Below, one piece after another: positions 1 through 64,000 of a stretch of DNA of 64,000 nucleotides. The notes beneath the pieces were generated by a model. The model did no database searches. It was not told the origin of the DNA and saw only the letters and a list, made by a program, of their open reading frames with translations. Positions within the stretch are counted from its first letter, which is position 1, and the number at the start of each line of letters is the position of its first letter. Both the position numbers and the translations under genes were made by a program. The stretch lies in assembly GCF_056712565.1 (NCBI RefSeq), contig NZ_CM160072.1. One strand, 5' to 3'.

Positions 1-12963: not shown

Positions 12964-14379
12964 GTGAAACAAAGCACTATTGCACTGGCACTCTTACCGT
13001 TACTGTTTACCCCCGTGACAAAAGCCCGGACACCAGAAATGCCTGTTCTGGAAAACCGGGCTGCTCAGGGCGATATTACTGCACCCGGTGGTGCTCGCCG
13101 CTTAACGGGTGATCAGACCGCCGCTCTGCGTGATTCTCTTAGCGATAAACCTGCAAAAAATATTATTTTGCTGATTGGCGATGGGATGGGGGACTCGGAA
13201 ATTACTGCCGCACGCAATTATGCCGAAGGTGCGGGCGGCTTTTTTAAAGGTATTGATGCCTTACCGCTTACCGGGCAATACACTCACTATGCGCTGAATA
13301 AAAAAACCGGCAAACCGGACTACGTCACCGACTCGGCTGCATCAGCAACCGCCTGGTCAACAGGTGTCAAAACCTATAATGGCGCGCTGGGCGTCGATAT
13401 TCACGAAAAAGATCACCCAACGATTCTGGAAATGGCAAAAGCCGCAGGTCTGGCGACCGGTAACGTTTCTACCGCAGAGTTGCAGGATGCCACGCCCGCT
13501 GCGCTGGTGGCGCATGTGACCTCGCGCAAATGCTACGGTCCGAGTGCGACCAGTGAAAAATGTCCGGGTAACGCTCTGGAAAAAGGCGGAAAAGGATCGA
13601 TTACCGAACAGCTGCTTAACGCCCGTGCCGATGTTACGCTTGGCGGCGGTGCAAAAACCTTTGCTGAAACGGCAACCGCCGGTGAATGGCAGGGAAAAAC
13701 GCTGCGTGAACAGGCACAGGCGCGTGGTTATCAGTTGGTGAGCGATACTGCCTCACTGAATTCGGTGACGGAAGCGAATCAGCAAAAACCCCTATTAGGA
13801 CTGTTTGCTGACGGCAATATGCCAGTGCGCTGGCAAGGACCGAAAGCAACGTACCACGGTAATATAGATAAGCCCGCAGTCACCTGTACGCCTAATCCGC
13901 AACGTAATGACAGTGTACCGACCCTGGCGCAGATGACCGACAAAGCCATTGAATTGTTGAGTAAAAATGAGAAAGGCTTTTTCCTGCAAGTTGAAGGTGC
14001 GTCAATCGATAAACAGGATCACGCAGCGAATCCTTGTGGGCAAATTGGCGAGACGGTCGATCTCGATGAAGCCGTACAACGGGCGCTGGAATTCGCTAAA
14101 AAGGATGGTAACACGTTGGTCATAGTCACCGCTGATCACGCCCATGCCAGCCAGATAGTTGCGCCGGATACCAAAGCTCCGGGCCTCACCCAGGCGCTAA
14201 ATACCAAAGATGGCGCAGTGATGGTGATGAGTTACGGGAACTCCGAAGAGGATTCACAAGAACATACCGGCAGTCAGTTGCGTATTGCGGCGTATGGCCC
14301 GCATGCCGCCAATGTTGTTGGACTGACCGACCAGACCGATCTCTTCTACACCATGAAAGCCGCCCTGGGGCTGAAATAA
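12964..14379 (+). CDS. phoA: alkaline phosphatase
   Basis: GTG start at 12964 gives signal peptide [21 protein letters not shown] then [30 protein letters not shown]...; 471 aa; ORF-track start 12895 rejected. Confidence 0.96.
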
Positions 14380-14385
14380 AACCGC

Positions 14386-14422
14386 GCCCGGCAGTGAATT
14401 TTCGCTGCCGGGTGGTTTTTTT
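14386..14422 (+). terminator. rho-independent terminator-like hairpin after phoA
   Basis: GCCCGGCAG-loop-CTGCCGGGT followed by TTTTTTT. Confidence 0.7.
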
Positions 14423-14497
14423 GCTGTTAGCAACCAGACTTAATGGCAGATCACGGGCGCATACGCTCATGGTTAAAACATGAAGAGGGATGGTGCG

Positions 14498-14818
14498 ATG
14501 AAAATTACATTACTGGTTACCTTGCTTTTCGGTCTGGTTTTTTTAACCACCGTCGGCGCTGCCGAGAGAACCTTAACCCCACAACAACAGCGTATGACCT
14601 CTTGTAATCAGCAGGCGACGGCGCAGGCGTTGAAAGGGGATGCTCGTAAGACCTACATGAGTGATTGCCTGAAGAACAGCAAATCTGCGCCTGGTGAAAA
14701 AAGTTTGACGCCACAGCAGCAAAAGATGCGCGAATGTAATAATCAAGCAACACAACAATCTCTGAAAGGGGATGATCGTAATAAGTTTATGAGTGCCTGC
14801 CTCAAGAAAGCCGCCTGA
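14498..14818 (+). CDS. psiF: phosphate-starvation-inducible protein PsiF
   Basis: MKITLLVTLLFGLVFLTTVGA signal peptide; two tandem ~34-aa Cys-containing repeats; ATG 14498 chosen over GTG 14480. Confidence 0.9.
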   Translation: MKITLLVTLLFGLVFLTTVGAAERTLTPQQQRMTSCNQQATAQALKGDARKTYMSDCLKNSKSAPGEKSLTPQQQKMRECNNQATQQSLKGDDRNKFMSACLKKAA

Positions 14819-14835
14819 TACCTGATAGTGCTAAC

Positions 14836-14861
14836 GGGTGAGCTACGAAAATGGCTCACCC
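14836..14861 (+). terminator. hairpin downstream of psiF (weak U-tract)
   Basis: GGGTGAGC-loop-GCTCACCC. Confidence 0.4.
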
Positions 14862-14919
14862 GAAATTTCATACTTCTGCCTTTAGCCCCGTCTCTATAAT
14901 TTGGGAAAATTGTTTCTGA

Positions 14920-16035
14920 ATGTTCCCAAAAATAATGAATGATGAAAACTTTTTCAAAAAAGCGGCGGCGCATGGGGAGGAACCTCCTTTAACTCCTCAA
15001 AACGAACATCAGCGGTCCGGGCTGCGCTTTGCCCGTCGCGTCAGACTACCCCGCGCGGTTGGCCTGGCTGGCATGTTCTTACCGATTGCTTCAACGCTGG
15101 TTTCGCATCCGTCGCCGGGCTGGTGGTGGCTGTTGTTGGTCGGCTGGGCGTTCGTCTGGCCGCATTTAGCCTGGCAAATAGCGAGCAGGGCCGTCGATCC
15201 GCTTAGCCGGGAAATTTACAACTTAAAAACCGATGCAGTATTAGCGGGAATGTGGGTAGGCGTAATGGGCGTAAACGCACTGCCTTCCACCGCGATGTTG
15301 ATGATTATGTGTCTGAATTTGATGGGGGCAGGCGGCCCCCGTCTGTTTGTCGCGGGTCTGGTGTTGATGGTGGTCTCCTGCCTTGTCACCCTCGAGCTGA
15401 CGGGCATCACCGTGTCGTTCAATAGCGCACCGCTGGAATGGTGGCTCTCCCTTCCCATTATTGTCATTTATCCTCTGCTGTTTGGCTGGGTCAGCTACCA
15501 GACGGCGACTAAACTGGCGGAACATAAACGCAGGTTGCAGGTCATGAGTACCCGCGACGGTATGACGGGCGTGTATAACCGACGTCATTGGGAAACTATG
15601 TTACGCAATGAATTTGATAACTGTCGGCGGCATAATCGCGATGCAACGTTACTGATTATCGATATCGACCATTTCAAGAGCATCAACGATACCTGGGGCC
15701 ATGATGTGGGTGATGAAGCGATTGTGGCGCTTACCCGACAGTTACAAATTACCCTGCGCGGTAGCGATGTGATTGGTCGGTTTGGCGGCGATGAGTTTGC
15801 AGTAATCATGTCCGGTACGCCAGCTGAGAGCGCCATCACCGCCATGTTACGGGTGCATGAAGGGCTAAACACGTTACGCTTGCCGAATACGCCACAGGTA
15901 ACTTTACGGATTAGTGTGGGGGTTGCGCCGCTGAATCCACAAATGAGTCACTATCGCGAGTGGTTGAAATCGGCAGATTTGGCGCTCTACAAAGCAAAGA
16001 AAGCCGGACGTAACCGCACCGAAGTGGCGGCCTGA
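14920..16035 (+). CDS. dgcC: membrane-anchored diguanylate cyclase (AdrA/YaiC)
   Basis: 371 aa; N-terminal membrane segments; C-terminal GGDEF domain with RFGGDEF. Confidence 0.93.
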   Translation: MFPKIMNDENFFKKAAAHGEEPPLTPQNEHQRSGLRFARRVRLPRAVGLAGMFLPIASTLVSHPSPGWWWLLLVGWAFVWPHLAWQIASRAVDPLSREIYNLKTDAVLAGMWVGVMGVNALPSTAMLMIMCLNLMGAGGPRLFVAGLVLMVVSCLVTLELTGITVSFNSAPLEWWLSLPIIVIYPLLFGWVSYQTATKLAEHKRRLQVMSTRDGMTGVYNRRHWETMLRNEFDNCRRHNRDATLLIIDIDHFKSINDTWGHDVGDEAIVALTRQLQITLRGSDVIGRFGGDEFAVIMSGTPAESAITAMLRVHEGLNTLRLPNTPQVTLRISVGVAPLNPQMSHYREWLKSADLALYKAKKAGRNRTEVAA

Positions 16036-16051
16036 CGTCCGGCAAAAGCCA

Positions 16052-16861
16052 TCAGGATTTGCTGAGTTTTTCTGATTTTTCCATACACTTCGTCATCGCT
16101 TCGATCACTGCGGCACGGAAGCCTTTCTCTTCCAGTACGCGTACCGCCTCAATGGTGGTGCCTCCCGGTGAGCAGACCATATCTTTCAGTGTCCCCGGAT
16201 GTTCTCCCGTTTCCAGCACCATTTTTGCGGAGCCCATTACCGCCTGAGCGGCAAATTTATACGCCTGGGCGCGTGGCATCCCGCCCAGCACGGCGGCGTC
16301 GGCCATCGCTTCGATAAACATAAAGACGTAGGCTGGCGAAGAACCGCTCACACCGACCACCGGGTGGATCATCGGCTCAGCAATCACTTCCGCTTCGCCA
16401 AAGCAGCGGAAAATATTCAGCACATCAGCGGTATCTTCTGGGGTTACCAGCGCGTTTGGCGTTACGGAGGTCATCCCGGCATTAACCAGCGCGGGAGTGT
16501 TCGGCATGGCGCGGATAATTTTCCGGTCATGGCCCAGCGCGCGGGCAAGCTGGTCGAGCGTGATACCTGCAGCAATAGAAACGACCAGAGAGTCTTTATT
16601 CAGGCTGGAGGTGATTTCGCTAAGCACTTTAATCATGATGCCTGGTTTAACGGCGGCAAAAATGATGTCGGCGATTTGCGCTACTTCTTGCGCCGATTCT
16701 GCGGCGTTGATGCCGAACTGGTCATGCAGGACGGTGACTTTATCCGGGGAGGGGGTATATACCCAGATTTGCCCTGGAAGCACCTGACCGCTGGCAATCA
16801 GACCGCCGAGAATGGCTTTTCCCATATTGCCGCAGCCAATAAAACCGATTTTCTTTTCCAT
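16052..16861 (-). CDS. proC: pyrroline-5-carboxylate reductase
   Basis: Start at 16861 gives [21 protein letters not shown] (Rossmann GxGxxG); ORF-track start 16969 rejected. Confidence 0.94.
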
Positions 16862-16980
16862 TGCCTCACTCCTGCCGTGAAATTCATTGTTTTGATAATC
16901 GCTGGCAGAAGCATAAACAGAACTATGCCGGAAGGCAAAAGCGCGACACAATAGAGGATTACCCAACAAAGGATGACTTT

Positions 16981-17439
16981 ATGACAATTTGGGTGGATGC
17001 CGACGCGTGTCCCAATGTAATTAAAGAGATTTTGTATCGCGCGGCGGAACGTATGCAGATGCCGCTGGTACTGGTAGCAAACCAGAGTTTACGCGTGCCG
17101 CCATCGCGATTTATTCGTACGCTGCGCGTCGCGGCAGGTTTCGACGTTGCTGATAACGAAATTGTTCGGCAGTGTGAAGCGGGCGATTTGGTGATCACCG
17201 CAGATATACCTTTGGCTGCTGAAGCCATCGAGAAAGGCGCGGCGGCGCTTAATCCGCGCGGCGAACGTTACACGCCAGCGACCATTCGTGAGCGCCTGAC
17301 GATGCGCGATTTTATGGATACCTTACGTGCCAGTGGGATCCAGACCGGAGGACCAGATAGTCTTTCACAACGTGACCGCCAGGCTTTTGCTGCGGAGCTG
17401 GAGAAGTGGTGGCTGGAAGTGCAACGTAGTCGTGGCTAA
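16981..17439 (+). CDS. yaiI: UPF0178 family protein YaiI
   Basis: ATG at 16981 ([26 protein letters not shown]..., 152 aa); ORF-track start 16861 would overlap proC. Confidence 0.85.
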
Positions 17440-17440
17440 A

Positions 17441-17458
17441 TGTAATTTATTATTTACA
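17441..17458 (+). promoter_or_regulatory. TyrR box upstream of aroL
   Basis: TGTAATTTATTATTTACA matches the TGTAAA-N6-TTTACA palindrome. Confidence 0.65.
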
Positions 17459-17516
17459 CTTCATTCTTGAATATTTATTGGTATAGTAAGGGATGTATTG
17501 AGATTTCCACCTTAAG

Positions 17517-17534
17517 TGGAATTTTTTCTTTACA
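17517..17534 (+). promoter_or_regulatory. second, weaker TyrR-type box upstream of aroL
   Basis: TGGAATTTTTTCTTTACA; GTACTAGT (TrpR-like core) and TATGAT -10 follow within 30 bp. Confidence 0.45.
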
Positions 17535-17621
17535 ATCGAAATTGTACTAGTTTGATGGTATGATCGCTATTCTCATGACACCGGCTTTCGCCGCATTGCG
17601 ACCTATTGGGGAAAACCCACG

Positions 17622-18146
17622 ATGACACAACCTCTTTTTCTGATCGGGCCTCGGGGCTGTGGTAAAACAACGGTCGGAATGGCCCTTGCCGATTCGCTTA
17701 ACCGTCGGTTTGTCGATACCGACCTGTGGTTGCAATCACAGCTCAATATGACGGTCGCGGAGATCGTCGAAAGGGAAGAGTGGGCGGGATTCCGCGCCAG
17801 AGAAACGGCGGCGCTGGAAGCGGTAACTGCGCCATCCACCGTTATCGCTACAGGCGGCGGCATTATTCTGACGGAATTTAATCGTCACTTCATGCAAAAT
17901 AACGGGATCGTGGTTTATTTGTGTGCGCCAGTATCAGTCCTGGTTAACCGACTGCAAGCTGCACCGGAAGAAGATTTACGGCCAACCTTAACGGGAAAAC
18001 CACTGAGCGAAGAAGTTCAGGAAGTGCTGGAAGAACGCGATGCGCTATATCGCGAAGTTGCGCATATTATCATCGACGCAACAAACGAACCCAGCCAGGT
18101 GATTTCTGAAATTCGCAGCGCTCTGGCACAGACGATCAATTGTTGA
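17622..18146 (+). CDS. aroL: shikimate kinase II
   Basis: 174 aa; Walker [36 protein letters not shown]... Confidence 0.95.
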
Positions 18147-18186
18147 TTTTCGAGCGCCTATACTTAACGTTCATCCCGTGAAATAA

Positions 18187-18387
<201 letters not shown>

Positions 18388-18644
18388 CCGCATCAGACTG
18401 CTCGGAAGGGATTCTGAGTGCCGCCACAAGGGATCTGCGTCACATTTTTCACAATTCATGTTTTTCAAATAATTAGAATATTAAACAATAACAATCCATT
18501 ACTGGAATCATTTGGAATCTTTACATTATGCAGTGCAGGTCTGCTGCTACGCTTTTTGTCATTTGTAGCACAAGTAAGTGTCAGCAGTGGTGCTTAACAC
18601 TTGCCCGGTAATTAACGACGAAATAAAAGTAAGGTGGAAGAACA

Positions 18645-19322
18645 ATGAGTGCGTCGTTGGCGATCCTGACTATCGGCATTGTACCTATGCAGGAAGTTTT
18701 GCCGCTCCTGACAGAATACATTGACGAAGATAATATTTCCCATCATAGCCTGCTGGGGAAGTTAAGCCGCGAAGAAGTGATGGCGGAGTACGCGCCAGAA
18801 GCAGGCGAAGACACAATTCTCACATTATTAAATGACAACCATCTGGCCCATGTTTCGCGTCGCAAAGTGGAGCGAGACCTGCAAGGTGTGGTTGAAGTGC
18901 TCGATAATCAGGGTTACGACGTCATTATATTAATGAGTACAGCAAACATTAGTAGTATGACCGCGCGTAATACGATCTTTCTTGAGCCGTCGCGGATATT
19001 GCCACCGCTGGTTTCCTCTATTGTTGAAGATCATCAGGTGGGGGTTATCGTACCGGTTGAGGAGTTGCTGACCGTTCAGGCGCAAAAATGGCAAATTTTG
19101 CAGAAACCGCCAGTATTTTCATTGGGTAACCCCATTCATGATTCGGAACAAAAAATCATTGATGCCGGGAAAGAATTACTGGCAAAAGGTGCAGATGTCA
19201 TCATGCTGGATTGTTTGGGATTTAACCAGCGTCATCGCGATTTACTGCAAAAACAGCTCGATGTTCCTGTCTTGCTCTCTAACGTATTGATTGCACGGCT
19301 GGCTGCGGAATTACTAATGTAA
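18645..19322 (+). CDS. aroM: AroM family protein
   Basis: 225 aa; [39 protein letters not shown]... Confidence 0.9.
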
Positions 19323-19393
19323 TTTTGCGTGACAGCCAGCGCCTCTGGCCCCTATAGTGAAGTAGATGTTCAACTACCAGACAGGGCCAGTTT

Positions 19394-19678
19394 ATGCTTC
19401 AAAGTAATGAGTACTTTTCCGGCAAAGTGAAATCGATCGGCTTTTCCAGCAGCAGCACTGGTCGCGCCAGCGTGGGTGTTATGGTTGAAGGTGAATACAC
19501 CTTCAGCACCGCTGAGCCTGAAGAGATGACGGTAATCAGTGGCGCGCTGAATGTGTTACTGCCTGACGCGACCGACTGGCAAGTGTATGAAGCCGGTTCG
19601 GTGTTTAATGTTCCCGGTCACAGCGAGTTTCATCTGCAAGTTGCCGAACCCACCTCTTATCTGTGCCGCTATCTGTAA
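19394..19678 (+). CDS. ppnP: pyrimidine/purine nucleoside phosphorylase PpnP (YaiE)
   Basis: 94 aa; [37 protein letters not shown]..., cupin-like. Confidence 0.9.
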
Positions 19679-19684
19679 TTCCTC

Positions 19685-19713
19685 GCCTTCCCCTTGAACG
19701 GGAGGGCATTTTT
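19685..19713 (+). terminator. rho-independent terminator after ppnP
   Basis: GCCTTCCC-loop-GGGAGGGC followed by ATTTTTCT. Confidence 0.6.
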
Positions 19714-19885
19714 CTGAAATGTCCTCTCTTTAACCCATAATAATATTTCCTTTGCTGGGATTTTTTCGATTTCCGATATATTCATAATTCATCAAGGTTG
19801 ATATAAATATCAGCGAAGATCTCCAGATATTGTTGCGGAACTGGCGACGATAAAAGATAAATCAGATGATGAATGGTGGCGTGCA

Positions 19886-20167
19886 TTGCTGCAAAGTCGC
19901 AATGATCATTTGCGCCAAACGGCATTGCACAACGCACATACCCCGGTGTTGTTGTTAACGACATTGACTGAGCCTCAGGAGCGGTCGCTGGCTATTAATA
20001 ATTCACAGCTGGCTGCCGATGTGAAAACGGCGTGGTTAAAAGAGGAGCCATCATTACTCTTATTTGTCGAACAACCCGATCTTTCGCTGTTACGTGATTT
20101 AGTGAAAACCGGGGCAACGCGAAAAATTCGCAGTGAAGCGCGTCACCGGCTTGAGGAAAAACAATGA
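19886..20167 (+). CDS. hypothetical protein, orphan ORF with TTG start (possibly a ykiA-like remnant)
   Basis: 93-codon ORF; frame open upstream to 19802 with no ATG; no clear SD; between ppnP terminator and a REP element. Confidence 0.3.
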   Translation: MLQSRNDHLRQTALHNAHTPVLLLTTLTEPQERSLAINNSQLAADVKTAWLKEEPSLLLFVEQPDLSLLRDLVKTGATRKIRSEARHRLEEKQ

Positions 20168-20271
20168 CACAACGCCCCTGGAGCAAGTTACAGCATAAAA
20201 CGCATAATATTGCTGCGCTAAGAATTATTGCCCGCTGTAGCTAACGATTATATTCCTGGTGTGGCTTTGTA

Positions 20272-20306
20272 CGCCGGATAAGACGCGGCAGGCGTCGCAT
20301 CCGGCA
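20272..20306. repeat. REP element
   Basis: GCCGGATAAGACGCGGCAGGCGTCGCATCCGGC palindromic unit just downstream of rdgC stop. Confidence 0.6.
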
Positions 20307-20324
20307 TTAAAGGTAAATCAGCAA

Positions 20325-21236
20325 TTAACGTTGTGCTTCGCCACCTAATCCTTCAATCAGGTTTTGAATTAACGCTGCCAGTTCACCAGTCATCAGGATG
20401 AAATCGGCATCAAAGCGCTGGGCGAAATCTTCACGGTCGATATCTTCGTTTTGATCGCGCAGCTCGTCGCAGAACTTCAGACGCTTGAGCGAACCATCGT
20501 CGCACATCACAAACTGAATGCGCTGCTGCCAGTCAAGCGCCAGTTTAGTCACCACTTTTCCGGCTTCAATGTGGTTGGTGATCTCTTCGCTGGTCAGATC
20601 TTGTTTCTTCGCGCGGATCACGCCGCCATCTTCCAGCAACGATTTCAGCTCGGCTTCATCAAGCAGCTGGAAGCCCTGTGCCGCGCTGCCGGAACGTACC
20701 CATTCGGTCAGCGTCAGTTCAATCGGGTTTTCCATGCTCAATGGTACAACCGGTAACGACCCCAGGCTTTTACGCAGCAGTGCCAGCGTATCTTCCGCTT
20801 TTTTGGCGCTGGCGCAGTCCACCATAATCAAACCGTTAACCGTGTCGATCCACATCATTGTCTGGCTAAAACGGCTGAAAGCACGCGGCAGCAGAGAGTG
20901 CAGCACTTCGTCTTTCAGCGAATCTTTTTCGGTTTTCTTCAGCTTACGCGCCTGTTCTGCTTCCAGTTTGGCGATTTTCGCTTCCAGCGCCTGTTTAATC
21001 ACCGGGGACGGGAGGATTTTTTCTTCTTTGCGCGCACAGATAACAATTTGACCATTGGCAACGTGCGTTAACGCATCGCTGTGCGATCCCATCGGAGGTA
21101 CCCAGCCCATCTTCGCCATGTCCTGGCTGCCGCATGGGGTAAATGCCATCGAGGCTAGCTGTTTTTCCATCTCTTCTGCACGCAGCGAAATCTCGCGGCT
21201 AAGACGGTAAACCATTAAATTTTTGAACCACAGCAT
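20325..21236 (-). CDS. rdgC: recombination-associated protein RdgC
   Basis: Start at 21236 gives [39 protein letters not shown]... (303 aa); ORF-track start 21308 rejected. Confidence 0.93.
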
Positions 21237-21360
21237 GATAATTTCCACGGCCTTGTCGTTAAATTTAGCGGGCATGATAACGAATTGTCGGCGGCCTTGC
21301 ATTGCCAATCCGGTTGTCCGTCTCTACGCTATTGATATTGAAAAAAATAAGGAGAGTACC

Positions 21361-22269
21361 GTGCGTATAGGTATCGATTTAGGCGGCACCAAAACTGAAG
21401 TGATTGCATTGGGCGATGCAGGGGAGCAGTTGTACCGCCATCGTCTGCCCACGCCGCGTGATGATTACCGGCAGACTATTGAAACGATCGCCACGTTGGT
21501 TGATATGGCGGAGCAGGCAACAGGGCAGCGCGGAACGGTAGGTATGGGCATTCCAGGTTCGATTTCGCCCTACACCGGCGTGGTGAAGAATGCCAATTCA
21601 ACCTGGCTCAACGGTCAGCCATTCGATAAAGACTTAAGCGCGCGGTTGCAGCGGGAAGTGCGGCTGGCAAATGACGCCAACTGTCTGGCGGTTTCAGAAG
21701 CGGTAGATGGCGCGGCAGCGGGAGCGCAGACGGTATTTGCCGTGATTATCGGCACGGGATGCGGCGCGGGCGTGGCATTCAATGGGCGGGCGCATATCGG
21801 CGGCAATGGCACGGCAGGCGAGTGGGGACACAATCCGCTACCGTGGATGGACGAAGACGAACTGCGTTATCGCGAGGAAGTCCCTTGTTATTGCGGTAAA
21901 CAAGGTTGTATTGAAACCTTTATTTCAGGCACGGGATTCGCGACGGATTATCGTCGTTTGAGCGGACATGCGCTGAAAGGCAGTGAAATTATCCGCCTGG
22001 TTGAAGAAAGCGATCCGGTAGCGGAACTGGCATTGCGTCGCTACGAGCTGCGGCTGGCAAAATCGCTGGCACATGTCGTGAATATTCTCGATCCGGATGT
22101 GATTGTCCTGGGCGGCGGAATGAGCAATGTAGACCGTTTATATCAAACGGTTCCACAGTTGATTAAACAATTTGTCTTCGGCGGAGAATGTGAAACGCCG
22201 GTACGCAAGGCGAAACATGGTGATTCGAGCGGCGTACGCGGCGCTGCATGGTTATGGCCACAAGAGTAA
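21361..22269 (+). CDS. mak: fructokinase/manno(fructo)kinase Mak (ROK family)
   Basis: GTG at 21361 after [20 protein letters not shown]... with ROK Cys motif [11 protein letters not shown]-track start 21223 would overlap rdgC. Confidence 0.9.
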
Positions 22270-22294
22270 AAAAACCAGGCAATTGGCGTATCAT

Positions 22295-22510
22295 GCCTGA
22301 TGCGACGCTTGCCGCGTCTTATCAGGCCTACAAAGTGAGCCGTCCGGTAGGCCGGATAAGGCGCTCGCGCCGCATCCGACAACAAATAACGCGCACAGTG
22401 GCGGCAACCCCCCAGTGCTCCGATGCCTGATGCGACACTGGCGTGTCTTATCAGGCCTACAAAATGAACAGTCCCGTAGGCCGGATAAGGCGTTCACGCC
22501 GCATCCGGCA
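22295..22510. repeat. BIME/REP cluster: two tandem ~125-bp units each holding a pair of inverted REP palindromes
   Basis: GCCTGATGCGACGCTTGCCGCGTCTTATCAGGCCTAC...GTAGGCCGGATAAGGCGCTCGCGCCGCATCCGAC repeated with minor differences. Confidence 0.8.
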
Positions 22511-22537
22511 ACAAGCGATGCGCACTGCGACTGCTAT

Positions 22538-23722
22538 CTACCCCAGTGGTTTCGCCAGCACCGAACTATCCGCCGCTTGCTGGCGCTTATAGCGACCATA
22601 CAGCAGCAACGACGACATCGCAGCAAACGAAAGCAGGGCGGCGGGCAGCGCCACGTAATTATATGCCAGCCCCAGCGTCAGCATCATACCACCGCAATAT
22701 GCGCCGACGGCGCTACCGAGGTTAAACGCTATTTGCCCACCTGCGGCACCTAATAACTCTCCGCCTTTGGCATTTTGCAGTAATAATATTTGTAGAGGTG
22801 CTGATAGGGCAAATAATCCCGCGCAACAAATAAAAGCAAAAATAAGCGACGTTGTTTTCATACCGCCGAAGAAAAAGAGCATCAGCAGTGCCAGTACAAT
22901 GATAAAGTCAGTCACTGCTGCAATGCGCAGTGGTGAATAACGTCCTGAAATCCTGCCACTTAGCATATTCCCCAGCACCATCCCTAGCCCAACTAACATC
23001 ATAATAAAGGTCATCGCCGTTTCCGAAAAACCGGAAATAAACATCATGTATGGCTTTACGTAGCTGAACCAGGCAAACACACCTGCGTTGCCAAACATCG
23101 TAGCGGCGAAAATTAACCACGGGGCAGGGCTGCGTAAAAAGTGAAATTGTTCGCGTAGTTTTCCTTTCGCCTCGTCGCGAATATCCGGCACCCAAAAATA
23201 GACCGATGCCATCACCGCAATATTAAAAACAGCGATCAACAAAAAGGTGTAGCGCCAGCTAAATTCCTGACTTAAATACGTTCCCAGTGGAATGCCCAGC
23301 AAATTGGCGACTGTCATCCCGGAAACCATCCCTGCCACGGCGGCGGTGACTTTGCCGGGTTTGATAATTTTTGATAACACGATCGCGCCGACGCCAAAAA
23401 ATGCACCATGCGGAAAGCCGGAAACCAGCCGACCAATGGCGAGCATCAGGTAAGACGAAGAGAGCGTGAACATGGCGTTGCCAATGACGCACAACGCCAC
23501 CAGAAACAACAAGATATGTTTGAGTGAGTAGCGGCTGGAAAAAAGCGCGATTATAGGCGCACCGACCACCACCCCCAGCGCATAATACGAGATCATATGC
23601 CCGGCGGCAGGAATCGAAATTCCTACGTTATGCGCCAGCTCCGTGAGCACGCCCATAATGCCAAATTCGGCCATCCCCAAACCAAACGTGCCCAGAGCCA
23701 AAGATAAAATAACTTTTTTCAT
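22538..23722 (-). CDS. araJ: MFS transporter AraJ
   Basis: Start at 23722 gives MKKVILSLALGTFGLGMAEFGIMGVLTEL... (394 aa, 12 TM-like segments); ORF-track start 23806 rejected. Confidence 0.92.
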   Translation of the reverse strand: MKKVILSLALGTFGLGMAEFGIMGVLTELAHNVGISIPAAGHMISYYALGVVVGAPIIALFSSRYSLKHILLFLVALCVIGNAMFTLSSSYLMLAIGRLVSGFPHGAFFGVGAIVLSKIIKPGKVTAAVAGMVSGMTVANLLGIPLGTYLSQEFSWRYTFLLIAVFNIAVMASVYFWVPDIRDEAKGKLREQFHFLRSPAPWLIFAATMFGNAGVFAWFSYVKPYMMFISGFSETAMTFIMMLVGLGMVLGNMLSGRISGRYSPLRIAAVTDFIIVLALLMLFFFGGMKTTSLIFAFICCAGLFALSAPLQILLLQNAKGGELLGAAGGQIAFNLGSAVGAYCGGMMLTLGLAYNYVALPAALLSFAAMSSLLLYGRYKRQQAADSSVLAKPLG

Positions 23723-23847
23723 ACCACCATCACAACCACCAGAACGGCTACCAATCACCGTAGCCAATAAAGTGATAGATTGCAGGATAACGACCAGCGA
23801 GGCCAAGAGATAATTCGCCCCTCTGTATTCATTATCCTGCTGAATAG

Positions 23848-26800
23848 TTATTTCATTGCAAACGCACTTTCCAGTTTGCTGTAGCCCAGTCCATTGATCT
23901 TCTTCACTTTGATCTGCACCGGAATACGCTCTTTCATCGCCTCAACGTGGCTAATCACCCCGATGGTTTTGCCACTGGCATTCAGGGCATCCAACGCATC
24001 AAGGGCGGTATCCAGCGTTTCGCTATCCAGTGTGCCAAAACCTTCATCAAGGAACAGCGAGTCAATACGCGTTTTATGGCTGACCAGATCTGAAAGCGCC
24101 AGTGCCAGCGCCAGACTGACGAGGAAACTTTCGCCGCCGGAAAGGGTACGGGTATCGCGTACCGCATCAGCCTGCCAGGTATCAACAACCTCAACTTCCA
24201 GCGCTTCGCTGGCTTTGCGCTGTAACAGATAGCGCCCGTGTAGCCGGGTGAGTTGCTGATTAGCGAGATGGACTAAATTATCCAGCGTCAGCCCTTGGGC
24301 AAACTTGCGGAATTTATCGCCCTCTTTGGAACCTATTAGCGAATTCAGATATCCCCAGTCCTCAACCTGCTGCGTCATTTGAGCAATTTGCTGCATTAAG
24401 GTTTGTTGTTGCTGACGGTTATCTGCATCCTGCTTCAGCTGCTGGCGAATCTCGCCTTGACTCGTGGTGTTTTCACGCAACTTTTGGTGAGTTTGCGCTA
24501 ACTCTTGCTGAATCTGCTCCACCGTCACAGTGAGAGACAACCCGCCAGGTCGGTGTTGCTGATGCTGTGTCAGCGTTTCTGCTGTCTGAGTGACCAGCGT
24601 TTGCGCCTGACGGCGCTGGTTTTCCAGATTCTGCTTGAGCTGTTCCAGCTGCGTTAGTGTTTGTTCATCCATTAGCGCCGCAAGGAACGCCTGCTGATCG
24701 TCAAAGACGCTCGCCTGTAGCGCGGTGTCAAACTGCGCCTGGGCTTTTTGCAGACTTTGCGCCGCCAGAACATCCTGTTGCTGTAACGTCTGCTGCTGGC
24801 TGTGTAATGCGAGACATTGTTCATGAACCTGCCGCCAGTTTTCCAGCGCCACAGTTTCTTCGCTGTGCGGGAGTTCATCACTTTGCGGCAACGTTTCCAG
24901 AATCGGCGTCAGTTGCTGAATACGGTTTTGCAGCGCGGTTAATTCGTTCTGGCGATGCTGCCAGCTCTGCGCTTCTTGCTGACGCGTCGCCAACCAGCTC
25001 TCTTCTTCATCTTCCTGTGGCAATGTCAGTGCATAACCCGCCAATGCCGTTAAGAGCTGCTGCTGGCGTTGTTCAATTTGCTGTTGATACTGGATAATTT
25101 GCTGATTATGCGCGGCAATCTGCCCTTGTAATTCATGCCGTTGGCTGAGTAACCGCAGCTGGCGTTCGTGCTCATCTTGTGCATCTAGCCACGGTTGAAT
25201 ATCGTCCTGTGGCTGCAAGGTGATATTGAGGCTGGCCGTGACGGCTTGCCATTGTTGAGTAAGTGCTTGCTCATCTTGTCGGAGGCTTTGCGCTTCGTTT
25301 TCATCACGCTGAAGTTGCTTTGTTAAGGCGTCCAGTTGCCCACGTAGCGTCGCACCTTCTTCGCCGAGCTTTTTCACTTCTTTTTCCAGCGTTAATAGCC
25401 GGGCCTGATTAACGCCCGGTTCCAGCGCCTGATACGCCTCGACCGCCGGGTGGCTGGTGGAACCACAAAGTGGACAAGGCTGACCCGCTTGTAACTGCGC
25501 GCGCTGGGCTTCCAGCGTTTTAATGCGAGTTTCCTGCTCGCAAATGGTTTTCACATCGGCAAGTTGTTGCGTTTTTTCTTTATAACGATGGCGCATTTCG
25601 TTAAGTGCGGCATTACGTTGCGTCTGTTCCAGAGTGACATTCTGGATAGCGACCTGTAACTGCGCCAGACGTTTTTGTTGGGGAACAATCTGCCCATGCA
25701 GTGCGACCAGGCGCTGACGCAGTGGGCGTTGCTCAGCATGTTGCGCCAGGGCGCTAGCAACTTCATCGGCGGTTAACGTCAACGTGATCGCCGCAAGTGC
25801 ATTAAGTTTTTGCTCAGCATGAGTTAACTGTTGCTGCCATTGCCGCAGATGCTCGCGATCGCTGGTTTGTTGGGAGAACTGCGCACGCCAACCCGCCAGT
25901 TCGTTGTTCCACTGACGTAAGCGGTCGTGTTCCTGTAACCAGGCATTCAGGCTTTGTTGCTGCTGCTGTAATTCTGCTGACTGCTTCGCCGCGTGGTGGC
26001 GAATGCTCGCACGAAGCGCCATTGTGCTCTGTAAGCGAGTATTTACTTCTTCAATCTGCTGGCGAGTATGCGCCAGCGCCGTGCTGTATTCTGCGATGCG
26101 TTCCCAGTGCGGACGAAGATTTCGTGCCGGTTGTGCCAGACTGAGCGCCGCCAGTTGAGGTTGCGCTTTTTCTTCTTCGGCTAACGCCTGTTGCAAGGCC
26201 TGTTGACGGCGGCTGCCTTCTTGCTGCAATTCGTCCAGACGCGTTAACCAGTTTAGCGATTGTTGTTCTTGCTGCTGCGCGGTAATTAACTGTTTTTCTT
26301 CGTCAGTAAGTACCTGCAAACTCGCTGTCAGCGATTGCACTTGTTCTGGCGTGAGCAACGCGACGCCGCTGGCCTGCGCTTGCAGCTTCTCCAGCTCTGT
26401 GCGGGCCGATTTGTGCTGCTCAAAAACCATCGCCGAGATTTGCCCGTAGATTTCAGTGCCGGTTAACTCCTCGAGCAATTCTGCGCGTTCTTTGGGTTTG
26501 GCATTCAGGAAGGCAGCAAATTGCCCCTGCGAAAGCAGCATCGAACGGGTGAAGCGCCCGTAATCCAGTCCGGTTAACGTCGCCGTCAGTTCCAGCTTAT
26601 CTTTCACTTTGTCGGCGAGAATTTTGCCGTCTGCACAGCGCGCCAGCTCTACGCGTGGCACCTGCAAATTACCGTCCGGCTGGTTACGCGCCCGATTCTG
26701 GCTCCAGAACGCGCGATACGCTTCACCTTTGACTTCAAACTCCACTTCCGCCAGACATTCGGCGGTATCGCGGGTCATGAGATCATTTTGCGATTGTGAA

Positions 26801-26991
26801 ACGTTAGAGAGGCGCGGGGTTTCGTGATACAGCGCCAGACAAATGGCGTCCAGCAGGGTGGTTTTCCCCGCACCGGTTGGGCCGGTAATAGCAAACAGCC
26901 CGTTGCTGGCGAACGGCTCGCGGGTGAAATCAATCTTCCATTCGCCTTTTAATGAGTTCAGGTTTTTCAGGCGCAGGCTGAGAATTTTCAT
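23848..26991 (-). CDS. sbcC: exonuclease SbcC (SMC-like ATPase of SbcCD)
   Basis: 1047 aa; N-terminal Walker [10 protein letters not shown], long Gln-rich coiled coil, zinc hook CPLCG, C-terminal signature LSGGE plus Walker B. Confidence 0.95.
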
Positions 26992-28190
26992 GCTTCGTGT
27001 TCTCCGGCGAGGCTATGCAACGTCGTGGCGAAAAGATGCTGCAGACGTTGCTGCTGTGATTCATCCAGTTCTTCCAGTGCCAGACGGCGATTGAACACCT
27101 CTTCGACGCTGAGTTCGCTGAGGGTTTCACGCTGTTGGCTGGCTAACACACGCTCGCGCTGTTCACGACTCCGGCGTACCAGCAATACTTCGACAGGCAA
27201 TGATTCGGTTAATGCCTGGATTTTGCGCTGAATATCATGCAGATACTCATCAGTAGTGATTTCGATATCCAGCCAGACAGGCGGCTCCTGTGATATATCG
27301 CGCCACTGTTCCAGCTGTGCGGTAATCGACGCCAGATCGCCTTTCAGCACCGCCATGGGTTGCGTTACCGGTACGTTCAGGTTTTCCACGCTCTCTAATT
27401 TGCCGTTTGAAAATGTCACCAGATGGACATATTTACTCTTACCGCATTCATCAAAACTCAGTGGTATGGGGGAACCGCAATAGCGAACATGTTCCATGCC
27501 GCCAATAATCTGCGCGCGGTGAATATGCCCGAGCGCGATGTAGTCGGCTGGTGGAAAGTTTTGTGCCGGAAACGCGTCCAGCGTGCCAATATAAATGTCA
27601 CGCACGGCGTCACTTTTACTGGCACCCACGGTCGTTAAATGTCCAGTGGTGATGATGGGCAGAGGCTGAGCGCCGCGCAGTTTGCAGGCATCGGCATAAT
27701 GTTGTTGATAATAATCAGTAATAGCCGCCAGCAAATGCTGCTGTTTTTCAATACCGTTAAGCCCCGCCTGGCTGGTAATAATGTCACGCGGGCGTAAAAA
27801 AGGTATGGGACACAGCACCGCGCCTGGCGTCCCGTCGCGACGGGGCAATATTTGCGGCGCATGTCCGGCGCTGGCGACCACGGTAGTATTGAGGAACGCC
27901 ATGATATCGCGCGATTCATTCAGCGTGGCGACCGAGTCATGGTTTCCTGCCAGTACCACCAGATGACAGCCAGTTTGCTGTAAATTGACAACAAAACGGT
28001 TGTATAACGTGCGGGCGTAACTGGGCGGCGAGCCGGTATCGAAAACATCACCGGCAACAATAATCGCATCCACCTGATGGGCTTGTGCTGTCTCCAGCAG
28101 CCAGTCAAGAAAAGCCTGATGTTCGGCTTCGCGGCTTTTACTGTAGAAGTTCTGGCCGAGATGCCAGTCTGAGGTGTGAAGGATGCGCAT
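26988..28190 (-). CDS. sbcD: exonuclease SbcD (Mre11-type phosphoesterase)
   Basis: Start at 28190 gives [24 protein letters not shown]...; metallophosphatase motifs DxH, GDVFD, GNHD; stop overlaps sbcC start (ATGA). Confidence 0.95.
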
Positions 28191-28297
28191 AACGGTTCCC
28201 TGGCGAAAAAGCATGGGCGCGATTATACCCAAACAGATGTGCCATTTGCTTTTTTCTGCGCCACGGAAATCAATAACCTGAAGATATGTGCGACGAG

Positions 28298-28341
28298 CTT
28301 TTCATAAATCTGTCATAAATCTGACGCATAATGACGTCGCA
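28298..28341 (+). promoter_or_regulatory. Pho box region of the phoB promoter
   Basis: CTTTTCATAAATCTGTCATAAATCTGACGCATAATGACGTCGCA: tandem TGTCAT-type repeats spaced ~11 bp. Confidence 0.75.
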
Positions 28342-28379
28342 TTAATGATCGCAACCTATTTATTACAACAGGGCAAATC

Positions 28380-29069
28380 ATGGCGAGACGTATTCTGGTC
28401 GTAGAAGATGAAGCTCCAATTCGCGAAATGGTCTGCTTCGTGCTCGAACAAAATGGCTTTCAGCCGGTCGAAGCGGAAGATTATGACAGTGCTGTGAATC
28501 AACTGAATGAACCCTGGCCGGATTTAATTCTCCTTGACTGGATGTTACCTGGCGGCTCCGGTATCCAGTTCATCAAACACCTCAAGCGCGAGTCGATGAC
28601 CCGGGATATTCCAGTGGTGATGTTGACCGCCAGAGGGGAAGAAGAAGATCGCGTGCGCGGCCTTGAAACCGGTGCGGATGACTATATCACCAAGCCGTTT
28701 TCTCCGAAGGAGCTGGTGGCGCGAATCAAAGCGGTAATGCGCCGTATTTCGCCAATGGCGGTGGAAGAGGTGATCGAGATGCAGGGGCTAAGTCTGGACC
28801 CGACATCTCACCGGGTGATGGCGGGCGAAGAACCGCTGGAGATGGGGCCGACAGAATTTAAACTGCTGCACTTTTTTATGACGCATCCTGAGCGCGTGTA
28901 CAGTCGCGAGCAACTGTTAAATCACGTATGGGGAACCAACGTGTATGTGGAAGATCGTACGGTCGATGTCCACATTCGTCGCCTGCGTAAAGCACTGGAG
29001 CCCGGCGGGCATGACCGCATGGTGCAGACCGTGCGCGGTACAGGGTATCGTTTTTCAACCCGCTTTTAA
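28380..29069 (+). CDS. phoB: phosphate regulon response regulator PhoB
   Basis: 229 aa; receiver domain ([28 protein letters not shown]) and OmpR-type winged helix. Confidence 0.97.
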
Positions 29070-29126
29070 GGCCTTGCTCATCGGACGTAGAGCAGGGCTT
29101 ATGATTTCTTAACTGGAGTATCTTAC

Positions 29127-30422
29127 GTGCTGGAACGGCTGTCGTGGAAAAGGCTGGTGCTGGAGCTGCTACTTTGCTGCCTCCCGGCTTTCATCCTGGG
29201 TGCATTTTTTGGTTACCTGCCCTGGTTTTTGCTGGCATCGGTAACAGGACTGCTTATCTGGCATTTCTGGAATTTATTGCGCCTTTCATGGTGGCTGTGG
29301 GTGGATCGTAGTATGACCCCGCCACCGGGGCGTGGTAGCTGGGAACCGCTACTATACGGCTTACACCAGATGCAGCTGCGAAATAAAAAACGCCGCCGTG
29401 AACTGGGCAATCTGATTAAACGCTTTCGTAGCGGCGCGGAGTCGCTGCCCGACGCGGTGGTGCTGACCACGGAAGAGGGCGGTATTTTCTGGTGCAACGG
29501 TCTGGCGCAACAGATTCTTGGCTTGCGCTGGCCGGAAGATAACGGGCAGAACATCCTTAACTTGCTGCGTTACCCGGAGTTTACGCAATATCTGAAAATG
29601 CGTGATTTCTCTCGCCCGCTCAATCTGGTGCTCAATACCGGGCGGCATCTGGAGATTCGCGTCATGCCTTATACCCACAAACAGTTGCTGATGGTGGCGC
29701 GAGATGTCACGCAAATGCATCAACTGGAAGGGGCGCGGCGTAACTTTTTTGCCAACGTGAGCCATGAGTTACGTACGCCATTGACCGTGTTACAGGGTTA
29801 CCTGGAGATGATGGATGAGCAACCGCTGGAAGGCGCGGTACGTGAAAAAGCGTTGCACACCATGCGCGAGCAGACCCAGCGGATGGAAGGGTTGGTGAAG
29901 CAATTGCTGACGCTGTCGAAAATAGAAGCCGCACCGACGCATTTGCTCAATGAAAAGGTTGATGTGCCGATGATGCTGCGCGTCGTTGAGCGCGAGGCTC
30001 AGACTCTGAGTCAGAAAAAACAGACATTTACCTTTGAGATAGATAACGGCCTCAAGGTGTCAGGCAACGAAGATCAGCTACGCAGTGCGATTTCGAACCT
30101 GGTCTATAACGCCGTGAATCATACGCCGGAAGGCACGCATATCACCGTACGCTGGCAGCGAGTGCCGCACGGTGCCGAATTTAGTGTTGAAGATAACGGA
30201 CCGGGCATTGCACCGGAGCATATTCCGCGCCTGACCGAGCGTTTTTATCGCGTTGATAAAGCGCGTTCCCGGCAAACCGGCGGTAGCGGATTAGGGTTAG
30301 CGATCGTGAAACATGCGGTGAATCATCACGAAAGTCGCCTGAATATTGAGAGTACAGTAGGAAAAGGTACACGTTTCAGTTTTGTTATCCCGGAACGTTT
30401 AATTGCCAAAAACAGCGATTAA
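29127..30422 (+). CDS. phoR: phosphate regulon sensor histidine kinase PhoR
   Basis: 431 aa; N-terminal TM segment; H-box [14 protein letters not shown]-binding G-boxes ([16 protein letters not shown]). Confidence 0.96.
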
Positions 30423-30448
30423 TTCGCCTTTGTCATCTTTTATTGCCA

Positions 30449-30478
30449 TAAGCCAGCCGATGCTGGCTTATTTTCTTT
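30449..30478 (+). terminator. rho-independent terminator after phoR
   Basis: AAGCCAGC-CGAT-GCTGGCTT followed by ATTTTCTTT. Confidence 0.75.
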
Positions 30479-30828
30479 GCAGTCGAAATACGGGCGTTAG
30501 ATTTTACAACGGTTGGTGATTTTTTGTTCGCATGATTAGCCATGTCTTTTTCACGGAAATAGTGTTTTGTACTGGTTGGTGATTTCTTATCGCTATATAC
30601 CTCTGGTTTTTAGATCCCTTCTTGCTTTAAAACGTTATAAGCGTTTAAATTGCGCTTCAGGTGCTGTCATACTGACTGCATTCACGCGGTAAATCGAAAA
30701 ACTATTCTTCGCCGCGCCTGGTTGGGAGTATTTCCCGCTAAAATTGTTTAAATATACCGCTGTATCATCCCCAGGGATTGGCACAAAAATTTAACGTTAC
30801 AACACCACATCCACAGGCAGTATGATTT

Positions 30829-32148
30829 ATGACCCATCAATTAAGATCGCGCGATATCATCGCTCTGGGCTTTATGACATTTGCGTTGTTCGTCGGCGCA
30901 GGTAACATTATTTTCCCTCCAATGGTCGGCTTGCAGGCAGGCGAACACGTCTGGACTGCGGCATTCGGCTTCCTCATTACTGCCGTTGGCCTACCGGTAT
31001 TAACGGTAGTGGCGCTGGCAAAAGTTGGCGGCGGTGTTGACAGTCTCAGCACGCCAATTGGTAAAGTCGCTGGCGTACTGCTGGCAACAGTTTGTTACCT
31101 GGCGGTGGGGCCGCTTTTCGCTACGCCGCGTACAGCTACCGTTTCTTTTGAAGTGGGGATTGCGCCGCTGACGGGTGATTCCGCGCTGCCGCTGTTTATT
31201 TACAGCCTGGTCTATTTCGCTATCGTTATTCTGGTTTCGCTCTATCCGGGCAAGCTGCTGGATACCGTGGGCAACTTCCTTGCGCCGCTGAAAATTATCG
31301 CGCTGGTCATCCTGTCTGTTGCCGCAATTATCTGGCCGGCGGGTTCTATCAGCACGGCGACTGAGGCTTATCAAAACGCTGCGTTTTCTAACGGCTTCGT
31401 CAACGGCTATCTGACCATGGATACGCTGGGCGCAATGGTGTTTGGTATCGTTATTGTTAACGCGGCGCGTTCTCGTGGCGTTACCGAAGCGCGTCTGCTG
31501 ACCCGTTATACCGTCTGGGCTGGCCTGATGGCGGGTGTTGGTCTGACTCTGCTGTACCTGGCGCTGTTCCGTCTGGGTTCAGACAGCGCGTCGCTGGTCG
31601 ATCAGTCTGCAAACGGTGCGGCGATCCTGCATGCTTACGTTCAGCATACCTTTGGCGGCGGCGGTAGCTTCCTGCTGGCGGCGTTAATCTTCATCGCCTG
31701 CCTGGTCACGGCGGTTGGCCTGACCTGTGCTTGTGCAGAATTCTTCGCCCAGTACGTACCGCTCTCTTATCGTACGCTGGTGTTTATCCTCGGCGGCTTC
31801 TCGATGGTGGTGTCTAACCTCGGCTTGAGCCAGCTGATTCAGATCTCTGTACCGGTGCTGACCGCCATTTATCCGCCGTGTATCGCACTGGTTGTATTAA
31901 GTTTTACACGCTCATGGTGGCATAATTCGTCCCGCGTGATTGCTCCGCCGATGTTTATCAGCCTGCTTTTTGGTATTCTCGACGGGATCAAGGCATCTGC
32001 ATTCAGCGATATCTTACCGTCCTGGGCGCAGCGTTTACCGCTGGCCGAACAAGGTCTGGCGTGGTTAATGCCAACAGTGGTGATGGTGGTTCTGGCCATT
32101 ATCTGGGATCGTGCGGCAGGTCGTCAGGTGACCTCCAGCGCTCACTAA
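30829..32148 (+). CDS. brnQ: branched-chain amino acid:cation symporter BrnQ
   Basis: 439 aa polytopic membrane protein; [34 protein letters not shown]... Confidence 0.95.
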
Positions 32149-32223
32149 ATCACTGAACATTTGTTTTAACCACGGGGCTGCGATGCCCCGTGGTTTTTTA
32201 TTGTGTTGATGGGTTAGGAATTG

Positions 32224-33597
32224 ATGGAAAGTAAGAACAAGCTAAAGCGTGGGCTAAGTACCCGACACATACGCTTTATGGCACTGGGTTCAGCAATTGG
32301 CACCGGGCTGTTTTACGGTTCGGCAGATGCCATCAAAATGGCCGGTCCAAGCGTGTTGTTGGCCTATATTATCGGTGGTATCGCGGCGTATATCATTATG
32401 CGTGCGCTGGGGGAAATGTCGGTACATAACCCGGCAGCCAGCTCTTTCTCGCGTTATGCGCAGGAAAACCTCGGCCCGCTGGCAGGTTACATTACCGGCT
32501 GGACCTACTGCTTTGAAATCCTTATTGTCGCCATCGCCGATGTGACCGCTTTTGGTATCTATATGGGTGTCTGGTTCCCGACGGTGCCGCACTGGATTTG
32601 GGTACTGAGTGTGGTGCTGATCATTTGCGCCGTAAACCTGATGAGCGTGAAGGTATTCGGTGAGCTGGAGTTCTGGTTCTCGTTCTTTAAAGTCGCCACT
32701 ATCATCATCATGATTGTCGCCGGTTTCGGCATCATCATCTGGGGGATTGGCAACGGCGGGCAACCGACCGGTATTCATAACCTGTGGAGCAACGGCGGCT
32801 TCTTCAGTAACGGCTGGCTTGGTATGGTGATGTCGTTGCAAATGGTGATGTTTGCTTACGGTGGGATCGAAATTATCGGGATTACCGCCGGTGAAGCGAA
32901 AGATCCTGAGAAATCGATTCCGCGTGCGATTAACTCCGTGCCGATGCGTATTCTGGTGTTCTACGTCGGTACGCTGTTCGTCATTATGTCTATCTACCCG
33001 TGGAATCAGGTTGGCACTGCCGGTAGCCCGTTTGTGCTGACGTTCCAGCATATGGGCATTACCTTTGCCGCCAGCATTCTTAACTTTGTTGTGCTGACCG
33101 CTTCGCTGTCGGCAATTAACAGTGACGTATTTGGTGTAGGCCGTATGCTCCACGGTATGGCAGAGCAGGGCAGCGCGCCAAAAATTTTCAGCAAAACCTC
33201 GCGTCGCGGTATTCCGTGGGTTACGGTGCTGGTGATGACTACCGCGCTGCTGTTTGCGGTGTATCTGAACTACATCATGCCGGAAAACGTCTTCCTGGTG
33301 ATCGCTTCGCTGGCAACCTTCGCCACGGTGTGGGTGTGGATTATGATCCTGCTGTCGCAAATCGCCTTCCGTCGCCGTTTGCCGCCAGAAGAAGTTAAGG
33401 CGCTGAAATTTAAAGTGCCGGGTGGGGTAGCAACGACCATCGGCGGTTTGATTTTCCTGCTCTTTATTATCGGGTTGATTGGTTATCACCCGGATACGCG
33501 TATCTCGCTGTATGTCGGTTTCGCGTGGATTGTTGTGCTGTTGATTGGCTGGATGTTTAAGCGCCGCCACGATCGTCAGCTGGCTGAAAACCAGTAA
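32224..33597 (+). CDS. proY: APC-family amino-acid permease ProY
   Basis: [34 protein letters not shown]...; second ATG of ORF taken. Confidence 0.94.
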
Positions 33598-33755
33598 TCC
33601 TTGCGTTCTGTAAGCCGGTTCAGGAGGAAATCCTGATCCGGCTATTCCGAAAGTTATCCGCCCCCGTCCTCCTCCCCCAAATATCCTTCAGATGATGAGT
33701 GATCCTGCATTAGGCTATGGCAAGGTGATCAGATTTTCATCACAGGGGAATTATG

Positions 33756-35570
33756 ATGTTAAATGCATGGCATCTGCCGGTGCCCCCATTTGTTAAACAA
33801 AGCAAAGATCAACTGCTCATTACACTGTGGCTGACGGGCGAAGACCCACCGCAGCGCATTATGCTGCGTACAGAACACGATAACGAAGAAATGTCAGTAC
33901 CGATGCATAAGCAGCGCAGTCAGCCGCAGCCTGGCGTCACCGCATGGCGGGCGGCGATCGAGCTCTCCTGCGGACAACCTCGGCGGCGTTATAGTTTCAA
34001 ATTGCTGTGGCACGATCGCCAGCGTTGGTTTACACCGCAAGGCTTCAGCCGAATGCCGCCAGCACGACTGGAGCAGTTTGCCATTGATGTACCGGATATC
34101 GGCCCACAATGGGCTGCGGATCAGATTTTTTATCAGATCTTCCCTGATCGTTTCGCCCGTAATCTTCCTCGTGAAGCTGAACAGGATCATGTCTATTACC
34201 ATCACGCAGCCGGACAAGAGATCATATTGCGTGACTGGGATGAACCGGTCACGGCGCAGGCTGGCGGATCAACGTTCTATGGCGGCGATCTGGACGGGAT
34301 AAGTGAAAAACTGCCGTATCTGAAAAAACTTGGCGTGACGGCGCTGTATCTCAATCCGGTGTTTAAAGCTCCCAGCGTGCATAAATACGATACCGAGGAT
34401 TATCGCCATGTCGATCCGCAGTTTGGCGGTGATGGGGCGTTGCTGCGTTTGCGACACAATACGCAGCAGCTGGGAATGCGACTGGTGCTGGACGGCGTGT
34501 TTAACCACAGTGGCGATTCCCATGCCTGGTTTGACAGGCACAATCGTGGCACGGGGGGAGCTTGTCACAACCCCGAATCACCCTGGCGTGACTGGTACTC
34601 GTTTAGTGATGATGGCACGGCGCTCGACTGGCTGGGCTATGCCAGCTTGCCGAAGCTGGATTATCAGTCGGAAAGTCTGGTGAATGAAATTTATCGCGGG
34701 GAAGACAGTATTGTCCGCCACTGGCTGAAAGCGCCGTGGAATATGGACGGCTGGCGGCTGGATGTGGTGCATATGCTGGGGGAAGCGGGTGGGGCGCGCA
34801 ATAATTTGCAGCACGTTGCCGGGATCACCGAAGCGGCGAAAGAAACCCAGCCGGATGCGTATATTGTCGGCGAACATTTTGGCGATGCACGGCAATGGTT
34901 ACAGGCCGATGTGGAAGATGCCGCCATGAACTATCGCGGCTTCACATTCCCGTTGTGGGGATTTCTTGCCAACACCGATATCTCTTACGATCCGCAGCAA
35001 ATTGACGCCCAAACCTGTATGGTCTGGATGGATAATTACCGCGCAGGGCTTTCTCATCAACAACAATTACGTATGTTTAATCAGCTCGACAGCCACGATA
35101 CTGCGCGATTTAAAACGCTGCTCGGTCGGGATGTTGCGCGCCTGCCCCTGGCGGTGGTCTGGCTGTTCACCTGGCCTGGTGTACCGTGCATTTATTACGG
35201 TGATGAAGTGGGACTGGATGGCAAAAACGATCCGTTTTGCCGTAAGCCGTTCCCCTGGCAGGTGGAAAAGCAGGATTCGGCGTTATTCGCGCTGTACCAG
35301 CGAATGATTGCGCTGCGTAAGAAAAGTCAGGCGTTGCGTCGTGGCGGCTGTCAGGTGCTGTATGCGGAAGATAACGTGGTGGTATTTGTCCGCGTGCTGA
35401 ATCAGCAGCGTGTACTGGTGGCAATCAACCGTGGCGAAGCCTGTGAAGTGGTGCTACCCGCGTCACCGTTGCTTAATGTCGCGCAATGGCAACGCAAAGA
35501 AGGTCACGGGCAACTGACGGACGGGATTCTGGCTTTGCCTGCCATTTCGGCTACGGTGTGGATGAATTAA
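33756..35570 (+). CDS. malZ: maltodextrin glucosidase (GH13)
   Basis: 604 aa; GH13 motifs [29 protein letters not shown]. Confidence 0.95.
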
Positions 35571-35574
35571 CGTC

Positions 35575-36156
35575 TTATAACGCCTTGCGTGACGCCTGCT
35601 CCATCATCCGCGGATAAAACTGCCAGAAGCGGGTTTCGAGAGCATCGTAATGGGCGTCTAAATCGTACCAGGAGTCACGCAGGGCATCCAGACGTGGGCG
35701 ACGGCTTGCCATGCCGTTTAACACGCTCTGGATGAAATCCATATCGCGATAGCGCACCAACCACTGCTCTGACCATAAGTAGTTGTTCAGATTGATAAAG
35801 CGTGGCGGTGAGTCTGGAAGAATAGTCATCACTTGCTCCCGGGCATAACAGGTAAATTCCTGTAGCGGAAAATCGGGCGACAGCTGCGACCAGTGGCGGG
35901 ACAGAAAGTGATCCCACATCACATCCAGCGTAATAGGCGCGACACGGCGCGTTTCATTACGAAACCACTCCCGCGCTTCGCGGACTTCCGGCAGATTGTC
36001 GGTTAATACGTCGATTCGCCGATGCATATGAATACCAGCCACGACGTCGGGCGGAAAACTTTCTTCAGGATTTCCGCGTACGAAATCAGCCAGTAAATTG
36101 CCGGAAAGCGAGCTTTCCGCGAGATGGGCTAAATGCAGGTGAGCTAAAAAATTCAT
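35575..36156 (-). CDS. acpH: acyl carrier protein phosphodiesterase
   Basis: Start at 36156 gives [29 protein letters not shown]... (193 aa); ORF-track start 36213 rejected. Confidence 0.9.
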
Positions 36157-36374
36157 ATACACTTCATCCTTCAAACTGCCTCTTCGTTGGCTGCCTTCAC
36201 TCACCCCAGTCACTTACTTAATGTAAGCTCCTGGGGACTCATTCAGTTGCCATCTCGATGCATCTTGAATGATTTTGTGTATAGATTATGTCATCCATCA
36301 AGGAGGGTAAAGGTTGCAGGGAGAGCGCCCCGGCACTAGACTACCCGCCTCTTATTTTAGTCTGAGTCAGTGTC

Positions 36375-37445
36375 ATGCGCGTTACCGATTTCTCTTTTGA
36401 ATTGCCCGAATCCCTGATTGCCCACTATCCCATGCCTGAACGCAGTAGCTGTCGTTTACTGTCGCTGGACGGGCCGACGGGCGCGCTGACGCACGGTACT
36501 TTCACCGATTTACTCGATAAGCTCAACCCCGGCGATCTTCTGGTTTTTAATAATACCCGCGTGATCCCGGCGCGCCTGTTTGGGCGTAAAGCCAGCGGCG
36601 GCAAGATTGAAGTGCTGGTTGAGCGGATGCTCGACGAAAAACGCATTCTTGCGCATATTCGCGCCTCGAAAGCGCCAAAACCTGGCGCAGAACTGCTGCT
36701 GGGCGATGACGAAAGTATTAACGCAACGATGACCGCGCGCCACGGCGCACTGTTTGAAGTCGAATTTAATGATGATCGTTCGGTACTGGATATCCTCAAC
36801 AGCATCGGCCATATACCGCTGCCGCCGTATATCGACCGTCCGGACGAAGACGCTGACCGCGAACTTTATCAAACAGTTTATAGCGAAAAACCGGGCGCGG
36901 TTGCAGCTCCGACCGCTGGTCTGCATTTTGACGAGCCTTTGCTGGAAAAATTACGCGCCAAAGGCGTGGAGATGGCGTTTGTGACGTTGCACGTTGGTGC
37001 GGGCACCTTCCAGCCGGTGCGCGTCGACACCATTGAAGATCACATCATGCACTCGGAATACGCTGAAGTGCCGCAGGATGTGGTAGAGGCGGTACTGGCG
37101 GCGAAAGCGCGCGGTAACCGGGTGATTGCGGTTGGTACCACCTCAGTACGTTCGCTGGAAAGTGCGGCTCAGGCAGCGAAAAACGATCTCATTGAACCGT
37201 TCTTTGACGATACCCAAATCTTTATCTATCCGGGCTTCCAGTACAAAGTGGTCGATGCGCTGGTGACGAACTTCCACCTTCCGGAATCGACGCTGATTAT
37301 GCTGGTTTCGGCATTTGCTGGTTATCAACACACCATGAATGCCTATAAAGCGGCGGTAGAAGAGAAATATCGCTTTTTTAGTTACGGTGATGCGATGTTT
37401 ATCACGTACAATCCGCAGGCAATTAATGAGCGCGTTGGGGAGTAA
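36375..37445 (+). CDS. queA: S-adenosylmethionine:tRNA ribosyltransferase-isomerase
   Basis: 356 aa; [29 protein letters not shown]... Confidence 0.96.
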
Positions 37446-37484
37446 TTCCGCGGCGCTGGTTTAAACGTTGGACTGTTTTTCTGA

Positions 37485-38627
<1,143 letters not shown>

Positions 38628-38649
38628 TATTAATAATGAGGGAAATTTA

Positions 38650-38982
38650 ATGAGCTTTTTTATTTCTGATGCGGTAGCGGCAACGGGTGCACCGGCGCAA
38701 GGTAGCCCGATGTCTTTGATTTTGATGCTGGTGGTATTCGGTCTGATTTTCTATTTCATGATCCTGCGTCCACAGCAGAAGCGCACCAAAGAACACAAAA
38801 AGCTGATGGACTCCATCGCTAAAGGTGATGAAGTGCTGACGAACGGTGGCCTGGTCGGTCGCGTAACCAAAGTAGCGGAAAACGGCTACATTGCTATCGC
38901 ACTGAATGACACCACTGAAGTAGTTATTAAACGTGACTTCGTAGCTGCCGTTCTGCCGAAAGGCACCATGAAGGCGCTGTAA
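38650..38982 (+). CDS. yajC: Sec translocon accessory subunit YajC
   Basis: ATG at 38650 gives MSFFISDAVAATGAPAQGSPMSLILMLVVFGLIFYFMILRPQQKR (110 aa). Confidence 0.93.
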   Translation: MSFFISDAVAATGAPAQGSPMSLILMLVVFGLIFYFMILRPQQKRTKEHKKLMDSIAKGDEVLTNGGLVGRVTKVAENGYIAIALNDTTEVVIKRDFVAAVLPKGTMKAL

Positions 38983-39009
38983 TTAAAATTTTTCCCTAAG
39001 GGAATTGCC

Positions 39010-40857
39010 GTGTTAAACCGTTATCCTTTGTGGAAGTACGTCATGCTGATCGTGGTGATTGTCATCGGTCTGCTGTATGCGCTTCCCAACCTGTTTGGTG
39101 AGGATCCGGCTGTTCAGATCACTGGTGCGCGCGGAGTCGCCGCCAGTGAGCAAACGCTGATCCAGGTCCAGAAAACGTTACAAGAAGAAAAAATAACTGC
39201 TAAGTCTGTGGCACTGGAAGAGGGCGCTATTCTTGCGCGCTTCGACTCCACTGACACCCAGCTGCGCGCTCGTGAAGCATTAATGGGCGTTATGGGTGAC
39301 AAATACGTCGTGGCGCTTAACCTTGCCCCGGCAACGCCGCGCTGGCTGGCAGCTATTCATGCTGAGCCGATGAAGCTCGGCCTTGACCTGCGTGGCGGCG
39401 TTCACTTCCTGATGGAAGTGGATATGGACACCGCGCTTGGCAAACTCCAGGAACAAAATATCGATAGCCTGCGCAGCGACCTGCGTGAAAAGGGCATCCC
39501 GTATACCACCGTTCGTAAAGAAAACAACTACGGCCTGAGCATCACTTTCCGCGATGCTAAAGCTCGTGATGAAGCCATTGCGTATCTGAGCAAGCGCCAT
39601 CCGGACCTGGTGATTAGCAGCCAGGGCAGCAACCAGCTGCGTGCGGTAATGAGCGATGCTCGTCTGAGTGAAGCGCGTGAATATGCGGTGCAGCAGAACA
39701 TCAATATCCTGCGTAACCGTGTAAACCAACTTGGCGTGGCGGAGCCGGTGGTTCAGCGTCAGGGTGCTGACCGTATCGTTGTTGAACTGCCAGGTATTCA
39801 GGACACTGCGCGTGCGAAAGAGATTCTGGGTGCGACGGCAACGCTGGAATTCCGTCTGGTAAACACCAACGTTGATCAGGCCGCTGCGGCATCCGGTCGC
39901 GTACCGGGCGACTCTGAAGTGAAACAGACCCGCGAAGGTCAGCCGGTTGTGCTGTACAAACGCGTAATTCTGACCGGTGACCATATCACCGACTCCACTT
40001 CCAGCCAGGACGAATACAACCAGCCGCAGGTTAACATCTCGCTCGATAGCGCGGGTGGTAACATCATGTCTAACTTCACCAAGGACAACATCGGCAAACC
40101 GATGGCAACCCTATTTGTGGAGTACAAAGACAGCGGTAAGAAAGATGCAAACGGTCGTGCGGTTCTGGTGAAACAGGAAGAGGTGATTAATATCGCCAAC
40201 ATCCAGTCTCGTCTGGGTAACAGCTTCCGTATTACTGGCATCAATAACCCAAGCGAAGCGCGTCAGCTTTCACTGCTGCTGCGTGCCGGTGCGTTGATCG
40301 CGCCGATTCAGATTGTTGAAGAACGTACCATTGGCCCAACCCTGGGTATGCAGAACATTGAGCAGGGGCTGGAGGCTTGCCTTGCCGGTCTGCTGGTTTC
40401 TATTCTGTTCATGATCATCTTCTATAAGAAGTTTGGTCTGATTGCGACCAGTGCTCTGATTGCCAACTTGATCTTGATTGTCGGTATTATGTCGCTGTTG
40501 CCAGGCGCAACGCTGAGTATGCCAGGTATCGCGGGTATCGTCTTAACCCTTGCGGTAGCGGTCGATGCGAACGTACTGATCAACGAACGTATTAAAGAAG
40601 AGTTGAGCAACGGACGTACTGTTCAACAGGCAATTGATGAAGGTTATCGTGGCGCATTCAGTTCCATCTTCGATGCGAACATCACCACGCTGATTAAAGT
40701 CATCATCCTGTATGCAGTGGGTACCGGGGCAATTAAAGGGTTCGCGATTACTACCGGTATCGGTGTGGCGACGTCGATGTTTACCGCGATTGTCGGTACG
40801 CGTGCCATCGTAAACCTGCTATATGGCGGCAAGCGCGTCAAGAAGCTGTCAATCTGA
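39010..40857 (+). CDS. secD: protein translocase subunit SecD
   Basis: 615 aa; GTG start; large periplasmic domain between TM1 and the C-terminal TM bundle. Confidence 0.96.
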
Positions 40858-40867
40858 GGAGTGCGAT

Positions 40868-41839
40868 GTGGCACAGGAATATACTGTTGAACAACTAAAC
40901 CACGGCCGTAAAGTCTATGACTTTATGCGCTGGGACTACTGGGCTTTCGGCATCTCTGGTCTGCTGTTAATCGCCGCTATCGTTATTATGGGCGTGCGCG
41001 GCTTTAACTGGGGGCTGGATTTTACCGGTGGTACGGTTATTGAAATTACGCTCGAAAAACCGGCTGAAATTGACGTAATGCGTGATGCATTGCAAAAAGC
41101 CGGTTTTGAAGAGCCGATGCTGCAAAACTTTGGTAGCAGCCACGACATCATGGTCCGTATGCCGCCTGCTGAAGGCGAAACCGGCGGTCAGGTGTTGGGC
41201 AGCCAGGTTCTGAAGGTGATTAACGAATCCACCAATCAGAATGCGGCAGTGAAGCGTATTGAGTTCGTCGGTCCGAGCGTGGGGGCAGACCTTGCGCAAA
41301 CCGGTGCGATGGCGTTGATGGCGGCGCTGCTGTCTATCCTCGTGTACGTAGGTTTCCGCTTTGAGTGGCGACTGGCGGCAGGGGTTGTTATTGCGCTGGC
41401 GCACGACGTTATCATTACGCTGGGTATTTTGTCGTTATTCCATATCGAGATTGACCTGACCATTGTGGCATCATTGATGTCGGTTATCGGTTACTCGCTT
41501 AACGACAGTATCGTGGTATCGGACCGTATTCGTGAAAACTTCCGCAAGATCCGTCGCGGTACGCCTTACGAAATCTTTAACGTGTCCTTGACCCAGACGC
41601 TGCACCGTACCTTGATCACATCCGGTACTACCTTGATGGTTATCCTGATGCTGTACCTCTTCGGTGGTCCGGTACTGGAAGGCTTCTCGCTGACCATGCT
41701 TATCGGTGTTTCCATCGGTACTGCATCTTCCATCTATGTGGCATCTGCGCTGGCTCTGAAACTGGGTATGAAGCGCGAACACATGTTGCAGCAGAAAGTG
41801 GAAAAAGAAGGGGCGGATCAGCCGTCAATTCTGCCTTAA
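40868..41839 (+). CDS. secF: protein translocase subunit SecF
   Basis: GTG at 40868 gives [31 protein letters not shown]... (323 aa); ORF-track start 40823 would overlap secD. Confidence 0.93.
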
Positions 41840-41860
41840 TCAAGTTTCAGCTGATGTTGA

Positions 41861-41891
41861 AAATCCCGGTAAGAAGATCGGGATTTTTTTT
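41861..41891 (+). terminator. rho-independent terminator after secF
   Basis: AAATCCCG-loop-CGGGATTT followed by TTTTTT. Confidence 0.75.
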
Positions 41892-41968
41892 GATGTAAGG
41901 TGATTGCGAAAATCCCCGCATCTTGGGAAACTGCGCGTAACCCTACATTTCATCCAGGTAACTTTTTC

Positions 41969-42316
41969 ATGGCTATCATCCCAAAAAACTATGCGCGGTT
42001 AGAAAGCGACTATCGCGAAAAAGCATTAAAAATCTATCCGTGGGTCTGCGGTCGCTGTTCCCGCGAGTTTGTTTATTCCAACCTGCGTGAACTTACCGTT
42101 CACCACATTGATCACGACCATACTAATAACCCGGAAGATGGCAGTAACTGGGAATTACTTTGTCTCTATTGCCACGATCATGAGCATTCGAAATACACCG
42201 AAGCGGATCAGTATGGTACGACCGTTATCGCAGGGGAAGATGCGCAGAAAGATGTCGGTGAAGCGAAGTACAACCCATTCGCTGATTTGAAAGCGATGAT
42301 GAACAAGAAGAAGTGA
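41969..42316 (+). CDS. yajD: small HNH-nuclease-family protein YajD
   Basis: ATG at 41969 gives MAIIPKNYARLESDYREKALKIYPWVCGRCS...HHIDHDHTNNPEDGSNWELLCLYCHDHEH (115 aa): HNH His-rich core between two Cys pairs. Confidence 0.85.
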   Translation: MAIIPKNYARLESDYREKALKIYPWVCGRCSREFVYSNLRELTVHHIDHDHTNNPEDGSNWELLCLYCHDHEHSKYTEADQYGTTVIAGEDAQKDVGEAKYNPFADLKAMMNKKK

Positions 42317-42350
42317 TAAAAAATGCCGGATATGAAATCCGGCATTCTCA
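42317..42350. terminator. bidirectional terminator hairpin between convergent yajD and tsx
   Basis: AATGCCGGAT-loop-ATCCGGCATT perfect 10-bp stem flanked by A-run upstream and T-rich downstream. Confidence 0.7.
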
Positions 42351-42353
42351 CAA

Positions 42354-43238
42354 TTAGAAGTTGTAACCTACTACCAGATAACCACCCCAGCCGGTAGAGC
42401 GAACGTTGAAGTTGCCGTTGCCGAAGTTCAGTTCTGCATCGTCATTCCACTGACCACCGTTATGCCAGTAACGGGCAACGACAGAGTAGTGCCAGTGATC
42501 GTAATTCAGCGCCAGAATATGGCTGGACGCAATAGAGTTATTGGTACGTGTTTTAATACCGTTGTTCGCATAACCGCTGTCATCGCCCAGGTCGGAACCC
42601 CAGTCGAAGTTGGTGAAGCCGATGTAGCTCAACTGGCCGCCCCACAGATCGGTAATCGGCACAAAGTACTTCACTTTGAAACGGTAACCGTCCCACTCGT
42701 TTTCGTTCGCTGCGCCGTAGTTCTGCCACTGGTATTTCGCATAGACGTTCATGGACAGGCTCATCGGCAGACCAGTATCGATGTCGGTACCCAGACCCAT
42801 GTACCAGGTGCTCTGGCGGCCATCTTTATTACGACCCATGTCGTAAATGTAGTTGTTCGCGAAGTACCACTCTTTGAACGGACCGAAGCTAAGGTCAGTA
42901 TTGGTCAGCTTGTCAATGGAGAAACGCGGTTCGATTTCCATAAACAGCGGAGAACCGTGGTTCCAGATACCTTTTGCATCGGAGTTACCGCCGAAGAATA
43001 CCGGCGCATCCGCATAACCATAGAAGTCGAACCAGTCTTTTTTAGCGAATGCTTCGTACTCAAGGTAGGTATCGTTGCGGAGCTGCGGTCCGAAACGGGT
43101 GTGATAGCTTCCGACAACGTTAACGCTCTGGTGCCACCAGTCGGAAAGATACTGCGGTTTGTCGTTTTCAGCTGCGTTGACAGTAAAAGACGAAGAGAGC
43201 GCCAGTACCGCACCGGCTGCCAGTAATGTTTTTTTCAT
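42354..43238 (-). CDS. tsx: nucleoside-specific outer-membrane channel Tsx
   Basis: Start at 43238 gives [22 protein letters not shown] signal peptide; C-terminal ...YLVVGYNF beta-barrel signature. Confidence 0.95.
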
Positions 43239-43535
43239 ATGTATGCCACTGTTTGAAAATCCCTTGCGGGAGTGAAAAAGGCGCAAATTGCGTTTCTAAA
43301 TATTTCGTATACAGAGGAGCCTATTATAAAAATCATTGCTCACAAAAATATGTTTCGTTTCACAGTTCTATCATTTACGTAATCGATTGCGTTCACGTTT
43401 ACACACATTCGGGCGGGGATTGTACTGACTTTCACCCTTGTTGCAAACTTTTACTATCAATCCAGGTGATGTAAGCGGAGTAACAAAATGACGGGGAAGA
43501 TGTTGCGGGACGCACAATATCGCCCCGCAATACGT

Positions 43536-44075
43536 TTACTGCATAACAGGTTGAATGTCGTGGATACGTACAAAGCCTAACTGATCCACAGACATACCCT
43601 TTAACTGTAACGGAATATCAACATCGCTGGGGGCGAGGACGCTGGCAGGTGCGTTAATCAATTGATTCTGCACATTGATTTCCTGAAAGTTGTCTATTGT
43701 TCCCTGAATTTGCCCATATTCAACGGTTCCGCTGAATGCGGGTAAAGGGTCATTAGATTCGCCCTGAATACGTAGCGTCAGGGTGGTGCCATCTGTATCA
43801 GGCGTAATATTCACCAGCGACATACGTAAAGTACCGATCTGGCTTTCCAGTCTTGCTGGTGTTTTTGCTCCAGGCAGAAGGTAAACCCCACTGCTGGATT
43901 TTGCATTCAGCCTGTTTTGCTGAGTGATTTTGACCGTTTCTTTATTGAGCTGCGTCATCTCCTGGTTCAGCGTGCTGACGCTGTGTTTCATCTGTCGCAC
44001 TTCACTTTGCTGCACACAGGCGCTAAGGCTGAACAGGCTTCCCAGCAGGAGCAGTCGAAAAACGTTAGTATTCAT
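43536..44075 (-). CDS. yajI: lipoprotein YajI
   Basis: Start at 44075 gives MNTNVFRLLLLGSLFSLSACVQQ (lipobox LSAC); 179 aa. Confidence 0.88.
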   Translation of the reverse strand: MNTNVFRLLLLGSLFSLSACVQQSEVRQMKHSVSTLNQEMTQLNKETVKITQQNRLNAKSSSGVYLLPGAKTPARLESQIGTLRMSLVNITPDTDGTTLTLRIQGESNDPLPAFSGTVEYGQIQGTIDNFQEINVQNQLINAPASVLAPSDVDIPLQLKGMSVDQLGFVRIHDIQPVMQ

Positions 44076-44189
44076 AGGTCGTCCCTTTCTCGTCGCAATT
44101 AGCCTAATGGTAGAGGGTAAAAGCAGTGAAAGCATCGATCCTTTATCTCAAAAGCGTTGCGCCTTTGTTGTATCGTCAGTTCAGGGTAA

Positions 44190-44675
<486 letters not shown>

Positions 44676-44678
44676 GCC

Positions 44679-45782
44679 GTGCAGGACGAGTATTACATGG
44701 CGCGGGCGCTAAAGCTGGCGCAACGAGGACGTTTTACCACGCATCCCAACCCGAATGTCGGGTGCGTCATTGTCAAAGATGGCGAAATTGTCGGTGAAGG
44801 TTACCATCAACGCGCGGGTGAACCGCATGCCGAGGTACAGGCGTTGCGCATGGCCGGCGAAAAAGCCAAAGGCGCAACGGCGTATGTCACACTCGAACCC
44901 TGTAGCCATCATGGTCGTACGCCACCGTGTTGTGATGCATTAATTGCTGCGGGCGTGGCGCGCGTGGTTGCTGCAATGCAAGACCCCAATCCGCAGGTCG
45001 CTGGACGTGGACTTTACCGTTTGCAACAGGCTGGCATTGACGTCAGCCACGGGCTGATGATGAGTGAAGCTGAGCAATTGAATAAAGGCTTTCTCAAGCG
45101 GATGCGCACCGGCTTTCCTTATATTCAGTTAAAACTTGGCGCATCGCTTGATGGTCGCACGGCGATGGCGAGTGGCGAAAGCCAGTGGATCACTTCACCT
45201 CAGGCGCGACGCGACGTACAACGACTGCGCGCGCAAAGTCATGCCATTTTAACCAGCAGCGCCACGGTGCTGGCGGATGATCCAGCCTTAACAGTGCGTT
45301 GGTCTGAACTGGATGAACAAACTCAGGGGCTCTACCCGCAACAAAATCTCCGTCAGCCAGTACGTATTGTGATTGATAGCCAAAATCGCGTGACGCCGGA
45401 ACATCGCATTGTGCAGCAGCCCGGCGAAACCTGGTTCGCGCGTACGCAGGAAGATTCTCGTGAGTGGCCGGAAACGGTGCGTACCTTGCTGATTCCAGAG
45501 CATAAAGGTCACCTGGATCTGGTTGTACTAATGATGCAACTGGGTAAACAGCAGATTAACAGCATCTGGGTGGAAGCGGGGCCAACGCTCGCTGGCGCAT
45601 TGCTACAGGCGGGTTTAGTCGATGAGCTGATTGTCTATATCGCACCTAAACTATTAGGCAACGACGCCCGTGGATTATGCACGCTGCCAGGGCTTGAGAA
45701 ATTAGCCGACGCTCCCCAATTTAAATTCAAAGAGATACGTCATGTAGGCCCGGATGTTTGCCTGCATTTAGTGGGTGCATGA
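44679..45782 (+). CDS. ribD: bifunctional riboflavin biosynthesis deaminase/reductase RibD
   Basis: 367 aa; deaminase zinc motifs HAE and PCxxC; starts 3 bp after nrdR stop. Confidence 0.95.
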
Positions 45783-45870
45783 TCTCCCGGCTCGAAAGGG
45801 AAGCAGCGCACGAAATATTATGCTAAAATCCGCCCCCCTGCGGGGCCATACTCGAACCCGAAGGAAGAAA

Positions 45871-46341
45871 ATGAACATTATTGAAGCTAACGTTGCTACC
45901 CCGGACGCTCGCGTCGCCATCACCATCGCGCGTTTCAACAACTTTATCAATGACAGCCTGCTGGAAGGTGCAATTGACGCACTGAAACGTATCGGTCAGG
46001 TAAAAGATGAAAACATTACCATTGTTTGGGTGCCAGGTGCCTATGAGCTGCCGCTGGCGGCGGGTGCACTGGCTAAAACCGGTAAATACGACGCGGTGAT
46101 TGCGCTGGGTACGGTTATTCGTGGTGGCACTGCCCACTTTGAATATGTCGCTGGTGGTGCAAGCAACGGCCTGGCGCATGTTGCCCAGGACAGCGAAATT
46201 CCGGTTGCTTTTGGTGTTCTGACCACTGAAAGCATTGAACAAGCGATCGAACGTGCTGGCACCAAAGCTGGCAACAAAGGTGCAGAAGCTGCACTGACCG
46301 CGCTTGAAATGATTAATGTATTGAAAGCCATCAAGGCCTGA
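45871..46341 (+). CDS. ribE: 6,7-dimethyl-8-ribityllumazine synthase
   Basis: ATG at 45871 after AAGGAAG gives [38 protein letters not shown] (156 aa); ORF-track start 45775 rejected. Confidence 0.95.
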
Positions 46342-46360
46342 AATTAGTAAGGGGAAATCC

Positions 46361-46780
46361 GTGAAACCTGCTGCTCGTCGCCGCGCTCGTGAGTGTGCCG
46401 TCCAGGCGCTCTACTCCTGGCAGTTGTCCCAGAACGACATCGCTGATGTTGAATACCAGTTCCTGGCTGAACAGGATGTAAAAGACGTTGACGTCCTGTA
46501 CTTCCGTGAGCTGCTGGCCGGGGTGGCGACTAACACCGCATACCTCGACGGACTGATGAAGCCGTACCTGTCCCGTCTGCTGGAAGAACTGGGCCAGGTA
46601 GAAAAAGCAGTACTGCGCATTGCGCTGTACGAGCTGTCTAAACGTAGCGATGTGCCATACAAAGTGGCCATTAACGAAGCGATCGAACTGGCGAAATCGT
46701 TCGGCGCAGAAGACAGCCATAAGTTCGTCAACGGCGTACTCGATAAAGCAGCACCTGTGATTCGCCCTAACAAAAAGTAA
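46361..46780 (+). CDS. nusB: transcription antitermination factor NusB
   Basis: 139 aa; [35 protein letters not shown]... Confidence 0.96.
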
Positions 46781-46857
46781 TATCCAGGCCGGTAGATTCA
46801 CGGAAGACCGTTCCGCGATCGCCGGCCTTTTCTTTTTTACCTGCTGAGGCGTAACGT

Positions 46858-47835
46858 ATGGCATGTGGCGAGTTCTCCCTGATTGCCCGTTATTTTGACC
46901 GTGTAAGAAGTTCTCGTCTTGATGTCGAACTGGGCATCGGCGACGATTGCGCTCTTCTCAATATCCCCGAGAAACAGACCCTGGCGATCAGCACTGATAC
47001 GCTGGTGGCGGGCAACCACTTCCTCCCTGATATCGATCCTGCTGATCTGGCTTATAAAGCACTGGCGGTGAACCTAAGCGATCTGGCAGCGATGGGGGCC
47101 GATCCGGCCTGGCTGACGCTGGCATTAACCTTACCGGACGTAGACGAAGCGTGGCTTGAGTCCTTCAGCGACAGCTTGTTTGATCTTCTCAATTATTACG
47201 ATATGCAACTCATTGGCGGCGATACCACGCGTGGGCCATTATCAATGACGTTGGGTATCCACGGCTTTGTTCCGATGGGACGAGCCTTAACGCGCTCTGG
47301 GGCGAAACCGGGTGACTGGATCTATGTGACCGGTACACCGGGCGATAGCGCTGCCGGGCTGGCGATTTTGCAAAACCGTTTGCAGGTTGCCGATGCTAAA
47401 GATGCGGACTACTTGATCAAACGTCATCTCCGTCCGTCGCCGCGTATTTTACAGGGGCAGGCACTGCGCGATCTGGCAAATTCAGCTATCGATCTCTCTG
47501 ACGGTCTGATTTCCGATCTCGGGCATATCGTGAAAGCCAGCGACTGCGGCGCACGTATTGACCTGGCATTGCTGCCGTTTTCTGATGCGCTTTCTCGCCA
47601 TGTTGAACCGGAACAGGCGCTGCGCTGGGCGCTCTCTGGCGGTGAAGATTACGAGTTGTGTTTCACGGTGCCGGAACTGAACCGTGGCGCGCTGGATGTG
47701 GCTCTCGGACACCTGGGCGTACCGTTTACCTGTATCGGGCAAATGACCGCCGATATCGAAGGGCTTTGTTTTATTCGTGACGGCGAACCTGTCACGTTAG
47801 ACTGGAAAGGATATGACCATTTTGCCACGCCATAA
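46858..47835 (+). CDS. thiL: thiamine-monophosphate kinase
   Basis: 325 aa; [34 protein letters not shown]... Confidence 0.94.
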
Positions 47836-48331
47836 AGATGTCGCGAAAAGTCGCCTGAAAATGAGTAATCCGTGGCATCTGCTTGCTGTCGGATTCGGAA
47901 GTGGATTAAGCCCGATCGTTCCTGGCACGATGGGGTCGCTGGCGGCGATTCCCTTCTGGTATCTGATGACTTTTTTGCCCTGGCAGCTCTATTCGCTGGT
48001 GGTAATGCTGGGGATCTGTATCGGCGTCTATCTTTGTCATCAAACGGCGAAAGACATGGGCGTGCACGATCACGGCAGTATTGTCTGGGACGAATTTATT
48101 GGTATGTGGATTACGCTCATGGCGCTGCCGACCAATGACTGGCAGTGGGTTACCGCCGGATTTGTGATTTTCCGTATTCTGGATATGTGGAAGCCGTGGC
48201 CGATCCGCTGGTTTGATCGCAATGTACATGGCGGCATGGGGATCATGATTGACGATATTGTCGCCGGGGTGATCTCCGCTGGCATCCTGTATTTTATCGG
48301 TCATCACTGGCCGCTGGGTATTCTGTCGTAG
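47813..48331 (+). CDS. pgpA: phosphatidylglycerophosphatase A
   Basis: 172 aa membrane protein; [32 protein letters not shown]...; overlaps thiL 3' end by 23 nt. Confidence 0.93.
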
Positions 48332-48340
48332 TTGTGCACC

Positions 48341-48380
48341 GATGCCTGATGTGACGCTTGTCACGTCTCATCAGGCCTGC
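48341..48380. repeat. REP element between convergent pgpA and yajO
   Basis: GATGCCTGATGTGACGCTTGTCACGTCTCATCAGGCCTGC palindrome. Confidence 0.7.
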
Positions 48381-48384
48381 ATAC

Positions 48385-49359
48385 CTATTTAAATCCTACG
48401 ACCGGATGCGGTTTATACGGCGTTTCCAGCTCGGCGATCTGTTCCGGCTTCAAGGTGATATCCACCGCGTTTAGCAGTTCATCAAGCTGTTCCTCCCGAG
48501 AAGTTCCGATAATCGGTGCGGCAATGCCCGGTTTACTCAACAACCAGGCCAGCGCAACTTGTGCTCGCGTTGCACCAAGTTCTTCACTGACGCCCGTTAA
48601 GCGTTCTACAATTTGTGCGTCATTTTCATTGCTTTCTTGGTAGAGATTTTTCCCCACTTCATCCGACACCAGCCGTGCGGTGGTTTCTCCCCAAGGACGC
48701 GTCAGACGGCCCCGCGCCAGCGGGCTCCATGGAATCACCGCTACGCCTTCCTGATAACACAGCGGCAGCATCTCGCGCTCTTCTTCACGATAAATCAGAT
48801 TGTAGTGATCCTGCATACTGACAAACTGCGCCCAGCCGTGCTGTTTTTGTAGTTCCAGTGCTTGAGCAAACTGCGAAGCGTGCATGGATGACGCGCCGAT
48901 ATAACGCGCTTTCCCGGCTTTTACCACGTCGTTCAGGGCTTCCAGCGTCTCTTCGATCGGCGTGTTGTAATCCCAGCGATGAATTTGCAGGATATCGACA
49001 TAATCCATGCCGAGACGGCGCAGGCTGTCGTCGATAGAGCGCAAAATTTGTGCACGGGATAATCCTTCCGGTAAATCACCAACGCGATGGAACACTTTGG
49101 TCGCAACGACCACGTCTTCACGACGGGCGAAATCCCGCAGTGCGCGACCGACGATCTCTTCGCTGCTGCCATCGGAATAGCTATTGGCGGTGTCAAAGAA
49201 ATTTATGCCGCCTTCCAGCGCACGTTTAATGATGGGACGGCTGCTCTCTTCCGGCAGTGTCCATGCGTGATTACCGCGATCTGGCTCGCCAAAGGTCATA
49301 CAGCCGAGGCAAAGTCGGGAAACACGAAGGTCGGTTTTTCCTAAGGGGTTGTATTGCAT
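48385..49359 (-). CDS. yajO: aldo-keto reductase YajO
   Basis: 324 aa; MQYNPLGKTDLRVSRLCLGCMTFGEPDRGNHAWTLPEESS... Confidence 0.93.
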   Translation of the reverse strand: MQYNPLGKTDLRVSRLCLGCMTFGEPDRGNHAWTLPEESSRPIIKRALEGGINFFDTANSYSDGSSEEIVGRALRDFARREDVVVATKVFHRVGDLPEGLSRAQILRSIDDSLRRLGMDYVDILQIHRWDYNTPIEETLEALNDVVKAGKARYIGASSMHASQFAQALELQKQHGWAQFVSMQDHYNLIYREEEREMLPLCYQEGVAVIPWSPLARGRLTRPWGETTARLVSDEVGKNLYQESNENDAQIVERLTGVSEELGATRAQVALAWLLSKPGIAAPIIGTSREEQLDELLNAVDITLKPEQIAELETPYKPHPVVGFK

Positions 49360-49413
49360 GCTGCCACTCCTGCCATGAATAATTTCTTAAGCATAGCAGG
49401 AGTAGAGTAGGGA

Positions 49414-64000: not shown

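What the first reader, a model, noticed from the sequence alone, without database searches (positions are those of the whole stretch)
14573..14806. psiF consists of two tandem ~34-residue repeats, each with a conserved Cys pair
Seen in translation: LTPQQQRMTSCNQQATAQALKGDARKTYMSDCLK and LTPQQQKMRECNNQATQQSLKGDDRNKFMSACLK, separated by a 10-residue linker and following a signal peptide. This is an internal duplication in a secreted Pho-regulon protein whose function is unknown.
Basis: seen in the sequence. Interest (0 to 1): 0.3.

Follow-up and report, generated by a model that had tools for sequence, protein, structure and literature searches.

The report
PsiF's known two-hairpin cysteine repeat

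Summary
The window is the E. coli chromosome (ddlA-iraP-phoA-psiF-adrA-proC). psiF (14498..14818, +, 106 aa) has an N-terminal hydrophobic signal-like segment. Repeat 1 is at 14573..14674, a 10-residue linker follows, and repeat 2 is at 14705..14806. The two repeats share 23/34 residues, and the self-alignment has z = 22 (0 of 20,000 shuffles reach it). Each repeat has Cys at positions 11 and 32.

It is not new. Pfam PF07769 "PsiF_repeat" (a 34-position model) matches twice (E 8.7e-34), and NCBIfam NF008560 names the protein PsiF.

AlphaFold2 predicts each repeat as a helix-turn-helix hairpin (pLDDT 97 for a single repeat). The relative orientation of the two repeats is uncertain (pTM 0.42). 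The disulfides are inferred, not shown.

The family is large (1,120 clusters at 50% identity), nearly always has an export-type N-terminus, is basic (median pI 9.6), has 1-5 repeats, and both Cys are 98-100% conserved. It has no solved structural relative and no functional paper in the searched library.

Linkage to phoA is confined to Enterobacterales. Repeats within one protein resemble each other more than they resemble their positional counterparts elsewhere. My best mechanistic guess, at low confidence, is a periplasmic tandem binding module for an anionic partner.

The parts
14498..14818 (+). psiF coding sequence (106 aa plus stop)
   Evidence: ORF list. RefSeq annotates this start in the 100%-identical ATCC 11775 record. 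NCBIfam NF008560 PsiF equivalog scores 234.5 bits against a cut-off of 165. A Shine-Dalgarno GAGG at 14485-14488 lies 9 nt before the ATG at 14498.
14498..14563 (+). Predicted Sec signal peptide (aa 1-21/22; n-region MK, hydrophobic core ITLLVTLLFGLVFLTTV, c-region GAA)
   Evidence: Hydropathy windows reach 1.9-2.7 over aa 1-21 and fall below 0.3 afterwards. 131 of 134 full-length family representatives have such a segment. The cleavage site is inferred.
14573..14674 (+). PsiF repeat 1 (aa 26-59, LTPQQQRMTSCNQQATAQALKGDARKTYMSDCLK); Cys36 codon at 14603-14605, Cys57 codon at 14666-14668
   Evidence: Pfam PF07769 best stretch is aa 27-59. AF2 predicts helices 28-42 and 47-63 with pLDDT above 90.
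14675..14704 (+). 10-residue linker NSKSAPGEKS (aa 60-69)
   Evidence: pLDDT is about 61 in this block. Linker length ranges from 4 to 37 residues (median 10) across two-repeat relatives.
14705..14806 (+). PsiF repeat 2 (aa 70-103, LTPQQQKMRECNNQATQQSLKGDDRNKFMSACLK); Cys80 codon at 14735-14737, Cys101 codon at 14798-14800
   Evidence: This is the second PF07769 stretch. AF2 predicts helices 72-86 and 91-104 with pLDDT 91-97.
12884..12901 (+). Pho box (CTGTCATAAAGTTGTCAC) upstream of phoA, the only Pho-box-like site 5' of psiF
   Evidence: Pattern search with 2 mismatches finds 3 sites in the window against 0.22 expected by chance. The phoA-psiF operon is PhoB-bound and PhoB-activated according to PMC10294691.
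12964..14379 (+). phoA (alkaline phosphatase), the upstream gene of the reported phoA-psiF transcription unit
   Evidence: RefSeq annotation of the identical record; ORF list.
14385..14422 (+). Intrinsic-terminator-like hairpin (13-bp stem, 9 G-C pairs) plus T7 tract between phoA and psiF
   Evidence: It must be read through, or bypassed by an unrecognised promoter, for psiF to be expressed.

Best explanation
The feature is the canonical PsiF repeat (Pfam PF07769) in E. coli psiF. Shown here: the gene encodes an N-terminal Sec-type signal segment and then two 34-residue modules joined by a 10-residue linker. The modules derive from an old intragenic duplication (68% amino-acid identity, little residual similarity at third codon positions). 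Predicted: each module folds on its own as an antiparallel helix-turn-helix hairpin, with helix 1 starting at a T-P-Q-Q capping motif, a turn at L-K-G-D, then helix 2. One invariant Cys sits on each helix at mirror positions. The two hairpins behave as beads on a flexible string, not as one packed domain. Inferred: in the oxidising periplasm each Cys pair (C36-C57, C80-C101) forms a disulfide that staples its hairpin. This would give a ~9.4 kDa, strongly basic (pI ~9.7, net +8) mature protein. Expression comes from the PhoB-activated phoA promoter by read-through of the phoA terminator (from the literature). My mechanistic commitment, inferred at roughly 0.25-0.3 on its own: the conserved polar and basic residues not needed for the hairpin core (Q29/Q30, K/R32, N37, K46, R50, K51 and their repeat-2 equivalents) form a binding surface for an anionic periplasmic partner. 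Candidates are a phosphate-bearing envelope or substrate molecule, or an unfolded or acidic client protein. Tandem copies (1-5 across the family) would add avidity. The confidence figure below refers to the identity, architecture and origin, not to the ligand.
For: Identity: PF07769 matches twice, E 8.7e-34, 115.5 bits against a cut-off of 21. NF008560 scores 234.5 against 165. DNA is 100% identical to E. coli ATCC 11775, where the gene is annotated psiF between phoA and adrA, and the region is present in 5,425 of 5,426 complete E. coli genomes. Duplication: z = 22. Hairpins: AF2 on the whole protein gives pLDDT above 90 in both repeats and ~61 in the linker, with pTM 0.42. AF2 on a single repeat with a 54-sequence alignment gives mean pLDDT 97.1, helices 3-17 and 22-33. 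Modularity: repeat number is 1-5 among 150 cluster representatives and linkers are 4-37 residues. Cys pair: 100% and 98% conserved over 330 repeats. 128 of 134 proteins have an even Cys count, and 123 of 134 have no Cys outside the repeats. Export and charge are family-wide: 131 of 134 have a hydrophobic N-terminus, median pI is 9.6, and 96% exceed pI 8.5. Weak covariation between the helices (pairs 7-32, 17-23, 13-30, 12-25, index sums 37-43 against 41 for the two Cys) fits an antiparallel register. Regulation: a Pho box lies only upstream of phoA, and phoA-psiF is PhoB-bound and positively regulated (PMC10294691).
Against: No coordinates were available, so the Cys-Cys distance in the models was not measured, and no experiment on PsiF redox state was found. 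The conserved Met three residues before each Cys (M-x-x-C twice per repeat, ~90% conserved) would also fit a Cys2Met2 metal site. Most conserved residues could be purely structural in so small a domain, so the 'binding surface' is weakly grounded. Outside Enterobacterales there is no phoA neighbour (0 of 75 loci) and no enrichment of Pho boxes upstream of homologues. A phosphate-specific role is therefore not a family property. A strong terminator-like hairpin lies between phoA and psiF, and psiF is reported as RpoS-dependent (PMC2907692), so the simple operon picture may be incomplete.
Confidence: 0.8

Rival explanations
1. The apparent repeat is a by-product of biased (Gln/Lys/Ala-rich) composition, or of a recent DNA-level tandem duplication or slippage, and is not an old, selected protein repeat.
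For: The mature protein is compositionally skewed (12 Q, 10 A and 10 K in 85 residues).
Against: Composition-preserving shuffles never approach the observed score (z = 22, 0 of 20,000). A curated 34-position Pfam model matches both copies. Tandem Repeats Finder reports nothing, and only 15/34 third codon positions match. In E. coli, the same codon is used at 10/20 homologous same-residue positions against 30/69 non-homologous ones, so there is no sign of recent DNA exchange.
Confidence: 0.01
2. The four Cys are not disulfide staples. Together with the conserved Met three residues upstream (M-x-x-C, twice per repeat), they form a Cys2Met2 site in each hairpin that binds a soft metal (Zn or Cu). 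PsiF would then act as a periplasmic metal buffer or donor, for example for the Zn enzyme PhoA encoded just upstream.
For: Met at repeat positions 8 and 29 is ~90% conserved and is rarely replaced by Leu or Ile, which is unusual for a purely structural core residue. In E. coli the gene is co-transcribed with phoA. PhoA being a Zn/Mg metalloenzyme is my own knowledge.
Against: Paired Cys in exported proteins of the oxidising periplasm are normally disulfides (general knowledge). There are no conserved His, Asp or Glu ligands. The phoA association is absent in 75 of 75 non-enterobacterial loci. No Pfam metal-binding family matches. M33/M54 sit on the predicted inter-helix face where core residues are expected (helix periodicity).
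Confidence: 0.12
3. The two repeats are not independent modules. They pack against each other into a single four-helix bundle domain, or mediate dimerisation, and the tandem arrangement is needed for folding, not for avidity.
For: Two repeats is by far the commonest architecture (109 of 150 representatives, though the query biases this). Repeats within one protein are more alike than positional counterparts between proteins (0.70-0.75 against 0.57-0.65), as expected if they co-evolve in contact.
Against: pTM is only 0.42 even though each repeat has pLDDT above 90. A lone repeat is predicted with pLDDT 97. Repeat number varies from 1 to 5, and linkers vary from 4 to 37 residues and are low-confidence.
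Confidence: 0.15
4. PsiF is a general envelope or stationary-phase stress protein (a Spy/CpxP-like periplasmic holdase or oxidant sink). Its Pho regulation in E. coli would be a secondary consequence of sitting behind phoA.
For: There is no phoA linkage and no Pho-box enrichment outside Enterobacterales. psiF is reported 73-fold RpoS-dependent in EDL933, in a paper that does not mention phoA. ASKA psiF clones appeared in an H2O2-resistance screen (PMC8228696), and overproduction changed persister resuscitation (bioRxiv 10.1101/2021.04.10.439273). PsiF is basic, helical and periplasmic, and each helix 1 starts with LTPxQ as in Spy and CpxP.
Against: Profile comparison with Spy and CpxP gives 1.6-2.1% probability, with only the 5-12-residue LTPxQ start aligning. 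The LTXXQ Pfam family does not match PsiF. The screen and overexpression data are indirect and come from long gene lists.
Confidence: 0.25

Closest known systems
Pfam PF07769 PsiF_repeat / NCBIfam NF008560 (phosphate starvation-inducible protein PsiF)
   Same: It is this family. The 34-position repeat model matches twice, far above threshold. The full-length equivalog model matches residues 1-106. The gene lies between phoA and adrA, as psiF does in annotated E. coli genomes.
   Different: Nothing differs. The window's protein is the E. coli reference PsiF itself.
Plant alpha-hairpinins (vicilin-buried peptides such as VBP-8 6o3q, Luffin P1 6o3s, nigellin 2nb2)
   Different: Alpha-hairpinins carry two disulfides from a CX3C...CX3C pattern, whereas the PsiF repeat has one Cys per helix (C-x20-C). 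Sequence identity is 9-20%, scores are non-significant (Foldseek E above 3), and the kingdom and biogenesis differ. This is an analogy only.
Small Tim proteins / twin-CX3C and CHCH twin-CX9C helical hairpins of the mitochondrial intermembrane space
   Different: They have two disulfides per hairpin with fixed CX3C or CX9C spacing, and no sequence relationship to PsiF. PsiF has a single Cys pair and occurs as tandem modules.
Spy / CpxP / ZraP (Pfam PF07813 LTXXQ), periplasmic stress-induced helical-hairpin proteins of E. coli
   Same: They are periplasmic, stress-induced and alpha-helical hairpin based. Their helices begin with LTxxQ (LTPEQ in Spy 130-134 and CpxP 124-128, LTPQQ at the start of both PsiF repeats).
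   Different: hhalign probability is 1.6-2.1% and only the motif aligns. PF07813 does not match PsiF. Spy and CpxP lack the Cys pair and are single ~100-residue domains. The motif is probably a generic helix N-cap.

Membership tests
Pfam PF07769 PsiF_repeat | Match to the 34-position repeat HMM above the gathering score (21 bits) | tested here: met
   115.5 bits, E 8.7e-34, two stretches; the best stretch covers aa 27-59 and profile positions 2-34 of 34.
Pfam PF07769 PsiF_repeat | Conserved Cys pair and core motif QQx[KR]MxxCNxxA...LKG[DE]xRKxFMxxCLK | tested here: met
   Both E. coli repeats carry C11/C32, N12, A15, G22, R25, F/Y28, M29 and L33. Over 330 family repeats, Cys is 100%/98% conserved, G 96%, R 97% and A 97%.
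NCBIfam NF008560 PsiF (equivalog) | Full-length match above the curated cut-off (165 bits) | tested here: met
   234.5 bits, E 1.2e-70, residues 1-106 on profile positions 1-106.
E. coli Pho regulon (phoA-psiF operon) | Position directly downstream of phoA, with a Pho box at the phoA promoter | tested here: met
   phoA is at 12964..14379 and psiF at 14498..14818. The Pho box CTGTCATAAAGTTGTCAC is at 12884..12901.
E. coli Pho regulon (phoA-psiF operon) | PhoB-dependent induction under phosphate limitation | not testable with these tools
   Taken from the literature: ChIP-seq plus RNA-seq in PMC10294691. A terminator-like hairpin between the two genes leaves the transcript structure unverified here.
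Plant alpha-hairpinins | Two inter-helix disulfides from a CX3C-(n)-CX3C motif | tested here: not met
   There is only one Cys per helix (C-x20-C) and no CX3C. The structural matches are non-significant.
Twin-CX3C (small Tim) / twin-CX9C (CHCH) hairpins | Paired CX3C or CX9C motifs on the two helices | tested here: not met
Pfam PF07813 LTXXQ (Spy/CpxP/ZraP) | Detectable sequence or profile homology to the LTXXQ domain | tested here: not met
   PF07813 is not among the Pfam hits at E up to 1. hhalign of the repeat profile against Spy and CpxP gives 1.6% and 2.1% probability.

The most novel reading that the evidence does not exclude
The PsiF repeat may be an uncharacterised, very widespread periplasmic module: at least 1,120 clusters at 50% identity, mainly in Beta- and Gammaproteobacteria. 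It would be a 34-residue, single-disulfide alpha-hairpin whose conserved basic and polar face (or, alternatively, a Cys2Met2 site) binds a specific anionic or metal ligand. It would be used in 1-5 tandem copies for avidity, with the copies kept alike within each protein by concerted evolution. Identifying the ligand would finally assign a function to one of the last unexplained members of the E. coli Pho regulon.
Probability: 0.2. Interest if true: 0.4.

Novelty: already known. Interest (0 to 1): 0.12.

Why it matters
The finding as stated adds nothing new, because the repeat is the founding member of a curated Pfam family. It is still worth recording that PsiF remains without a solved structure or an assigned function, despite being in the classic Pho regulon and present in essentially every E. 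coli genome. The comparative data gathered here narrow the experiments. The family is exported, basic and built from Cys-paired hairpins. Phosphate linkage holds only in Enterobacterales. There is no conserved gene partner. Together these features suggest a self-contained binding module and argue against an enzyme or a dedicated PhoA accessory factor.

Tried and rejected
(2) The afdb50 fold library was not available.
(3) The locus search with the 81-sequence alignment failed because no stretch was conserved enough. It was repeated with a 19-sequence alignment.
(4) Metagenome contigs for distant members were too short, or lacked DNA, to give useful context.
(5) Neighbour clustering over 80 genomic loci found only lineage-specific synteny: argS/SPOR/dsbA in Comamonadaceae, and rpoN-hpf-hprK in Rhodocyclales. 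A GGDEF protein lay within three genes in 7 loci. There was no universal partner.
(6) A Pho-box scan upstream of 80 homologues showed no enrichment over control genes (3.8% against 2.5% at 11 or more of 14 positions).
(7) Domain fusions: only one was found, a partial NMT1/THI5-like binding-protein domain plus two repeats in P0262. This is too thin to use.
(8) Mutual-information covariation within the repeat is weak, with a top MIp of 0.085.
(9) Rfam found nothing relevant in 14300..15000.
(10) Homology to Spy/CpxP, suggested by the shared LTPxQ motif, was rejected by hhalign.
(11) Literature searches for PF07769, 'PsiF repeat' and PsiF+DsbA found only transcriptome or screen listings.

Full report
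**What the region is.**
- The 701 bases around the finding are 100% identical to E. coli ATCC 11775. The region is present in 5,425 of 5,426 complete E. coli genomes.
- RefSeq annotates the order ddlA, iraP, phoA, psiF, adrA, proC, yaiI, aroL.
- psiF occupies 14498..14818 on the + strand and encodes 106 aa.
- An in-frame ATG at 14480 would add six residues. The GAGG at 14485-14488, 9 nt before the ATG at 14498, favours the annotated start.

**Checking the observation.**
- Repeat 1 is aa 26-59 (14573..14674). The linker NSKSAPGEKS is aa 60-69. Repeat 2 is aa 70-103 (14705..14806).
- The repeats share 23/34 residues. Both have Cys at repeat positions 11 and 32 (C36, C57, C80, C101).
- A local alignment of the two halves scores 131, against 23.8 +/- 4.8 for 20,000 composition-preserving shuffles (z = 22, none reach it). 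The Gln-rich composition is therefore not the cause.
- At the DNA level the copies are 68/102 identical, with 27, 26 and 15 of 34 matches at codon positions 1, 2 and 3.
- Tandem Repeats Finder reports nothing. The only repeated DNA word is the 12-mer encoding LKGD.
- This is an old duplication held together by selection on the protein.
- The N-terminus (MK, a 17-residue hydrophobic core, then GAA) is a standard Sec signal by hydropathy.

**It is already catalogued.**
- Pfam PF07769 'PsiF_repeat', a 34-position model, matches twice (E 8.7e-34, 115.5 bits against a cut-off of 21).
- NCBIfam NF008560 (equivalog, 'phosphate starvation-inducible protein PsiF') matches end to end (234.5 bits against 165).
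- The finding restates the definition of a curated family.

**Structure.**
- AlphaFold2 was run with an 81-sequence alignment of two-repeat relatives. Each repeat comes out as a helix-turn-helix hairpin (helices 28-42/47-63 and 72-86/91-104).
- pLDDT is 91-97 inside the repeats and ~61 in the linker, and pTM is 0.42. The hairpins are confident but their mutual orientation is not.
- One repeat modelled alone with 54 aligned repeats gives mean pLDDT 97.1, with helices 3-17 and 22-33.
- The two Cys lie on opposite helices at mirror positions about the turn. So does the conserved pair A40/F(Y)53.
- The weak covarying inter-helix pairs have index sums of 37-43, around the 41 of the Cys pair.
- I could not read coordinates, so the disulfide itself is inferred. 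The inference rests on the export signal, near-invariant Cys, and an even Cys count in 128 of 134 relatives.
- No solved structure is related by sequence.

**The family.**
- An exhaustive HMMER scan of 1.84 billion cluster representatives finds 1,120 clusters at E <= 1e-3 and 322 at E <= 1e-10.
- Among the best 150, repeat number is 1 (7, mostly fragments), 2 (109), 3 (32), 4 (1) and 5 (1).
- Linkers between repeats range from 4 to 37 residues.
- The consensus is T-P-Q-Q-x-[KR]-M-x-x-C-N-x-x-A-x-x-K-x-L-K-G-[DE]-x-R-K-x-F-M-x-x-C-L-K.
- Conservation over 330 repeats is Cys 100%/98%, G 96%, R 97%, A 97%, N 90%, F/Y 98% and the two Met ~90%.
- 131 of 134 full-length members have a hydrophobic N-terminus. 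96% are basic, with median pI 9.6.
- A scan of one genome per species finds at least 597 loci. The best 80 are nearly all Beta- and Gammaproteobacteria: Comamonadaceae, Oxalobacteraceae, Rhodocyclales including Accumulibacter, Xanthomonadales and Enterobacterales.

**Genomic context and regulation.**
- In the window, the only Pho box 5' of psiF is at the phoA promoter (12884..12901).
- Published ChIP-seq and RNA-seq treat phoA-psiF as one PhoB-activated operon (PMC10294691).
- A strong terminator-like hairpin with a T7 tract lies between the two genes at 14385..14422.
- One study lists psiF as 73-fold RpoS-dependent without mentioning phoA (PMC2907692).
- The transcript architecture therefore deserves a direct look.
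- Across the 80 loci, PhoA is the upstream neighbour in 5 of 5 Enterobacterales and in none of the other 75.
- Pho-box-like sites are not enriched upstream of homologues.
- No neighbour is conserved beyond lineage-specific synteny.
- 'Phosphate starvation-inducible' therefore describes the enterobacterial gene's location and is not a demonstrated property of the family.

**Evolution of the repeats.**
- In 189 two-repeat proteins, repeat 1 and repeat 2 of the same protein are on average 70% identical.
- Between proteins, repeat 1 against repeat 1 (60%), repeat 2 against repeat 2 (63%) and repeat 1 against repeat 2 (61%) are indistinguishable.
- Binned by divergence, a positional (orthologous) signal appears only among close relatives.
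- Across 79 genes, the same codon is used at 69% of homologous same-residue positions against 58% of non-homologous ones in the same gene (Fisher p 1.6e-16; the loci are not phylogenetically independent).
- This suggests intragenic concerted evolution or repeated re-duplication in many lineages.
- In E. coli and its close relatives the signal is absent (10/20 against 30/69).

**Function.**
- I found no paper that assigns a function or a structure.
- The literature offers only indirect hints:
  - induction in vivo in S. Typhi (PMC3236720);
  - an ASKA clone in an H2O2-resistance screen (PMC8228696);
  - an effect of overproduction on persister resuscitation (bioRxiv 10.1101/2021.04.10.439273);
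  - listings in Pseudomonas omics tables.
- My best guess rests on export, basic charge, conserved polar residues beyond the hairpin core, variable copy number and flexible linkers. On that basis I favour a periplasmic tandem binding module for an anionic partner.
- Rival readings are a Cys2Met2 metal site, a single four-helix domain, and a Spy/CpxP-like stress protein.
- The last was prompted by the shared LTPxQ helix start. Profile comparison gives only 1.6-2.1% probability, so it is at most an analogy.

**Verdict.** Interest is low. The residual value is that PsiF remains an uncharacterised, structurally unsolved Pho-regulon protein for which specific tests can now be stated.

Noticed in passing
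window 14385..14422 (+), between the phoA stop (14379) and the psiF start (14498): A strong intrinsic-terminator-like hairpin (13-bp stem, 9 G-C pairs, then T7, with an A-tract on the 5' side) sits inside what the literature calls the phoA-psiF operon. The consensus scan finds no sigma-70-like promoter between it and psiF. One paper lists psiF as 73-fold RpoS-dependent and does not mention phoA. psiF expression may depend on regulated read-through or on an unrecognised promoter.
   Followed up: partly
family-wide: loci L003-L082 and proteins P0121-P0267: Repeats within one PsiF-family protein are more alike (70-75% identity) than positionally equivalent repeats in other proteins (57-65%). They also share codons more often than expected (69% against 58%). 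This suggests concerted evolution or repeated re-duplication. The signal is absent in E. coli itself.
   Followed up: partly
loci L004, L007, L012, L022, L031, L049, L068; window 14920..16035 (adrA): A GGDEF or GGDEF-EAL protein lies within three genes downstream of the psiF homologue in 7 of 80 loci from several proteobacterial orders. This echoes the psiF-adrA adjacency in E. coli. It may be chance, because such genes are abundant.
   Followed up: no
protein P0262 (276 aa, metagenomic): This is a single case of a partial NMT1/THI5-like periplasmic solute-binding domain (aa 36-172) fused to two PsiF repeats. It could be a real fusion or a gene-calling artefact.
   Followed up: no
window 14498..14815 (PsiF protein): There is a sub-threshold match to NCBIfam TIGR04453 'Lepto_8Cys' (Cys-rich protein, E 2.4e-4, 21.5 bits against a cut-off of 34). 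This hints at a distant eight-Cys relative family in Leptospira.
   Followed up: no
window 28299..28327 (+): Two overlapping Pho-box matches (TTTTCATAAATCTGTCAT and CTGTCATAAATCTGACGC) lie about 14 kb downstream of psiF. They are presumably the phoBR promoter. This was not checked.
   Followed up: no
loci L017, L018, L026, L030, L039, L046, L070, L076 (Comamonadaceae): A DsbA-like thiol:disulfide oxidoreductase gene lies three genes upstream of the psiF homologue, within a conserved argS-SPOR-dsbA block. This is probably lineage synteny and not a functional link.
   Followed up: no
protein P0243 (62 aa): This is an enterobacterial variant with the PsiF signal peptide followed by a single repeat. 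It looks like a deletion by recombination between the two repeats.
   Followed up: no

Follow-up and report, generated by a model that had tools for sequence, protein, structure and literature searches.

The promoter-operator region of the aroL gene of Escherichia coli was reportedly described in the work of DeFeyter et al. in 1986, of Heatwole and Somerville in 1992 and of Lawley and Pittard in 1994. In the last of these studies, three TyrR boxes are said to have been found at aroL, boxes 1 and 3 being essential and box 2 dispensable, and a phased DNase I hypersensitivity at this locus reportedly pointed to DNA looping. A TrpR site is said to lie beside box 1, and its effect in vivo reportedly required TyrR: the influence of tryptophan, according to this study, was visible only in tyrR+ cells and needed intact TyrR boxes, and an insertion of 4 bp between box 1 and the TrpR site is said to have increased repression by tyrosine and abolished the tryptophan effect. 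Both in this work and in that of Heatwole and Somerville, the effect of TrpR on aroL was reportedly small and dependent on TyrR.

Negative regulation of aroL(M) by both TyrR and TrpR is documented, with the TrpR link restricted to close relatives of E. coli (PMC5343134), and hexameric TyrR has been described to block the access of RNA polymerase at aroLM and aroF-tyrA (PMC10170061). The known dual repression by TyrR and TrpR, with which a sequence-only reading of the DNA studied here had linked the region upstream of aroL, is thus borne out by these two papers. In a CRISPRi study of 2025, knock-down of tyrR derepressed aroL, and an effect of trpR on aroL was not detected (bioRxiv 10.64898/2025.12.20.695731). 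Reviews and engineering papers on aroL gave no positional detail of the operator, and the sequences of the boxes, when looked for in the full text of papers, gave no relevant hit.

The aroL locus and its TyrR boxes

The DNA analysed here is a stretch of 64,000 nucleotides (contig NZ_CM160072.1 of the RefSeq assembly GCF_056712565.1), to which we refer as the window, and the local gene order in it is proC(-), yaiI(+), aroL(+), yaiA(+), aroM(+). The aroL coding sequence occupies positions 17622-18146 of the plus strand and encodes shikimate kinase II of 174 aa. This gene call, already made in the sequence-only reading, is confirmed by the open reading frame itself, by the gene order and by the matches to E. 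coli genomes, in which the gene is annotated as aroL; homologues of the product are named shikimate kinase AroL. The segment 17380-17660 has a match in 5,425 of 5,426 complete E. coli genomes, and the annotated features beneath it are yaiI and aroL. K-12 coordinates were carried to the window through a gap-free alignment, in which the window and K-12 MG1655 differ at three of 231 aligned positions (17493, 17507 and 17511). The aroL control elements described below lie in the yaiI-aroL intergenic region, which is 182 bp long and AT-rich (36% GC), and the Shine-Dalgarno sequence, GGGGAA (17608-17613, plus strand), forms a conserved block 8 nt before the ATG.

The interval in question is the classical aroL promoter-operator of E. 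coli, and as such it is already known. Being a textbook member of the TyrR regulon, intact and at its expected place, it has little discovery value. What may be of use is the base-level placement of the main promoter, the three boxes, the TrpR site and the probable second promoter, which bears on the engineering of aroL for aromatic compounds.

Two sites in this region are predicted TyrR boxes. Box 3 (TGTAATTTATTATTTACA, 17441-17458) has one mismatch to the TGTAAA-N6-TTTACA consensus and box 1 (TGGAATTTTTTCTTTACA, 17517-17534) has two; the sequence-only reading had recognised the former as near-consensus and the latter as a weaker palindrome, and it was right in both cases. Relative to the two transcription starts discussed below, P1 and P2, box 3 is centred at -45.5 from P1 and adjoins the weak -35 element of this promoter, and the centre of box 1 falls at +31.5 when counted from P1 and at -46.5 when counted from P2. 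A weak, degenerate third box (box 2, TGTATTGAGATTTCCACC, 17494-17511; five mismatches, centre at +8.5 from P1) had been missed, and the earlier inventory of TyrR boxes was thus correct for the two strong ones and incomplete as to the weak one. The G2 and C17 positions, 14 bp apart, are present in all three boxes. Box 2 starts exactly 23 bp before box 1, a distance equal to that in the strong/weak pairs of aroF, tyrP and aroP, and boxes 1 and 2 together make up the arrangement of a strong box with an adjacent weak one at fixed phasing. It is from this 23-bp spacing and from the literature that we take 17494-17511 to be 'box 2'. The boxes sit upstream of aroL, an aromatic biosynthesis gene, and boxes 1 and 3 are conserved along with it.

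To score these sites we used symmetrised TyrR matrices made of 8 or 11 boxes from other promoters of the K-12 regulon, with aroL left out (the boxes came from aroF, tyrP, aroP, mtr, aroG and tyrR; the MG1655 promoters fetched also included tyrB). Among 63,983 window positions, box 3 ranked first, with 21.0 bits, and box 1 second, with 13.6-17.6 bits. A position-weight-matrix scan had been proposed as a check along with the sequence-only reading, and it put the TyrR boxes at ranks 1 and 2 and the TrpR-like site at rank 1 for its own matrix, rather than below threshold. Box 2 scored -1.8 bits in this strain, compared with 3.8-6.6 bits for the K-12 allele; all three differences from K-12 fall in or beside this box and lower its matrix score, and by sequence it fails the match to the TGTAAA-N6-TTTACA palindrome in this strain. 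When sites were counted against the consensus in the 64-kb window, those with two mismatches at most were unremarkable in number (3 observed, 2.56 expected), and one site with at most a single mismatch was observed, the expectation being 0.13. In 20,000 dinucleotide shuffles of the 182-bp intergenic region, a box with one mismatch at most arose in 0.17% and two boxes with at most two mismatches in 0.01%.

Elsewhere in the window, the palindrome TGTATTTTTCCCTATACA (52595-52612) is the third-best match to the TyrR matrix, with 12-14 bits. It is located 36 bp upstream of an open reading frame of 482 aa (52648-54096), the product of which we take to resemble ThiI, and we know of no link between TyrR and this thiI-like gene.

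Transcription starts and the TrpR operator-like site

The main transcription start, P1, is G17495 on the plus strand, and the transcript has a leader of 127 nt. For aroL, Kim et al. (2012; PMC3415461) give a single start, supported by 136 reads, at 405502 of NC_000913.2; the 5'UTR measures 127 nt, and the sequence upstream of the start ends in ...TGGTATAGTAAGGGGTG. Their table places aroL at 405,629-406,153, which fixes the offset to current K-12 coordinates. The start at 405502 is also present in the Cappable-seq data, with an RRS of 4.7 and an enrichment of 6.2 (PMC4782308); these data come from M9-glucose cells, and a score of at least 1.5 together with positive enrichment was required in them. 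Moreover, CRISPRa guides designed against the curated promoter 'aroLp', at its positions -70 and -91, fall on 17407-17426 and 17406-17425 of the window, which puts the curated start at about 17495-17497. The SMRT-Cappable-seq tables contain no entry for aroL. As two data sets and the curated aroLp converge on a start at 17495, the main -10 is the extended element TGgTATAGT (17479-17487, plus strand), which ends 7 nt before the start and includes the hexamer TATAGT at 17482-17487.

The main curated aroL promoter is thus P1, with TGgTATAGT as its extended -10, situated between boxes 3 and 1. The sequence-only reading had named TATGAT as the -10 of aroL and so misassigned the principal element; TATAGT falls inside the interval that it had described as the control region (17441-17560), yet went unmentioned there. 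At -35, P1 has a weak hexamer, TTCATT (17460-17465, plus strand), which matches at three of six positions, is separated by a 16-bp spacer and is poorly conserved; the promoter seems to depend on its extended -10.

Several observations concern the leader RNA. A scan flagged as terminator-like a hairpin with a U-tract at 17505-17531, which corresponds to +11 to +37 of the P1 transcript. In K-12 its stem contains wobble pairing; with the differences found here it becomes a perfect hairpin of 6 bp, UUCCAC-CUUAA-GUGGAA, which is followed by U6CU3, and local folding gave -11.9 kcal/mol here versus -9.9 kcal/mol for K-12. This hairpin is not conserved in Citrobacter, a literature search for Term-seq or attenuation reports on aroL found none, and the structure probably arises from two palindromic boxes lying side by side. 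A further leader hairpin, TCGC-N6-GCGA (17588-17601), is small and conserved, with compensatory changes (C-G to U-A) of the outer two pairs in one and three of 15 species, and in a 3-bp GGG/CCC stem (17608-17618) the GGG at the start of the Shine-Dalgarno sequence is paired. Consensus folding of these two elements yielded small energies (-6.4 kcal/mol), the z-score of the leader fold was weak (-2.3), and no Rfam family scored above threshold on the aroL leader. An Rfam match to GcvB over 17320-17530, that is the end of yaiI and the operator, scored 18.4 bits where the gathering score is 42 (E=0.2) and was taken as chance.

Downstream, yaiA has a start of its own at about 18171, with a -10 element, TATACT, at 18159-18164, just past the aroL stop codon. 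In Cappable-seq (PMC4782308) this start scores 719, whereas the aroL starts reach 4.7 (P1) and 7.35 (P2); in minimal medium, most transcription of yaiA within aroL-yaiA-aroM therefore comes from the internal promoter.

The TATGAT hexamer is indeed present, although at 17559-17564, which is 4 nt beyond the end of the interval 17441-17560 to which it had been assigned. It is contained in the extended -10 TGgTATGAT (17556-17564, plus strand), and this element ends 7 nt before a secondary start, P2, at 17572 of the plus strand, with a leader of 50 nt. P2 corresponds to position 405579 in the Cappable-seq data (RRS 7.35, enrichment 3.9, M9-glucose; PMC4782308) and is absent from the list of Kim et al. 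(2012); a single data set supports this start, and the read score in it is low. A -35-like hexamer, TCGAAA (17536-17541, plus strand; four of six positions), is placed upstream at a 17-bp spacer, and it is not conserved. The combination TCGAAA-17-TATGAT with the upstream TG is the sole sigma-70-like site that the promoter scan reported (9 of 12). To our knowledge, the second start at 17572 is apparently outside the curated description, which names a single 'aroLp'. An extended -10 with a primary 5' end 6-8 nt downstream was found for P1 in two data sets and for P2 in one. Taken as an aroL -10, TATGAT thus holds for the weaker second start at 17572 and not for the main promoter; it is probably the -10 of a real minor promoter, P2, lying under the TrpR operator. 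That P2 functions as a promoter is what we infer, and we lean towards this conclusion without pressing it.

The TrpR operator-like 18-mer, GTACTAGTTTGATGGTAT, is located at 17544-17561, 9 bp downstream of box 1. It agrees with the consensus GTACTAGTTAACTAGTAC at 13 of 18 positions and is the only site in the window within five mismatches of it. The TrpR-like core GTACTAGT, noticed in the sequence-only reading, is found at 17544-17551, within this best TrpR-like site of the window; the string as such occurs once in 64 kb, with 0.62 occurrences expected. The left half of the 18-mer matches at all nine positions and contains CTAG, while the right half matches at four of nine, ATGG replacing the second CTAG core. 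A TrpR matrix trained on the operators upstream of trpL, aroH, trpR and mtr placed the site first in the window at 14.3 bits, compared with 22-27 bits for these four operators themselves. The site is centred at +58.5 from P1. Counted from P1 it covers +50 to +67, counted from P2 it covers -28 to -11, and hence it overlaps the core promoter of P2, not that of P1. With P1 starting at 17495, both box 1 (+31.5) and the TrpR site (+58.5) lie downstream of the start, and repression is therefore not a matter of merely covering one promoter.

Within TyrR box 1, at 17533 of the minus strand, lies an antisense start that Kim et al. (2012, PMC3415461) list with four reads, which is very weak, and assign to proC. 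Its -10, TACAAT (17541-17546, minus strand), is a good one; it stands 7 nt upstream and adjoins the 5' edge of the TrpR 18-mer, with which it has GTA (17544-17546) in common.

Two further candidates were considered for the control region as a whole. A tandem duplication of modules composed of a box and a -10 was rejected: the modules resemble each other in their functional motifs only, and their spacers show no greater likeness than shuffled sequences do (P=0.62). As for an IHF site, the best match to WATCAANNNNTTR in the control region had no fewer than two mismatches, and the potential site of the literature could not be placed.

Conservation of the control elements across relatives

We aligned 260 bp upstream of aroL from six further Escherichia lineages, 18 Citrobacter and one Winslowiella, and added five more distant AroL loci (Intestinirhabdus, Enterobacter cloacae-complex, Kosakonia, Lelliottia and a locus of 74% identity); invariant columns were counted over 25 Escherichia and Citrobacter sequences. 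Conservation is concentrated in four islands with sharp borders, namely box 3, TGnTATAGT, box 1, and the TrpR half-site with TGnTATGAT. In box 3 (17441-17458) 13 of 18 columns are invariant, and in box 1 (17517-17534) nine of 18, these being the arms TGgAA and TTTAC; the G2 and C17 columns of both boxes are invariant across Escherichia and Citrobacter. Both extended -10 elements on the plus strand, TGnTATAGT (17479-87) and TGnTATGAT (17556-64), have eight of nine columns invariant, and in each only the 'n' of TGn varies. The left half of the TrpR site, GTACTAGTT, within 17544-17561, shows 96-100% identity per column. The spacers and the segment 17494-17516 are variable (mean majority fraction 0.58-0.75), and box 2 is not conserved between species.

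Box 3 is present at 16-21 bits in all 25 Escherichia and Citrobacter loci, in the locus of 74% identity and in Intestinirhabdus. At its position, a weaker and different box was found in Lelliottia (13.9) and Kosakonia (9.6), and no box in the Enterobacter cloacae-complex locus. Box 1 is present in 29 of the 31 loci compared, and the TrpR-like site is missing from Citrobacter sedlakii and from the E. cloacae-type locus.

The -10 of P2 occurs across genera as TGGTATGAT, TGATATGAT, TGGTATTAT and TGATATCAT, and the changes are confined to degenerate positions of the extended -10. Where G17558 is replaced by A, as is common, the TrpR score falls from 14.3 to 9.3 or 6.9 bits and the extended -10 is kept. 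In C. sedlakii, where the GTACTAG half-site is lost and the best TrpR score is -2.2 bits, TGGTATGAT is kept and its distance to the ATG is unchanged.

The upstream half of the aroL control region is evolutionarily plastic, and the module composed of box 1, the TrpR site and TGnTATnAT is its more widely conserved half. Lelliottia and Kosakonia keep the box 1-TrpR-P2 module and have no TGnTATAGT following the upstream box; from the E. cloacae-type locus this module is absent altogether. In Klebsiella, the data of Kim et al. (2012) place the mapped start 144 nt upstream, and a TyrR-like box occupies -21 to -4 there. A single TyrR box, followed by GGTATGAT, is present in Winslowiella.

Competing readings and comparison with known systems

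We hold with high confidence that the region is organised as the classical aroL promoter-operator, with P1 bracketed by TyrR boxes, the TrpR site downstream and TATGAT belonging to the minor P2. Here the sequences, matrix ranks, conservation and geometry come from this analysis and the two start sites from public data; repression by TyrR and TrpR and the exclusion of polymerase by the hexamer are taken from the literature, and the footprints, the box numbering and the looping are those reportedly described by Lawley and Pittard. Repression of aroL by hexamers of TyrR that carry tyrosine and ATP, and a small additional effect of TrpR, are established in the literature. In the mechanism that we propose, the hexamer would engage boxes 3 and 1, with help from box 2. 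As judged from the geometry, a hexamer bridging boxes 3 and 1, the centres of which are 76 bp apart, would loop out P1 and thereby exclude RNA polymerase, with box 2 lying over the P1 start and box 3 against its -35 region. The TrpR operator, with its one perfect half-site, would add a small tryptophan-dependent repression. Against this picture count the poor score of box 2 and its lack of conservation, the distance of the TrpR score from those of the four reference operators, the absence of a trpR effect in the CRISPRi study and the single data set for P2.

Other readings need to be weighed against this one. The region could contain a single aroL promoter with TATGAT as its -10, with TyrR boxes upstream and the TrpR operator over the promoter, and both repressors would then act by simple occlusion. 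TCGAAA-17-TATGAT with its TG is after all the only sigma-70 site of the scan, the Cappable-seq score at 17572 slightly exceeds that at 17495, and TGnTATGAT is nearly invariant. However, Kim et al. (2012) list 17495 only, with 136 reads and none at 17572, the curated aroLp is at about 17495-17497, and TGnTATAGT (17479-87), which a lone downstream promoter leaves unexplained, is equally invariant; we regard a single downstream promoter as very improbable. It could also be that TATGAT is no promoter element at all and owes its conservation solely to forming the right half of the TrpR site, the 5' end at 17572 being noise of pervasive transcription. This end was seen in one data set, with a score of 7.35 and in a catalogue with 41% novel starts, and TAT (17559-17561) is inside the 18-bp TrpR-like site, with the last three bases of the hexamer just 3' of it. 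Against noise speak the variation across genera, which touches TGnTATnAT only where this motif is degenerate, the exchange of G17558 for A, which cuts the TrpR score to 9.3 or 6.9 bits and leaves the extended -10 intact, the retention of TGGTATGAT at the same distance from the ATG in C. sedlakii without the GTACTAG half-site, and the positive Cappable-seq enrichment, which indicates a triphosphate 5' end. We are thus doubtful of this explanation, without considering it far-fetched. As to chance matches in AT-rich intergenic DNA, devoid of any regulatory role, the loose window counts are near expectation (3 versus 2.56 and 1 versus 0.62), but two boxes arose in only 0.01% of local shuffles, boxes 3 and 1 rank first and second with independent matrices, the conservation islands are sharp, and published genetics favour regulation. 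The explanation by chance is effectively refuted, and we give it practically no weight.

A more elaborate arrangement is possible as well, although we would put it forward only tentatively: the region might consist of two tandem promoter-operator units, each with a strong TyrR box at a poor -35 followed by an extended -10, and the real target of TrpR would be the minor P2 rather than the main promoter. The position of box 1 at -46.5 of P2 mirrors that of box 3 at -45.5 of P1, and the TrpR site lies over -28 to -11 of P2. In such a case, the tryptophan effect would be seen only in tyrR+ cells because the share of P2 counts only when P1 is shut, and the need of this effect for intact TyrR boxes would be explained without a contact between TyrR and TrpR. 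Likewise, the 4-bp insertion would fall at the -35 position of P2, so that loss of the tryptophan effect and increased repression by tyrosine would both follow. If true, promoter arithmetic would take the place of the proposed TyrR-TrpR protein interaction, and the conflicting reports on TrpR control of aroL would be accounted for. That TrpR might act mainly on the second promoter is the only mildly new idea that we can offer here.

The classical arrangement that we favour compares with described systems as follows. Its locus is that of aroL in E. coli K-12, and in both the start precedes the ATG by 127 nt and the sites comprise two strong TyrR boxes, a weak one and a single TrpR site. The aroF-tyrA region also has three boxes, with start-to-start distances of 52 and 23 bp as against 53 and 23 bp in aroL, but its adjacent pair is arranged strong-then-weak, an order that is reversed in aroL, and, unlike aroL, it has no TrpR site. 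The mtr control region, the other one in E. coli with sites for both regulators, resembles that of aroL in combining a strong and a weak TyrR box with a TrpR operator; however, TyrR activates mtr and TrpR is its dominant repressor, whereas at aroL TyrR both represses and dominates, and the mtr operator matches the TrpR consensus at 14 of 18 positions, with two usable halves, compared with 13 of 18 at aroL. When set beside the operators of trp, aroH and trpR, the aroL site has a left half (GTACTAGTT) identical to the consensus, and like them it overlaps the -35 to -10 interval of a promoter, here the probable P2. It differs in scoring 14.3 bits where those operators reach 22-27 bits, in having no second CTAG core and in being situated at +50 to +67 of P1.

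What the first reader, a model, noticed from the sequence alone, without database searches (positions are those of the whole stretch)
19714..20324. Orphan ORF or gene remnant between ppnP and rdgC
A 93-codon ORF (19886..20167) begins at TTG with no convincing ribosome-binding site. The same frame is open upstream to 19802 without an ATG, which looks like a 5'-decayed gene remnant. An overlapping 60-codon ORF lies on the opposite strand. The region is bounded by the ppnP terminator and a REP element.
Basis: seen in the sequence. Interest (0 to 1): 0.35.

Follow-up and report, generated by a model that had tools for sequence, protein, structure and literature searches.

The report
Known ykiA pseudogene plus YkiD relic
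The stretch between ppnP and rdgC is the already-annotated wreck of a two-gene cassette that is still intact in E. coli O157:H7: the tail of a 759-residue secreted protein gene (ykiA pseudogene) plus a 26-codon in-frame stump of its neighbour (YkiD). It is ordinary genome decay, not a new gene.

Summary
The window is E. coli and is 100% identical to ATCC 11775 here. The reference K-12 record already annotates the equivalent bases as ykiA (b0392, pseudogene) and ykiD (b4732).

O157:H7 keeps the intact cassette at the same ppnP–rdgC slot: a 759-aa protein (signal peptide, β-helix, HEAT/LRV-like solenoid) and a 149–151-aa SF0329-family protein that overlaps it by ATGA. Relative to that cassette the window has two deletions:
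- **Deletion 1:** 1,939 nt, from 2 nt before the start codon, leaving the last 113 codons (19826–20167).
- **Deletion 2:** an in-frame 372-nt loss between 10-nt direct repeats, leaving the 26-codon YkiD ORF (20164–20244) with its SD.

The native promoter region is retained; in K-12 it is BglJ-RcsB-activated, and YkiD was detected by tagging. Among 8 remnant alleles, substitutions fit neutrality (25 nonsynonymous, 11 synonymous; dN/dS mostly 0.5–0.9 across 10 alleles, against ≤0.19 for ppnP). The antisense 60-codon ORF is cut to 39 codons in most lineages.

About 82% of 5,426 complete E. coli genomes carry this state, and about 8% keep the intact cassette. Interest is low. The minor new points are that YkiD is a deletion relic and that Pfam DUF2773 spans little more than the stump.

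The parts
19685..19717 (+). ppnP intrinsic terminator: 8-bp stem GCCTTCCC/GGGAGGGC, 7-nt loop, T-run
   Evidence: Terminator scan. Conserved in K-12, O157 and MS145-7.
19708..19820 (+). Retained native upstream region (promoter and 5' leader) of the lost 759-aa gene. It is colinear with O157 up to 2 nt before that gene's ATG and is AT-rich (37% GC for 19679-19825).
   Evidence: blastn: window 19394-19820 = L006 1635-2061, 97.4% identity. GC. In K-12 the ykiA promoter in this intergenic region was mapped by 5'-RACE and is activated by BglJ-RcsB (PMC3950696); the exact TSS coordinate is in a figure I could not read. The only sigma-70-like + strand match is 19714-19741, which is a pattern match only.
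19821..19825 (+). Deletion-1 junction. The 5 nt CTCCA are found in neither parental flank (filler). The deletion removed 1,939 nt (L006 2062-4000): start codon, signal peptide, beta-helix and most of the solenoid.
19826..20167 (+). ykiA pseudogene: the last 113 codons plus stop of the 759-aa DUF2773-containing protein (residues about 647-759, the last few helical repeats).
   Evidence: RefSeq annotates it as pseudo, 'missing N-terminus', in the identical strain and as b0392 pseudogene in K-12. blastn to L006 4001-4342. Pfam DUF2773 at 144 bits. Neutral substitution pattern.
20153..20157 (+). Shine-Dalgarno GAGGA of the SF0329/YkiD start, 6 nt upstream of the ATG, inside the end of ykiA
   Evidence: Read from the sequence. 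The string GAGGAAAAACAATG is identical in all sampled remnant alleles and in the intact O157 cassette.
20164..20244 (+). ykiD-type mini-ORF (26 codons, MTQRPWSKLQHKTHNIAALRIIARCS). It is codons 1-10 of the SF0329-family gene fused in frame to its last 16 codons, and it overlaps the ykiA stop (ATGA).
   Evidence: RefSeq CDS WP_122083095.1; K-12 ykiD b4732; alignment to intact SF0329 genes. K-12 YkiD (27 aa) was detected by chromosomal SPA tagging (PMC6001520 Table 1).
20186..20194 (+). Deletion-2 junction: the surviving copy of the direct repeat AGTTAC(A/G)GC(G). The deletion removed 372 nt (124 codons) of the SF0329 gene (L006 4370-4741).
   Evidence: Overlapping blastn segments and junction read-out.
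20273..20305 (.). REP element between the convergent ykiD and rdgC ends
   Evidence: Pattern search; a second copy lies at 22480-22509. Partial naRNA4 (REP-derived) match below threshold. Present at the same place in O157 and E4930.
19782..19964 (-). Antisense 60-codon ORF: a chance ORF, not part of any gene
   Evidence: Cut to 39 codons by a stop in K-12, WAT, RM10809, 035152, 88-3493 and VE-T9. Its 3' third crosses the deletion junction, so its sequence differs in O157.

Best explanation
The region is a decayed two-gene cassette, already annotated in E. coli as pseudogene ykiA plus the small ORF ykiD.

The ancestral Escherichia locus between ppnP and rdgC carried two genes:
1. A 759-aa exported protein with a signal peptide, an N-terminal beta-helix and a long HEAT/LRV-like alpha-solenoid.
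2. An SF0329-family gene of 149-151 codons, overlapping the first gene by 4 nt (ATGA).

In the lineage of this window two deletions occurred:
1. A 1,939-nt deletion, starting 2 nt upstream of the start codon, removed the start, the signal peptide and 646 codons. The promoter and leader ended up fused to the last 113 codons.
2. A 372-nt in-frame deletion between two 10-nt direct repeats (AGTTACAGCG and AGTTACGGCG, 9 of 10 identical) removed codons 11-134 of the SF0329 gene. A 26-27-codon ORF remains that keeps the original SD and ATG.

Shown: both homologies, both junctions, the neutral substitution pattern, and the K-12 annotation.

Taken from K-12 experiments in the literature: the retained promoter is still active and BglJ-RcsB-dependent, and YkiD is translated.

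Inferred: the transcript and the YkiD peptide are by-products of surviving expression signals rather than functional products, and the 93-codon TTG ORF is not a real gene. The function of the intact cassette is unknown. My best guess, at low confidence, is that the large protein is an envelope binding, scaffold or adhesin-like protein and that SF0329 is an immunity-type protein that was only a neighbour of it.
For: - **Intact cassette at the same locus.** It is present in O157:H7. blastn maps window 19394-19820, 19826-20194 and 20186-20400 to L006 1635-2061, 4001-4369 and 4733-4948. Both junctions were read base by base.
- **Existing annotation.** PGAP marks the stretch as pseudo, 'missing N-terminus', in the identical strain. 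The K-12 reference record has ykiA b0392 as a pseudogene and ykiD b4732 as a CDS.
- **Intermediate and alternative decay states exist:**
  - deletion 1 only, with SF0329 intact (strain 88-3493);
  - deletion 1 plus a different second deletion and a frameshift (MS145-7, E7476, E300082, SW07164);
  - IS3 insertion in the big gene;
  - IS1 replacement.
- **Neutral evolution.** Among 8 remnant alleles there are 35 segregating sites, 25 nonsynonymous and 11 synonymous. Simulated random mutation gives 23.6 +/- 2.7 nonsynonymous, and P(no stop) = 0.18. Pairwise dN/dS across 10 alleles is 0.3-1.2, against <=0.19 for ppnP.
- **Pfam DUF2773.** The model covers only residues 679-759 of the 759-aa protein.
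- **Structure of the intact protein.** The AlphaFold model has pLDDT 91, and the remnant corresponds to the last few helical repeats.
- **Expression in K-12.** The ykiA promoter has a 5'-RACE-mapped TSS, and BglJ-RcsB activation was shown with lacZ fusions and binding-site mutagenesis (PMC3950696). YkiD was detected by SPA tag (PMC6001520).
Against: - The remnant frame is open in all 10 alleles sampled, and the one indel seen inside it is in frame. This would also be expected of a functional small gene, although it is not statistically unusual here (P = 0.18 for the absence of stops).
- Many pairwise dN/dS values are below 1, and the counts are too small to exclude weak constraint.
- The YkiD ORF and its SD are kept in every double-deletion allele sampled, and the state is carried by about 82% of E. 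coli genomes.
- No translation data for the 93-codon ORF were available to me.
Confidence: 0.93

Rival explanations
1. The 93-codon TTG ORF (or a slightly longer version) is a genuine small-protein gene. In this view a free-standing 'DUF2773 domain' protein was exapted from the C-terminal repeats of the large protein and is expressed from the retained BglJ-RcsB promoter.
For: - The frame is open in 10 of 10 alleles, including an in-frame 3-nt deletion.
- The locus is transcribed and regulated in K-12.
- Older annotations call it 'hypothetical protein ykiA', for example in CFT073.
- A Pfam family exists for it.
Against: - The substitution pattern cannot be told apart from random mutation, and dN/dS is far above that of ppnP.
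- The TTG is simply an internal Leu codon of the intact gene, with only a weak GGTGG upstream.
- Roughly 9% of genomes fall in the class that has deleted the fragment entirely (state D) or replaced it with IS1.
- Both PGAP and the K-12 reference record mark it as a pseudogene.
- The Pfam family spans only the last 81 of the 113 retained codons.
Confidence: 0.04
2. YkiD is a functional small protein that has been selectively retained, and the ykiA remnant now serves as its leader (5' UTR).
For: - YkiD synthesis was shown in K-12.
- The SD, ATG and ORF are intact in all 8 double-deletion alleles.
- This state is the majority state in E. coli.
Against: - The peptide is just residues 1-10 and 135-150/151 of SF0329 joined by a repeat-mediated deletion.
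- It varies at 5 or more of 27 positions, and its stop codon position differs among only 8 alleles.
- It matches no protein family on its own.
- Retention of signals over the short time since E. coli diverged needs no selection.
Confidence: 0.05
3. The antisense 60-codon ORF (19964..19782) is the real gene of the region.
For: It starts with ATG and is 60 codons long in this window.
Against: - A stop cuts it to 39 codons in 6 of the 9 other alleles examined.
- Its C-terminal third spans the deletion junction and upstream region, so it cannot predate the deletion.
- It has no family match and is not annotated in any record inspected.
Confidence: 0.01

Closest known systems
E. coli K-12 ykiA (b0392, pseudogene) and ykiD (b4732, protein YkiD)
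   Same: Orthologous and colinear with the window over 19394-20400 at 96.8% identity, with the same two deletion junctions. The window's elements are the B2-lineage alleles of these two features.
   Different: Allelic differences only. The window's frame runs further upstream (CGA where K-12 has TGA at 19814-19816). Its YkiD is 26 aa rather than 27. Its antisense ORF is longer.
Intact DUF2773-containing protein of E. coli O157:H7 (WP_120795310.1, 759 aa) and its relatives
   Same: The window's 113 codons are about 88% identical in protein to residues 647-759 and lie at the same chromosomal slot.
   Different: The window lacks the start codon, the signal peptide, the beta-helix (about residues 65-176) and about 400 residues of solenoid, so it cannot make the protein.
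SF0329 family (Pfam PF25753, NCBIfam NF049912)
   Same: YkiD keeps the family's first 10 and last 16 residues and its translation start.
   Different: 124 internal codons, which include nearly all the invariant residues of the family, are gone. The peptide does not match the family models.
Repeat-mediated and illegitimate deletions in bacterial pseudogene decay
   Same: Deletion 2 lies between 10-nt direct repeats (9 of 10 identical). Deletion 1 has a short filler. Other lineages add IS insertions and frameshifts.
   Different: Nothing unusual. The one slightly uncommon feature is that the expression signals of both genes survived.

Membership tests
5'-truncated pseudogene (gene remnant) | Homologous to only part of a longer intact gene found at the orthologous locus in relatives | tested here: met
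   Window 19826-20167 = L006 4001-4342, the 3' end of a 2,280-nt gene between ppnP and rdgC in O157:H7. The gene is also intact in Escherichia sp. E4930.
5'-truncated pseudogene (gene remnant) | Loss of the start codon and of essential N-terminal parts | tested here: met
   The deletion runs from 2 nt upstream of the ATG through codon 646. There is no ATG or GTG in frame between 19802 and the TTG at 19886.
5'-truncated pseudogene (gene remnant) | Relaxed or neutral sequence evolution after truncation | tested here: met
   25 nonsynonymous and 11 synonymous changes, against 23.6 +/- 2.7 nonsynonymous expected at random. dN/dS is 0.3-1.2, against <=0.19 for ppnP. The sample is small (8-10 alleles).
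5'-truncated pseudogene (gene remnant) | No functional protein product | not testable with these tools
   This needs ribosome profiling, tagging or a phenotype. Only transcript-level data for ykiA were found.
Pfam DUF2773 (PF10971) | Match to the family HMM above the gathering threshold | tested here: met
   144.8 bits against a cutoff of 25, covering model positions 1-81 of 81. The model equals the C-terminal 81 residues of the 759-aa protein, so it describes a fragment rather than an autonomous domain.
SF0329 family (PF25753 / NF049912) | Match to the family HMMs, i.e. presence of the conserved core | tested here: not met
   The 26-aa YkiD peptide matches no family. Only the two termini align. 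It is a relic of a member, not a member.
REP (repetitive extragenic palindrome) | Imperfect GC-rich palindrome of the GCCGGATAAG...CGCATCCGGC type, located between genes and repeated in the genome | tested here: met
   Present at 20273-20305, with a second copy at 22480-22509; 0 expected by chance. Partial naRNA4 hit at 27.8 bits, below the gathering score.
Toxin-immunity pair / polymorphic toxin system (considered for the intact cassette) | The large protein carries a recognisable toxin domain, and the small downstream gene is obligatorily linked to it | tested here: not met
Polyimmunity-locus immunity protein (considered for SF0329) | Occurs in tandem same-strand arrays of diverse small immunity genes, often next to a tyrosine recombinase (Zhang et al. 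2012, PMC3482391) | tested here: inconclusive
   Five of the six SF0329 homologues looked up lie in arrays of small same-strand genes, and four of those arrays contain recognised immunity families. The neighbours include Imm10, SMI1_KNR4/SUKH_6, SUKH-3, UPF0167, Macro and integrase genes. One homologue is solitary. The fold has no match in the PDB or BFVD. This is association only.

The most novel reading that the evidence does not exclude
Debris from the decayed cassette has been exapted. Either the translated 26-27-aa YkiD fusion peptide, or a cytoplasmic 93-aa helical-repeat fragment started at the internal TTG, would have gained a function under BglJ-RcsB control. That would explain why this exact double-deletion state is carried by about 82% of E. 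coli genomes.
Probability: 0.06. Interest if true: 0.45.

Novelty: already known. Interest (0 to 1): 0.12.

Why it matters
The finding itself matters little. It re-discovers an annotated pseudogene, so it should not be carried forward as a candidate new gene.

Three side points are useful for annotation:
- **YkiD is a relic.** It is listed among the experimentally verified small proteins of K-12, yet it is an in-frame deletion relic of an SF0329-family gene. Detecting a tagged peptide therefore does not show that a functional gene exists.
- **Pfam DUF2773 describes a fragment.** The model covers only the last 81 of the 113 codons that survive, whereas the real protein is a 759-aa exported beta-helix/solenoid protein.
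- **The locus is a clean natural series of decay states.** It includes intact, one-deletion and two-deletion forms, an alternative deletion plus frameshift, and IS insertions. This could serve as a phylogenetic marker or a teaching example.

Tried and rejected
- **Function of the intact large protein.**
  - There were no hits in PDB sequences or PADLOC. PHROGs and NCBIfam gave only noise.
  - No specific function could be assigned.
- **Function of SF0329.**
  - There were no PDB sequence hits.
  - The AFDB library was unavailable.
- **Toxin-immunity hypothesis for the cassette.** I considered it because a large polymorphic gene is followed by a small overlapping gene. I rejected it because the large gene persists without SF0329 and lacks a toxin domain.
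- **RNA families.** Nothing in 19300-20700 reached threshold.
- **Exact ykiA TSS and BglJ-RcsB box coordinates.** They are only in figures and supplements that are not held, so I could not place the promoter to the base.
- **Searches that failed.** My first REP pattern had the wrong spacing and found nothing. A literature search with match='anywhere' returned only noise.
- **Origin of the 5-nt CTCCA at junction 1.** It is found in neither the O157 nor the VE-T9 parental flanks and is left unexplained as filler.

Full report
**Observation**

The window around 19714-20324 reads as the first stage described.
- ppnP ends at 19678 and is followed by a terminator hairpin (19685-19707 plus a T-run).
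- A 93-codon ORF starts at the TTG at 19886 and ends at 20167.
- The same frame is open back to 19802 without an ATG.
- A 60-codon ORF lies on the opposite strand at 19782-19964.
- A REP palindrome sits at 20273-20305 (sub-threshold naRNA4 match), just before the convergent rdgC (20325-21236).
- Upstream of the TTG there is only a weak GGTGG.

**Identity**

Megablast against 5,426 complete E. coli genomes finds the region in 5,424 of them. It is 100% identical to strain ATCC 11775. In that genome PGAP annotates two features:
- Window 19826-20167 is a pseudogene, [quoted passage not shown].
- Window 20164-20244 is an 81-nt CDS.

The K-12 reference record annotates the same positions as ykiA (b0392, pseudogene) and ykiD (b4732). 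So the feature is already known.

**What it is a remnant of**

In O157:H7 the ppnP-rdgC interval holds two genes:
- an intact 2,280-nt gene encoding 759 aa;
- a 450-nt SF0329-family gene that overlaps it by ATGA.

blastn and base-level reading show how the window maps to this cassette:
- Window 19394-19820 equals the O157 sequence up to 2 nt before the large gene's ATG.
- Window 19821-19825 (CTCCA) is filler found in neither flank.
- Window 19826-20194 equals the last 342 nt of the large gene plus the first 31 nt of the small one.
- Window 20186-20400 equals the last 56 nt of the small gene, then the REP and the end of rdgC.

Two deletions therefore separate the window from the intact state:
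- **Deletion 1** is 1,939 nt.
- **Deletion 2** is 372 nt (124 codons, in frame). It lies between AGTTACAGCG and AGTTACGGCG.

The result of deletion 2 is the 26-codon ORF MTQRPWSKLQ|HKTHNIAALRIIARCS. This is SF0329 residues 1-10 joined to residues 135-150, and it keeps the original SD (GAGGA at 20153-20157) and ATG.

**Decay series**

Other E. coli genomes show the following states:
- Deletion 1 alone, with an intact 151-aa SF0329 gene (strain 88-3493; Shigella flexneri proteins fit this state).
- Deletion 1 plus a different second deletion that removes the ykiA stump, together with a frameshift in SF0329 (MS145-7, E7476, E300082, SW07164).
- An IS3 insertion in the large gene.
- Replacement by IS1.

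All truncated states share the junction string GAAGATCTCCA, so deletion 1 happened once.

Approximate state frequencies, derived from coverage classes rather than per-genome inspection:

| State | Genomes | Share |
|---|---|---|
| Intact (including IS-split) | about 444 | 8% |
| Deletion 1 only | about 57 | 1% |
| This double-deletion state | about 4,440 | 82% |
| Alternative deletion, IS1 and other | about 480 | 9% |

Escherichia sp. E4930 has the large gene (73% identity) at the same slot. A scar of the SF0329 3' end follows directly after its stop codon. So both genes were ancestral in the genus and have been lost independently.

**Is the stump functional?**

Among 8 remnant alleles there are 35 segregating sites, 25 nonsynonymous and 11 synonymous. 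Random mutation of the consensus gives 23.6 +/- 2.7 nonsynonymous changes and 1.6 stops. The probability of seeing no stop is 0.18. Pairwise dN/dS across 10 alleles is 0.3-1.2, mostly 0.5-0.9, against <=0.19 for ppnP in the same strains.

The frame is open in all 10 alleles, and one in-frame 3-nt deletion exists. Neither observation is statistically remarkable.

The TTG is an internal Leu codon of the intact gene. The antisense ORF is cut to 39 codons in six of the nine other alleles, and its end crosses the deletion junction, so it is a chance ORF.

**Expression**

In K-12 the ykiA promoter lies in the ppnP-ykiA intergenic region. It was mapped by 5'-RACE, and BglJ-RcsB activation was shown with lacZ fusions and binding-site mutagenesis (PMC3950696). 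The window keeps that region at about 97% identity. YkiD (27 aa) is listed among the small proteins detected by chromosomal SPA tagging (PMC6001520 Table 1). The simplest reading, which is an inference, is that the expression signals of both lost genes survived and still drive a transcript and a relic peptide.

**The intact proteins**

*The large protein*
- It folds confidently (pLDDT 91): a signal peptide, a beta-helix at about residues 65-176, and an alpha-solenoid to the C-terminus.
- Relatives match LRV, LRV_2, HEAT and DUF2336 repeats.
- An exhaustive HMMER search finds 169 relatives. About 40 of them are full-length at 20-35% identity, and those examined have no SF0329 neighbour.
- Pfam DUF2773 covers only residues 679-759, which is little more than the stump.

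*SF0329*
- It is about 60% identical across phyla.
- Its predicted fold has no match.
- It often lies in integrase-headed arrays of small same-strand genes that include Imm10, SUKH, SUKH-3 and UPF0167. These resemble the polyimmunity loci of Zhang et al. 2012 (PMC3482391). This is a lead, not a test.

*The cassette as a whole*
- A toxin-immunity relationship between the two genes is not supported.
- The cassette is AT-rich: 42-45% GC against 51% for the window.

**Verdict**

The feature is already known and ordinary, so interest is low. The only points I did not find stated elsewhere are that YkiD is a deletion relic of SF0329 and that DUF2773 describes a fragment of a 759-aa protein.

Noticed in passing
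window 20164-20244: YkiD, a small protein verified by tagging in K-12, is residues 1-10 and 135-150/151 of an SF0329-family protein, joined by a 372-nt repeat-mediated in-frame deletion. The paper that reported it does not mention this origin: a search of its text for 'pseudogene' found nothing.
   Followed up: yes
window 19922-20164 (Pfam DUF2773 match); L006 2063-4342: The Pfam DUF2773 model (81 positions) equals the C-terminal 81 residues of a 759-aa exported beta-helix plus HEAT/LRV-solenoid protein. The 'domain' lies entirely within the pseudogene stump that is common in E. coli genomes.
   Followed up: yes
L013 387-10000; L014 726-10400; L028 and L029; L011 2238-5471; L012 4070-6252: SF0329-family genes in other phyla sit in tandem same-strand arrays of small genes. 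The neighbours include Imm10, SMI1_KNR4/SUKH_6, SUKH-3, UPF0167, Macro and WGR/DUF4240 genes, and two arrays are headed by a tyrosine integrase. This looks like polyimmunity islands. The family is about 60% identical across phyla, which is unusually conserved for an immunity protein.
   Followed up: partly
L025 6278-6345 (Escherichia sp. E4930): Directly after the stop of the intact large gene there is a scar of the SF0329 3' end (GGTTACGGCGTAAAACACACAATATTGCAGCG...). This is a loss of SF0329 at the same repeat motif, with a junction different from the E. coli one.
   Followed up: partly
L006 4760-4788 (O157:H7): The O157 SF0329 allele has one extra A in an A-run near its 3' end. Its last residues read ...ALKNYCPP (149 aa) instead of ...ALKIIARRSE (151 aa) as in Shigella and strain 88-3493.
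   Followed up: no
L004, L021, L022 and L023 (about 466-923 in each locus): All four sampled 'SF0329-only' strains are annotated as frameshifted (457 nt). In MS145-7 the cause is an extra C in the run CGCCCCCTGG at codons 4-6. The frameshift probably arose once in that lineage.
   Followed up: partly
window 22480-22509: A second REP copy (GCCGGATAAGGCGTTCACGCCGCATCCGGC) lies downstream of mak.
   Followed up: no
window 19821-19825: The 5 nt CTCCA at the deletion-1 junction match neither parental flank in O157 or VE-T9. Their origin (filler, or a lost ancestral allele) is unexplained. The next base or bases vary between lineages (G, GG or TG).
   Followed up: partly

What the first reader, a model, noticed from the sequence alone, without database searches (positions are those of the whole stretch)
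22295..22510. Tandemly duplicated BIME (two ~125-bp units of paired inverted REPs) between mak and araJ
Two near-identical units each hold a REP palindrome (GCCTGATGCGAC...GTCTTATCAGGC) and an inverted partner (GTAGGCCGGATAAGGCG...GCATCCG). The ORF track places several 60-110-codon ORFs inside this repeat, which are artefacts. Copy number of such units varies between strains.
Basis: partly seen in the sequence, partly recalled or inferred. Interest (0 to 1): 0.3.

Follow-up and report, generated by a model that had tools for sequence, protein, structure and literature searches.

The report
Ordinary two-unit BIME-2 repeat, mak–araJ
The spacer between the convergent E. coli genes mak and araJ holds a well-known kind of selfish/structural repeat (a BIME-2: four REP hairpins in two tandem units) whose unit number differs between strains, so the finding is correct but ordinary.

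Summary
Confirmed and ordinary. The window is E. coli (100% identical to ATCC 11775 here). The 268-bp spacer between mak (+, stop ends at 22269) and araJ (−, stop 22538-22540) contains four REP hairpins arranged z2–S–y / linker / z2–S–y. This is the defining layout of a BIME-2. All four carry the exact REP tail consensus with the GTAG/CTAC foot (6 hits in the window against 0.02 expected).

The period is 129-130 bp, not about 125 bp. The units are 82-88% identical, not "near-identical".

Across 5,426 complete E. coli genomes the locus has three main alleles:
- one unit: about 54%;
- two units with a short generic linker (K-12 type): about 24%;
- two units with a 44-nt linker (this window): 1,035 genomes, 19%.

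No allele with three or more units appeared in a 60-genome systematic sample. In about 2% of genomes the spacer is interrupted; the two examples examined carry the REP-targeting elements IS1397 and IS621.

The extra linker DNA in the window allele is a diverged copy of the araJ-proximal flank, so a local duplication carried flank DNA with it. Citrobacter has no spacer or REP here. E. albertii has lost araJ and keeps one degenerate REP. The ORFs inside the repeat have no Pfam support and are not annotated. Already known kind; low interest.

The parts
21361..22269 (+). mak (fructokinase) CDS; its stop codon ends 25 nt before the first REP
   Evidence: RefSeq annotation of the 100%-identical record; translation check
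22270..22294 (.). 5' flank of the element. GGCAATTGGCGTATCAT resembles the generic motif that precedes z2 REP heads elsewhere.
   Evidence: Sequence; comparison with the generic head motif and with window 48331-48345; this reading is inference
22295..22331 (+). z2-type REP no. 1 (37 nt), CTAC foot at 22328-22331; hairpin of -21.3 kcal/mol on the + strand and -21.8 on the - strand
   Evidence: near-identical to the z2 REP 3' of rayT
22332..22346 (.). S linker no. 1, 15 nt, tail-to-tail (AAAGTGAGCCGTCCG)
   Evidence: the reference BIME 3' of rayT has a 16-nt S linker
22347..22380 (-). y-type REP no. 1 (34 nt), inverted, GTAG at 22347-22350. Its head is degraded (CATCCGAC) and it is the weakest hairpin: -14.3 kcal/mol on the + strand, -18.6 on the - strand.
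22381..22424 (.). Head-to-head linker, 44 nt. 22381-22413 is a diverged copy of the araJ-proximal flank. 22414-22424 (AGTGCTCCGAT) is the generic short head-to-head BIME motif.
   Evidence: F'/F alignment 26 of 39, with 0 of 5000 shuffles reaching the score; one copy per genome in 1,035 genomes; generic motif at the rayT and efeB loci
22425..22460 (+). z2-type REP no. 2 (36 nt). Its inner stem carries a compensatory G-C to A-U change relative to REP no. 1.
22461..22475 (.). S linker no. 2, 15 nt (AAAATGAACAGTCCC)
22476..22509 (-). y-type REP no. 2 (34 nt), identical to the y REP 3' of rayT
22510..22537 (.). 3' flank, 28 nt between the last REP and the araJ stop codon; source of the copy found in the internal linker
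22538..23722 (-). araJ (MFS transporter) CDS, convergent with mak
   Evidence: RefSeq annotation; translation

Best explanation
This is a BIME-2, the tandem-array class of E. coli REP elements. It fills the whole spacer between the convergent genes mak and araJ.

Shown here: its layout is z2 REP, a 15-nt tail-to-tail S linker, an inverted y REP, a 44-nt head-to-head linker, then z2, S and y again.

Inferred origin: the element entered this spacer in the Escherichia lineage, since Citrobacter has none. Like other BIMEs it would be a non-autonomous substrate of the REP-associated tyrosine transposase RayT. All four REPs keep the GTAG foot and the stem mismatch that RayT needs.

Inferred dynamics: unit number changes by homologous or slipped-strand exchange between the direct repeats, giving one-unit and two-unit alleles. 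In the window's lineage the second unit arose by, or is retained from, a local duplication that also copied about 33 nt of the unique araJ-proximal flank. Exchange between units and alleles has since made the locus a mosaic.

Inferred function, from what is established for REP/BIME elements and not tested here: on either transcript the hairpins form the only strong structure downstream of the stop codon. There they would protect the mak and araJ mRNA 3' ends from 3'-5' exonucleases and favour Rho-dependent termination of convergent read-through. At the DNA level a BIME-2 is a strong DNA gyrase site, which fits a place where convergent transcription piles up positive supercoils.
For: - Exact REP consensus at all four sites, far above chance.
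- Stereotyped imperfect hairpins of -14 to -22 kcal/mol; z-scores are -4 to -6 for three of the four.
- Same z2-S-y architecture as the BIME 3' of rayT. Ton-Hoang et al. 2012 describe that BIME as y + z2, and define a BIME-2 as z2 + y with a short S linker in tandem copies whose number varies between strains.
- One-unit and two-unit alleles at this locus.
- IS1397 in the loop and IS621 in the tail of the first z2 REP in other strains. Both are published REP-specific elements.
- The linker is a copy of the flank and is unique to this locus.
- No spacer in Citrobacter; a single REP remnant in E. albertii.
- No intrinsic-terminator-like site in the spacer.
- Gyrase, Pol I and Rho-termination roles are summarised in Nunvar et al. 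2010 and Tobes & Pareja 2006.
Against: - No functional claim was tested here, and no transcript-end or gyrase data were available.
- Both stop codons are 25-28 nt from the nearest REP. That is outside the roughly 15-nt range in which REPs are reported to stall terminating ribosomes (my recollection of Liang et al. 2015; I could not verify it in the held library), so that mechanism probably does not apply.
- y1 is partly degraded.
- The right end of the internal linker is a generic BIME motif. Part of the unit-to-unit similarity is therefore family resemblance rather than proof of local duplication.
- The alleles are mosaics, so the order of events cannot be read off.
- Tandem Repeats Finder did not call the array.
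Confidence: 0.93

Rival explanations
1. The two units were not produced by a local tandem duplication. A second z2-S-y pair was added by RayT-mediated strand transfer or by conversion from another BIME-2 locus.
For: The junction AGTGCTCCGATGCC that precedes unit 2 is a generic head-to-head BIME motif also seen 3' of rayT and efeB. RayT assembles multi-REP products in vitro. Unit 2 differs strongly between long-linker alleles, and W1 and W2 are no closer to each other than to units in other strains.
Against: About 33 nt of the internal linker align to the unique araJ-proximal flank, 26 of 39 with 0 of 5000 shuffles reaching the score. That linker occurs once per genome and only at this locus. 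The K-12 and window alleles share the exact variant AGTGCTCCG, which differs from the other loci examined.
Confidence: 0.2
2. The spacer is a bidirectional intrinsic (Rho-independent) terminator for mak and araJ, and only looks like a repeat.
For: Convergent genes; strong hairpins on both strands.
Against: No stem followed by a T-run was found on either strand: 0 sites, where shuffles give 1.8. The same sequences are dispersed about 39 or more times per genome.
Confidence: 0.03
3. The region encodes a small RNA of the nucleoid-associated naRNA4 type, or small proteins from the 60-112-codon ORFs.
For: Sub-threshold Rfam matches to naRNA4 (26-41 bits, gathering score 59.5). Four ORFs overlap the repeat.
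Against: naRNA4 is itself REP-derived, so weak matches are expected for any REP, and none reaches the gathering score. The ORFs have no credible Pfam family and are not annotated in RefSeq. About half of E. coli genomes lack the 126 bp that they span.
Confidence: 0.03

Closest known systems
BIME-2 (bacterial interspersed mosaic element, family 2; Gilson/Bachellier/Hofnung nomenclature as summarised by Ton-Hoang et al. 2012, PMC3333891)
   Same: Alternating z2 and y REPs, short tail-to-tail S linker (15 nt here, 16 nt in the rayT-proximal reference), tandem units, strain-to-strain variation in unit number, extragenic position between convergent genes.
   Different: The head-to-head linker of this allele is 44 nt. 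About 33 nt of it are specific to this locus and copied from the flank; it is not only the generic short motif seen in the K-12 allele. I could not obtain the published l and r motif sequences to compare.
The K-12 MG1655 mak-araJ BIME (same locus, 244-bp spacer)
   Same: Same position, same four-REP layout, and the same AGTGCTCCG junction variant.
   Different: K-12 lacks 29 nt of the internal linker, so its period is 102 bp rather than 129-130 bp. Its two units are 94.5% identical, against 87.5% here.
REPtron BIMEs flanking rayT (tnpA-REP)
   Same: z2-S-y pair; the y REP is identical to y2 of the window.
   Different: No rayT gene adjoins the mak-araJ element, so it would be a non-autonomous copy.
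BIME-1 (y + z1 with a long IHF-binding L linker)
   Same: Inverted REP pair.
   Different: The partner REPs here are z2-type (36-37 nt, 5-bp inner stem), the tail-to-tail linkers are 15 nt, and the pair is tandemly repeated. A BIME-1-like pair may sit elsewhere in the window (56298-56385).

Membership tests
REP / palindromic unit | 30-40-nt imperfect palindrome | tested here: met
   Four palindromes of 34-37 nt, each folding as a two-part stem with an internal mismatch, -14.3 to -22.2 kcal/mol.
REP / palindromic unit | Conserved GTAG (CTAC) tetranucleotide at the foot of the hairpin | tested here: met
   CTTATCMGGCCTAC matches all four with 0 mismatches. The feature is as defined in Ton-Hoang 2012.
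REP / palindromic unit | Highly repeated and dispersed in the genome, extragenic | tested here: met
It lies between the mak and araJ stop codons.
BIME-2 | Made of z2 and y REPs in alternating orientation | tested here: met
   Heads are GCCTGATGCGAC (z2) and GCCGGATGCGGCG (y). The architecture and y sequence match the rayT-3' BIME, which the literature calls y + z2.
BIME-2 | Short (S) tail-to-tail linker | tested here: met
   15 nt in both units, against 16 nt in the reference.
BIME-2 | Tandem copies, number variable between strains | tested here: met
   Two copies here. Across E. coli there are one-unit and two-unit alleles: 1,035 long-linker two-unit, about 1,315 short-linker two-unit, about 2,950 one-unit.
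BIME-2 | Head-to-head junction of type s, l or r | tested here: inconclusive
   The K-12 allele has the generic short motif. The window allele has that motif plus a 33-nt insert specific to this locus.
BIME-2 | Strong DNA gyrase binding and cleavage | not testable with these tools
   Literature property only.
BIME-1 | z1 partner REP and a long L linker with an IHF site, single copy | tested here: not met
   Linkers are 15 nt, partner REPs are 36-37 nt of z2 type, and the pair is repeated. Definition.
RayT (TnpA-REP) substrate | REP with a 5' GTAG and a stem mismatch, paired with an inverted REP | tested here: met
   The sequence features are present in all four REPs; requirements are. Actual cleavage is not testable here.
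Target of REP-specific insertion sequences | Natural IS1397 or IS621 insertion inside the REP | tested here: met
   IS1397 lies in the loop of the first z2 REP in strains 98200 and AR_0006. IS621 lies at ..ATCAGGCCT|..|CTAC.. in strain CD45. The specificity is published.

The most novel reading that the evidence does not exclude
The long-linker allele (1,035 genomes, including ST131, Nissle 1917 and ATCC 11775) is a molecular fossil. It would show that a BIME unit was gained by a host-mediated segmental duplication that co-copied unique flank DNA up to the araJ stop region, rather than by RayT transposition. The same 268-bp spacer is also a recurrent natural landing site for two unrelated REP-targeting elements: IS1397, and IS621, which I recall (not checked here) is the bridge-RNA recombinase. 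That would make it a convenient natural locus for studying BIME turnover and REP targeting.
Probability: 0.45. Interest if true: 0.2.

Novelty: already known. Interest (0 to 1): 0.1.

Why it matters
It matters little beyond housekeeping. The result confirms that the ORFs called in this spacer should be ignored. It also shows the spacer is a REP array of a textbook type, and that its length polymorphism (142, 244 or 268 bp, plus IS-interrupted forms) could serve as a simple lineage marker. The strains named among the long-linker hits (ST131, Nissle 1917, ATCC 11775) are phylogroup B2 by general knowledge; phylogroups were not assigned here. For people who study REP/BIME dynamics, the flank-derived linker and the IS1397/IS621 insertions are tidy examples of processes already described.

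Tried and rejected
- Tandem Repeats Finder at minimum score 30 found no array. The repeat was recovered by seed-and-extend instead.
- The Rfam scan gave only sub-threshold naRNA4 matches, which are REP-derived.
- The promoter/terminator scan found no terminator-like site.
- NC_000913.3, as held here, carries no REP feature at this locus, so I could not cite a curated K-12 REP name.
- The supplements of Ton-Hoang 2012 are not held, and Clément et al. 1999 is not held.
- A paper search for araJ plus REP returned only author-name hits. I could not find the Liang et al. REP/translation paper.
It still yielded E. albertii, two Citrobacter genomes and a divergent E. coli, but not E. fergusonii, E. 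marmotae or Salmonella.
- My early idea that units within a strain are homogenised (concerted evolution) holds for K-12 (94.5%) but not for the window (87.5%, no higher than between strains).
- The apparent compensatory change in the y REP (T..A to C..G) lies in the predicted loop, so I do not count it. Only the z2 change, G-C to A-U, is compensatory.
- The IS1397 junction query gave 154 genomes, more than the 122 with split flanks, so it also picks up other loci. The IS621 junction query did not discriminate between loci.

Full report
**What is there.** The window is Escherichia coli. A 471-bp query across the site is 100% identical to strain ATCC 11775 and lies between the annotated genes mak (fructokinase) and araJ (MFS transporter), which converge. 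mak ends at 22269 and the araJ stop codon is at 22538-22540, so the spacer is 268 bp.

The spacer holds four palindromes:
- z2-type REPs at 22295-22331 and 22425-22460 (GCCTGATGCGAC…GTCTTATCAGGCCTAC);
- inverted y-type REPs at 22347-22380 and 22476-22509 (GTAGGCCGGATAAGGCG…CGCATCCGRC).

The REP tail consensus CTTATCMGGCCTAC matches all four without a mismatch. The whole 64-kb window has six such sites, where 0.02 are expected by chance. A head consensus gives seven sites against 0.62 expected. Each REP folds into the stereotyped two-part stem with an internal mismatch, at -14 to -22 kcal/mol. y1 is the weakest because its head carries a G-to-A change.

**The repeat.** The two z2–linker–y pairs are direct repeats with a period of 129-130 bp. 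Identity is 82% over 96 ungapped nt and 87.5% over the 88-nt core. "About 125 bp" and "near-identical" are both slightly off. Tandem Repeats Finder did not report the array. One difference between the two z2 REPs is a true compensatory change in the inner stem, G-C to A-U.

**Which family.** Ton-Hoang et al. 2012 (PMC3333891) summarise the accepted definitions:
- REPs are 30-40-nt imperfect palindromes with a conserved GTAG at the foot.
- BIME-2 units occur in tandem copies with s, l or r flanking motifs, and the copy number varies between strains.

By chance I had fetched the BIME immediately 3' of rayT, which that paper describes as y + z2. It reads z2, a 16-nt S linker, then y, and its y REP is identical to y2 of the window. 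All the sequence features that define a REP and a BIME-2 are therefore met. BIME-1, with its z1 REP and long IHF-binding L linker in single copy, is not.

**Independent confirmation from mobile elements.** In strains 98200 and AR_0006 an IS1397 sits in the loop of the first z2 REP of this same spacer. In strain CD45 an IS621 sits in its tail, at …ATCAGGCCT|IS|…CTAC…. Both elements are published as inserting specifically into E. coli REPs (Tobes & Pareja 2006). The flanks are separated in at most 122 of the genomes. A junction query for IS1397 gave 154, so it must also pick up similar REPs at other loci. The IS621 junction query did not discriminate between loci.

**Copy number across E. coli.** Alignment of representative spacers shows three length classes:

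| Allele | Spacer | Genomes of 5,426 | Basis |
|---|---|---|---|
| Two units, 44-nt internal linker (this window) | 268 bp | 1,035 (19%) | linker found exactly once per genome |
| Two units, internal linker 29 nt shorter (K-12) | 244 bp | about 1,315 (24%) | junction at ≥95% identity |
| One unit | 142 bp | about 2,950 (54%) | remainder of the 5,302 genomes with joined flanks |

The long-linker hits include O25b:H4-ST131 strains and Nissle 1917. The one-unit figure assumes every genome with joined flanks belongs to one of these three classes. A query made of the two unique flanks joined together gave an unbiased 60-genome systematic sample: 12 long, 16 short, 30 single and 2 interrupted. None had zero units or three or more. 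The collection is not a random sample of the species.

**What the internal linker is.** The short junction of the K-12 allele (GGCAATAAGTGCTCCGATGCC) has close counterparts after y REPs at unrelated loci, 3' of rayT and of efeB, and before a z2-like REP at window 48331-48345. It is therefore a generic head-to-head BIME motif.

The window allele ends with the same motif but carries about 33 extra nt in front of it. That stretch aligns to the 3' flank between y2 and the araJ stop region at 26 of 39 positions. None of 5,000 shuffles and none of 5,000 random 37-mers from the window reached the score. I infer that a local segmental duplication copied the REP pair together with unique flank DNA. The K-12 and window alleles share the exact variant AGTGCTCCG, unlike the other loci. 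This suggests a single origin for the two-unit state, followed by a 29-nt indel.

The history is not clean, however:
- The commoner long-linker allele (strain 377323_2f) has a K-12-like unit 2.
- Strain 19SZHZ713Rt has two K2-like units.
- One-unit alleles come in at least two S-linker flavours.

The one-unit allele of ZYB39 is 98.9% identical to K-12 unit 2, and the one-unit allele of the divergent L114 is closest to window unit 1, at 92.2%. Exchange between units and between alleles is evidently frequent.

**Outgroups.** In Citrobacter werkmanii and Citrobacter sp. FP75, mak and araJ abut or overlap with no REP. In E. albertii the segment corresponding to window 22285-23750, which is the BIME plus araJ, is missing. 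mak is followed by a single degenerate y-like REP and then sbcC. The element is therefore an Escherichia-lineage acquisition.

**How it most likely works.** The anatomy is shown; the function is inferred from the family. No intrinsic-terminator-like site exists in the spacer. The REP hairpins are the only strong structures, and the spacer folds better than shuffles on both strands, with z-scores of -4.0 and -5.7.

Established roles for REP/BIME elements are DNA gyrase binding (BIME-2 in particular), DNA polymerase I binding and facilitation of Rho-dependent termination (Nunvar et al. 2010). Protection of upstream mRNA from 3' exonucleases is my own knowledge (Newbury et al. 1987). A gyrase site plus RNA 3'-end hairpins between convergent genes is a coherent reading, but none of it was tested here.

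The REPs lie 25 and 28 nt from the two stop codons. As I recall it, the reported ribosome-stalling effect needs a REP within about 15 nt of the stop codon; I could not verify that paper.

RayT's sequence requirements, GTAG plus a stem mismatch with an inverted partner REP, are present in all four REPs.

**The ORFs.** Four ORFs of 60-112 codons overlap the repeat. None is annotated in four RefSeq records, and none has a credible Pfam match; the best is E = 0.055, below the cut-off. About half of E. coli genomes lack 126 bp of the region they span.

**Verdict.** This is a BIME-2 of a long-described kind at a locus that also carries one in K-12. Strain-to-strain variation in BIME unit number is itself a published generality. 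Interest is low.

Noticed in passing
L005 526-1487, L006 3806-4692 and L007 3790-5065 (same spacer in other strains): The mak-araJ BIME is interrupted in up to 122 of 5,426 genomes. Examples are a truncated IS1397 in the loop of the first z2 REP (strains 98200 and AR_0006) and an IS621 in its tail with a CT core on both sides (strain CD45; strain C5 has the identical junction).
   Followed up: partly
L025 3471-3560 (E. albertii NBRC 107761): E. albertii lacks araJ altogether. The segment equivalent to window 22285-23750 is replaced by about 40 nt that contain one degenerate y-like REP (CAGGCCAGATAAGGCGCTCATGCCGCATCTGGCA), so mak is followed directly by sbcC.
   Followed up: partly
L019 4713-4770 and L051 139-200 (Citrobacter): In Citrobacter, mak and araJ abut or overlap with no spacer. 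A short palindrome (GTGCAACTTGTTGCAC) sits inside the araJ 3' end. The last ~7 residues of E. coli AraJ do not align to the Citrobacter protein, so the E. coli C-terminus may have been reshaped when the BIME arrived.
   Followed up: no
window 20269-20305: A solitary REP lies about 20 nt downstream of the rdgC stop codon. It has y-like arms (GCCGGATG) but a z2-like inner stem (GACGC…GCGTC), and its foot reads GTAC instead of GTAG.
   Followed up: no
window 48331-48380: A single z2-like REP with several compensated stem changes (GCCTGATGTGACGCTTGTCACGTCTCATCAGGCCTGC) is preceded by the generic TTGTGCACCGAT head motif. It is wedged between a + strand ORF ending at 48331 and a - strand ORF ending at 48385.
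   Followed up: no
window 56298-56385: An inverted REP pair with a 24-nt tail-to-tail linker: a degenerate y-like REP, then AAAGGTTTGTAACTCAGGAACTTA, then a short z1-like REP (GTAGGCCTGATAAGCGTAGCGCAGCAGGCA). It looks like a BIME-1-type element between convergent ORFs; I did not check it for an IHF site.
   Followed up: no
window 22270-22294; L001 1054-1078: The DNA just after the mak stop codon (K-12: AAAAACGTAGGCAATTGGCGCATCATGCC) reads like GTAGGC fused to the generic head-to-head motif GGCAATTG…ATGCC. It could be the scar of a further y REP that was deleted between two GGC repeats. This is speculative.
   Followed up: no
L128 1-201 (strain ERL05-1306): The rayT gene next to the reference BIME is annotated as a pseudogene with an internal stop in this strain, so some E. 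coli strains may lack an active REP transposase.
   Followed up: no

Follow-up and report, generated by a model that had tools for sequence, protein, structure and literature searches.

The window analysed here, a stretch of 64,000 nucleotides from contig NZ_CM160072.1 (RefSeq assembly GCF_056712565.1), carries the sbcD and sbcC genes beside the divergently oriented phoB gene. Both sbcC and sbcD are located on the minus strand, a point that the original prediction for this locus had left unstated. The coordinates of the genes, of their junction and of the promoter elements between sbcD and phoB are given in Table 1. The start codons of sbcD and phoB had been predicted to lie about 190 bp apart, and this agrees with the ATG codons found at 28190 (sbcD) and 28380 (phoB), which leave an intergenic spacer of 189 bp. 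This length equals the median spacer of 11 divergent gene pairs in the region.

Table 1. Features of the sbcC-sbcD-phoB region in window coordinates
Feature	Position	Strand	Basis or remark
sbcC CDS, 1047 aa, Rad50-like ATPase subunit	23848..26991	-	ORF, equivalog, motifs, PDB matches
ATGA: sbcC start ATG (26991 to 26989) over sbcD stop TGA (26990 to 26988)	26988..26991	-	sequence, RefSeq
Shine-Dalgarno-like GGAG for sbcC	27002..27005	-	within last sbcD codons, 10 nt 5' of ATG
sbcD CDS, 400 aa, Mre11-like nuclease subunit	26988..28190	-	ORF, equivalog, Pfam, PDB matches
sbcDC transcription start	28214	-	Kim 2012
sbcD -10 hexamer TATAAT (perfect), poor -35	28222..28227	-	sequence, conservation
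Pho box of phoB promoter, TTTTCATAAATCTGTCATAAATC	28299..28321	+	85-107 bp upstream of sbcD start site
phoB -10 hexamer CATAAT	28327..28332	+	sequence, conservation
phoB transcription start	28339	+	Kim 2012, Cappable-seq
phoB CDS, 229 aa	28380..29069	+	ORF, RefSeq

Positions 26700-28500 of the window show 100% identity to the E. coli ATCC 11775 chromosome, and the RefSeq annotation of that strain gives the same sbcD/sbcC boundaries and 4-bp overlap, with phoB and phoR oriented divergently. Matches of at least 95% identity to this segment occur in 5424 of the 5426 complete E. coli genomes. The junction region was likewise found in 5424 of these 5426 genomes, and the annotated 4-bp sbcD/sbcC overlap is kept even in the most divergent match examined. 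The sbcDC operon of E. coli K-12 (b0398-b0397; MG1655 RefSeq coordinates sbcC 412607..415753, sbcD 415750..416952, phoB 417142) has the same gene order, the same ATGA overlap and the same spacer length of 189 bp. Its sbcD-phoB spacer is 100% identical to that of the window, the surroundings of the junction contain two differences in 84 nt and the junction itself none; data obtained with K-12 are therefore directly applicable to the window. K-12 SbcC is 1048 aa in length compared to 1047 aa here, one codon being missing in the window near residue 816, and there are scattered substitutions.

SbcCD is a nuclease acting on hairpins and DNA ends and is homologous to Mre11-Rad50. The sbcD product is a full-length match to NCBIfam equivalog NF008206 (637 bits, cut-off 450), possesses the Pfam domains Metallophos and SbcD_C, and matches chain A of PDB entry 6S6V end to end over residues 1-400. 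Its metal-binding residues (D8, H10, D48, N83, H84, H184, H222 and H224) were invariant when 60 diverse homologues were aligned. SbcC was identified by equivalog NF007600 (1924 bits, cut-off 750), and its residues 1-1047 are matched end to end by E. coli SbcC in the PDB. The protein possesses a Walker A motif (GPTGAGKT, residues 37-44), a zinc hook (CPLC, residues 506-509) and a Walker B motif (DEGF, at residue 982), along with a long coiled coil. The PDB entries of SbcCD that match these proteins have two chains of each subunit, a 2:2 SbcC:SbcD arrangement. The gene names originally given to this region were correct, those of sbcC and sbcD by these equivalog, Pfam and PDB matches and that of phoB by RefSeq.

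At the junction, an ORF of 400 codons closed by TGA (SbcD) meets one of 1047 codons opened by ATG (SbcC) at a shared ATGA, which reads TCAT on the plus strand. The overlap of the sbcD stop codon with the sbcC start codon, as originally predicted, was confirmed both in the sequence and in the RefSeq annotation. It is real, already annotated and catalogued, and ordinary; Huber et al. (2023) entered the E. coli sbcD/sbcC pair as "-4, CMPLX yes". Overlaps of 4 bp are commonplace as such. Of the 40 co-directional neighbour pairs in the reference annotation over the window, eight overlap, and in three the overlap is 4 bp (tauD/tauC, among these three, falls just outside the window itself owing to an IS insertion). 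At approximately 20160-20240, another 4-bp overlap is annotated where a hypothetical gene of 81 nt meets a truncated DUF2773 pseudogene (EAS44_RS18710/RS18715); decayed genes can thus acquire ATGA overlaps as well. A plus-strand ORF of 83 aa (26843..27094) that spans the sbcD/sbcC junction was rejected as a mechanical ORF lying within two well-supported genes.

Transcription start sites published for K-12 by Kim et al. (2012) were located in the window through their flanking sequences. The start of sbcD at 416200 (-) of NC_000913.2 (29 reads, 24-nt leader) corresponds to window position 28214 and that of phoB at 416325 (+) (18 reads, 41-nt leader) to position 28339. Independently of that study, the phoB start was identified at 416325 (+) in the plus-strand rows of Cappable-seq data (score 43). 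Alignment of 12 Enterobacterales spacers showed only two conserved islands, one consisting of the Pho box and the phoB -10 hexamer and the other, TATA(A/C)TC, located approximately 30 nt 5' of sbcD. The sbcD promoter was missed by a consensus promoter scan because its -35 element is poor.

It had been proposed that the sbcDC promoter and the Pho-box promoter share a compact control region, with start-site mapping of both divergent promoters as the means of checking it. Such mapping is already published in the above data and bears the proposal out in part: both promoters do lie within the one 189-bp spacer. However, their starts (28214 on the minus and 28339 on the plus strand) are 125 bp apart, each promoter has its own -10 hexamer, and no bidirectional promoter with a shared core was found; sbcD RNA was also unchanged in a phoB deletion by RNA-seq, as described below. 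The arrangement is like that of E. coli back-to-back divergent promoter pairs, in which separate core promoters occupy one spacer, and the 125 bp between the starts distinguishes it from bidirectional promoters that overlap or share elements. The phoB promoter is a separate unit standing back to back with that of sbcD, with the spacer but not the core elements in common. A terminator-like hairpin at 28231-28214, overlapping the sbcD -10 hexamer, is at chance level (ten such hairpins found, 7.1 expected), the sbcD leader RNA folds no better than shuffled sequences, and an Rfam search of the window returned nothing. A weak plus-strand start was also observed by Cappable-seq at 28237 (U00096.2 416223, score 8.1), 23 bp from the sbcD start and around the same TATAAT/ATTATA. 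It could be due to a bidirectional -10, or represent a phoB transcript independent of PhoB whose leader of 143 nt runs through the Pho box.

The sbcD-sbcC junction was surveyed across many phyla using 60 aligned SbcD proteins of diverse origin and 80 fetched loci (one genome per species), 69 of which were resolved; ten of the 80, having no SbcC N-terminus just downstream, were left out as unresolved. A distance of -4 nt is the mode among the resolved loci, occurring at 36 of 69 (33 with ATGA, two with GTGA and one with TTGA), and is conserved well beyond sequence similarity. Distances of 0 to +15 nt were found at 17 loci, longer spacers at seven, overlaps of -10 to -14 nt at five and a distance of -1 nt at four, giving 33 of 69 loci with no -4 overlap. 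Over 861 SbcD->SbcC pairs, the median distance according to Huber et al. (2023) is -3.4 nt. A Shine-Dalgarno (SD)-like motif is present 3-13 nt 5' of sbcC at 30 of the 36 overlap loci, compared to an expectation of 7.6 derived from the remainder of sbcD (p ~3e-15, a value that is overstated, the loci being related). SbcD->SbcC (COG0420->COG0419) and Mre11-Rad50 operons have the nuclease gene first and the ATPase gene second at a distance of about -4 nt, as here, whereas pairs in many lineages differ from this one in having distances of -1, +11 or longer spacers. In phage T4 the gene order is the opposite, with gene 46 preceding gene 47.

Congeners can also differ at this junction: Photorhabdus cinerea (L012) has an 89-nt spacer following a TAA stop codon, whereas P. 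caribbeanensis (L013) has the ATGA overlap, showing that the operon can persist where the overlap is lost. No recognisable SbcC N-terminus was seen within 900 nt 3' of SbcD at loci L040, L051, L056, L057, L062, L067, L068 and L073, nor at L053 and L070; SbcD homologues without a nearby SbcC N-terminus include those of Pseudomonas sp. NCCP-436 and Nitrosomonas eutropha. SbcD->YhaN (COG4717) has been described as the second frequent partner pair (Huber et al. 2023), and such a pairing may account for some of these loci.

Judged from architecture only, translational coupling of some kind between sbcD and sbcC is plausible, and we place its probability at about 0.65. The pair shows the features of the coupled class, namely co-directional genes on one transcript (the main start 5' of sbcD having 29 reads and the sole internal start two), a -4 overlap and, within the upstream gene, an SD motif. 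One mRNA beginning at 28214 carries both genes and, according to this model, a ribosome ending SbcD synthesis would halt atop the sbcC start codon. The halted ribosome would promote initiation at sbcC and so scale its translation to that of sbcD, and the outcome would be SbcC and SbcD in near-equimolar amounts for the 2:2 nuclease, at the very low expression of this operon. Four of five native E. coli ATGA pairs were found to be strictly coupled by Huber et al. (2019; PMC6728339), even in short constructs. Those four (hyfHI, astDB, ydbH/ynbE as well as menDH) are, like sbcDC, co-directional with an AUGA overlap and an SD sequence in the upstream gene; sbcDC was not among the pairs tested in that study, and bioBF, which has the same architecture, was uncoupled. 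Gene pairs at short distance are 4.5-fold enriched for heteromeric complexes, and sbcDC encodes a complex of this class. No published coupling experiment on sbcDC was found in the literature, and the supplement of Mori (2021) makes no mention of sbcC or sbcD.

It is possible, though in our view rather unlikely, that the overlap has no coupling function and that free 30S subunits start sbcC de novo at its GGAG and AUG, with the ATGA as a compact, mutationally easy arrangement kept by drift. The surroundings of the sbcC start are locally open and unstructured: their opening energy of 5.96 kcal/mol ranks eighth among 56 genes of the window (median approximately 9; the ranking covers the correctly mapped genes and excludes three at the window's left end that were mis-mapped through the IS insertion), and the junction RNA folds no better than shuffled sequences (z = -0.34), with no special structure. 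Sequestration of the sbcC ribosome-binding site in a stable structure was thus not seen in the local 120 nt assessed. As this region is easily opened, unmasking by upstream ribosomes would be unnecessary and free 30S subunits could bind. De novo initiation also predicts an SD motif, and the motif is both present here and enriched among the overlap loci. A genome-wide argument in its favour was made by Saito et al. (2020), who described that depletion of the recycling factor leaves the ratio of downstream to upstream ribosome density unchanged for overlapping pairs, and one of the five E. coli ATGA pairs tested by Huber et al. (2019), bioBF, points the same way. So does the survey, in which nearly half of the loci lack the -4 overlap and close relatives differ; yet the same survey gives -4 as the mode for sbcD-sbcC across phyla, which argues for coupling, as do the four strictly coupled pairs, short constructs included. 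Evidence on the mechanism at overlapping pairs in E. coli as a whole is divided.

Both of these readings take the sbcC start as annotated. Were sbcC to start downstream, or from an internal promoter of its own, the overlap would be an annotation artefact, which is extremely improbable. The original prediction named a downstream alternative start as what would refute the overlap; none occurs before codon 72, the first alternative ATG, GTG or TTG, and the overlap stands. Codon 72 is past the Walker A motif, which a start there would remove from SbcC, and on the other side the frame is closed by an in-frame stop eight codons 5' of the ATG. The N-terminus M[KR]IL..R.KN.NSL is kept in the 69 loci from many phyla, the first 15 residues being conserved across them, and 36 residues stand before the glycine of Walker A at nearly all 69 loci (35 or 38 at a few). 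The AAA_23 domain of Pfam matches from residue 5 onwards, the active recombinant SbcC of the solved structures begins with MKILSLRL, and the solved SbcCD structures follow the same protein boundaries; all of this fits the annotated start. What favours a separate sbcC transcript is a minus-strand start site within sbcD (415507 (-) of NC_000913.2, window position 27521; Kim et al. 2012), located 530 nt 5' of sbcC. It has two reads, however, compared to 29 for the sbcD start, which is at noise level, and probably reflects noise, not a promoter of sbcC. A downstream start or an internal promoter is thereby effectively refuted, and the annotated sbcC start is secure as far as sequence evidence allows.

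Co-regulation of sbcDC with phoBR, in which PhoB bound at a shared Pho box would repress or modulate the sbcD promoter during phosphate starvation, is doubtful. A PhoB ChIP peak lies within the spacer in two studies, RegulonDB has sbcC and sbcD entered as PhoB targets, and Yang (2012) described a mild effect on sbcD between wild type and a phoB knockout (log2 -0.64 on the array, with a reporter difference). This effect is at odds with later RNA-seq in low phosphate, in which sbcD RNA was 274 in the wild type and 271 in the phoB deletion while phoB RNA was 32,731 and 34, respectively. Choudhary (2020) found the expression change unsubstantiated and filed sbcC and sbcD under 'hypothetically functional binding'. 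The position of the Pho box, outside the sbcD core promoter (Table 1), also speaks against such control, as does the restriction of sbcD-phoB adjacency to ten Enterobacterales loci among the 80 surveyed (spacers of 177-304 bp). In the RNA-seq data, PhoB bound to the Pho box has no measurable effect on sbcD RNA. Within the phoB CDS, at 28482-28499, ChIP-seq gave a second site for PhoB (minus strand, ATTCACAGCACTGTCATA), which Fitzgerald (2023) places among intragenic, apparently inert sites.

The transcription start at 28214 is also the A of an in-frame ATG (28212-28214, minus strand) located eight codons 5' of the annotated sbcD ATG, and the 5' end of the sbcDC mRNA would read 5'-AUGCUUUUUCGCCAGGGAACCGUUAUG. 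Leaderless translation in Escherichia in addition to the annotated mode, yielding SbcD extended by MLFRQGTV, with the ATGA passing initiation on to sbcC, is conceivable but quite improbable. Among the Enterobacterales aligned, E. coli and E. albertii have this ATG and the others lack it. As the sbcD start itself it was rejected, being found only in Escherichia, and in the homologue alignment the N-terminus of the family fits the annotated start. The TTG at 28232 given as start in the ORF list was also rejected as it lies 5' of the mapped transcription start. If true, the leaderless mode would make SbcCD output dependent on conditions favouring it, such as stress or stationary phase. The sbcDC operon is reportedly dependent on starvation and RpoS.

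The sbcDC operon is already known; it belongs, with nothing out of the ordinary, to the numerous -4 overlapping pairs coding for subunits of a complex. Its junction can be regarded as a textbook-style case of two subunits of one machine that would be kept in step; the overlap has been annotated and entered as a -4 pair before, and it fits the 2:2 complex of the structures. Dependence of sbcC on sbcD translation, whichever way it is decided, would not change the understanding of translation or of DNA repair.

An IS3-family (IS2-like) element of 1331 bp was identified at positions 1971-3301 of the window. It is absent from this position in ATCC 11775, which is otherwise 99.988% identical. Its flanks suggest a 5-bp duplication. 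As a result of this insertion the window begins inside hemB and not in tauD/tauC.

What the first reader, a model, noticed from the sequence alone, without database searches (positions are those of the whole stretch)
30511..30588. Two direct repeats GGTTGGTGATTT(T/C)TT spaced 63 bp apart upstream of brnQ
Seen directly: ACGGTTGGTGATTTTTTGT at 30511 and CTGGTTGGTGATTTCTTAT at 30574, identical at 14 of 15 core positions and about six helical turns apart, in the 400-bp phoR-brnQ spacer. The spacing and conservation suggest paired binding sites for a regulator, or a small duplicated promoter module.
Basis: seen in the sequence. Interest (0 to 1): 0.4.

Follow-up and report, generated by a model that had tools for sequence, protein, structure and literature searches.

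The report
Coincidental repeat upstream of brnQ promoter
Two nearly identical 15-base stretches upstream of the E. coli branched-chain amino acid transporter gene brnQ are really there, but they fall in the least conserved bases of an ordinary regulatory region that probably binds Lrp, so the match is most likely an accident rather than a pair of binding sites.

Summary
The repeat is real. GGTTGGTGATTTTTT (30511-30525) and GGTTGGTGATTTCTT (30574-30588) match at 14 of 15 positions, 63 bp apart, in the 406-bp phoR-brnQ spacer of E. coli.

A published start-site map puts the brnQ start at 30659, so the copies lie at -148..-134 and -85..-71, upstream of a conserved sigma-70 promoter.

Across about 80 Enterobacteriaceae, the GGTTGGTGA cores are the most variable part of an otherwise strongly conserved region. 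Copy 2 is the least conserved stretch. The 14/15 state is confined to E. coli, and K-12 has 13/15. Both copies vary more within E. coli than the core promoter does. The flanks show no extra similarity, so this is not a duplication.

A published Lrp genomic-SELEX peak maps midway between the copies. Five Lrp-consensus-like 15-mers, spaced about 32 bp, run from -164 to -20 and keep their positions across the family. The two copies fill the linkers after sites 1 and 3.

Verdict: this is an ordinary Lrp-type upstream region. The near-identity is most probably a lineage-specific coincidence in weakly constrained linker DNA. Interest is low. One oddity remains: Kluyvera species carry their own, different direct repeat in the same two linkers.

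The parts
30511..30525 (+). Repeat copy 1, GGTTGGTGATTTTTT, at -148..-134 of the brnQ start site. It fills the linker between Lrp-like sites 1 and 2. Its T6 tail belongs to a conserved block.
   Evidence: Searches confirm the sequence. Family-wide conservation per base is 0.7, 0.2, 0.4, 0.9, 1.0, 0.2, 0.8, 0.6, 0.2, then about 1.0 for the T run. The exact 30-mer around it is present in 3840 of 5426 E. coli genomes. K-12 has GATTGG.
30574..30588 (+). Repeat copy 2, GGTTGGTGATTTCTT, at -85..-71. It fills the linker between Lrp-like sites 3 and 4.
   Evidence: Searches confirm the sequence. It is the least conserved stretch of the upstream region, with per-base conservation of 0.0-0.7. The exact 30-mer is present in 5106 of 5426 E. 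coli genomes, against 5420 for the core promoter.
30448..30471 (+). phoR intrinsic terminator: a 10-bp stem, a 4-nt loop and a T run. It ends the upstream transcription unit before the repeats.
   Evidence: Terminator scan and inverted repeat I2. The stem is conserved in related genera.
30495..30509 (+). Lrp-consensus-like site 1, CGTTAGATTTTACAA, 11/15, at -164..-150.
   Evidence: A score of at least 10 is found at the homologous position in 74% of 80 sequences.
30528..30542 (-). Lrp-consensus-like site 2 (minus-strand match TGGCTAATCATGCGA, 11/15), at -131..-117. It lies inside the near-invariant block 30520-30552.
   Evidence: score of at least 10 in 82% of species; block conservation.
30560..30574 (+). 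Lrp-consensus-like site 3, TAGTGTTTTGTACTG, 12/15, at -99..-85. It is the best match in the spacer and also the best match to AGAATwwwATTCT (9/13).
   Evidence: score of at least 10 in 95% of species.
30591..30605 (+). Lrp-consensus-like site 4, CGCTATATACCTCTG, 10/15, at -68..-54.
   Evidence: score of at least 10 in 100% of species, mean 12.0.
30625..30639 (-). Lrp-consensus-like site 5 (minus-strand match TATAACGTTTTAAAG, 10/15), at -34..-20. It overlaps the -35/-10 spacer.
   Evidence: score of at least 10 in 56% of species.
30622..30659 (+). brnQ sigma-70 promoter: -35 TTGCTT (30622-27), a 17-bp spacer, -10 TTAAAT (30645-50), and the start site A at 30659. The 5' UTR is 170 nt.
   Evidence: The start site comes from Kim et al. 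2012, PMC3415461, supplementary file 2: position 418645, with the 50 nt upstream identical to this sequence. The hexamers are read from the sequence. The block is invariant across genera and present in 5420 of 5426 E. coli genomes.
30829..32148 (+). brnQ coding sequence (branched-chain amino acid carrier), the gene served by this upstream region.
   Evidence: for the ORF; for the RefSeq annotation of the identical stretch in E. coli ATCC 11775.

Best explanation
The two 15-mers lie in the upstream regulatory DNA of the sigma-70 brnQ promoter, at -148..-134 and -85..-71. This region most likely binds the global regulator Lrp through an array of five degenerate sites spaced about 32 bp apart, from -164 to -20. 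Lrp would wrap the DNA and modulate brnQ-proY transcription. The last site overlaps the -35/-10 spacer.

The repeated G/T-rich cores are not the recognition elements. They fill the linkers after sites 1 and 3. This explains why they sit two array periods apart, which is six helical turns. It also explains why the similarity extends weakly upstream: there it runs into the 3' halves of sites 1 and 3.

The near-identity itself is most probably a recent coincidence specific to E. coli, arising in weakly constrained linker DNA.

Shown: the repeat, the start site, the positions, the lack of conservation, the polymorphism, and the in-vitro Lrp peak at the level of the region. Inferred: the individual Lrp sites, the wrapping, and the claim that the identity has no function.
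For: (1) Start site and positions. The brnQ start site is at window 30659, with a conserved TTGCTT-17-TTAAAT promoter. This fixes the copies at -148..-134 and -85..-71.

(2) Conservation across species. In alignments of 10, 12 and ~80 Enterobacteriaceae spacers, the GGTTGGTGA cores fall in the variable gaps between near-invariant blocks. Identity between the two homologous 15-mers is 14 in this E. coli, 12 in E. albertii, 10-11 in other Escherichia lineages, and mostly 3-7 elsewhere.

(3) Polymorphism within E. coli. The exact 30-mer around copy 1 is found in 71% of 5426 complete genomes, around copy 2 in 94%, and in the core promoter in 99.9%. K-12 carries GATTGG in copy 1. The outgroups have A or T at 30512, so the perfect 12-mer core is a derived state.

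(4) No duplication. The 48-nt flanks are no more alike than shuffles (P = 0.97 and 0.58).

(5) Lrp binding. The genomic SELEX-chip of Shimada et al. 2015 lists an Lrp site at map position 418,534 in the phoR>brnQ spacer. With the brnQ ATG at 418,815, this is window ~30548, between the copies. The array used 60-nt probes every 105 bp.

(6) The array in E. coli. In 30476-30660 only six 15-mers match yAGhAwATTwTdCTr at 10/15 or better. Five of them form a chain spaced 33/32/31/34 bp (P = 0.004-0.006; 0.03-0.04 with narrower spacing windows). The consensus is confirmed.

(7) The array across species. Across 80 sequences, a score of at least 10 is found at the five homologous sites in 74, 82, 95, 100 and 56%, against 10, 20, 35 and 0% in the linkers. 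Chains of 4 or more occur in 58 of 80 sequences, against 26 of 800 shuffles.
Against: The evidence for an Lrp array rests on a very degenerate, AT-rich consensus. No site reaches 13/15. The stricter AGAATwwwATTCT consensus gives no significant chain. I chose the spacing window after seeing the hits. The cross-species counts are not independent, because the sequences are related and partly conserved for unknown reasons.

The SELEX peak is an in-vitro result with a resolution of about +/-100 bp. I found no in-vivo ChIP or expression evidence that Lrp controls brnQ (one search found nothing; the paper sought is not held).

Two observations argue against 'pure coincidence'. Inside this spacer the repeat is rare in shuffles (0.12%). 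Three Kluyvera species carry their own 13-14/15 direct repeat, of a different sequence and with 59-bp spacing, in the same two linkers. This hints that the two linkers may not drift fully independently.
Confidence: 0.55

Rival explanations
1. Pure coincidence in a region with no Lrp array. The repeat is a chance match, and the apparent ~32-bp chain of Lrp-like 15-mers is an artefact of scoring AT-rich conserved DNA with a degenerate consensus. The conserved blocks would then serve some other, unidentified factor or promoter-upstream function.
For: About 20-24% of shuffled 64-kb windows hold at least one repeat of this class. The Lrp consensus hits are weak, at most 12/15, and their number in the spacer is not above chance (P = 0.1-0.3). 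The stricter consensus shows no chain. TT/AA helical phasing is not significant.
Against: A published Lrp SELEX peak maps between the copies. The chain statistic is P = 0.004-0.04 in E. coli. The Lrp-like scores persist at homologous positions even where the sequence itself varies, as at sites 1, 3 and 4.
Confidence: 0.2
2. The repeats themselves are paired, sequence-specific binding sites on the same face of the helix. They would bind a regulator cooperatively, or loop the DNA, in E. coli only. The regulator could be Lrp recognising a non-canonical site, or another factor.
For: The cores match 12/12 and lie exactly six helical turns apart. The repeat is rare within the spacer. Copy 2 is fixed in 94% and copy 1 in at least 71% of E. 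coli genomes. The Lrp SELEX peak is centred between them. Kluyvera has an analogous self-similar pair.
Against: The cores are the least conserved positions of the region and differ even among Escherichia species. Lrp is a conserved regulator with a well-characterised consensus (established knowledge, not checked here), so real Lrp sites would be expected to stay conserved. Both copies are more polymorphic than the promoter. There is no family-wide covariation between the copy-1 core and the downstream segment (P = 0.31). The copies match the Lrp consensus poorly. The only other near-match in the window lies inside a long ORF on both strands.
Confidence: 0.15
3. A relic of a ~63-bp tandem duplication, or a duplicated small promoter module.
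For: The repeat is direct with a fixed 63-bp spacing, and the 24-nt ungapped extension matches 19/24.
Against: The flanking 48 nt on either side are no more alike than shuffled sequence. The intervening block is near-invariant and present in all genera, so nothing was inserted recently. No sigma-70-like hexamer pair is found in either unit. The only start site listed for brnQ lies downstream of both. The spacer segment is the same length (146 nt) in most species.
Confidence: 0.03
4. An enhancer for a sigma-54 promoter. The TGGTGA in each copy would be a half-site for NtrC acting on the sigma-54-like TGGCAC-N5-TTTAA element at 30779-30794.
For: A genomic SELEX with RpoN holoenzyme plus NtrC gave a peak in the phoR/brnQ spacer. 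TGGCAC at 30779-84 matches the -24 element.
Against: Neither copy has the palindromic partner expected of an NtrC site (TGCACC-N5-GGTGCA, from established knowledge; read from the sequence). The -12 GC is missing. That SELEX peak (418,832) maps near the brnQ ATG, about 250-320 bp from the copies. The cores are not conserved.
Confidence: 0.03
5. An RNA-level role. In read-through transcripts from phoR, the G/U-rich repeats would pair with the C/A-rich GcvB target near the brnQ ribosome-binding site.
For: UGGUG in the repeats is complementary to CACCA in the invariant CAACACCACAUCCACAGGC (read from the sequence).
Against: Both copies lie upstream of the mapped start site and downstream of a strong phoR terminator. 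Only 5 bp can pair. The region shows no fold beyond shuffles (z = +0.5). The cores are not conserved, while the C/A site is invariant.
Confidence: 0.02

Closest known systems
Phased Lrp-binding-site arrays upstream of Lrp-controlled promoters, such as ilvIH, pap and gltBDF (from established knowledge of these systems)
   Same: Several degenerate AT-rich sites lie about 30-33 bp apart over about 150 bp upstream of, and overlapping, a sigma-70 promoter of an amino-acid gene. Lrp binds the spacer in vitro.
   Different: No footprint, no in-vivo occupancy and no Lrp-dependent expression has been shown for brnQ in what I could retrieve. The sites are weak, at most 12/15.
Direct-repeat operator boxes of response regulators, such as the PhoB pho boxes next door in the pho regulon and OmpR sites (from established knowledge)
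   Same: Direct, not inverted, repeats upstream of a promoter on the same helical face.
   Different: Those boxes are 7-10-bp units spaced about 11 bp apart, conserved across genera, and recur at many promoters. These are 15-mers 63 bp apart, not conserved, and without a pho-box sequence.
Upstream T-tract or curved DNA and UP-element-like sequences
   Same: T runs at 30520-25, 30547-51 and 30606-10 are the conserved parts of the region. The T tails of both copies belong to this T-rich pattern.
   Different: The helical (10.5-bp) phasing of TT/AA is not significant overall. The G-rich halves of the repeat play no part in such elements.

Membership tests
Phased Lrp-binding-site array | Lrp protein binds the DNA | tested here: met
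   Met at the level of the region and in vitro only. Published genomic SELEX-chip peak at 418,534, which is window ~30548, with probes every 105 bp. No in-vivo data were found.
Phased Lrp-binding-site array | Several sites matching the Lrp consensus | tested here: inconclusive
   Five 15-mers score 10-12 of 15 against yAGhAwATTwTdCTr. The number of hits in the whole spacer is not above chance (P = 0.1-0.3). AGAATwwwATTCT gives only 9/13 and 8/13 at two of them.
Phased Lrp-binding-site array | Sites spaced about 30-33 bp centre to centre | tested here: met
   The spacings are 33/32/31/34 bp. P = 0.004-0.006 for a 30-34 bp window and 0.03-0.04 for narrower windows. Other spacing windows give nothing. 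The window was chosen after seeing the hits.
Phased Lrp-binding-site array | Site positions kept in orthologous promoters | tested here: met
   A score of at least 10 is found at the five homologous positions in 74, 82, 95, 100 and 56% of 80 sequences, against 0-35% in the linkers. Chains of 4 or more occur in 58 of 80, against 26 of 800 shuffles. The sequences are related, so these counts overstate independence.
Phased Lrp-binding-site array | Expression of the target gene depends on Lrp and is modulated by leucine | not tested
   No expression data for brnQ in an lrp mutant could be retrieved (one search failed; concern other genes).
Phased Lrp-binding-site array | The flagged 15-mers are themselves the Lrp sites | tested here: not met
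   The best 15-mer overlapping copy 1 scores 10/15 (30514) and copy 2 scores below 10. The copies lie between the better sites and are the least conserved bases.
Paired sequence-specific operator sites | Two near-identical sites on the same helical face | tested here: met
   14/15 identity with 63-bp spacing, which is 6.0 turns at 10.5 bp per turn.
Paired sequence-specific operator sites | Both sites conserved in orthologous promoters | tested here: not met
   The copy 2 region has per-base conservation of 0.0-0.7. The copy 1 core varies at 4 of 9 positions. Identity between the homologous 15-mers is mostly 3-7 of 15 outside Escherichia.
Paired sequence-specific operator sites | Lower polymorphism than neighbouring DNA within the species | tested here: not met
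   The exact 30-mer is present in 71% of genomes (copy 1) and 94% (copy 2), against 99.9% for the core promoter, out of 5426 E. coli genomes.
Paired sequence-specific operator sites | The motif recurs upstream of other genes (a regulon) | not testable with these tools
   Only the 64-kb window could be scanned. It holds one further match with one mismatch, at 20573, inside long ORFs. A whole-genome intergenic scan was not possible.
Tandem duplication / duplicated promoter module | Similarity extends over the whole 63-bp unit | tested here: not met
   The local alignment of the two units returns only the 15-mer. The downstream and upstream 48-nt flanks give P = 0.97 and 0.58.
Tandem duplication / duplicated promoter module | Each unit carries promoter hexamers or a start site | tested here: not met
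   The scan found no sigma-70-like sites in 30380-30880. The only start site listed for brnQ, at 30659, lies downstream of both copies.
Sigma-54 enhancer (NtrC sites) | Palindromic TGCACC-N5-GGTGCA sites upstream of a GG-N10-GC promoter | tested here: not met
   Each copy has only TGGTGA, with no inverted partner. The candidate promoter TGGCAC-N5-TTTAA (30779-94) lacks the -12 GC (read from the sequence). The RpoN+NtrC SELEX peak lies near the ATG, not near the copies.

The most novel reading that the evidence does not exclude
The two linkers of the array, after sites 1 and 3, are kept similar to each other within a genome while differing between genera. Escherichia has GGTTGGTGATTT(T/C)TT at 63-bp spacing. 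Kluyvera has CGTCTG(A/C)TTATTTTTT or GTCTGGTTGTT at 59-bp spacing. This would point either to selection for matched DNA properties at equivalent positions of a wrapped Lrp-DNA complex, or to short-tract conversion between the linkers. On this reading the flagged repeat would be one case of a recurrent pattern and not an accident.
Probability: 0.1. Interest if true: 0.35.

Novelty: not a real feature. Interest (0 to 1): 0.12.

Why it matters
It matters little. If the repeat had been a conserved pair of operators, it would have pointed to an unknown regulator of branched-chain amino acid uptake. The evidence shows instead an ordinary upstream region. Lrp binding to it is already on record at the level of the region, and the eye-catching identity falls on the least constrained bases.

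The useful by-product is a site-level proposal for how Lrp could contact the brnQ promoter: five phased sites from -164 to -20. It is cheap to test and would complement the known GcvB control of brnQ. The case also shows that exact short repeats in AT-rich spacers need a conservation check before they are read as binding sites.

Tried and rejected
Approaches that gave nothing:
- Rfam scan of 30350-30900 at E-value up to 10: only noise, and nothing over the repeats.
- Sigma-70 consensus scan: no hits in the spacer at its threshold. The real promoter was found through the published start site instead.
- Single-strand fold of 30495-30625: no structure (z = +0.5).
- RNAalifold of the 5' UTR in 14 genera: no conserved structure (-1.7 kcal/mol, no covariation).
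- Literature search for the two sequence strings: only unrelated primer matches.
- Papers on BCAA transport, CRP, TyrR and GcvB: no site-level information on the brnQ promoter.
- Two papers were not held, and one had no supplementary files held.

Hypotheses tested and rejected or left unsupported:
- 63-bp tandem duplication: rejected.
- Target-site duplication around an inserted element: rejected, because the 48 bp between the copies is the most conserved block and is present in all genera.
- Small ORF MISHVFFTEIVFCTGW (30532-30582), whose stop codon lies in copy 2: rejected as a gene. It lies upstream of the start site. By my reading of the aligned sequences, its length varies from 8 to more than 30 codons between species.
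- Helical phasing of TT/AA: not significant overall.
- Family-wide covariation between the copy-1 core and the downstream segment: none (P = 0.31).
- Averaged self-similarity by lag: peaks at 31, 59-63 and 87-90 bp. The sequences are related, so I give this little weight.

Full report
**Where the window comes from and what is in it.** The phoR-brnQ spacer of the window (30423-30828) is 100% identical to E. coli ATCC 11775 and is present in 5424 of 5426 complete E. coli genomes. The local genes, all on the + strand, are phoB (28380-29069), phoR (29127-30422), brnQ (30829-32148) and proY (32221-33597). No feature is annotated in the 406-bp phoR-brnQ spacer in RefSeq.

**The observation.** GGTTGGTGATTTTTT lies at 30511-30525 and GGTTGGTGATTTCTT at 30574-30588. 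They match at 14 of 15 positions, including a 12/12 core, 63 bp apart. Without gaps the similarity extends to 24 nt at 19/24.

Chance depends on the frame of reference. Shuffled 64-kb windows contain 0.23-0.30 such pairs (a 15-mer with at most one mismatch within 100 bp), and 20-24% of shuffles have at least one. The real window has two, and the other is a coding repeat at 61781/61844. A reader scanning 64 kb would therefore often meet one by chance. Within this single spacer it is rare: 6 of 5000 shuffles.

**Position relative to the promoter.** The start-site table of Kim et al. 2012 (PMC3415461, supplementary file 2) lists one brnQ start. It is at 418645 in the older K-12 numbering (U00096.2, used in that table), 170 nt upstream of the ATG. 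The 50 upstream bases it gives are TTTAGATCCCTCCTTGCTTTAAAACGTTATAAGCGTTTAAATTGCGCTTCA. This corresponds to window 30659. The promoter reads -35 TTGCTT (30622-27), a 17-bp spacer, and -10 TTAAAT (30645-50).

The copies are therefore at -148..-134 and -85..-71. They lie upstream of the transcript and downstream of the phoR terminator (30448-30471).

**Conservation.** I fetched brnQ loci from 80 species-level genomes of Enterobacteriaceae and aligned the spacers. The region is a mosaic of near-invariant blocks:
- TTTTTTGTTCGCATGATTAGCCATG..TTTTT (30520-52)
- TCTGGTTTT.AGATCCC..TTGCTTTAAAACGTTATAAGCGTTTAAATTGC (30601-53), which is the promoter
- AATCGAAAAACTATTCTTCGCC in the 5' UTR
- CAACACCACATCCACAGGC just before the ATG

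The GGTTGGTGA cores fall in the variable gaps between these blocks. Copy 1 keeps only G..TG.T..TTTTTT. Copy 2 is the least conserved stretch of the whole upstream region.

Identity between the two homologous 15-mers is 14 in this E. coli, 12 in E. albertii, 10-11 in three other Escherichia lineages and one Citrobacter, and mostly 3-7 elsewhere.

Within E. coli the exact 30-mer around copy 1 occurs in 3840 of 5426 genomes. The K-12 allele GATTGG occurs in 362. The 30-mer around copy 2 occurs in 5106, and a 30-mer of the core promoter in 5420. The outgroups have A or T at 30512, so the perfect 12-mer core is a derived state in E. coli.

**Not a duplication, not a structure.** The 48-nt flanks on either side of the cores are no more alike than shuffles (P = 0.97 and 0.58). 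The block between the copies is ancient and present in every genus. The segment is the same length in most species. No Rfam family matches. The DNA strand does not fold beyond shuffles. No promoter-like hexamer pair lies in the copies.

**What the region probably is.** The Lrp genomic SELEX-chip of Shimada et al. 2015 (PMC5320599, Table S1) lists an Lrp-binding site at 418,534 in the phoR>brnQ spacer, with brnQ-proY as the target. The probes were 60-mers every 105 bp. With the brnQ ATG at 418,815, this peak is window ~30548, or -111, midway between the two copies.

I scanned 30476-30660 with the E. coli Lrp consensus yAGhAwATTwTdCTr, whose wording is confirmed in PMC5554404. Only six 15-mers score 10/15 or better. 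Five of them, at 30495, 30528, 30560, 30591 and 30625, form a chain spaced 33/32/31/34 bp. The probability is 0.004-0.006 against shuffles, and 0.03-0.04 with narrower spacing windows. Other spacing windows give nothing.

Across the 80 sequences, scores of at least 10 recur at the five homologous positions in 74, 82, 95, 100 and 56%. In the linkers the figures are 10, 20, 35 and 0%. Chains of four or five occur in 58 of 80 sequences, against 26 of 800 shuffles.

The two repeat copies fill the linkers after sites 1 and 3. This accounts for their spacing, which is two periods of the array. It also accounts for the weak upstream extension of the similarity, TTTTACAAC against TTTTGTACT: these are the 3' halves of sites 1 and 3.

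There are caveats. The consensus is very degenerate. The stricter AGAATwwwATTCT consensus supports only sites 3 and 4 and gives no significant chain. I chose the spacing window after seeing the hits. The species are not independent. The SELEX result is in vitro and of low resolution. I found no in-vivo occupancy or expression data for brnQ.

**Mechanism I commit to (confidence about 0.55).** Lrp binds a phased array from -164 to -20 and modulates the sigma-70 brnQ promoter. The flagged 15-mers are linker DNA, and their near-identity is a coincidence specific to E. coli.

The rivals are:
- No array at all, only coincidence (0.2).
- The copies are themselves paired specific sites (0.15).
- A relic of a duplication (0.03).
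- An NtrC/sigma-54 enhancer (0.03). A peak for RpoN plus NtrC exists in this spacer, but near the ATG.
- An RNA-level role (0.02).

**An unexplained residue.** Three Kluyvera species have their own direct repeat in the same two linkers, with a different sequence and 59-bp spacing. K. ascorbata has CGTCTGATTATTTTT and CGTCTGCTTATTTTT (14/15). K. georgiana has GTCTGGTTGTT in both.

By my rough estimate, each lineage has a chance of about 1% of showing such a match, and about 25-30 independent genera were sampled. Two genera with such repeats is then only marginally unexpected (roughly P = 0.04). A family-wide covariation test is negative (P = 0.31). This is the basis of the 'novel case' and of next step 5.

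**Comparison with what is known, and verdict.** The region works like the phased Lrp arrays of ilvIH, pap or gltBDF (from established knowledge). Membership is supported for binding at the level of the region, for spacing, and for positional conservation. It is inconclusive for site quality and untested for Lrp-dependent expression. The repeat as a pair of operators fails the conservation and polymorphism tests.

The repeat is real as sequence but, most probably, not a functional unit. The surrounding region is ordinary, and its Lrp binding is already on record. Interest is 0.12.

Noticed in passing
window 30801-30819: The C/A-rich stretch CAACACCACATCCACAGGC just upstream of the brnQ ATG is invariant in all genera aligned. 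brnQ is listed as a target of region R1 of the small RNA GcvB, verified in Salmonella and 'conserved' in E. coli (PMC9299463). This stretch is the obvious pairing site.
   Followed up: partly
window 30520-30552: TTTTTTGTTCGCATGATTAGCCATGTCTTTTTC, at -139..-107, is a near-invariant block between the two repeat copies and contains the imperfect palindrome ATGATT/AGCCAT. It overlaps Lrp-like site 2, but it is far more conserved than a degenerate Lrp site would need to be. The factor that constrains it is unknown.
   Followed up: partly
window 30779-30794: TGGCAC-N5-TTTAA resembles a sigma-54 -24/-12 element, with a perfect -24 and no GC at -12. A genomic SELEX with RpoN holoenzyme plus NtrC reported a peak in this spacer at 418,832, near the brnQ ATG (PMC8743547). 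The element is only partly conserved in Citrobacter.
   Followed up: partly
L026 2180-2194 and 2239-2253; L021 2179-2193 and 2238-2252; L029 2181-2195 and 2240-2254: Kluyvera ascorbata, K. sichuanensis and K. georgiana each carry their own 13-14/15 direct repeat at 59-bp spacing. It sits in the same two linkers as the E. coli repeat but has a different sequence (CGTCTG(A/C)TTATTTTT, GTCTGGTTGTT). K. cryocrescens lacks it.
   Followed up: partly
window 30696-30713: AATCGAAAAACTATTCTTCGCC, at +38..+55 of the brnQ 5' UTR, is almost invariant across genera and scores 11/15 against the Lrp consensus on both strands. No conserved RNA structure was found in the UTR, so it may be a protein or small-RNA site at the DNA or RNA level.
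   Followed up: partly
window 30667-30678 and 30814-30825: A 12-nt inverted repeat (11/12 complementary) could pair the 5' end of the brnQ mRNA with the ribosome-binding region. The consensus fold of 14 genera does not include it, and the substitutions I read in Citrobacter are not compensatory.
   Followed up: yes
window 61781-61795 and 61844-61858: This is the only other 15-mer repeat of the same class in the window, and it happens also to be 63 bp apart. It lies in the 3' end of a minus-strand ORF (61762-62718) and encodes a repeated Met/His-rich MDM motif, which from memory looks like the C-terminus of cyoA. It is a coding repeat and unrelated to the finding.
   Followed up: partly
L089 (E. 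coli GDSC2BY4G, NZ_CP136025.1), corresponding to window ~30473: In this strain an IS1A element abuts the spacer, and the match to the window starts only at query base 51. The insertion therefore lies at or just after the phoR terminator, upstream of both repeat copies, which are intact.
   Followed up: no
L004 2072-2130 (Escherichia sp. MOD1-EC7003): The sequence between phoR and its terminator is replaced by GCGTTCACGCCGCATCCGGCATGAAC..., which looks like a REP (repetitive extragenic palindrome) element, judged from memory of the REP consensus.
   Followed up: no
window 20573-20587: GGTTGGTGATCTCTT is the only other match to the repeat in the window (one mismatch). It lies inside long ORFs on both strands and is taken as chance.
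   Followed up: partly

Follow-up and report, generated by a model that had tools for sequence, protein, structure and literature searches.

The gene malZ, encoding maltodextrin glucosidase, has been known to be controlled by MalT since 1991, and the design of MalT-dependent promoters is textbook material. The MalT-dependent activation of malZ is taken here from the literature on the MalT family and from the title of Tapio et al. (1991). In the same year, Vidal-Ingigliardi et al. named, in the title of their work, a motif made of two MalT boxes in direct repeat, and Richet et al. (1991, in Cell) are said to have found that CRP is required at malKp to move MalT to its productive register. MalT is a STAND ATPase, which oligomerises with maltotriose and ATP and whose DNA-binding domains then bind promoter sites cooperatively (PMC10427625). 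The published MalT box, GGGGA(T/G)GAGG, consists of the core GGA(T/G)GA flanked by two G on either side and overlaps the -35 region (PMC7567727). The promoter pulAp of Klebsiella and its synthetic mimic malPp800 depend on MalT only and carry four MalT sites (PMC10427625).

The locus described here lies within a window of 64 kb (i.e., the whole stretch of DNA that was analysed), of which positions 33400-33950 are 100% identical to the chromosome of E. coli ATCC 11775 and are matched in 5,424 of the 5,426 complete E. coli genomes. For this identical record, RefSeq annotates the genes brnQ, proY, malZ, acpH (on the opposite strand) and queA. Because proY ends at 33597 (stop codon at 33595-33597) and malZ starts at 33753 or 33756, the range 33600-33755, to which the first-pass annotation had assigned two MalT-box-like GGAGGA motifs upstream of malZ, is the proY-malZ spacer (i.e., 33598-33752 when the start of malZ is taken at 33753). 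Window positions are converted to those of the K-12 MG1655 record (NC_000913.3) by adding 388,762. The K-12 record has no annotated feature within this spacer, and an Rfam scan of 33400-33900 returned no known RNA element, its sole match being an miRNA at chance level (E = 0.87). The start of malZ is annotated at the first ATG (33753, 605 aa) in the ATCC 11775 RefSeq record and at the second ATG (33756, 604 aa) in K-12. Of the two ATGs, the second alone is kept in other genera, as is its 6-nt distance from the Shine-Dalgarno sequence AGGGGA.

The proY-malZ spacer is best explained as carrying a MalT-dependent promoter of malZ (malZp), whose three MalT boxes follow the malPp layout and precede an extended -10 (Table 1), a reading to which a probability of roughly 0.93 is given. 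The sequence, geometry, statistics and conservation on which it is based come from the present analysis, and binding, cooperativity and activation are drawn from the MalT literature. On the same footing, the conserved three-box promoter supports the earlier proposal that the spacer mediates activation of malZ by MalT.

Table 1. Features of the malZ promoter region, in window positions.
Feature	Position	Strand	Description
Hairpin after proY stop	33613..33643	+	stems 33613-33625 and 33631-33643, loop GGAAA, 12-13 pairs
MalT box 3 (distal)	33655..33664	-	minus strand GGGGCGGATA, 7/10 to consensus, centre about -73.5
MalT box 2 (middle)	33668..33677	-	minus strand GGGGAGGAGG, 10/10 to consensus, centre about -60.5
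Box 2-box 1 spacer	33678..33690		13 bp, A/T-rich, CAAATATCCTTCA; consensus of other genera CAATAAAC...
MalT box 1 (proximal)	33691..33700	+	GATGATGAGT, 7/10 to consensus, centre -37.5
Extended -10 TGgCAAGGT	33718..33726	+	TGGCAAGGT; -10 hexamer CAAGGT 33721-33726
Predicted transcription start (A)	33733	+	7 nt after the -10 hexamer; K-12 422495 (NC_000913.3)
malZ Shine-Dalgarno AGGGGA	33744..33749	+	columns 82-99% conserved; 6 nt before ATG 33756
malZ, maltodextrin glucosidase	33756..35570	+	RefSeq annotation; start is the ATG conserved across genera

On the top strand, the layout reads TATCCGCCCC, cgt, CCTCCTCCCC, 13 bp, GATGATGAGT, 17 bp and TGGCAAGGT. Box 2 is the sole exact match to GGGGA(T/G)GAGG in the window, in which 0.1 exact decamer is expected on average from dinucleotide shuffles; the spacer hence holds at least one MalT box. 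Boxes 3 and 2 lie on the same strand as a direct repeat with exactly 3 bp between them, which is the direct-repeat arrangement of MalT promoters, and the same 3-bp spacing was seen in malPp, malKp and 74 of 79 malZ loci. A matrix trained on eight malP, malK and malE sites, one of which is identical to box 2, ranked box 2 first, box 3 32nd and box 1 83rd among 127,982 positions. Taken individually, boxes 1 and 3 of E. coli are weak, with 3 mismatches each. The three boxes were also searched for jointly, using a composite rule made of a bottom-strand box with at most 3 mismatches, N3, a bottom-strand box with at most 1 mismatch, N11-18 and a top-strand box with at most 3 mismatches. This rule, whose mismatch thresholds were chosen after the malZ site had been seen and whose spacing was taken from malPp and malKp, gave one match in the window, the malZ spacer, and none in 300 dinucleotide-preserving shuffles. 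A looser composite (at most 4, 3 and 4 mismatches) recovers malPp of K-12, with the same 13-bp gap, as well as malKp.

The 3-bp periodicity of GGAGGAGGA and GATGATGAG gives rise to a second and weaker set of boxes, shifted 3 bp upstream from boxes 2 and 1, at 33665-33674 (minus strand) and 33688-33697 (plus strand), with 2 and 4 mismatches respectively, which recalls the staggered sites of malKp. The best box register in the malZ spacer is already the productive one. Elsewhere in the window, other single look-alikes of the MalT box with a high score are GGGGATGAGC at 9946-9955 (plus strand), which sits within a 364-aa ORF (9089-10183), and AAGGAGGAGG at 190-199 (plus strand). Both probably occur by chance, as neither appears in the three-box composite scan.

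The positions of the boxes relative to the start of transcription (-37.5, -60.5 and -73.5) rest on the predicted -10, with CAAGGT taken as -12 to -7 and the TG as -15/-14. Relative to the predicted start, the hexamer TGATGA of box 1 is at -40 to -35 and replaces the -35 element; this matches the position stated for the MalT-box hexamer in MalT promoters (PMC7567727). A sigma-70 scan of the plus strand of 33400-33900 found no -35/-10 pair, as expected for an activator-dependent promoter, and the hexamer located 17 bp upstream of CAAGGT, AGTGAT, matches TTGACA at 0 of 6 positions. The nonamer of the extended -10 is identical in most loci and genera, its columns being 76-100% conserved within a peak that spans 33716-33727. 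In the start region, the block CATTTT (33732-33737) is 74-95% conserved. An alternative -10, TAGGCT (33711-33716), was rejected on account of its columns, which are 33-78% conserved and mostly 33-54%. Between boxes 2 and 1, an A/T block with the consensus AATAAA is observed at 33680-33685 (about -54 to -48); it is 56-96% conserved, with four of its six columns at 88-96%, and might provide an alpha-subunit contact or a bend.

Published start sites were also considered. No match to a mapped malZ start was found in the Cappable-seq supplements (PMC4782308). Working with cells without maltose induction, Kim et al. (2012; PMC3415461, supplement) assigned a weak malZ start 519 bp upstream of the gene, within proY (window position 33234, 5 reads), and a similar start 472 bp upstream in K. 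pneumoniae. The starts assigned in that study are not those of the MalT promoter.

Because variation within E. coli does not discriminate between parts of the spacer (i.e., 5,409 of 5,424 genomes reach at least 99% identity over the promoter part, and 5,322 of 5,395 do so over the hairpin part), conservation was assessed across genera. The sample comprised 80 malZ loci, with one genome per species, from Escherichia, Citrobacter, Salmonella, Enterobacter, Klebsiella, Raoultella, Kosakonia, Kluyvera and others; one locus (L083) came without upstream sequence, which left 79 usable loci. An alignment-free search recovered the three-box arrangement in 74 of these and in the window. In 62 of the resulting 75 sequences the gap between boxes 2 and 1 is 13 bp, and the gap between box 1 and the TG is 17 bp, also in 62 of 75; cases with 16 and 14 bp add up to the same total and hence represent an identical geometry in a register shifted by 3 bp. 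From the end of the -10 to the ATG, 29 nt are found in most loci. Conservation peaks at the three boxes, the AATAAA block of the spacer, the extended -10, the start region and the Shine-Dalgarno sequence, and the flanking columns are conserved at 30-55%. For box 2, the peak covers 33668-33678, with columns 33669-33677 at 78-100%, and for box 1 it covers 33692-33699, with the GATGAG columns at 74-100%. Across genera, conservation in box 3 is 73-100% at every column but 33660, whose consensus T reaches 54% and is replaced by G in E. coli. Furthermore, 11 loci that lack proY within 1.5 kb upstream keep the promoter block, which shows that the block belongs to malZ.

In most other genera, box 3 reads TCTCCTCCCC or CCTCCTCCCC. 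That of E. coli is among the more degenerate ones, and equally weak or weaker versions occur only in Kosakonia-type loci. Judging from the sequence, this degenerate box 3 may lead to weaker cooperative binding in E. coli. In three loci (L038, L039 and L062), boxes 2 and 3 are present and box 1 falls below the thresholds. Two further loci, from the metagenome-assembled genome UBA7338 (L050) and from Escherichia sp. ESNIH1 (L085), have a proY-malZ spacer of about 60 bp (positions ~1440-1500), in which neither MalT boxes nor TGGCAAGGT were found; in these two, malZ may be co-transcribed with proY or be under a different control. In Citrobacter and Salmonella (L013, L015, L016, L026 and L029), REP-like palindromes of the GCCGGATAAG...CCGGC types lie between proY and the MalT boxes, which lengthens the spacer and leaves the promoter block unmoved.

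The two strings quoted in the first-pass annotation are both present, TTCAGGAGGAAATCC at 33619-33633 (plus strand) and GGGGGAGGAGGA as its reverse complement, TCCTCCTCCCCC, at 33667-33678 (plus strand). They fared differently as MalT boxes. The second contains the exact and conserved GGGGAGGAGG (i.e., box 2), which ranks first in the matrix scan and whose centre, at -60.5, is the place of box 2 in malPp. The likeness of the first to a MalT box is at chance level and is not conserved even within Escherichia, and this motif has no defined place relative to the -35 and -10. Box 1, which would position RNA polymerase, and the weak box 3 had been missed.

It could be argued that both GGAGGA motifs are nonetheless MalT boxes, the one on the plus strand (33623-33628) acting as a fourth, far-upstream site that aids activation. 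Promoters with four MalT sites exist, as pulAp and malPp800 demonstrate (PMC10427625), and the first motif has an exact GGAGGA core and is placed by the matrix among the best 0.12% of the positions scored. However, such a score (rank 150 of 127,982) is reached about once per 430 bp, and in the box register the motif, CAGGAGGAAA, departs from the decamer at 4 positions, a match equalled at 3,125 positions of the window. It is located at -110 to -105 (about -107), at a distance from box 3 of 24 bp between decamers, or 26 bp from the hexamer, and has no partner box 3 bp away. In addition, the motif is buried, half in the stem and half in the loop, in the hairpin that follows the proY stop codon. 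This hairpin folds at -22.8 kcal/mol (z = -3.1), and none of 200 shuffles was as stable. In a comparison limited to four sequences, the stem is kept in the four Escherichia lineages with 2 compensatory pairs, and GGAGGA is lost in two of them: L007 reads CAGGGTAGAGCCTG and L008 reads ATAAAGGTAAGTCCTTAT, so that the motif becomes GGGTAG and AAGGTA, respectively. In both lineages the stem is kept and boxes 1-3 are unchanged or differ by one base of box 1. Other genera have unrelated hairpins in the same place. A fourth site is thus very unlikely, and the plus-strand GGAGGA lies outside the malZ promoter and forms part of the hairpin that follows proY.

The hairpin at 33613-33643 has the stem of a Rho-independent terminator but not the T-run that should follow directly, its tail being ATTCCGAAAG, and a terminator scan made no call. 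In Citrobacter youngae, the hairpin found at the same place is a canonical Rho-independent terminator, with a T-run abutting box 3. From its sequence and fold, the E. coli hairpin probably serves proY, as a 3′-end or stability hairpin, and is not a MalT site. It could also be imagined that the features specific to E. coli, namely the hairpin without a T-run, with its GGAGGA at about -107, and the degenerate box 3, act jointly. MalT might, for instance, occupy a fourth site specific to this lineage, or read-through from proY to malZ might be modulated by the bound MalT array. If true, malZ would be subject in E. coli to a control that is absent from other enterics, and this suggestion is a long shot.

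Another explanation would place the function of the C-rich tract 33655-33678 mainly at the RNA level, in the 3′ region of proY, for example as a C-rich, G-poor loading site for Rho, its likeness to MalT boxes being incidental. The tract is indeed very C-rich and lies downstream of the proY hairpin without a T-run, hence termination of proY in E. coli could require Rho. However, the constraint observed across genera tracks the MalT decamer, the 13-bp periodicity, the top-strand box and the fixed distance to the -10. The retention of the block in the 11 loci without an upstream proY and the canonical intrinsic terminator placed ahead of the same boxes in Citrobacter likewise speak against this explanation, which is considered highly improbable. 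Finally, that the motifs are functionless chance runs of purines or pyrimidines can be dismissed almost entirely: the GGAKGA hexamer alone is uninformative, since it occurs in the window about as often as chance predicts (53 times, with 45 expected), but the rarity of the exact decamer, the failure of shuffles to yield the composite and the conservation at fixed spacing across genera all argue against it.

The MalT-dependent promoter is therefore retained as the reading of the spacer, and the literature on MalT suggests how it would work. With maltotriose and ATP, MalT would form an oligomer that binds cooperatively to all three boxes. The exact box 2 would anchor this oligomer and aid the filling of the weak boxes 1 and 3. 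The MalT subunit on box 1 would then recruit or activate the sigma-70 RNA polymerase, substituting for the missing -35 contact. Transcription would start at about 33733, giving a 23-nt leader with the Shine-Dalgarno AGGGGA before the ATG at 33756.

The significance of these observations beyond the correct annotation of the malZ promoter is small. What is added here is a dissection of the promoter, in which only one of the two motifs is a real box and in which three boxes and an extended -10 are recognised. In addition, the analysis documents how rigidly the promoter geometry is kept across Enterobacteriaceae, together with two lineages without the boxes.

Compared with the known MalT promoters, malZp has three MalT boxes where pulAp and malPp800 have four sites, and the candidate for a fourth, the first motif, fails the tests described above. 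The resemblance to malKp of K-12 (malK-lamB-malM), which depends on both MalT and CRP, is closer. The distal pair of malKp reads TCTCATCCTC-ccg-CCTCCTCCCC, its second decamer being identical to box 2 of malZ. As in malZp, the proximal box of malKp is on the top strand and the spacer is A-rich, with CATAAAAAAG at the place of the AATAAA consensus block. In malKp, 14 bp separate the pair from the best proximal box, and the register with the correct placement lies another 3 bp on (17 bp), whereas in malZp the best register is already productively placed and no convincing CRP site is present. A search of the spacer for TGTGA-N6-TCACA with at most 2 mismatches gave a single match, TCAGATTTTCATCACA at 33729-33744, which is centred at about +4 and is not conserved in other genera; across the window, this pattern was found 23 times against 26.7 expected. 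It should be mentioned that malZ was listed as a new CRP target by genomic SELEX (Shimada et al. 2011, PMC3105977).

The closest relative in design is malPp, the promoter of malPQ in K-12. Its top strand reads GCTCATCCCC, gca, ACTCCTCCCT, 13 bp, CAGGATGAGG, 17 bp and then TGGCAAACT; hence malPp and malZp share the same layout, i.e., a pair of bottom-strand boxes separated by 3 bp and, after 13 bp, a top-strand box that is followed by a 17-bp gap. Both have an extended -10 of the form TGGCAA(A/G)(C/G)T and no -35 hexamer. The boxes themselves (GGGGATGAGC, AGGGAGGAGT and CAGGATGAGG in malPp) are unlike those of malZp and, unlike in malPp, box 2 is the strongest in malZp and boxes 1 and 3 are weaker. 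Without gaps, the two promoters are identical at 40 of 90 positions, which indicates a shared design rather than a duplicated sequence. The malZ promoter shows no sign of a new kind of element and is a MalT promoter of the already known malPp type.

What the first reader, a model, noticed from the sequence alone, without database searches (positions are those of the whole stretch)
41969..42316. Stand-alone small HNH-motif protein (yajD) with no obvious partner
The 115-aa product carries a compact HNH core (HHIDHDHTNNPEDGSNWELLCLYCHDHEH) bracketed by Cys pairs (CGRCS ... CLYCH), i.e. a zinc-stabilised HNH nuclease fold. It has its own terminators on both sides and no adjacent immunity, restriction or toxin-antitoxin partner gene. 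Function is unknown to me.
Basis: partly seen in the sequence, partly recalled or inferred. Interest (0 to 1): 0.3.

Follow-up and report, generated by a model that had tools for sequence, protein, structure and literature searches.

The report
Known orphan HNH nuclease gene yajD
This is the already annotated E. coli gene yajD, a small zinc-stabilised HNH nuclease-like protein of unknown function; it is ordinary as a finding, but the family is unusually conserved, has no partner gene anywhere, and ends in a conserved peptide that looks like a docking motif.

Summary

Three points go beyond the annotation:
- A variable linker is followed by a conserved C-terminal peptide, [ST][HY]xPFAxLxx[LM][LM].
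- The core is acidic.
- The closest solved fold, ZRANB3, is an HNH domain followed by a C-terminal clamp-binding motif.

My best guess, which is inferred, is a restrained housekeeping nuclease targeted through its tail. No published function was found. It is a known gene of low to moderate interest.

The parts
41969..42316 (+). yajD coding sequence (115 aa plus stop)
   Evidence: ORF list and sequence. RefSeq annotation at the same coordinates. NF008448 at 207 bits, Pfam HNH at E 1e-12.
41990..42034 (+). N-terminal helix, residues 8-22, with near-invariant Y15, R16, A19, L20, K21
   Evidence: AF2 model from alignment A3. Conservation.
42047..42058 (+). First CxxC pair (C27, C30) of the inferred structural Cys4 zinc site
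   Evidence: Invariant in A3. Pairs with C65 and C68, as in four-Cys HNH proteins such as ZRANB3 and T4 endonuclease VII.
42092..42187 (+). HNH beta-beta-alpha-metal core, residues 42-73 (LTVHHIDHDH...SNWELLCLYCHDHEH). Includes H45, H46, D48, H51, N60, H69, H73 and the second CxxC pair (C65, C68, nt 42161-42172).
   Evidence: Pfam HNH covers residues 27-75. Strands 42-46 and 61-65 and helix 66-82 in the model. These residues are invariant or at least 90% conserved. Aligns to the T4 endonuclease VII HLDHDH...CNLCN segment.
42215..42265 (+). Variable, predicted-disordered acidic linker, residues 83-99
   Evidence: Block-mean pLDDT 50-52 over residues 81-100; only 90-92 fall below 50. Mean column entropy 2.4 bits against 0.7 in the core. 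Length and composition vary, and it is Gly/Ala/Ser-rich in Betaproteobacteria.
42266..42304 (+). Conserved C-terminal peptide, residues 100-112 (KYNPFADLKAMMN). Family motif [ST][HY]xPFAxLxx[LM][LM].
   Evidence: L107 is invariant, and P103 and F104 are at least 90% conserved (A105 slightly less), in A3. The motif is kept in 105 of 119 betaproteobacterial homologues. A short helix is predicted at 107-112.
41859..41896 (+). Upstream intrinsic terminator of secF (hairpin plus T run), which insulates yajD from secDF
   Evidence: Terminator scan. Fold dG -15.7 kcal/mol, z -3.8.
42322..42346 (.). Bidirectional terminator hairpin shared by yajD (+) and tsx (-)
   Evidence: Folds on both strands with z -5.1 and -6.2. 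A yajD terminator was confirmed in vitro (PMC12207403).
41953..41968 (+). Leader with a weak Shine-Dalgarno-like CCAGGTAAC. The CAGGTAA element recurs upstream of yajD in other Enterobacterales that have unrelated flanks.
   Evidence: Upstream alignments.

Best explanation
Identity (shown): this is yajD, the E. coli member of the YajD family of free-standing 110-125 aa HNH proteins of Beta- and Gammaproteobacteria. It is a single gene bounded by terminators.

Anatomy (sequence shown, structure predicted):
- an N-terminal helix;
- a beta-beta-alpha-metal HNH core held together by a Cys4 zinc site (C27, C30, C65, C68);
- a His-rich active site, H45-H46...N60...H69...H73 plus D48 and H51;
- an acidic disordered linker;
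- a conserved C-terminal peptide, PFAxLxx[LM][LM].

Mechanism (inferred): YajD is a catalytically competent, divalent-metal-dependent nuclease. On its own it binds nucleic acid poorly, because its core is acidic, and so it is harmless without an immunity protein. It acts as a housekeeping nicking or structure-specific endonuclease only where its C-terminal peptide docks it onto a conserved cellular hub protein encoded elsewhere in the genome. The likely setting is DNA damage or replication and repair intermediates. This is analogous to ZRANB3, whose HNH domain is followed by a C-terminal clamp-binding motif.

Likelihoods: identity about 0.98; an active nuclease about 0.6; the tail as a partner-docking motif about 0.4; the whole chain about 0.35.
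For: Identity.
Active site retained: C27, C30, H45, H46, N54, G58, N60, W61, C65, C68, H69 and H73 are invariant, and D48, H51, D70 and E72 are at least 90% conserved, down to 40% overall identity. The spacing HH-14-N-9-H-4-H (intervals between residue numbers) nearly mirrors colicin E9 H102/H103-N118-H127-H131, which is 15-9-4, so the first interval is one residue longer. This is my own reading; the E9 sequence was verified.
Housekeeping rather than selfish: 5424 of 5426 E. coli genomes, median one place per genome (highest 2); dN/dS 0.02-0.05.
No cis partner.
Tail: low-entropy PFAxL after a high-entropy linker; the motif's distance from the C-terminus varies.
Acidic core: pI 5.7.
ZRANB3 parallel: four-Cys HNH domain, nearest folds T4 endonuclease VII and Gme HNH, and an APIM motif at the extreme C-terminus that recruits PCNA and stimulates cleavage (PMC5481773).
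Damage link: Salmonella yajD single mutants have no phenotype, but cbpA/yajD and ychN/yajD double mutants are H2O2-sensitive (PMC3878590).
Confidence: 0.35

Rival explanations
1. YajD is not a working nuclease. It is a zinc- and histidine-rich HNH-fold adaptor or metal-binding protein, and the fold serves protein-protein contacts or metal handling.
Against: All catalytic-type positions (H46, N60, H69, H73, D48) are invariant or nearly so over wide divergence. That is not expected if only the zinc scaffold mattered. The profile matches are to nuclease families.
Confidence: 0.2
2. YajD acts on RNA or at the ribosome, for example in RNA quality control or processing, and the tail docks on a translation or RNA-decay component.
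For: Hu et al. 2009 assigned yajD to an orphan set linked to COG J (translation). The Keio mutant's colony sizes on tetracycline were about 0.15 of the control. A Sulfuritalea homologue lies between rho and dksA-pnp-rpsO. In E. coli it lies downstream of queA-tgt.
Against: The assignment is computational. The raw drug data are noisy: the amikacin and neomycin replicates disagree five- to ten-fold. The neighbourhoods are not conserved. The nearest structural relatives all cut DNA.
Confidence: 0.15
3. The conserved C-terminal peptide is not a partner-docking site. It is a degron (Lon- or Clp-type) that keeps nuclease levels low, an amphipathic membrane-targeting helix, or an intramolecular lid.
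For: F104, L107, M110 and M111 have i, i+3, i+6, i+7 spacing and are followed by lysines, which would form an amphipathic helix. The tail's pLDDT is above that of the linker, which is compatible with packing on the core. A degron would explain why no immunity protein is needed.
Against: Near-invariance of P-F-A and of the preceding [ST][HY] is stricter than generic amphipathic helices need. The variable distance to the C-terminus (3-12 residues) argues against an ssrA-like terminal degron.
Confidence: 0.2
4. yajD is a selfish or defence-derived element, such as a free-standing homing endonuclease, an orphan restriction or toxin nuclease, or a remnant of a defence system.
For: The genomic position changes between genera and includes Pantoea megaplasmids. 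There are domain-level matches to ZorE, McrA, Cap5 and phage HNH families.
Against: It is present, typically in single copy, at one fixed locus in 5424 of 5426 E. coli genomes. dN/dS is 0.02-0.05. No defence, immunity or mobility genes are adjacent in about 95 loci. Phage hits reach at most 51% identity and cover only core residues 27-86, with no tail. The PADLOC hits cover only the HNH part of ZorE.
Confidence: 0.04

Closest known systems
YajD family HNH nuclease (NCBIfam NF008448 / PRK11295; E. coli b0410)
   Same: It is this family: full-length match at 207 bits and the same annotation in RefSeq.
   Different: Nothing structural differs. The family itself has no demonstrated activity or role. 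This strain carries D14 where most family members have G.
Human ZRANB3 HNH domain (PDB 5MKW) with its C-terminal APIM motif
   Different: ZRANB3 is a 1079-aa SNF2 translocase with an HNH insert that YajD lacks. The YajD tail does not fit the APIM consensus, and bacteria have no PCNA. Sequence identity is 19%.
Phage T4 endonuclease VII (PDB 1E7D/1EN7)
   Different: Endonuclease VII is 157 aa with a C-terminal helical dimerisation and DNA-binding domain, and it resolves Holliday junctions as a swapped dimer. YajD lacks that domain, and no Pfam Endonuclease_7 match was listed.
Geobacter metallireducens Gme HNH nicking endonuclease (PDB 4H9D) and phage GVE2 HNH (5H0O)
   Different: Identity is under 20%, and phmmer did not find them. 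They have no YajD-type tail. GVE2 HNH works with a phage terminase.
Colicin E9/E7 DNase domains
   Same: Nearly the same HH...N...H...H spacing of catalytic and metal-binding residues, 14-9-4 against 15-9-4 (my own reading; E9 sequence verified).
   Different: Colicins have no Cys4 zinc site, are basic toxins and are encoded next to an immunity gene. The profile comparison gave no alignment.
Defence-system HNH effectors (ZorE, EcoKMcrA, Cap5, PtuB)
   Same: The HNH domain matches at domain level.
   Different: Those are multi-domain proteins or are encoded in operons with sensor or partner genes. yajD has none.

Membership tests
HNH / beta-beta-alpha-metal nuclease superfamily (Pfam PF01844) | Profile match above the curated threshold | tested here: met
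   48.4 bits against a cutoff of 21.4, residues 27-75 covering profile positions 1-47 of 47.
HNH / beta-beta-alpha-metal nuclease superfamily (Pfam PF01844) | Two-strand hairpin followed by a helix (beta-beta-alpha fold) | tested here: met
HNH / beta-beta-alpha-metal nuclease superfamily (Pfam PF01844) | Conserved general-base His, structural Asn and metal-ligand His/Asn | tested here: met
   H46, N60, H69 and H73 are invariant, and D48 and H51 are at least 90% conserved, in 56 sequences down to 40% identity. Which residue plays which role is inferred.
HNH / beta-beta-alpha-metal nuclease superfamily (Pfam PF01844) | Metal-dependent nuclease activity | not testable with these tools
   No biochemical report was found.
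YajD family (NCBIfam NF008448 equivalog) | Full-length match above the equivalog cutoff | tested here: met
   207.2 bits against 87, covering 2-113 of 113.
YajD family (NCBIfam NF008448 equivalog) | Linker plus C-terminal PFAxL peptide (a feature defined here from the alignments) | tested here: met
   NPFADLKAMM at residues 102-111. The motif is conserved.
T4 endonuclease VII-type junction resolvase | HxDHxH plus Cys4 core | tested here: met
   phmmer alignment to 1e7d, E 0.002.
T4 endonuclease VII-type junction resolvase | C-terminal helical dimerisation/DNA-binding domain and a family profile match | tested here: not met
   YajD ends 40 residues after the core, with a disordered linker. No Endonuclease_7 Pfam hit at E of 1 or below. 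PHROG endonuclease VII families score only E 0.06-0.13.
Colicin/pyocin-type DNase toxin with immunity | Adjacent immunity gene and a toxin delivery context | tested here: not met
   The neighbours are secF and tsx. No conserved small neighbour in about 95 loci.
Anti-phage defence HNH effector (Zorya ZorE, McrA, CBASS Cap5, Septu PtuB) | Full-length match and co-located system genes | tested here: not met
   PADLOC hits cover only ZorE positions 200-269 of about 283. No system genes are nearby.
Free-standing homing / phage HNH endonuclease | Sporadic or multi-copy distribution in mobile DNA, with relaxed selection | tested here: not met
   5424 of 5426 genomes, median one place per genome (highest 2). 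dN/dS 0.02-0.05. Phage hits reach at most 51% identity over the core only.
Clamp-recruited nuclease (ZRANB3-like HNH + APIM; bacterial QL[SD]LF clients) | Recognisable clamp-binding motif in the tail | tested here: not met
   By inspection, KYNPFADLKAMMNKKK fits neither [KR][FYW][LIVA][LIVA][KR] (as I recall the APIM consensus) nor QL[SD]LF / QLxLxL (APIM residues described). Non-canonical binding is not excluded, and actual binding was not testable.

The most novel reading that the evidence does not exclude
YajD is a bacterial counterpart of the ZRANB3 HNH module. It would be a constitutively present but harmless structure-specific nuclease, brought to stalled forks, damaged DNA or another nucleic-acid machine by a previously unrecognised docking peptide, [ST][HY]xPFAxLxx[LM][LM]. 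That peptide would bind a conserved Beta/Gammaproteobacterial hub, such as the beta clamp, SSB, RNA polymerase or a ribosomal protein. This would define both a new short linear motif and a new housekeeping nuclease pathway in E. coli.
Probability: 0.2. Interest if true: 0.6.

Novelty: already known. Interest (0 to 1): 0.25.

Why it matters
yajD is one of the remaining E. coli genes with a confident fold and no known role. It is striking that a nuclease fold is tolerated without an immunity partner, is kept under selection comparable to core machinery, and yet shows no single-mutant phenotype. If the conserved C-terminal peptide is a docking motif, finding its receptor would assign a function to a family spread through Beta- and Gammaproteobacteria. 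It could also reveal a new recruitment motif for nucleic-acid enzymes. As a genome-scan finding, however, it only re-identifies an annotated gene.

Tried and rejected
1. A sigma-32-like promoter (CTTGGGAAA-N12-CCCTACAT at 41922-41948). The consensus scan found no sigma-70 site. The element is conserved only within Escherichia; Salmonella and Kluyvera have a short GAGGA leader directly after the secF terminator. I dropped it as unsupported.
2. Conserved gene neighbourhood as a clue to function. Clustering all genes in 80 species loci gave no neighbour family with more than 10 members, and none at a fixed position. Betaproteobacterial contexts were also all different. The mrfAB-like and rho/dksA/pnp neighbours are single cases.
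3. Literature searches for b0410 (only unrelated hits), P0AAQ2 (none) and HNH plus clamp-binding motif (none).
4. Profile alignment to colicin E9 with hhalign gave no meaningful alignment. The spacing comparison therefore rests on reading the sequences.
5. The first AF2 model, from 20 close homologues, was unreliable: four of five models had pLDDT around 40, and Foldseek E-values were all above 0.03. It was replaced by a model from 56 sequences.
6. The afdb50 fold library was unavailable.
7. The listing of cluster members gave no organism names for distant homologues. Taxonomy came instead.
8. The profile hit to C2H2 zinc fingers (SALL4, E 4e-4) is a look-alike of the CxxC...HH segment, not evidence of a C2H2 finger.
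9. Rfam found nothing above threshold in 41000-44500.
10. The Rajagopala 2014 interactome paper is not held. Hu et al. 2009 lists yajD only in computational modules.

Full report
**1. What is at the coordinates.**
The window is an E. coli chromosome segment, tgt-yajC-secD-secF-yajD-(tsx)-(yajI)-nrdR-ribD-ribE-nusB. RefSeq annotates the same coordinates as yajD, "HNH nuclease YajD". The region is found in 5424 of 5426 complete E. coli genomes, with a median of one place per genome (highest 2). The ORF listing also offers a GTG-extended 138-aa form starting at 41900. The family profile aligns positions 2-113 of 113 to the ATG form, so 41969 is the start.

**2. Is it real and selected?**
Against E. 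albertii, dN/dS is 0.024. Against other enterobacterial genera the synonymous sites are saturated (pS 0.68-0.93) while pN is only 0.03-0.10. Protein identity is 65-79% to Vibrio, Photobacterium, Psychromonas, Ferrimonas and Thalassotalea. It is 40-59% to a 120-125 aa form, also named "YajD family HNH nuclease", in Burkholderiales, Sulfuritalea and Casimicrobiaceae. In a library of 1.84 billion representative proteins, 643 clusters match at E up to 1e-3 and 285 at E up to 1e-10. The gene is transcribed. A NusG-suppressed pause site was mapped inside it (PMC10268239), and its terminator works in vitro (PMC12207403).

**3. Fold and active site.**
- Profiles. Pfam HNH scores E 1e-12 and NCBIfam NF008448 scores 207 bits against a cutoff of 87. 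About 20 PHROG HNH families match. PADLOC matches only the HNH part of ZorE.
- Model. An AlphaFold2 model from 56 sequences has mean pLDDT 74, with block means of 80-90 over residues 11-70. It shows helix 8-22, strands 42-46 and 61-65, helix 66-82, a low-confidence stretch at 83-105 and a short helix at 107-112.
- Sequence. The nearest solved chain is T4 endonuclease VII (E 0.002), with HLDHDH aligned to HIDHDH and CNLCN to CLYCH.
- Conservation. R16, C27, C30, L42, V44, H45, H46, N54, G58, N60, W61, L64, C65, C68, H69, H73 and L107 are invariant across the 56 sequences. Y15, D48, H51, D70, E72, P103 and F104 are at least 90% conserved.
- Inferred roles. I read the four Cys as a structural zinc site, as in ZRANB3 and endonuclease VII. 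I read H45-H46...N60...H69...H73 as the catalytic and metal set. Its spacing, 14-9-4, nearly mirrors colicin E9 H102-H103...N118...H127...H131, which is 15-9-4. The E9 sequence was checked, but hhalign gave no alignment. These role assignments are therefore inference.

**4. Surroundings.**
- Upstream. The secF terminator hairpin at 41859-41888 is followed by a T run.
- Downstream. The hairpin at 42322-42346 folds strongly on both strands and also serves the convergent tsx gene.
- Neighbours. No immunity, restriction or toxin-antitoxin gene is adjacent.
- Other species. I called and clustered all genes in 80 species loci. The yajD cluster has 73 members. The next-largest family has 10 members and sits at no fixed position.
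- Position of the gene. The secF-yajD-tsx arrangement occurs in Escherichia, Kluyvera, Phytobacter, Pseudocitrobacter and Salmonella. Enterobacter asburiae has yajD beside paaX/paaY. Pantoea carries it on megaplasmids such as pPag1.
- Betaproteobacteria and metagenomes. The contexts all differ: PG_binding/GDSL lipase, ABC transporter/DUF3095, rho/dksA-pnp, Pterin_4a/hydrolase, and an mrfAB-like helicase and exonuclease.

The "stand-alone" description therefore holds family-wide.

**5. What the annotation does not say.**
- The C-terminus is a conserved peptide on a variable tether. Column entropy is 0.7 bits in the core, 2.4 in residues 77-99 and 1.3 in residues 100-111. L107 is invariant, and P103 and F104 are nearly so. 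The motif [ST][HY]xPFAxLxx[LM][LM] is present in 105 of 119 betaproteobacterial homologues. It lies at a variable distance (3-12 residues) from the C-terminus.
- The E. coli core is acidic (pI 5.7; K+R 9, D+E 14), while the tail is basic. That is unusual for a DNA nuclease and fits the absence of an immunity gene.
- The best structural match, ZRANB3, is an HNH domain immediately followed by a C-terminal hydrophobic motif (APIM). That motif binds PCNA and stimulates a structure-specific nuclease (PMC5481773). The YajD tail has the same Phi-x-x-Phi-Phi shape (L107, M110, M111). It does not fit the APIM consensus or the bacterial beta-clamp consensus.

**6. Function.**
- No paper in the searchable library assigns a function.
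- In Salmonella, a yajD deletion had no growth, stress or virulence phenotype. The cbpA/yajD and ychN/yajD double mutants were H2O2-sensitive (PMC3878590).
- Hu et al. 2009 list yajD as a non-essential orphan. They place it in a genomic-context module with pncA and in a computational set linked to translation. The raw drug-screen values are noisy.
- My best explanation is a competent but restrained metal-dependent nuclease targeted through its tail to a hub encoded elsewhere, probably in DNA damage or replication-repair. I put the whole chain at about 0.35.
- The rivals are a non-catalytic zinc/His adaptor (0.2), an RNA or translation-linked nuclease (0.15), the tail acting as a degron, membrane helix or lid (0.2), and a selfish or defence element (0.04). 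The last is largely excluded by distribution, selection and the lack of associated genes.

**7. Verdict.**
The observation and the interpretation are both correct. The object is an already annotated gene of a named family, so the novelty class is "already known". The open question is what a highly conserved, partnerless HNH protein with a conserved tail does. That question is genuine and testable, which keeps the interest slightly above that of a routine housekeeping gene.

Noticed in passing
window 42322-42346: One hairpin serves as a bidirectional terminator for the convergent genes yajD and tsx. The T run is strong on the tsx side and weak on the yajD side. The only Rfam matches there are below threshold (SorX, 23 bits against 46.6).
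   Followed up: partly
window 41900-41968: A GTG at 41900 extends the ORF to 138 aa in the mechanical ORF list. Family profile coverage and the RefSeq annotation show that the ATG at 41969 is the true start.
   Followed up: yes
window 42038-42136 (YajD residues 24-56): The segment PWVCGRC..EF....L..L.VHH.DH scores against C2H2 zinc fingers of SALL4 and ZBTB17 (profile E 4e-4). It is a sequence look-alike of the beta-beta-alpha finger, not a C2H2 domain.
   Followed up: partly
L087 6001-6348 (Pantoea vagans pPag1, NC_014561.1 20971-21318): In Pantoea, yajD is carried on megaplasmids (61 PLSDB records), next to an RND efflux gene and a 2-phosphosulfolactate phosphatase gene. I did not check whether the chromosome also has a copy.
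   Followed up: no
L086 (CP082688.1, Salmonella 'plasmid' pN18S0406-2): This PLSDB 'plasmid' carries queA-tgt-yajC-secDF-yajD-tsx-nrdR-ribDE-nusB-thiL-pgpA, so it is a mislabelled chromosome piece. Several 4.8-4.9 Mb E. coli 'plasmids' in the same hit list are also chromosomes.
   Followed up: partly
L086 7786-7893: Salmonella has an Ldr-family type I toxin gene inserted between yajD and tsx. The E. coli window has only the shared terminator there.
   Followed up: no
L003, L010, L017, L022, L023, L027, L030: about 100 nt upstream of yajD: Enterobacterales whose yajD has unrelated flanking genes share an upstream leader (TTCTCCTTC ... GGATATATTGG ... TCTCTTT.TAACAGGTAA ... ATGGCT). This suggests the gene moves or persists together with its own promoter and leader. 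Escherichia keeps only CAGGTAAC.
   Followed up: partly
L081-L084 (metagenome contigs): A distant YajD homologue (P0271) lies tail-to-tail with a DEAD/Helicase_C/MZB helicase and an RNase_H_2-type exonuclease, a pair resembling Bacillus mrfAB (my recollection). The arrangement recurs in four contigs of related samples.
   Followed up: no
L090 2437-7666 (Sulfuritalea MAG): Here the YajD homologue sits between rho and dksA-pnp-rpsO, a cluster of RNA and transcription genes. It is a single case.
   Followed up: no
window 42008-42010 (YajD residue 14): This strain has Asp at position 14, where the family consensus and most Enterobacterales have Gly. The position is variable (entropy 1.6 bits).
   Followed up: no
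window 41922-41948: The sequence CTTGGGAAA-N12-CCCTACAT loosely resembles a sigma-32 promoter, as I recall the consensus. It is conserved only within Escherichia and is absent in Salmonella and Kluyvera, so it is unsupported.
   Followed up: partly

Follow-up and report, generated by a model that had tools for sequence, protein, structure and literature searches.

Overlap of thiL and pgpA in Escherichia coli, with a conserved Shine-Dalgarno sequence inside thiL and a TTG codon as candidate start of pgpA

Out-of-frame overlaps between genes are known from bacterial operons, among them the common -4 ('ATGA') and -1 ('TAATG/TGATG') arrangements and the rarer overlaps of -8, -11 and -14 nucleotides (nt). 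Coupling of translation is most efficient at stop-start spacings of -4 to +3 nt and is reduced more by a longer overlap than by a longer separation; one systematic study found no coupling at -25 nt (as reported in a 2025 review, PMC12548453). In the literature, ribE-nusB-thiL-pgpA is described as a four-gene operon with thiL and pgpA adjoining at its end (PMC11143247), and the same thiL-pgpA neighbourhood has been reported in Acinetobacter. The overlap between the two genes is already known, both from the RefSeq annotation and from a 2024 study in which the pgpA mutant was rebuilt because the Keio deletion of pgpA takes out 20 nt of thiL (PMC11143247).

We analyzed the thiL-pgpA junction of E. 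coli in a window of 64,000 nt (RefSeq assembly GCF_056712565.1, contig NZ_CM160072.1). The features discussed below are listed in Table 1. The locus shows the same feature as the published ribE-nusB-thiL-pgpA operon, without difference. The genes follow one another on the same strand in the order nrdR-ribD-ribH (=ribE)-nusB-thiL-pgpA in RefSeq, which agrees with the initial annotation in placing the overlap at the end of this gene string. Both genes of the pair are genuine protein-coding genes, and each product is a full-length member of its family. In profile searches, ThiL matched NF004350 with 647 bits over residues 1-324 of 325, above the curated cut-off, as well as TIGR01379 and the Pfam families AIRS and AIRS_C. 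PgpA matched PF04608 with 157.6 bits (residues 24-161; Pfam search) and NF008288 with 330.6 bits (residues 7-170; NCBIfam, above the curated cut-off). The thiL stop lies 3' of the annotated pgpA start, the shared letters are ATGACCATTTTGCCACGCCATAA, and the pgpA frame is +1 relative to thiL [(47813-46858) mod 3 = 1]. The overlap of 23 nt in different frames, as first described from the sequence, was thus confirmed by direct reading, by the open reading frames and by RefSeq, which gives identical coordinates for both genes. Among the other junctions of the string, the end of nrdR (44675) and the GTG start of ribD (44679) are 3 nt apart, and this gap falls in the range reported to be efficient for translational coupling, unlike the thiL-pgpA junction; the remaining spacings are +88 (ribD-ribH), +19 (ribH-nusB) and +77 nt (nusB-thiL). 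An Rfam scan of both strands of the whole window returned no family at gathering score.

Table 1. Positions of the thiL-pgpA features in the window
Feature	Position	Strand	Content or evidence
thiL (thiamine-phosphate kinase), coding sequence	46858..47835	+	325 aa; ORF, NF004350, TIGR01379, RefSeq
pgpA (phosphatidylglycerophosphatase A), coding sequence as annotated	47813..48331	+	172 aa; ORF, PF04608, NF008288, RefSeq
thiL/pgpA overlap, 23 nt	47813..47835	+	direct sequence reading
thiL stop TAA	47833..47835	+	sequence, ORF
In-frame TAG closing the pgpA frame 5'	47798..47800	+	sequence
AAGGA, Shine-Dalgarno-like site	47807..47811	+	ThiL Lys-Gly codons AAA GGA; duplex energy
ATG1, annotated pgpA start, 23-nt overlap	47813..47815	+	ThiL Tyr TAT and G of Asp
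TTG4, candidate pgpA start, 14-nt overlap, 169-aa product	47822..47824	+	ThiL Phe TTT and G of the next codon
pgpA codons 8-16, KDVAKSRLK, conserved N-terminal peptide upstream of M17	47834..47860	+	80-species alignment
ATG17 (M17), downstream in-frame ATG	47861..47863	+	rejected as start
60-nt junction block, near-invariant in E. coli	47798..47857	+	exact match in 5375/5424 genomes

Like the overlaps known from operons, the thiL-pgpA overlap is co-directional, and the pgpA start and its Shine-Dalgarno (SD) sequence sit within the coding sequence of the upstream gene. It differs from the classes for which efficient termination-reinitiation has been shown in being longer, 14 or 23 nt, and from the usual operon overlaps in covering a conserved motif, K-G-Y-D-H-F of ThiL. 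Because of this motif, the SD sequence and start of pgpA are written in synonymous sites of ThiL, and the third position of a thiL codon in the overlap is silent for ThiL yet decisive for the signals of pgpA.

Where a long overlap is annotated, the start codon is often mispredicted, and in one rival explanation there is no true overlap: pgpA would start at the in-frame ATG that E. coli carries at 47861 (M17), 25 nt past the thiL stop, and its first 16 codons would be an artefact of choosing the longest reading frame. That the Pfam domain begins only at residue 24 is in line with this explanation. It was weighed against a comparison of the junction in 80 species-representative genomes, nearly all of Enterobacteriaceae and including two Serratia. 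Codons 9-16 of pgpA, which lie wholly 3' of the thiL stop, encode D-[V/I]-A-K-S-R-L-x in these species; D9, A11, R14 and L15 are invariant, each with two to six synonymous codons, and the columns have a mean entropy of 0.27, 0.21 and 1.24 bits for the first, second and third codon position, respectively. This pattern marks codons 9-16 as coding in the frame of pgpA. Codon 17, on the other hand, is a non-start leucine codon (CTG, CTC, TTA, CTA or CTT) in 34 of the 80 species and has no SD sequence upstream (median duplex energy across species of -0.1 kcal/mol). In addition, the NCBIfam equivalog profile begins at residue 7 of E. coli PgpA and the Serratia proteins begin at the equivalent of residue 8. 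A start at M17 was ruled out by the constraint on codons 9-16, the non-start codon 17 and the missing SD sequence, and the explanation built on it is highly improbable. A GTG at codon 10, present in 27 of the 80 relatives, is inapplicable to E. coli, which has GTC at this position.

Upstream, the in-frame TAG at 47798 makes a start 5' of 47813 impossible in E. coli, and the earliest start codon in the list of open reading frames is ATG 47813. Between this TAG and codon 9 the only canonical starts are ATG 47813 (codon 1, ATG1) and TTG 47822 (codon 4, TTG4). Since conserved pgpA coding reaches the thiL stop and the only canonical starts lie inside thiL, the overlap is forced, and by this comparison the start of pgpA must lie within the 3' end of thiL, at or before 47834. 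This was also the claim of the initial annotation, and the constraint on codons 9-16 together with the non-start codon 17 bears it out. Initiation at a downstream codon had been named there as the finding that would speak against it: M17 fails as such a codon, and TTG4 is strictly downstream of the annotated start but still inside thiL.

To separate the two codons, the thiL codon alignment of 79 species was combined with a neighbour-joining tree of thiL itself, and parsimony (Fitch) changes were counted at synonymous sites. As background, 41 conserved two-fold (C/T-ending) columns of thiL showed 2-20 changes each, mostly 8-15. ATG1 was present in 43 and absent in 36 of the 79 species and was gained or lost 12 times, a neutral synonymous rate, and the tyrosine codon behind it (TAT vs TAC) changed 14 times on the tree. 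The share of TAT at this tyrosine was 0.58 (in the 74 species with tyrosine there), compared to 0.56 for the other tyrosine codons of thiL, and ATG1 flips between close relatives, as between Klebsiella oxytoca and K. michiganensis with K. grimontii, and also within Buttiauxella. The presence of ATG1 is not by itself more than expected by chance, and the codon may behave as a neutral by-product of the Tyr-Asp codons of ThiL.

These counts speak against the explanation that follows the existing annotation, in which ATG1 is the main start of pgpA in E. coli, with an overlap of 23 nt, and translation of pgpA is coupled with that of thiL, either because ribosomes ending at TAA 47833 reinitiate upstream or because ribosomes translating thiL keep the site open. 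We consider this explanation possible, at rather less than even odds. Besides the RefSeq annotation, it has in its favour that ATG1 is the first and strongest start codon of the reading frame and that none of the 20 species of Escherichia, Salmonella and Citrobacter lacks it; since 19% of neutral sites of the same kind are likewise unchanged in this clade, the retention is weak evidence. The only properly spaced SD sequence of ATG1 is a weak UGGA (-3.3 kcal/mol) located 6 nt upstream in A-rich surroundings. An upstream TGG (Trp) codon, the source of a weak but well-spaced GGA, accompanies ATG1 in 36 of the 43 species that carry ATG1 and occurs in 11 of the 36 that do not, an association that is uncorrected for phylogeny. 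Furthermore, four species without TTG4 (in Franconibacter, Siccibacter and Entomohabitans) keep ATG1, and ATG1 is therefore presumably workable in this context.

TTG4 shows a different pattern. It was found in 73 of the 79 species with two Fitch changes, so that the third position of its ThiL phenylalanine codon is tied for the lowest number of changes among the 41 two-fold synonymous columns, and TTT makes up 0.92 of the codons at this phenylalanine vs 0.67 elsewhere in thiL. In five species TTG4 is the sole canonical start before the Pfam domain, and in Pantoea and Erwinia gene calls and NCBI proteins begin at its equivalent, which gives a 14-nt overlap. As a start codon, UUG is much weaker than AUG, and TTG could in part be conserved because species that initiate at ATG1 need leucine at this position.

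The only SD-like site at the junction is the strongly conserved sequence AAGGA, located 1 nt before ATG1 and 10 nt before TTG4. A gap of 1 nt is too short for an SD sequence to serve the start that follows, and the proximity of this strong site thus counts against ATG1. The predicted duplex of AAGGA with the anti-SD sequence has an energy of -5.4 kcal/mol, and no other site at the junction lies below -3.3 kcal/mol. GGA, a rare glycine codon, is used at the glycine of this site in 72% of the species vs 8% elsewhere in thiL, and GGA or GGG in 92% vs 26%, which places the column at the top of 27 conserved glycine columns. Across the 80 species, GGR always occurs together with TTT at the phenylalanine of TTG4 (74:0) and GGY always with TTC (0:6). 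All six TTC species have GGC or GGT; four of them keep ATG1 and the other two are Serratia. The spacer between the SD sequence and TTG4 is 9-10 nt in all 74 species that carry TTG4, within the 4-12 nt expected for SD-led initiation, and the cross-species medians for a properly spaced SD sequence are -5.1 kcal/mol for TTG4 and -3.3 kcal/mol for ATG1 vs the value given above for codon 17. If ATG1 were the start, the conserved synonymous sites in GGA and TTT would be without a role unless Leu4 is essential. The overlap being known, the only mildly new point of this analysis is that AAGGA and TTG4 together are, by their pattern across species, the conserved module of the junction.

Constraint at the junction was also seen within E. 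coli. Of 5426 complete E. coli genomes, 5424 contained the 1.6-kb thiL-pgpA region, which is 100% identical to that of E. coli ATCC 11775 and others, and two were without a match; the E. coli matches to region 46800-48400 number 5427, and one of them sits on a record classed as plasmid. The 60-nt junction block was identical in 99% of the 5424 genomes vs at most 61% for two control 60-mers, one in thiL (exact match in 3303 of 5412 genomes) and one in pgpA (1088 genomes). The sequence of E. coli K-12 departs from that of the window at 47793, 47796 and 47860 and at no position between these last two. There is extra constraint at the thiL-pgpA junction within E. coli, and both starts are compatible with it. 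Haplotypes that would destroy one start, T47814C for ATG1 and T47823C for TTG4, were absent among about 5,400 E. coli genomes, and because neither occurs, the population data do not separate the two codons.

Start-site profiling had been suggested by the initial annotation as a check of the pgpA start. [quoted passage not shown] Of the annotated starts, about 70% were detected in vitro by INRI-seq, and the template pool was well supplied with pgpA (57.6 CPM). In INRI-seq Supplementary Table S2, the signal at the annotated pgpA start is zero in all five in-vitro replicates, and as far as the Ribo-RET data of Meydan et al. are tabulated with INRI-seq, no peak is given at this position either. 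To this extent the tabulated data argue against ATG1. The absence of in-vitro initiation on an isolated pgpA leader is, at the same time, compatible with some dependence on thiL translation, as the explanation with ATG1 would have it. An alternative start was not called either, pgpA being absent from the INRI-seq table of newly called starts, and the tabulated profiling supports neither ATG1 nor TTG4. Neither pgpA nor thiL is entered in the TetRP supplements (PMC4909307), the sole match in the TRAINSPOTTER N-terminomics data is a false one to 'PGPase', and pgpA is not among the entries of Giess 2017, Stringer 2021 and the Salmonella riboproteogenomics paper.

The initial annotation had further taken the overlap to imply coupled translation. 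This does not follow, as reported coupling falls steeply at such overlap lengths; the spacing of -14 or -23 nt is outside the range of efficient coupling, and the little or no coupling reported near an overlap of -25 nt (PMC12548453) counts in particular against the 23-nt overlap of ATG1. A basis for coupling in the unfolding of RNA was likewise rejected, as no stable structure over the ribosome-binding site was predicted: the minimum free energy of region 47760-47880 was -30.9 kcal/mol vs a mean of -28.3 kcal/mol for shuffled sequences (z = -0.69, not significant), and the SD and start region was largely unpaired in the predicted fold. The explanation with ATG1 thus lacks a predicted inhibitory structure that ribosomes translating thiL would need to unfold. 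A simple consensus scan detected no promoter inside thiL and no terminator between thiL and pgpA. The strong conservation of the SD sequence suggests that pgpA relies on a ribosome-binding site of its own, and coupled translation of thiL and pgpA remains plausible.

The geometry of the junction varies by lineage, with stop-start spacings of -1, +2, -14, -17, -20 and -23 nt among the relatives sampled. A relative with 61% identity has a spacing of -1 (TGATG), one with 52% identity +2, another -17 and Dickeya -20, and a spacing of -14 is found in Pantoea and Erwinia as well as in a genome whose thiL is fragmented. Adjacency of thiL and pgpA is widespread, and this variation is the ordinary evolution of a close gene pair. 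Serratia liquefaciens and S. proteamaculans are without ATG1 and TTG4; in these two species a single base separates the thiL stop from an ATG (TAACATG) that corresponds in position to Lys8 of E. coli, and the genes do not overlap, and some Serratia protein records start upstream instead ('MTIS...'). In the genome with the fragmented thiL (GCA_030370565.1, JANUQU010000025.1, 300-1995), nusB and thiL are split into open reading frames of 62, 51 and 132 aa and adjoin an IS66 transposase. Its pgpA is still called, with a TTG start, an AAAGGA SD sequence and a 14-nt overlap; the N-terminal PgpA motif is disrupted (NPGIYW for NPWHLL), so pgpA may be decaying too. An assembly labelled 'Chryseobacterium sp. 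18061' (CACSKA010000001.1) contains a thiL-pgpA pair of Enterobacteriaceae type on an 800-kb contig, with a PgpA 87% identical to that of E. coli, and is probably mislabelled or contaminated.

The overlap, the coding of codons 9-16 and the conservation of the SD sequence, TTG4 and ATG1 are seen in the sequences; from these we infer which codon E. coli ribosomes would use, as well as any coupling. We propose, with a probability of roughly 0.5, that AAGGA and TTG4 form a selected initiation signal of pgpA. In this proposal, pgpA would be translated from a start within the last codons of thiL, and selection would keep AAGGA in the Lys-Gly codons of ThiL followed by TTG 10 nt on, which would result in an overlap of 14 nt and a PgpA of 169 residues. 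ATG1 would arise automatically whenever the conserved tyrosine of ThiL is encoded by TAT, and it may also serve in E. coli, giving a form of PgpA that is three residues longer. Initiation would most likely occur via pgpA's own SD sequence, with ribosomes that either bind de novo or are captured on finishing thiL 11 nt downstream, and tight termination-reinitiation of the ATGA type would be less likely. As the main start in E. coli, TTG4 is about an even bet. Comparable use of both codons is unlikely, and a start other than ATG1, TTG4 or both is very unlikely. We also put forward, tentatively and at slightly below even odds, that the E. coli pgpA start is mis-annotated, TTG4 being the functional start driven by AAGGA and ATG1 being a neutral by-product. 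The locus would then resemble known misannotations that result from taking the longest reading frame or preferring ATG, with an annotated ATG upstream and a conserved, SD-spaced TTG 9 nt downstream. As with N-terminal proteoforms from closely spaced starts, the two candidates are in frame with each other, and gene callers in other genera choose the TTG. For pgpA, the practical stakes of choosing between ATG and TTG are only three residues at the N-terminus and an overlap that differs by 9 nt.

Published data hint that PgpA is functionally linked to thiamine metabolism. In a screen of the Keio collection with a TPP-riboswitch reporter, deletion of pgpA was the strongest 'low TPP' hit, the low TPP of the deletion persisted with thiL intact, and plasmid-borne pgpA rescued it (PMC11143247). 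Such a link could explain the conserved adjacency of thiL and pgpA.

The significance of the start site is small beyond annotation hygiene, and the overlap affects the design of knockouts. The annotated long overlap should not count as evidence of translational coupling. If TTG4 is the true start, the N-terminus of reference PgpA is three residues too long and cloning from the ATG yields constructs whose N-terminus is not the native one. The locus would be a clean small case in which the SD sequence and start codon of a downstream gene fix silent positions of the upstream gene, and part of the synonymous conservation of thiL in Enterobacterales would exist only to encode the ribosome-binding site of pgpA.
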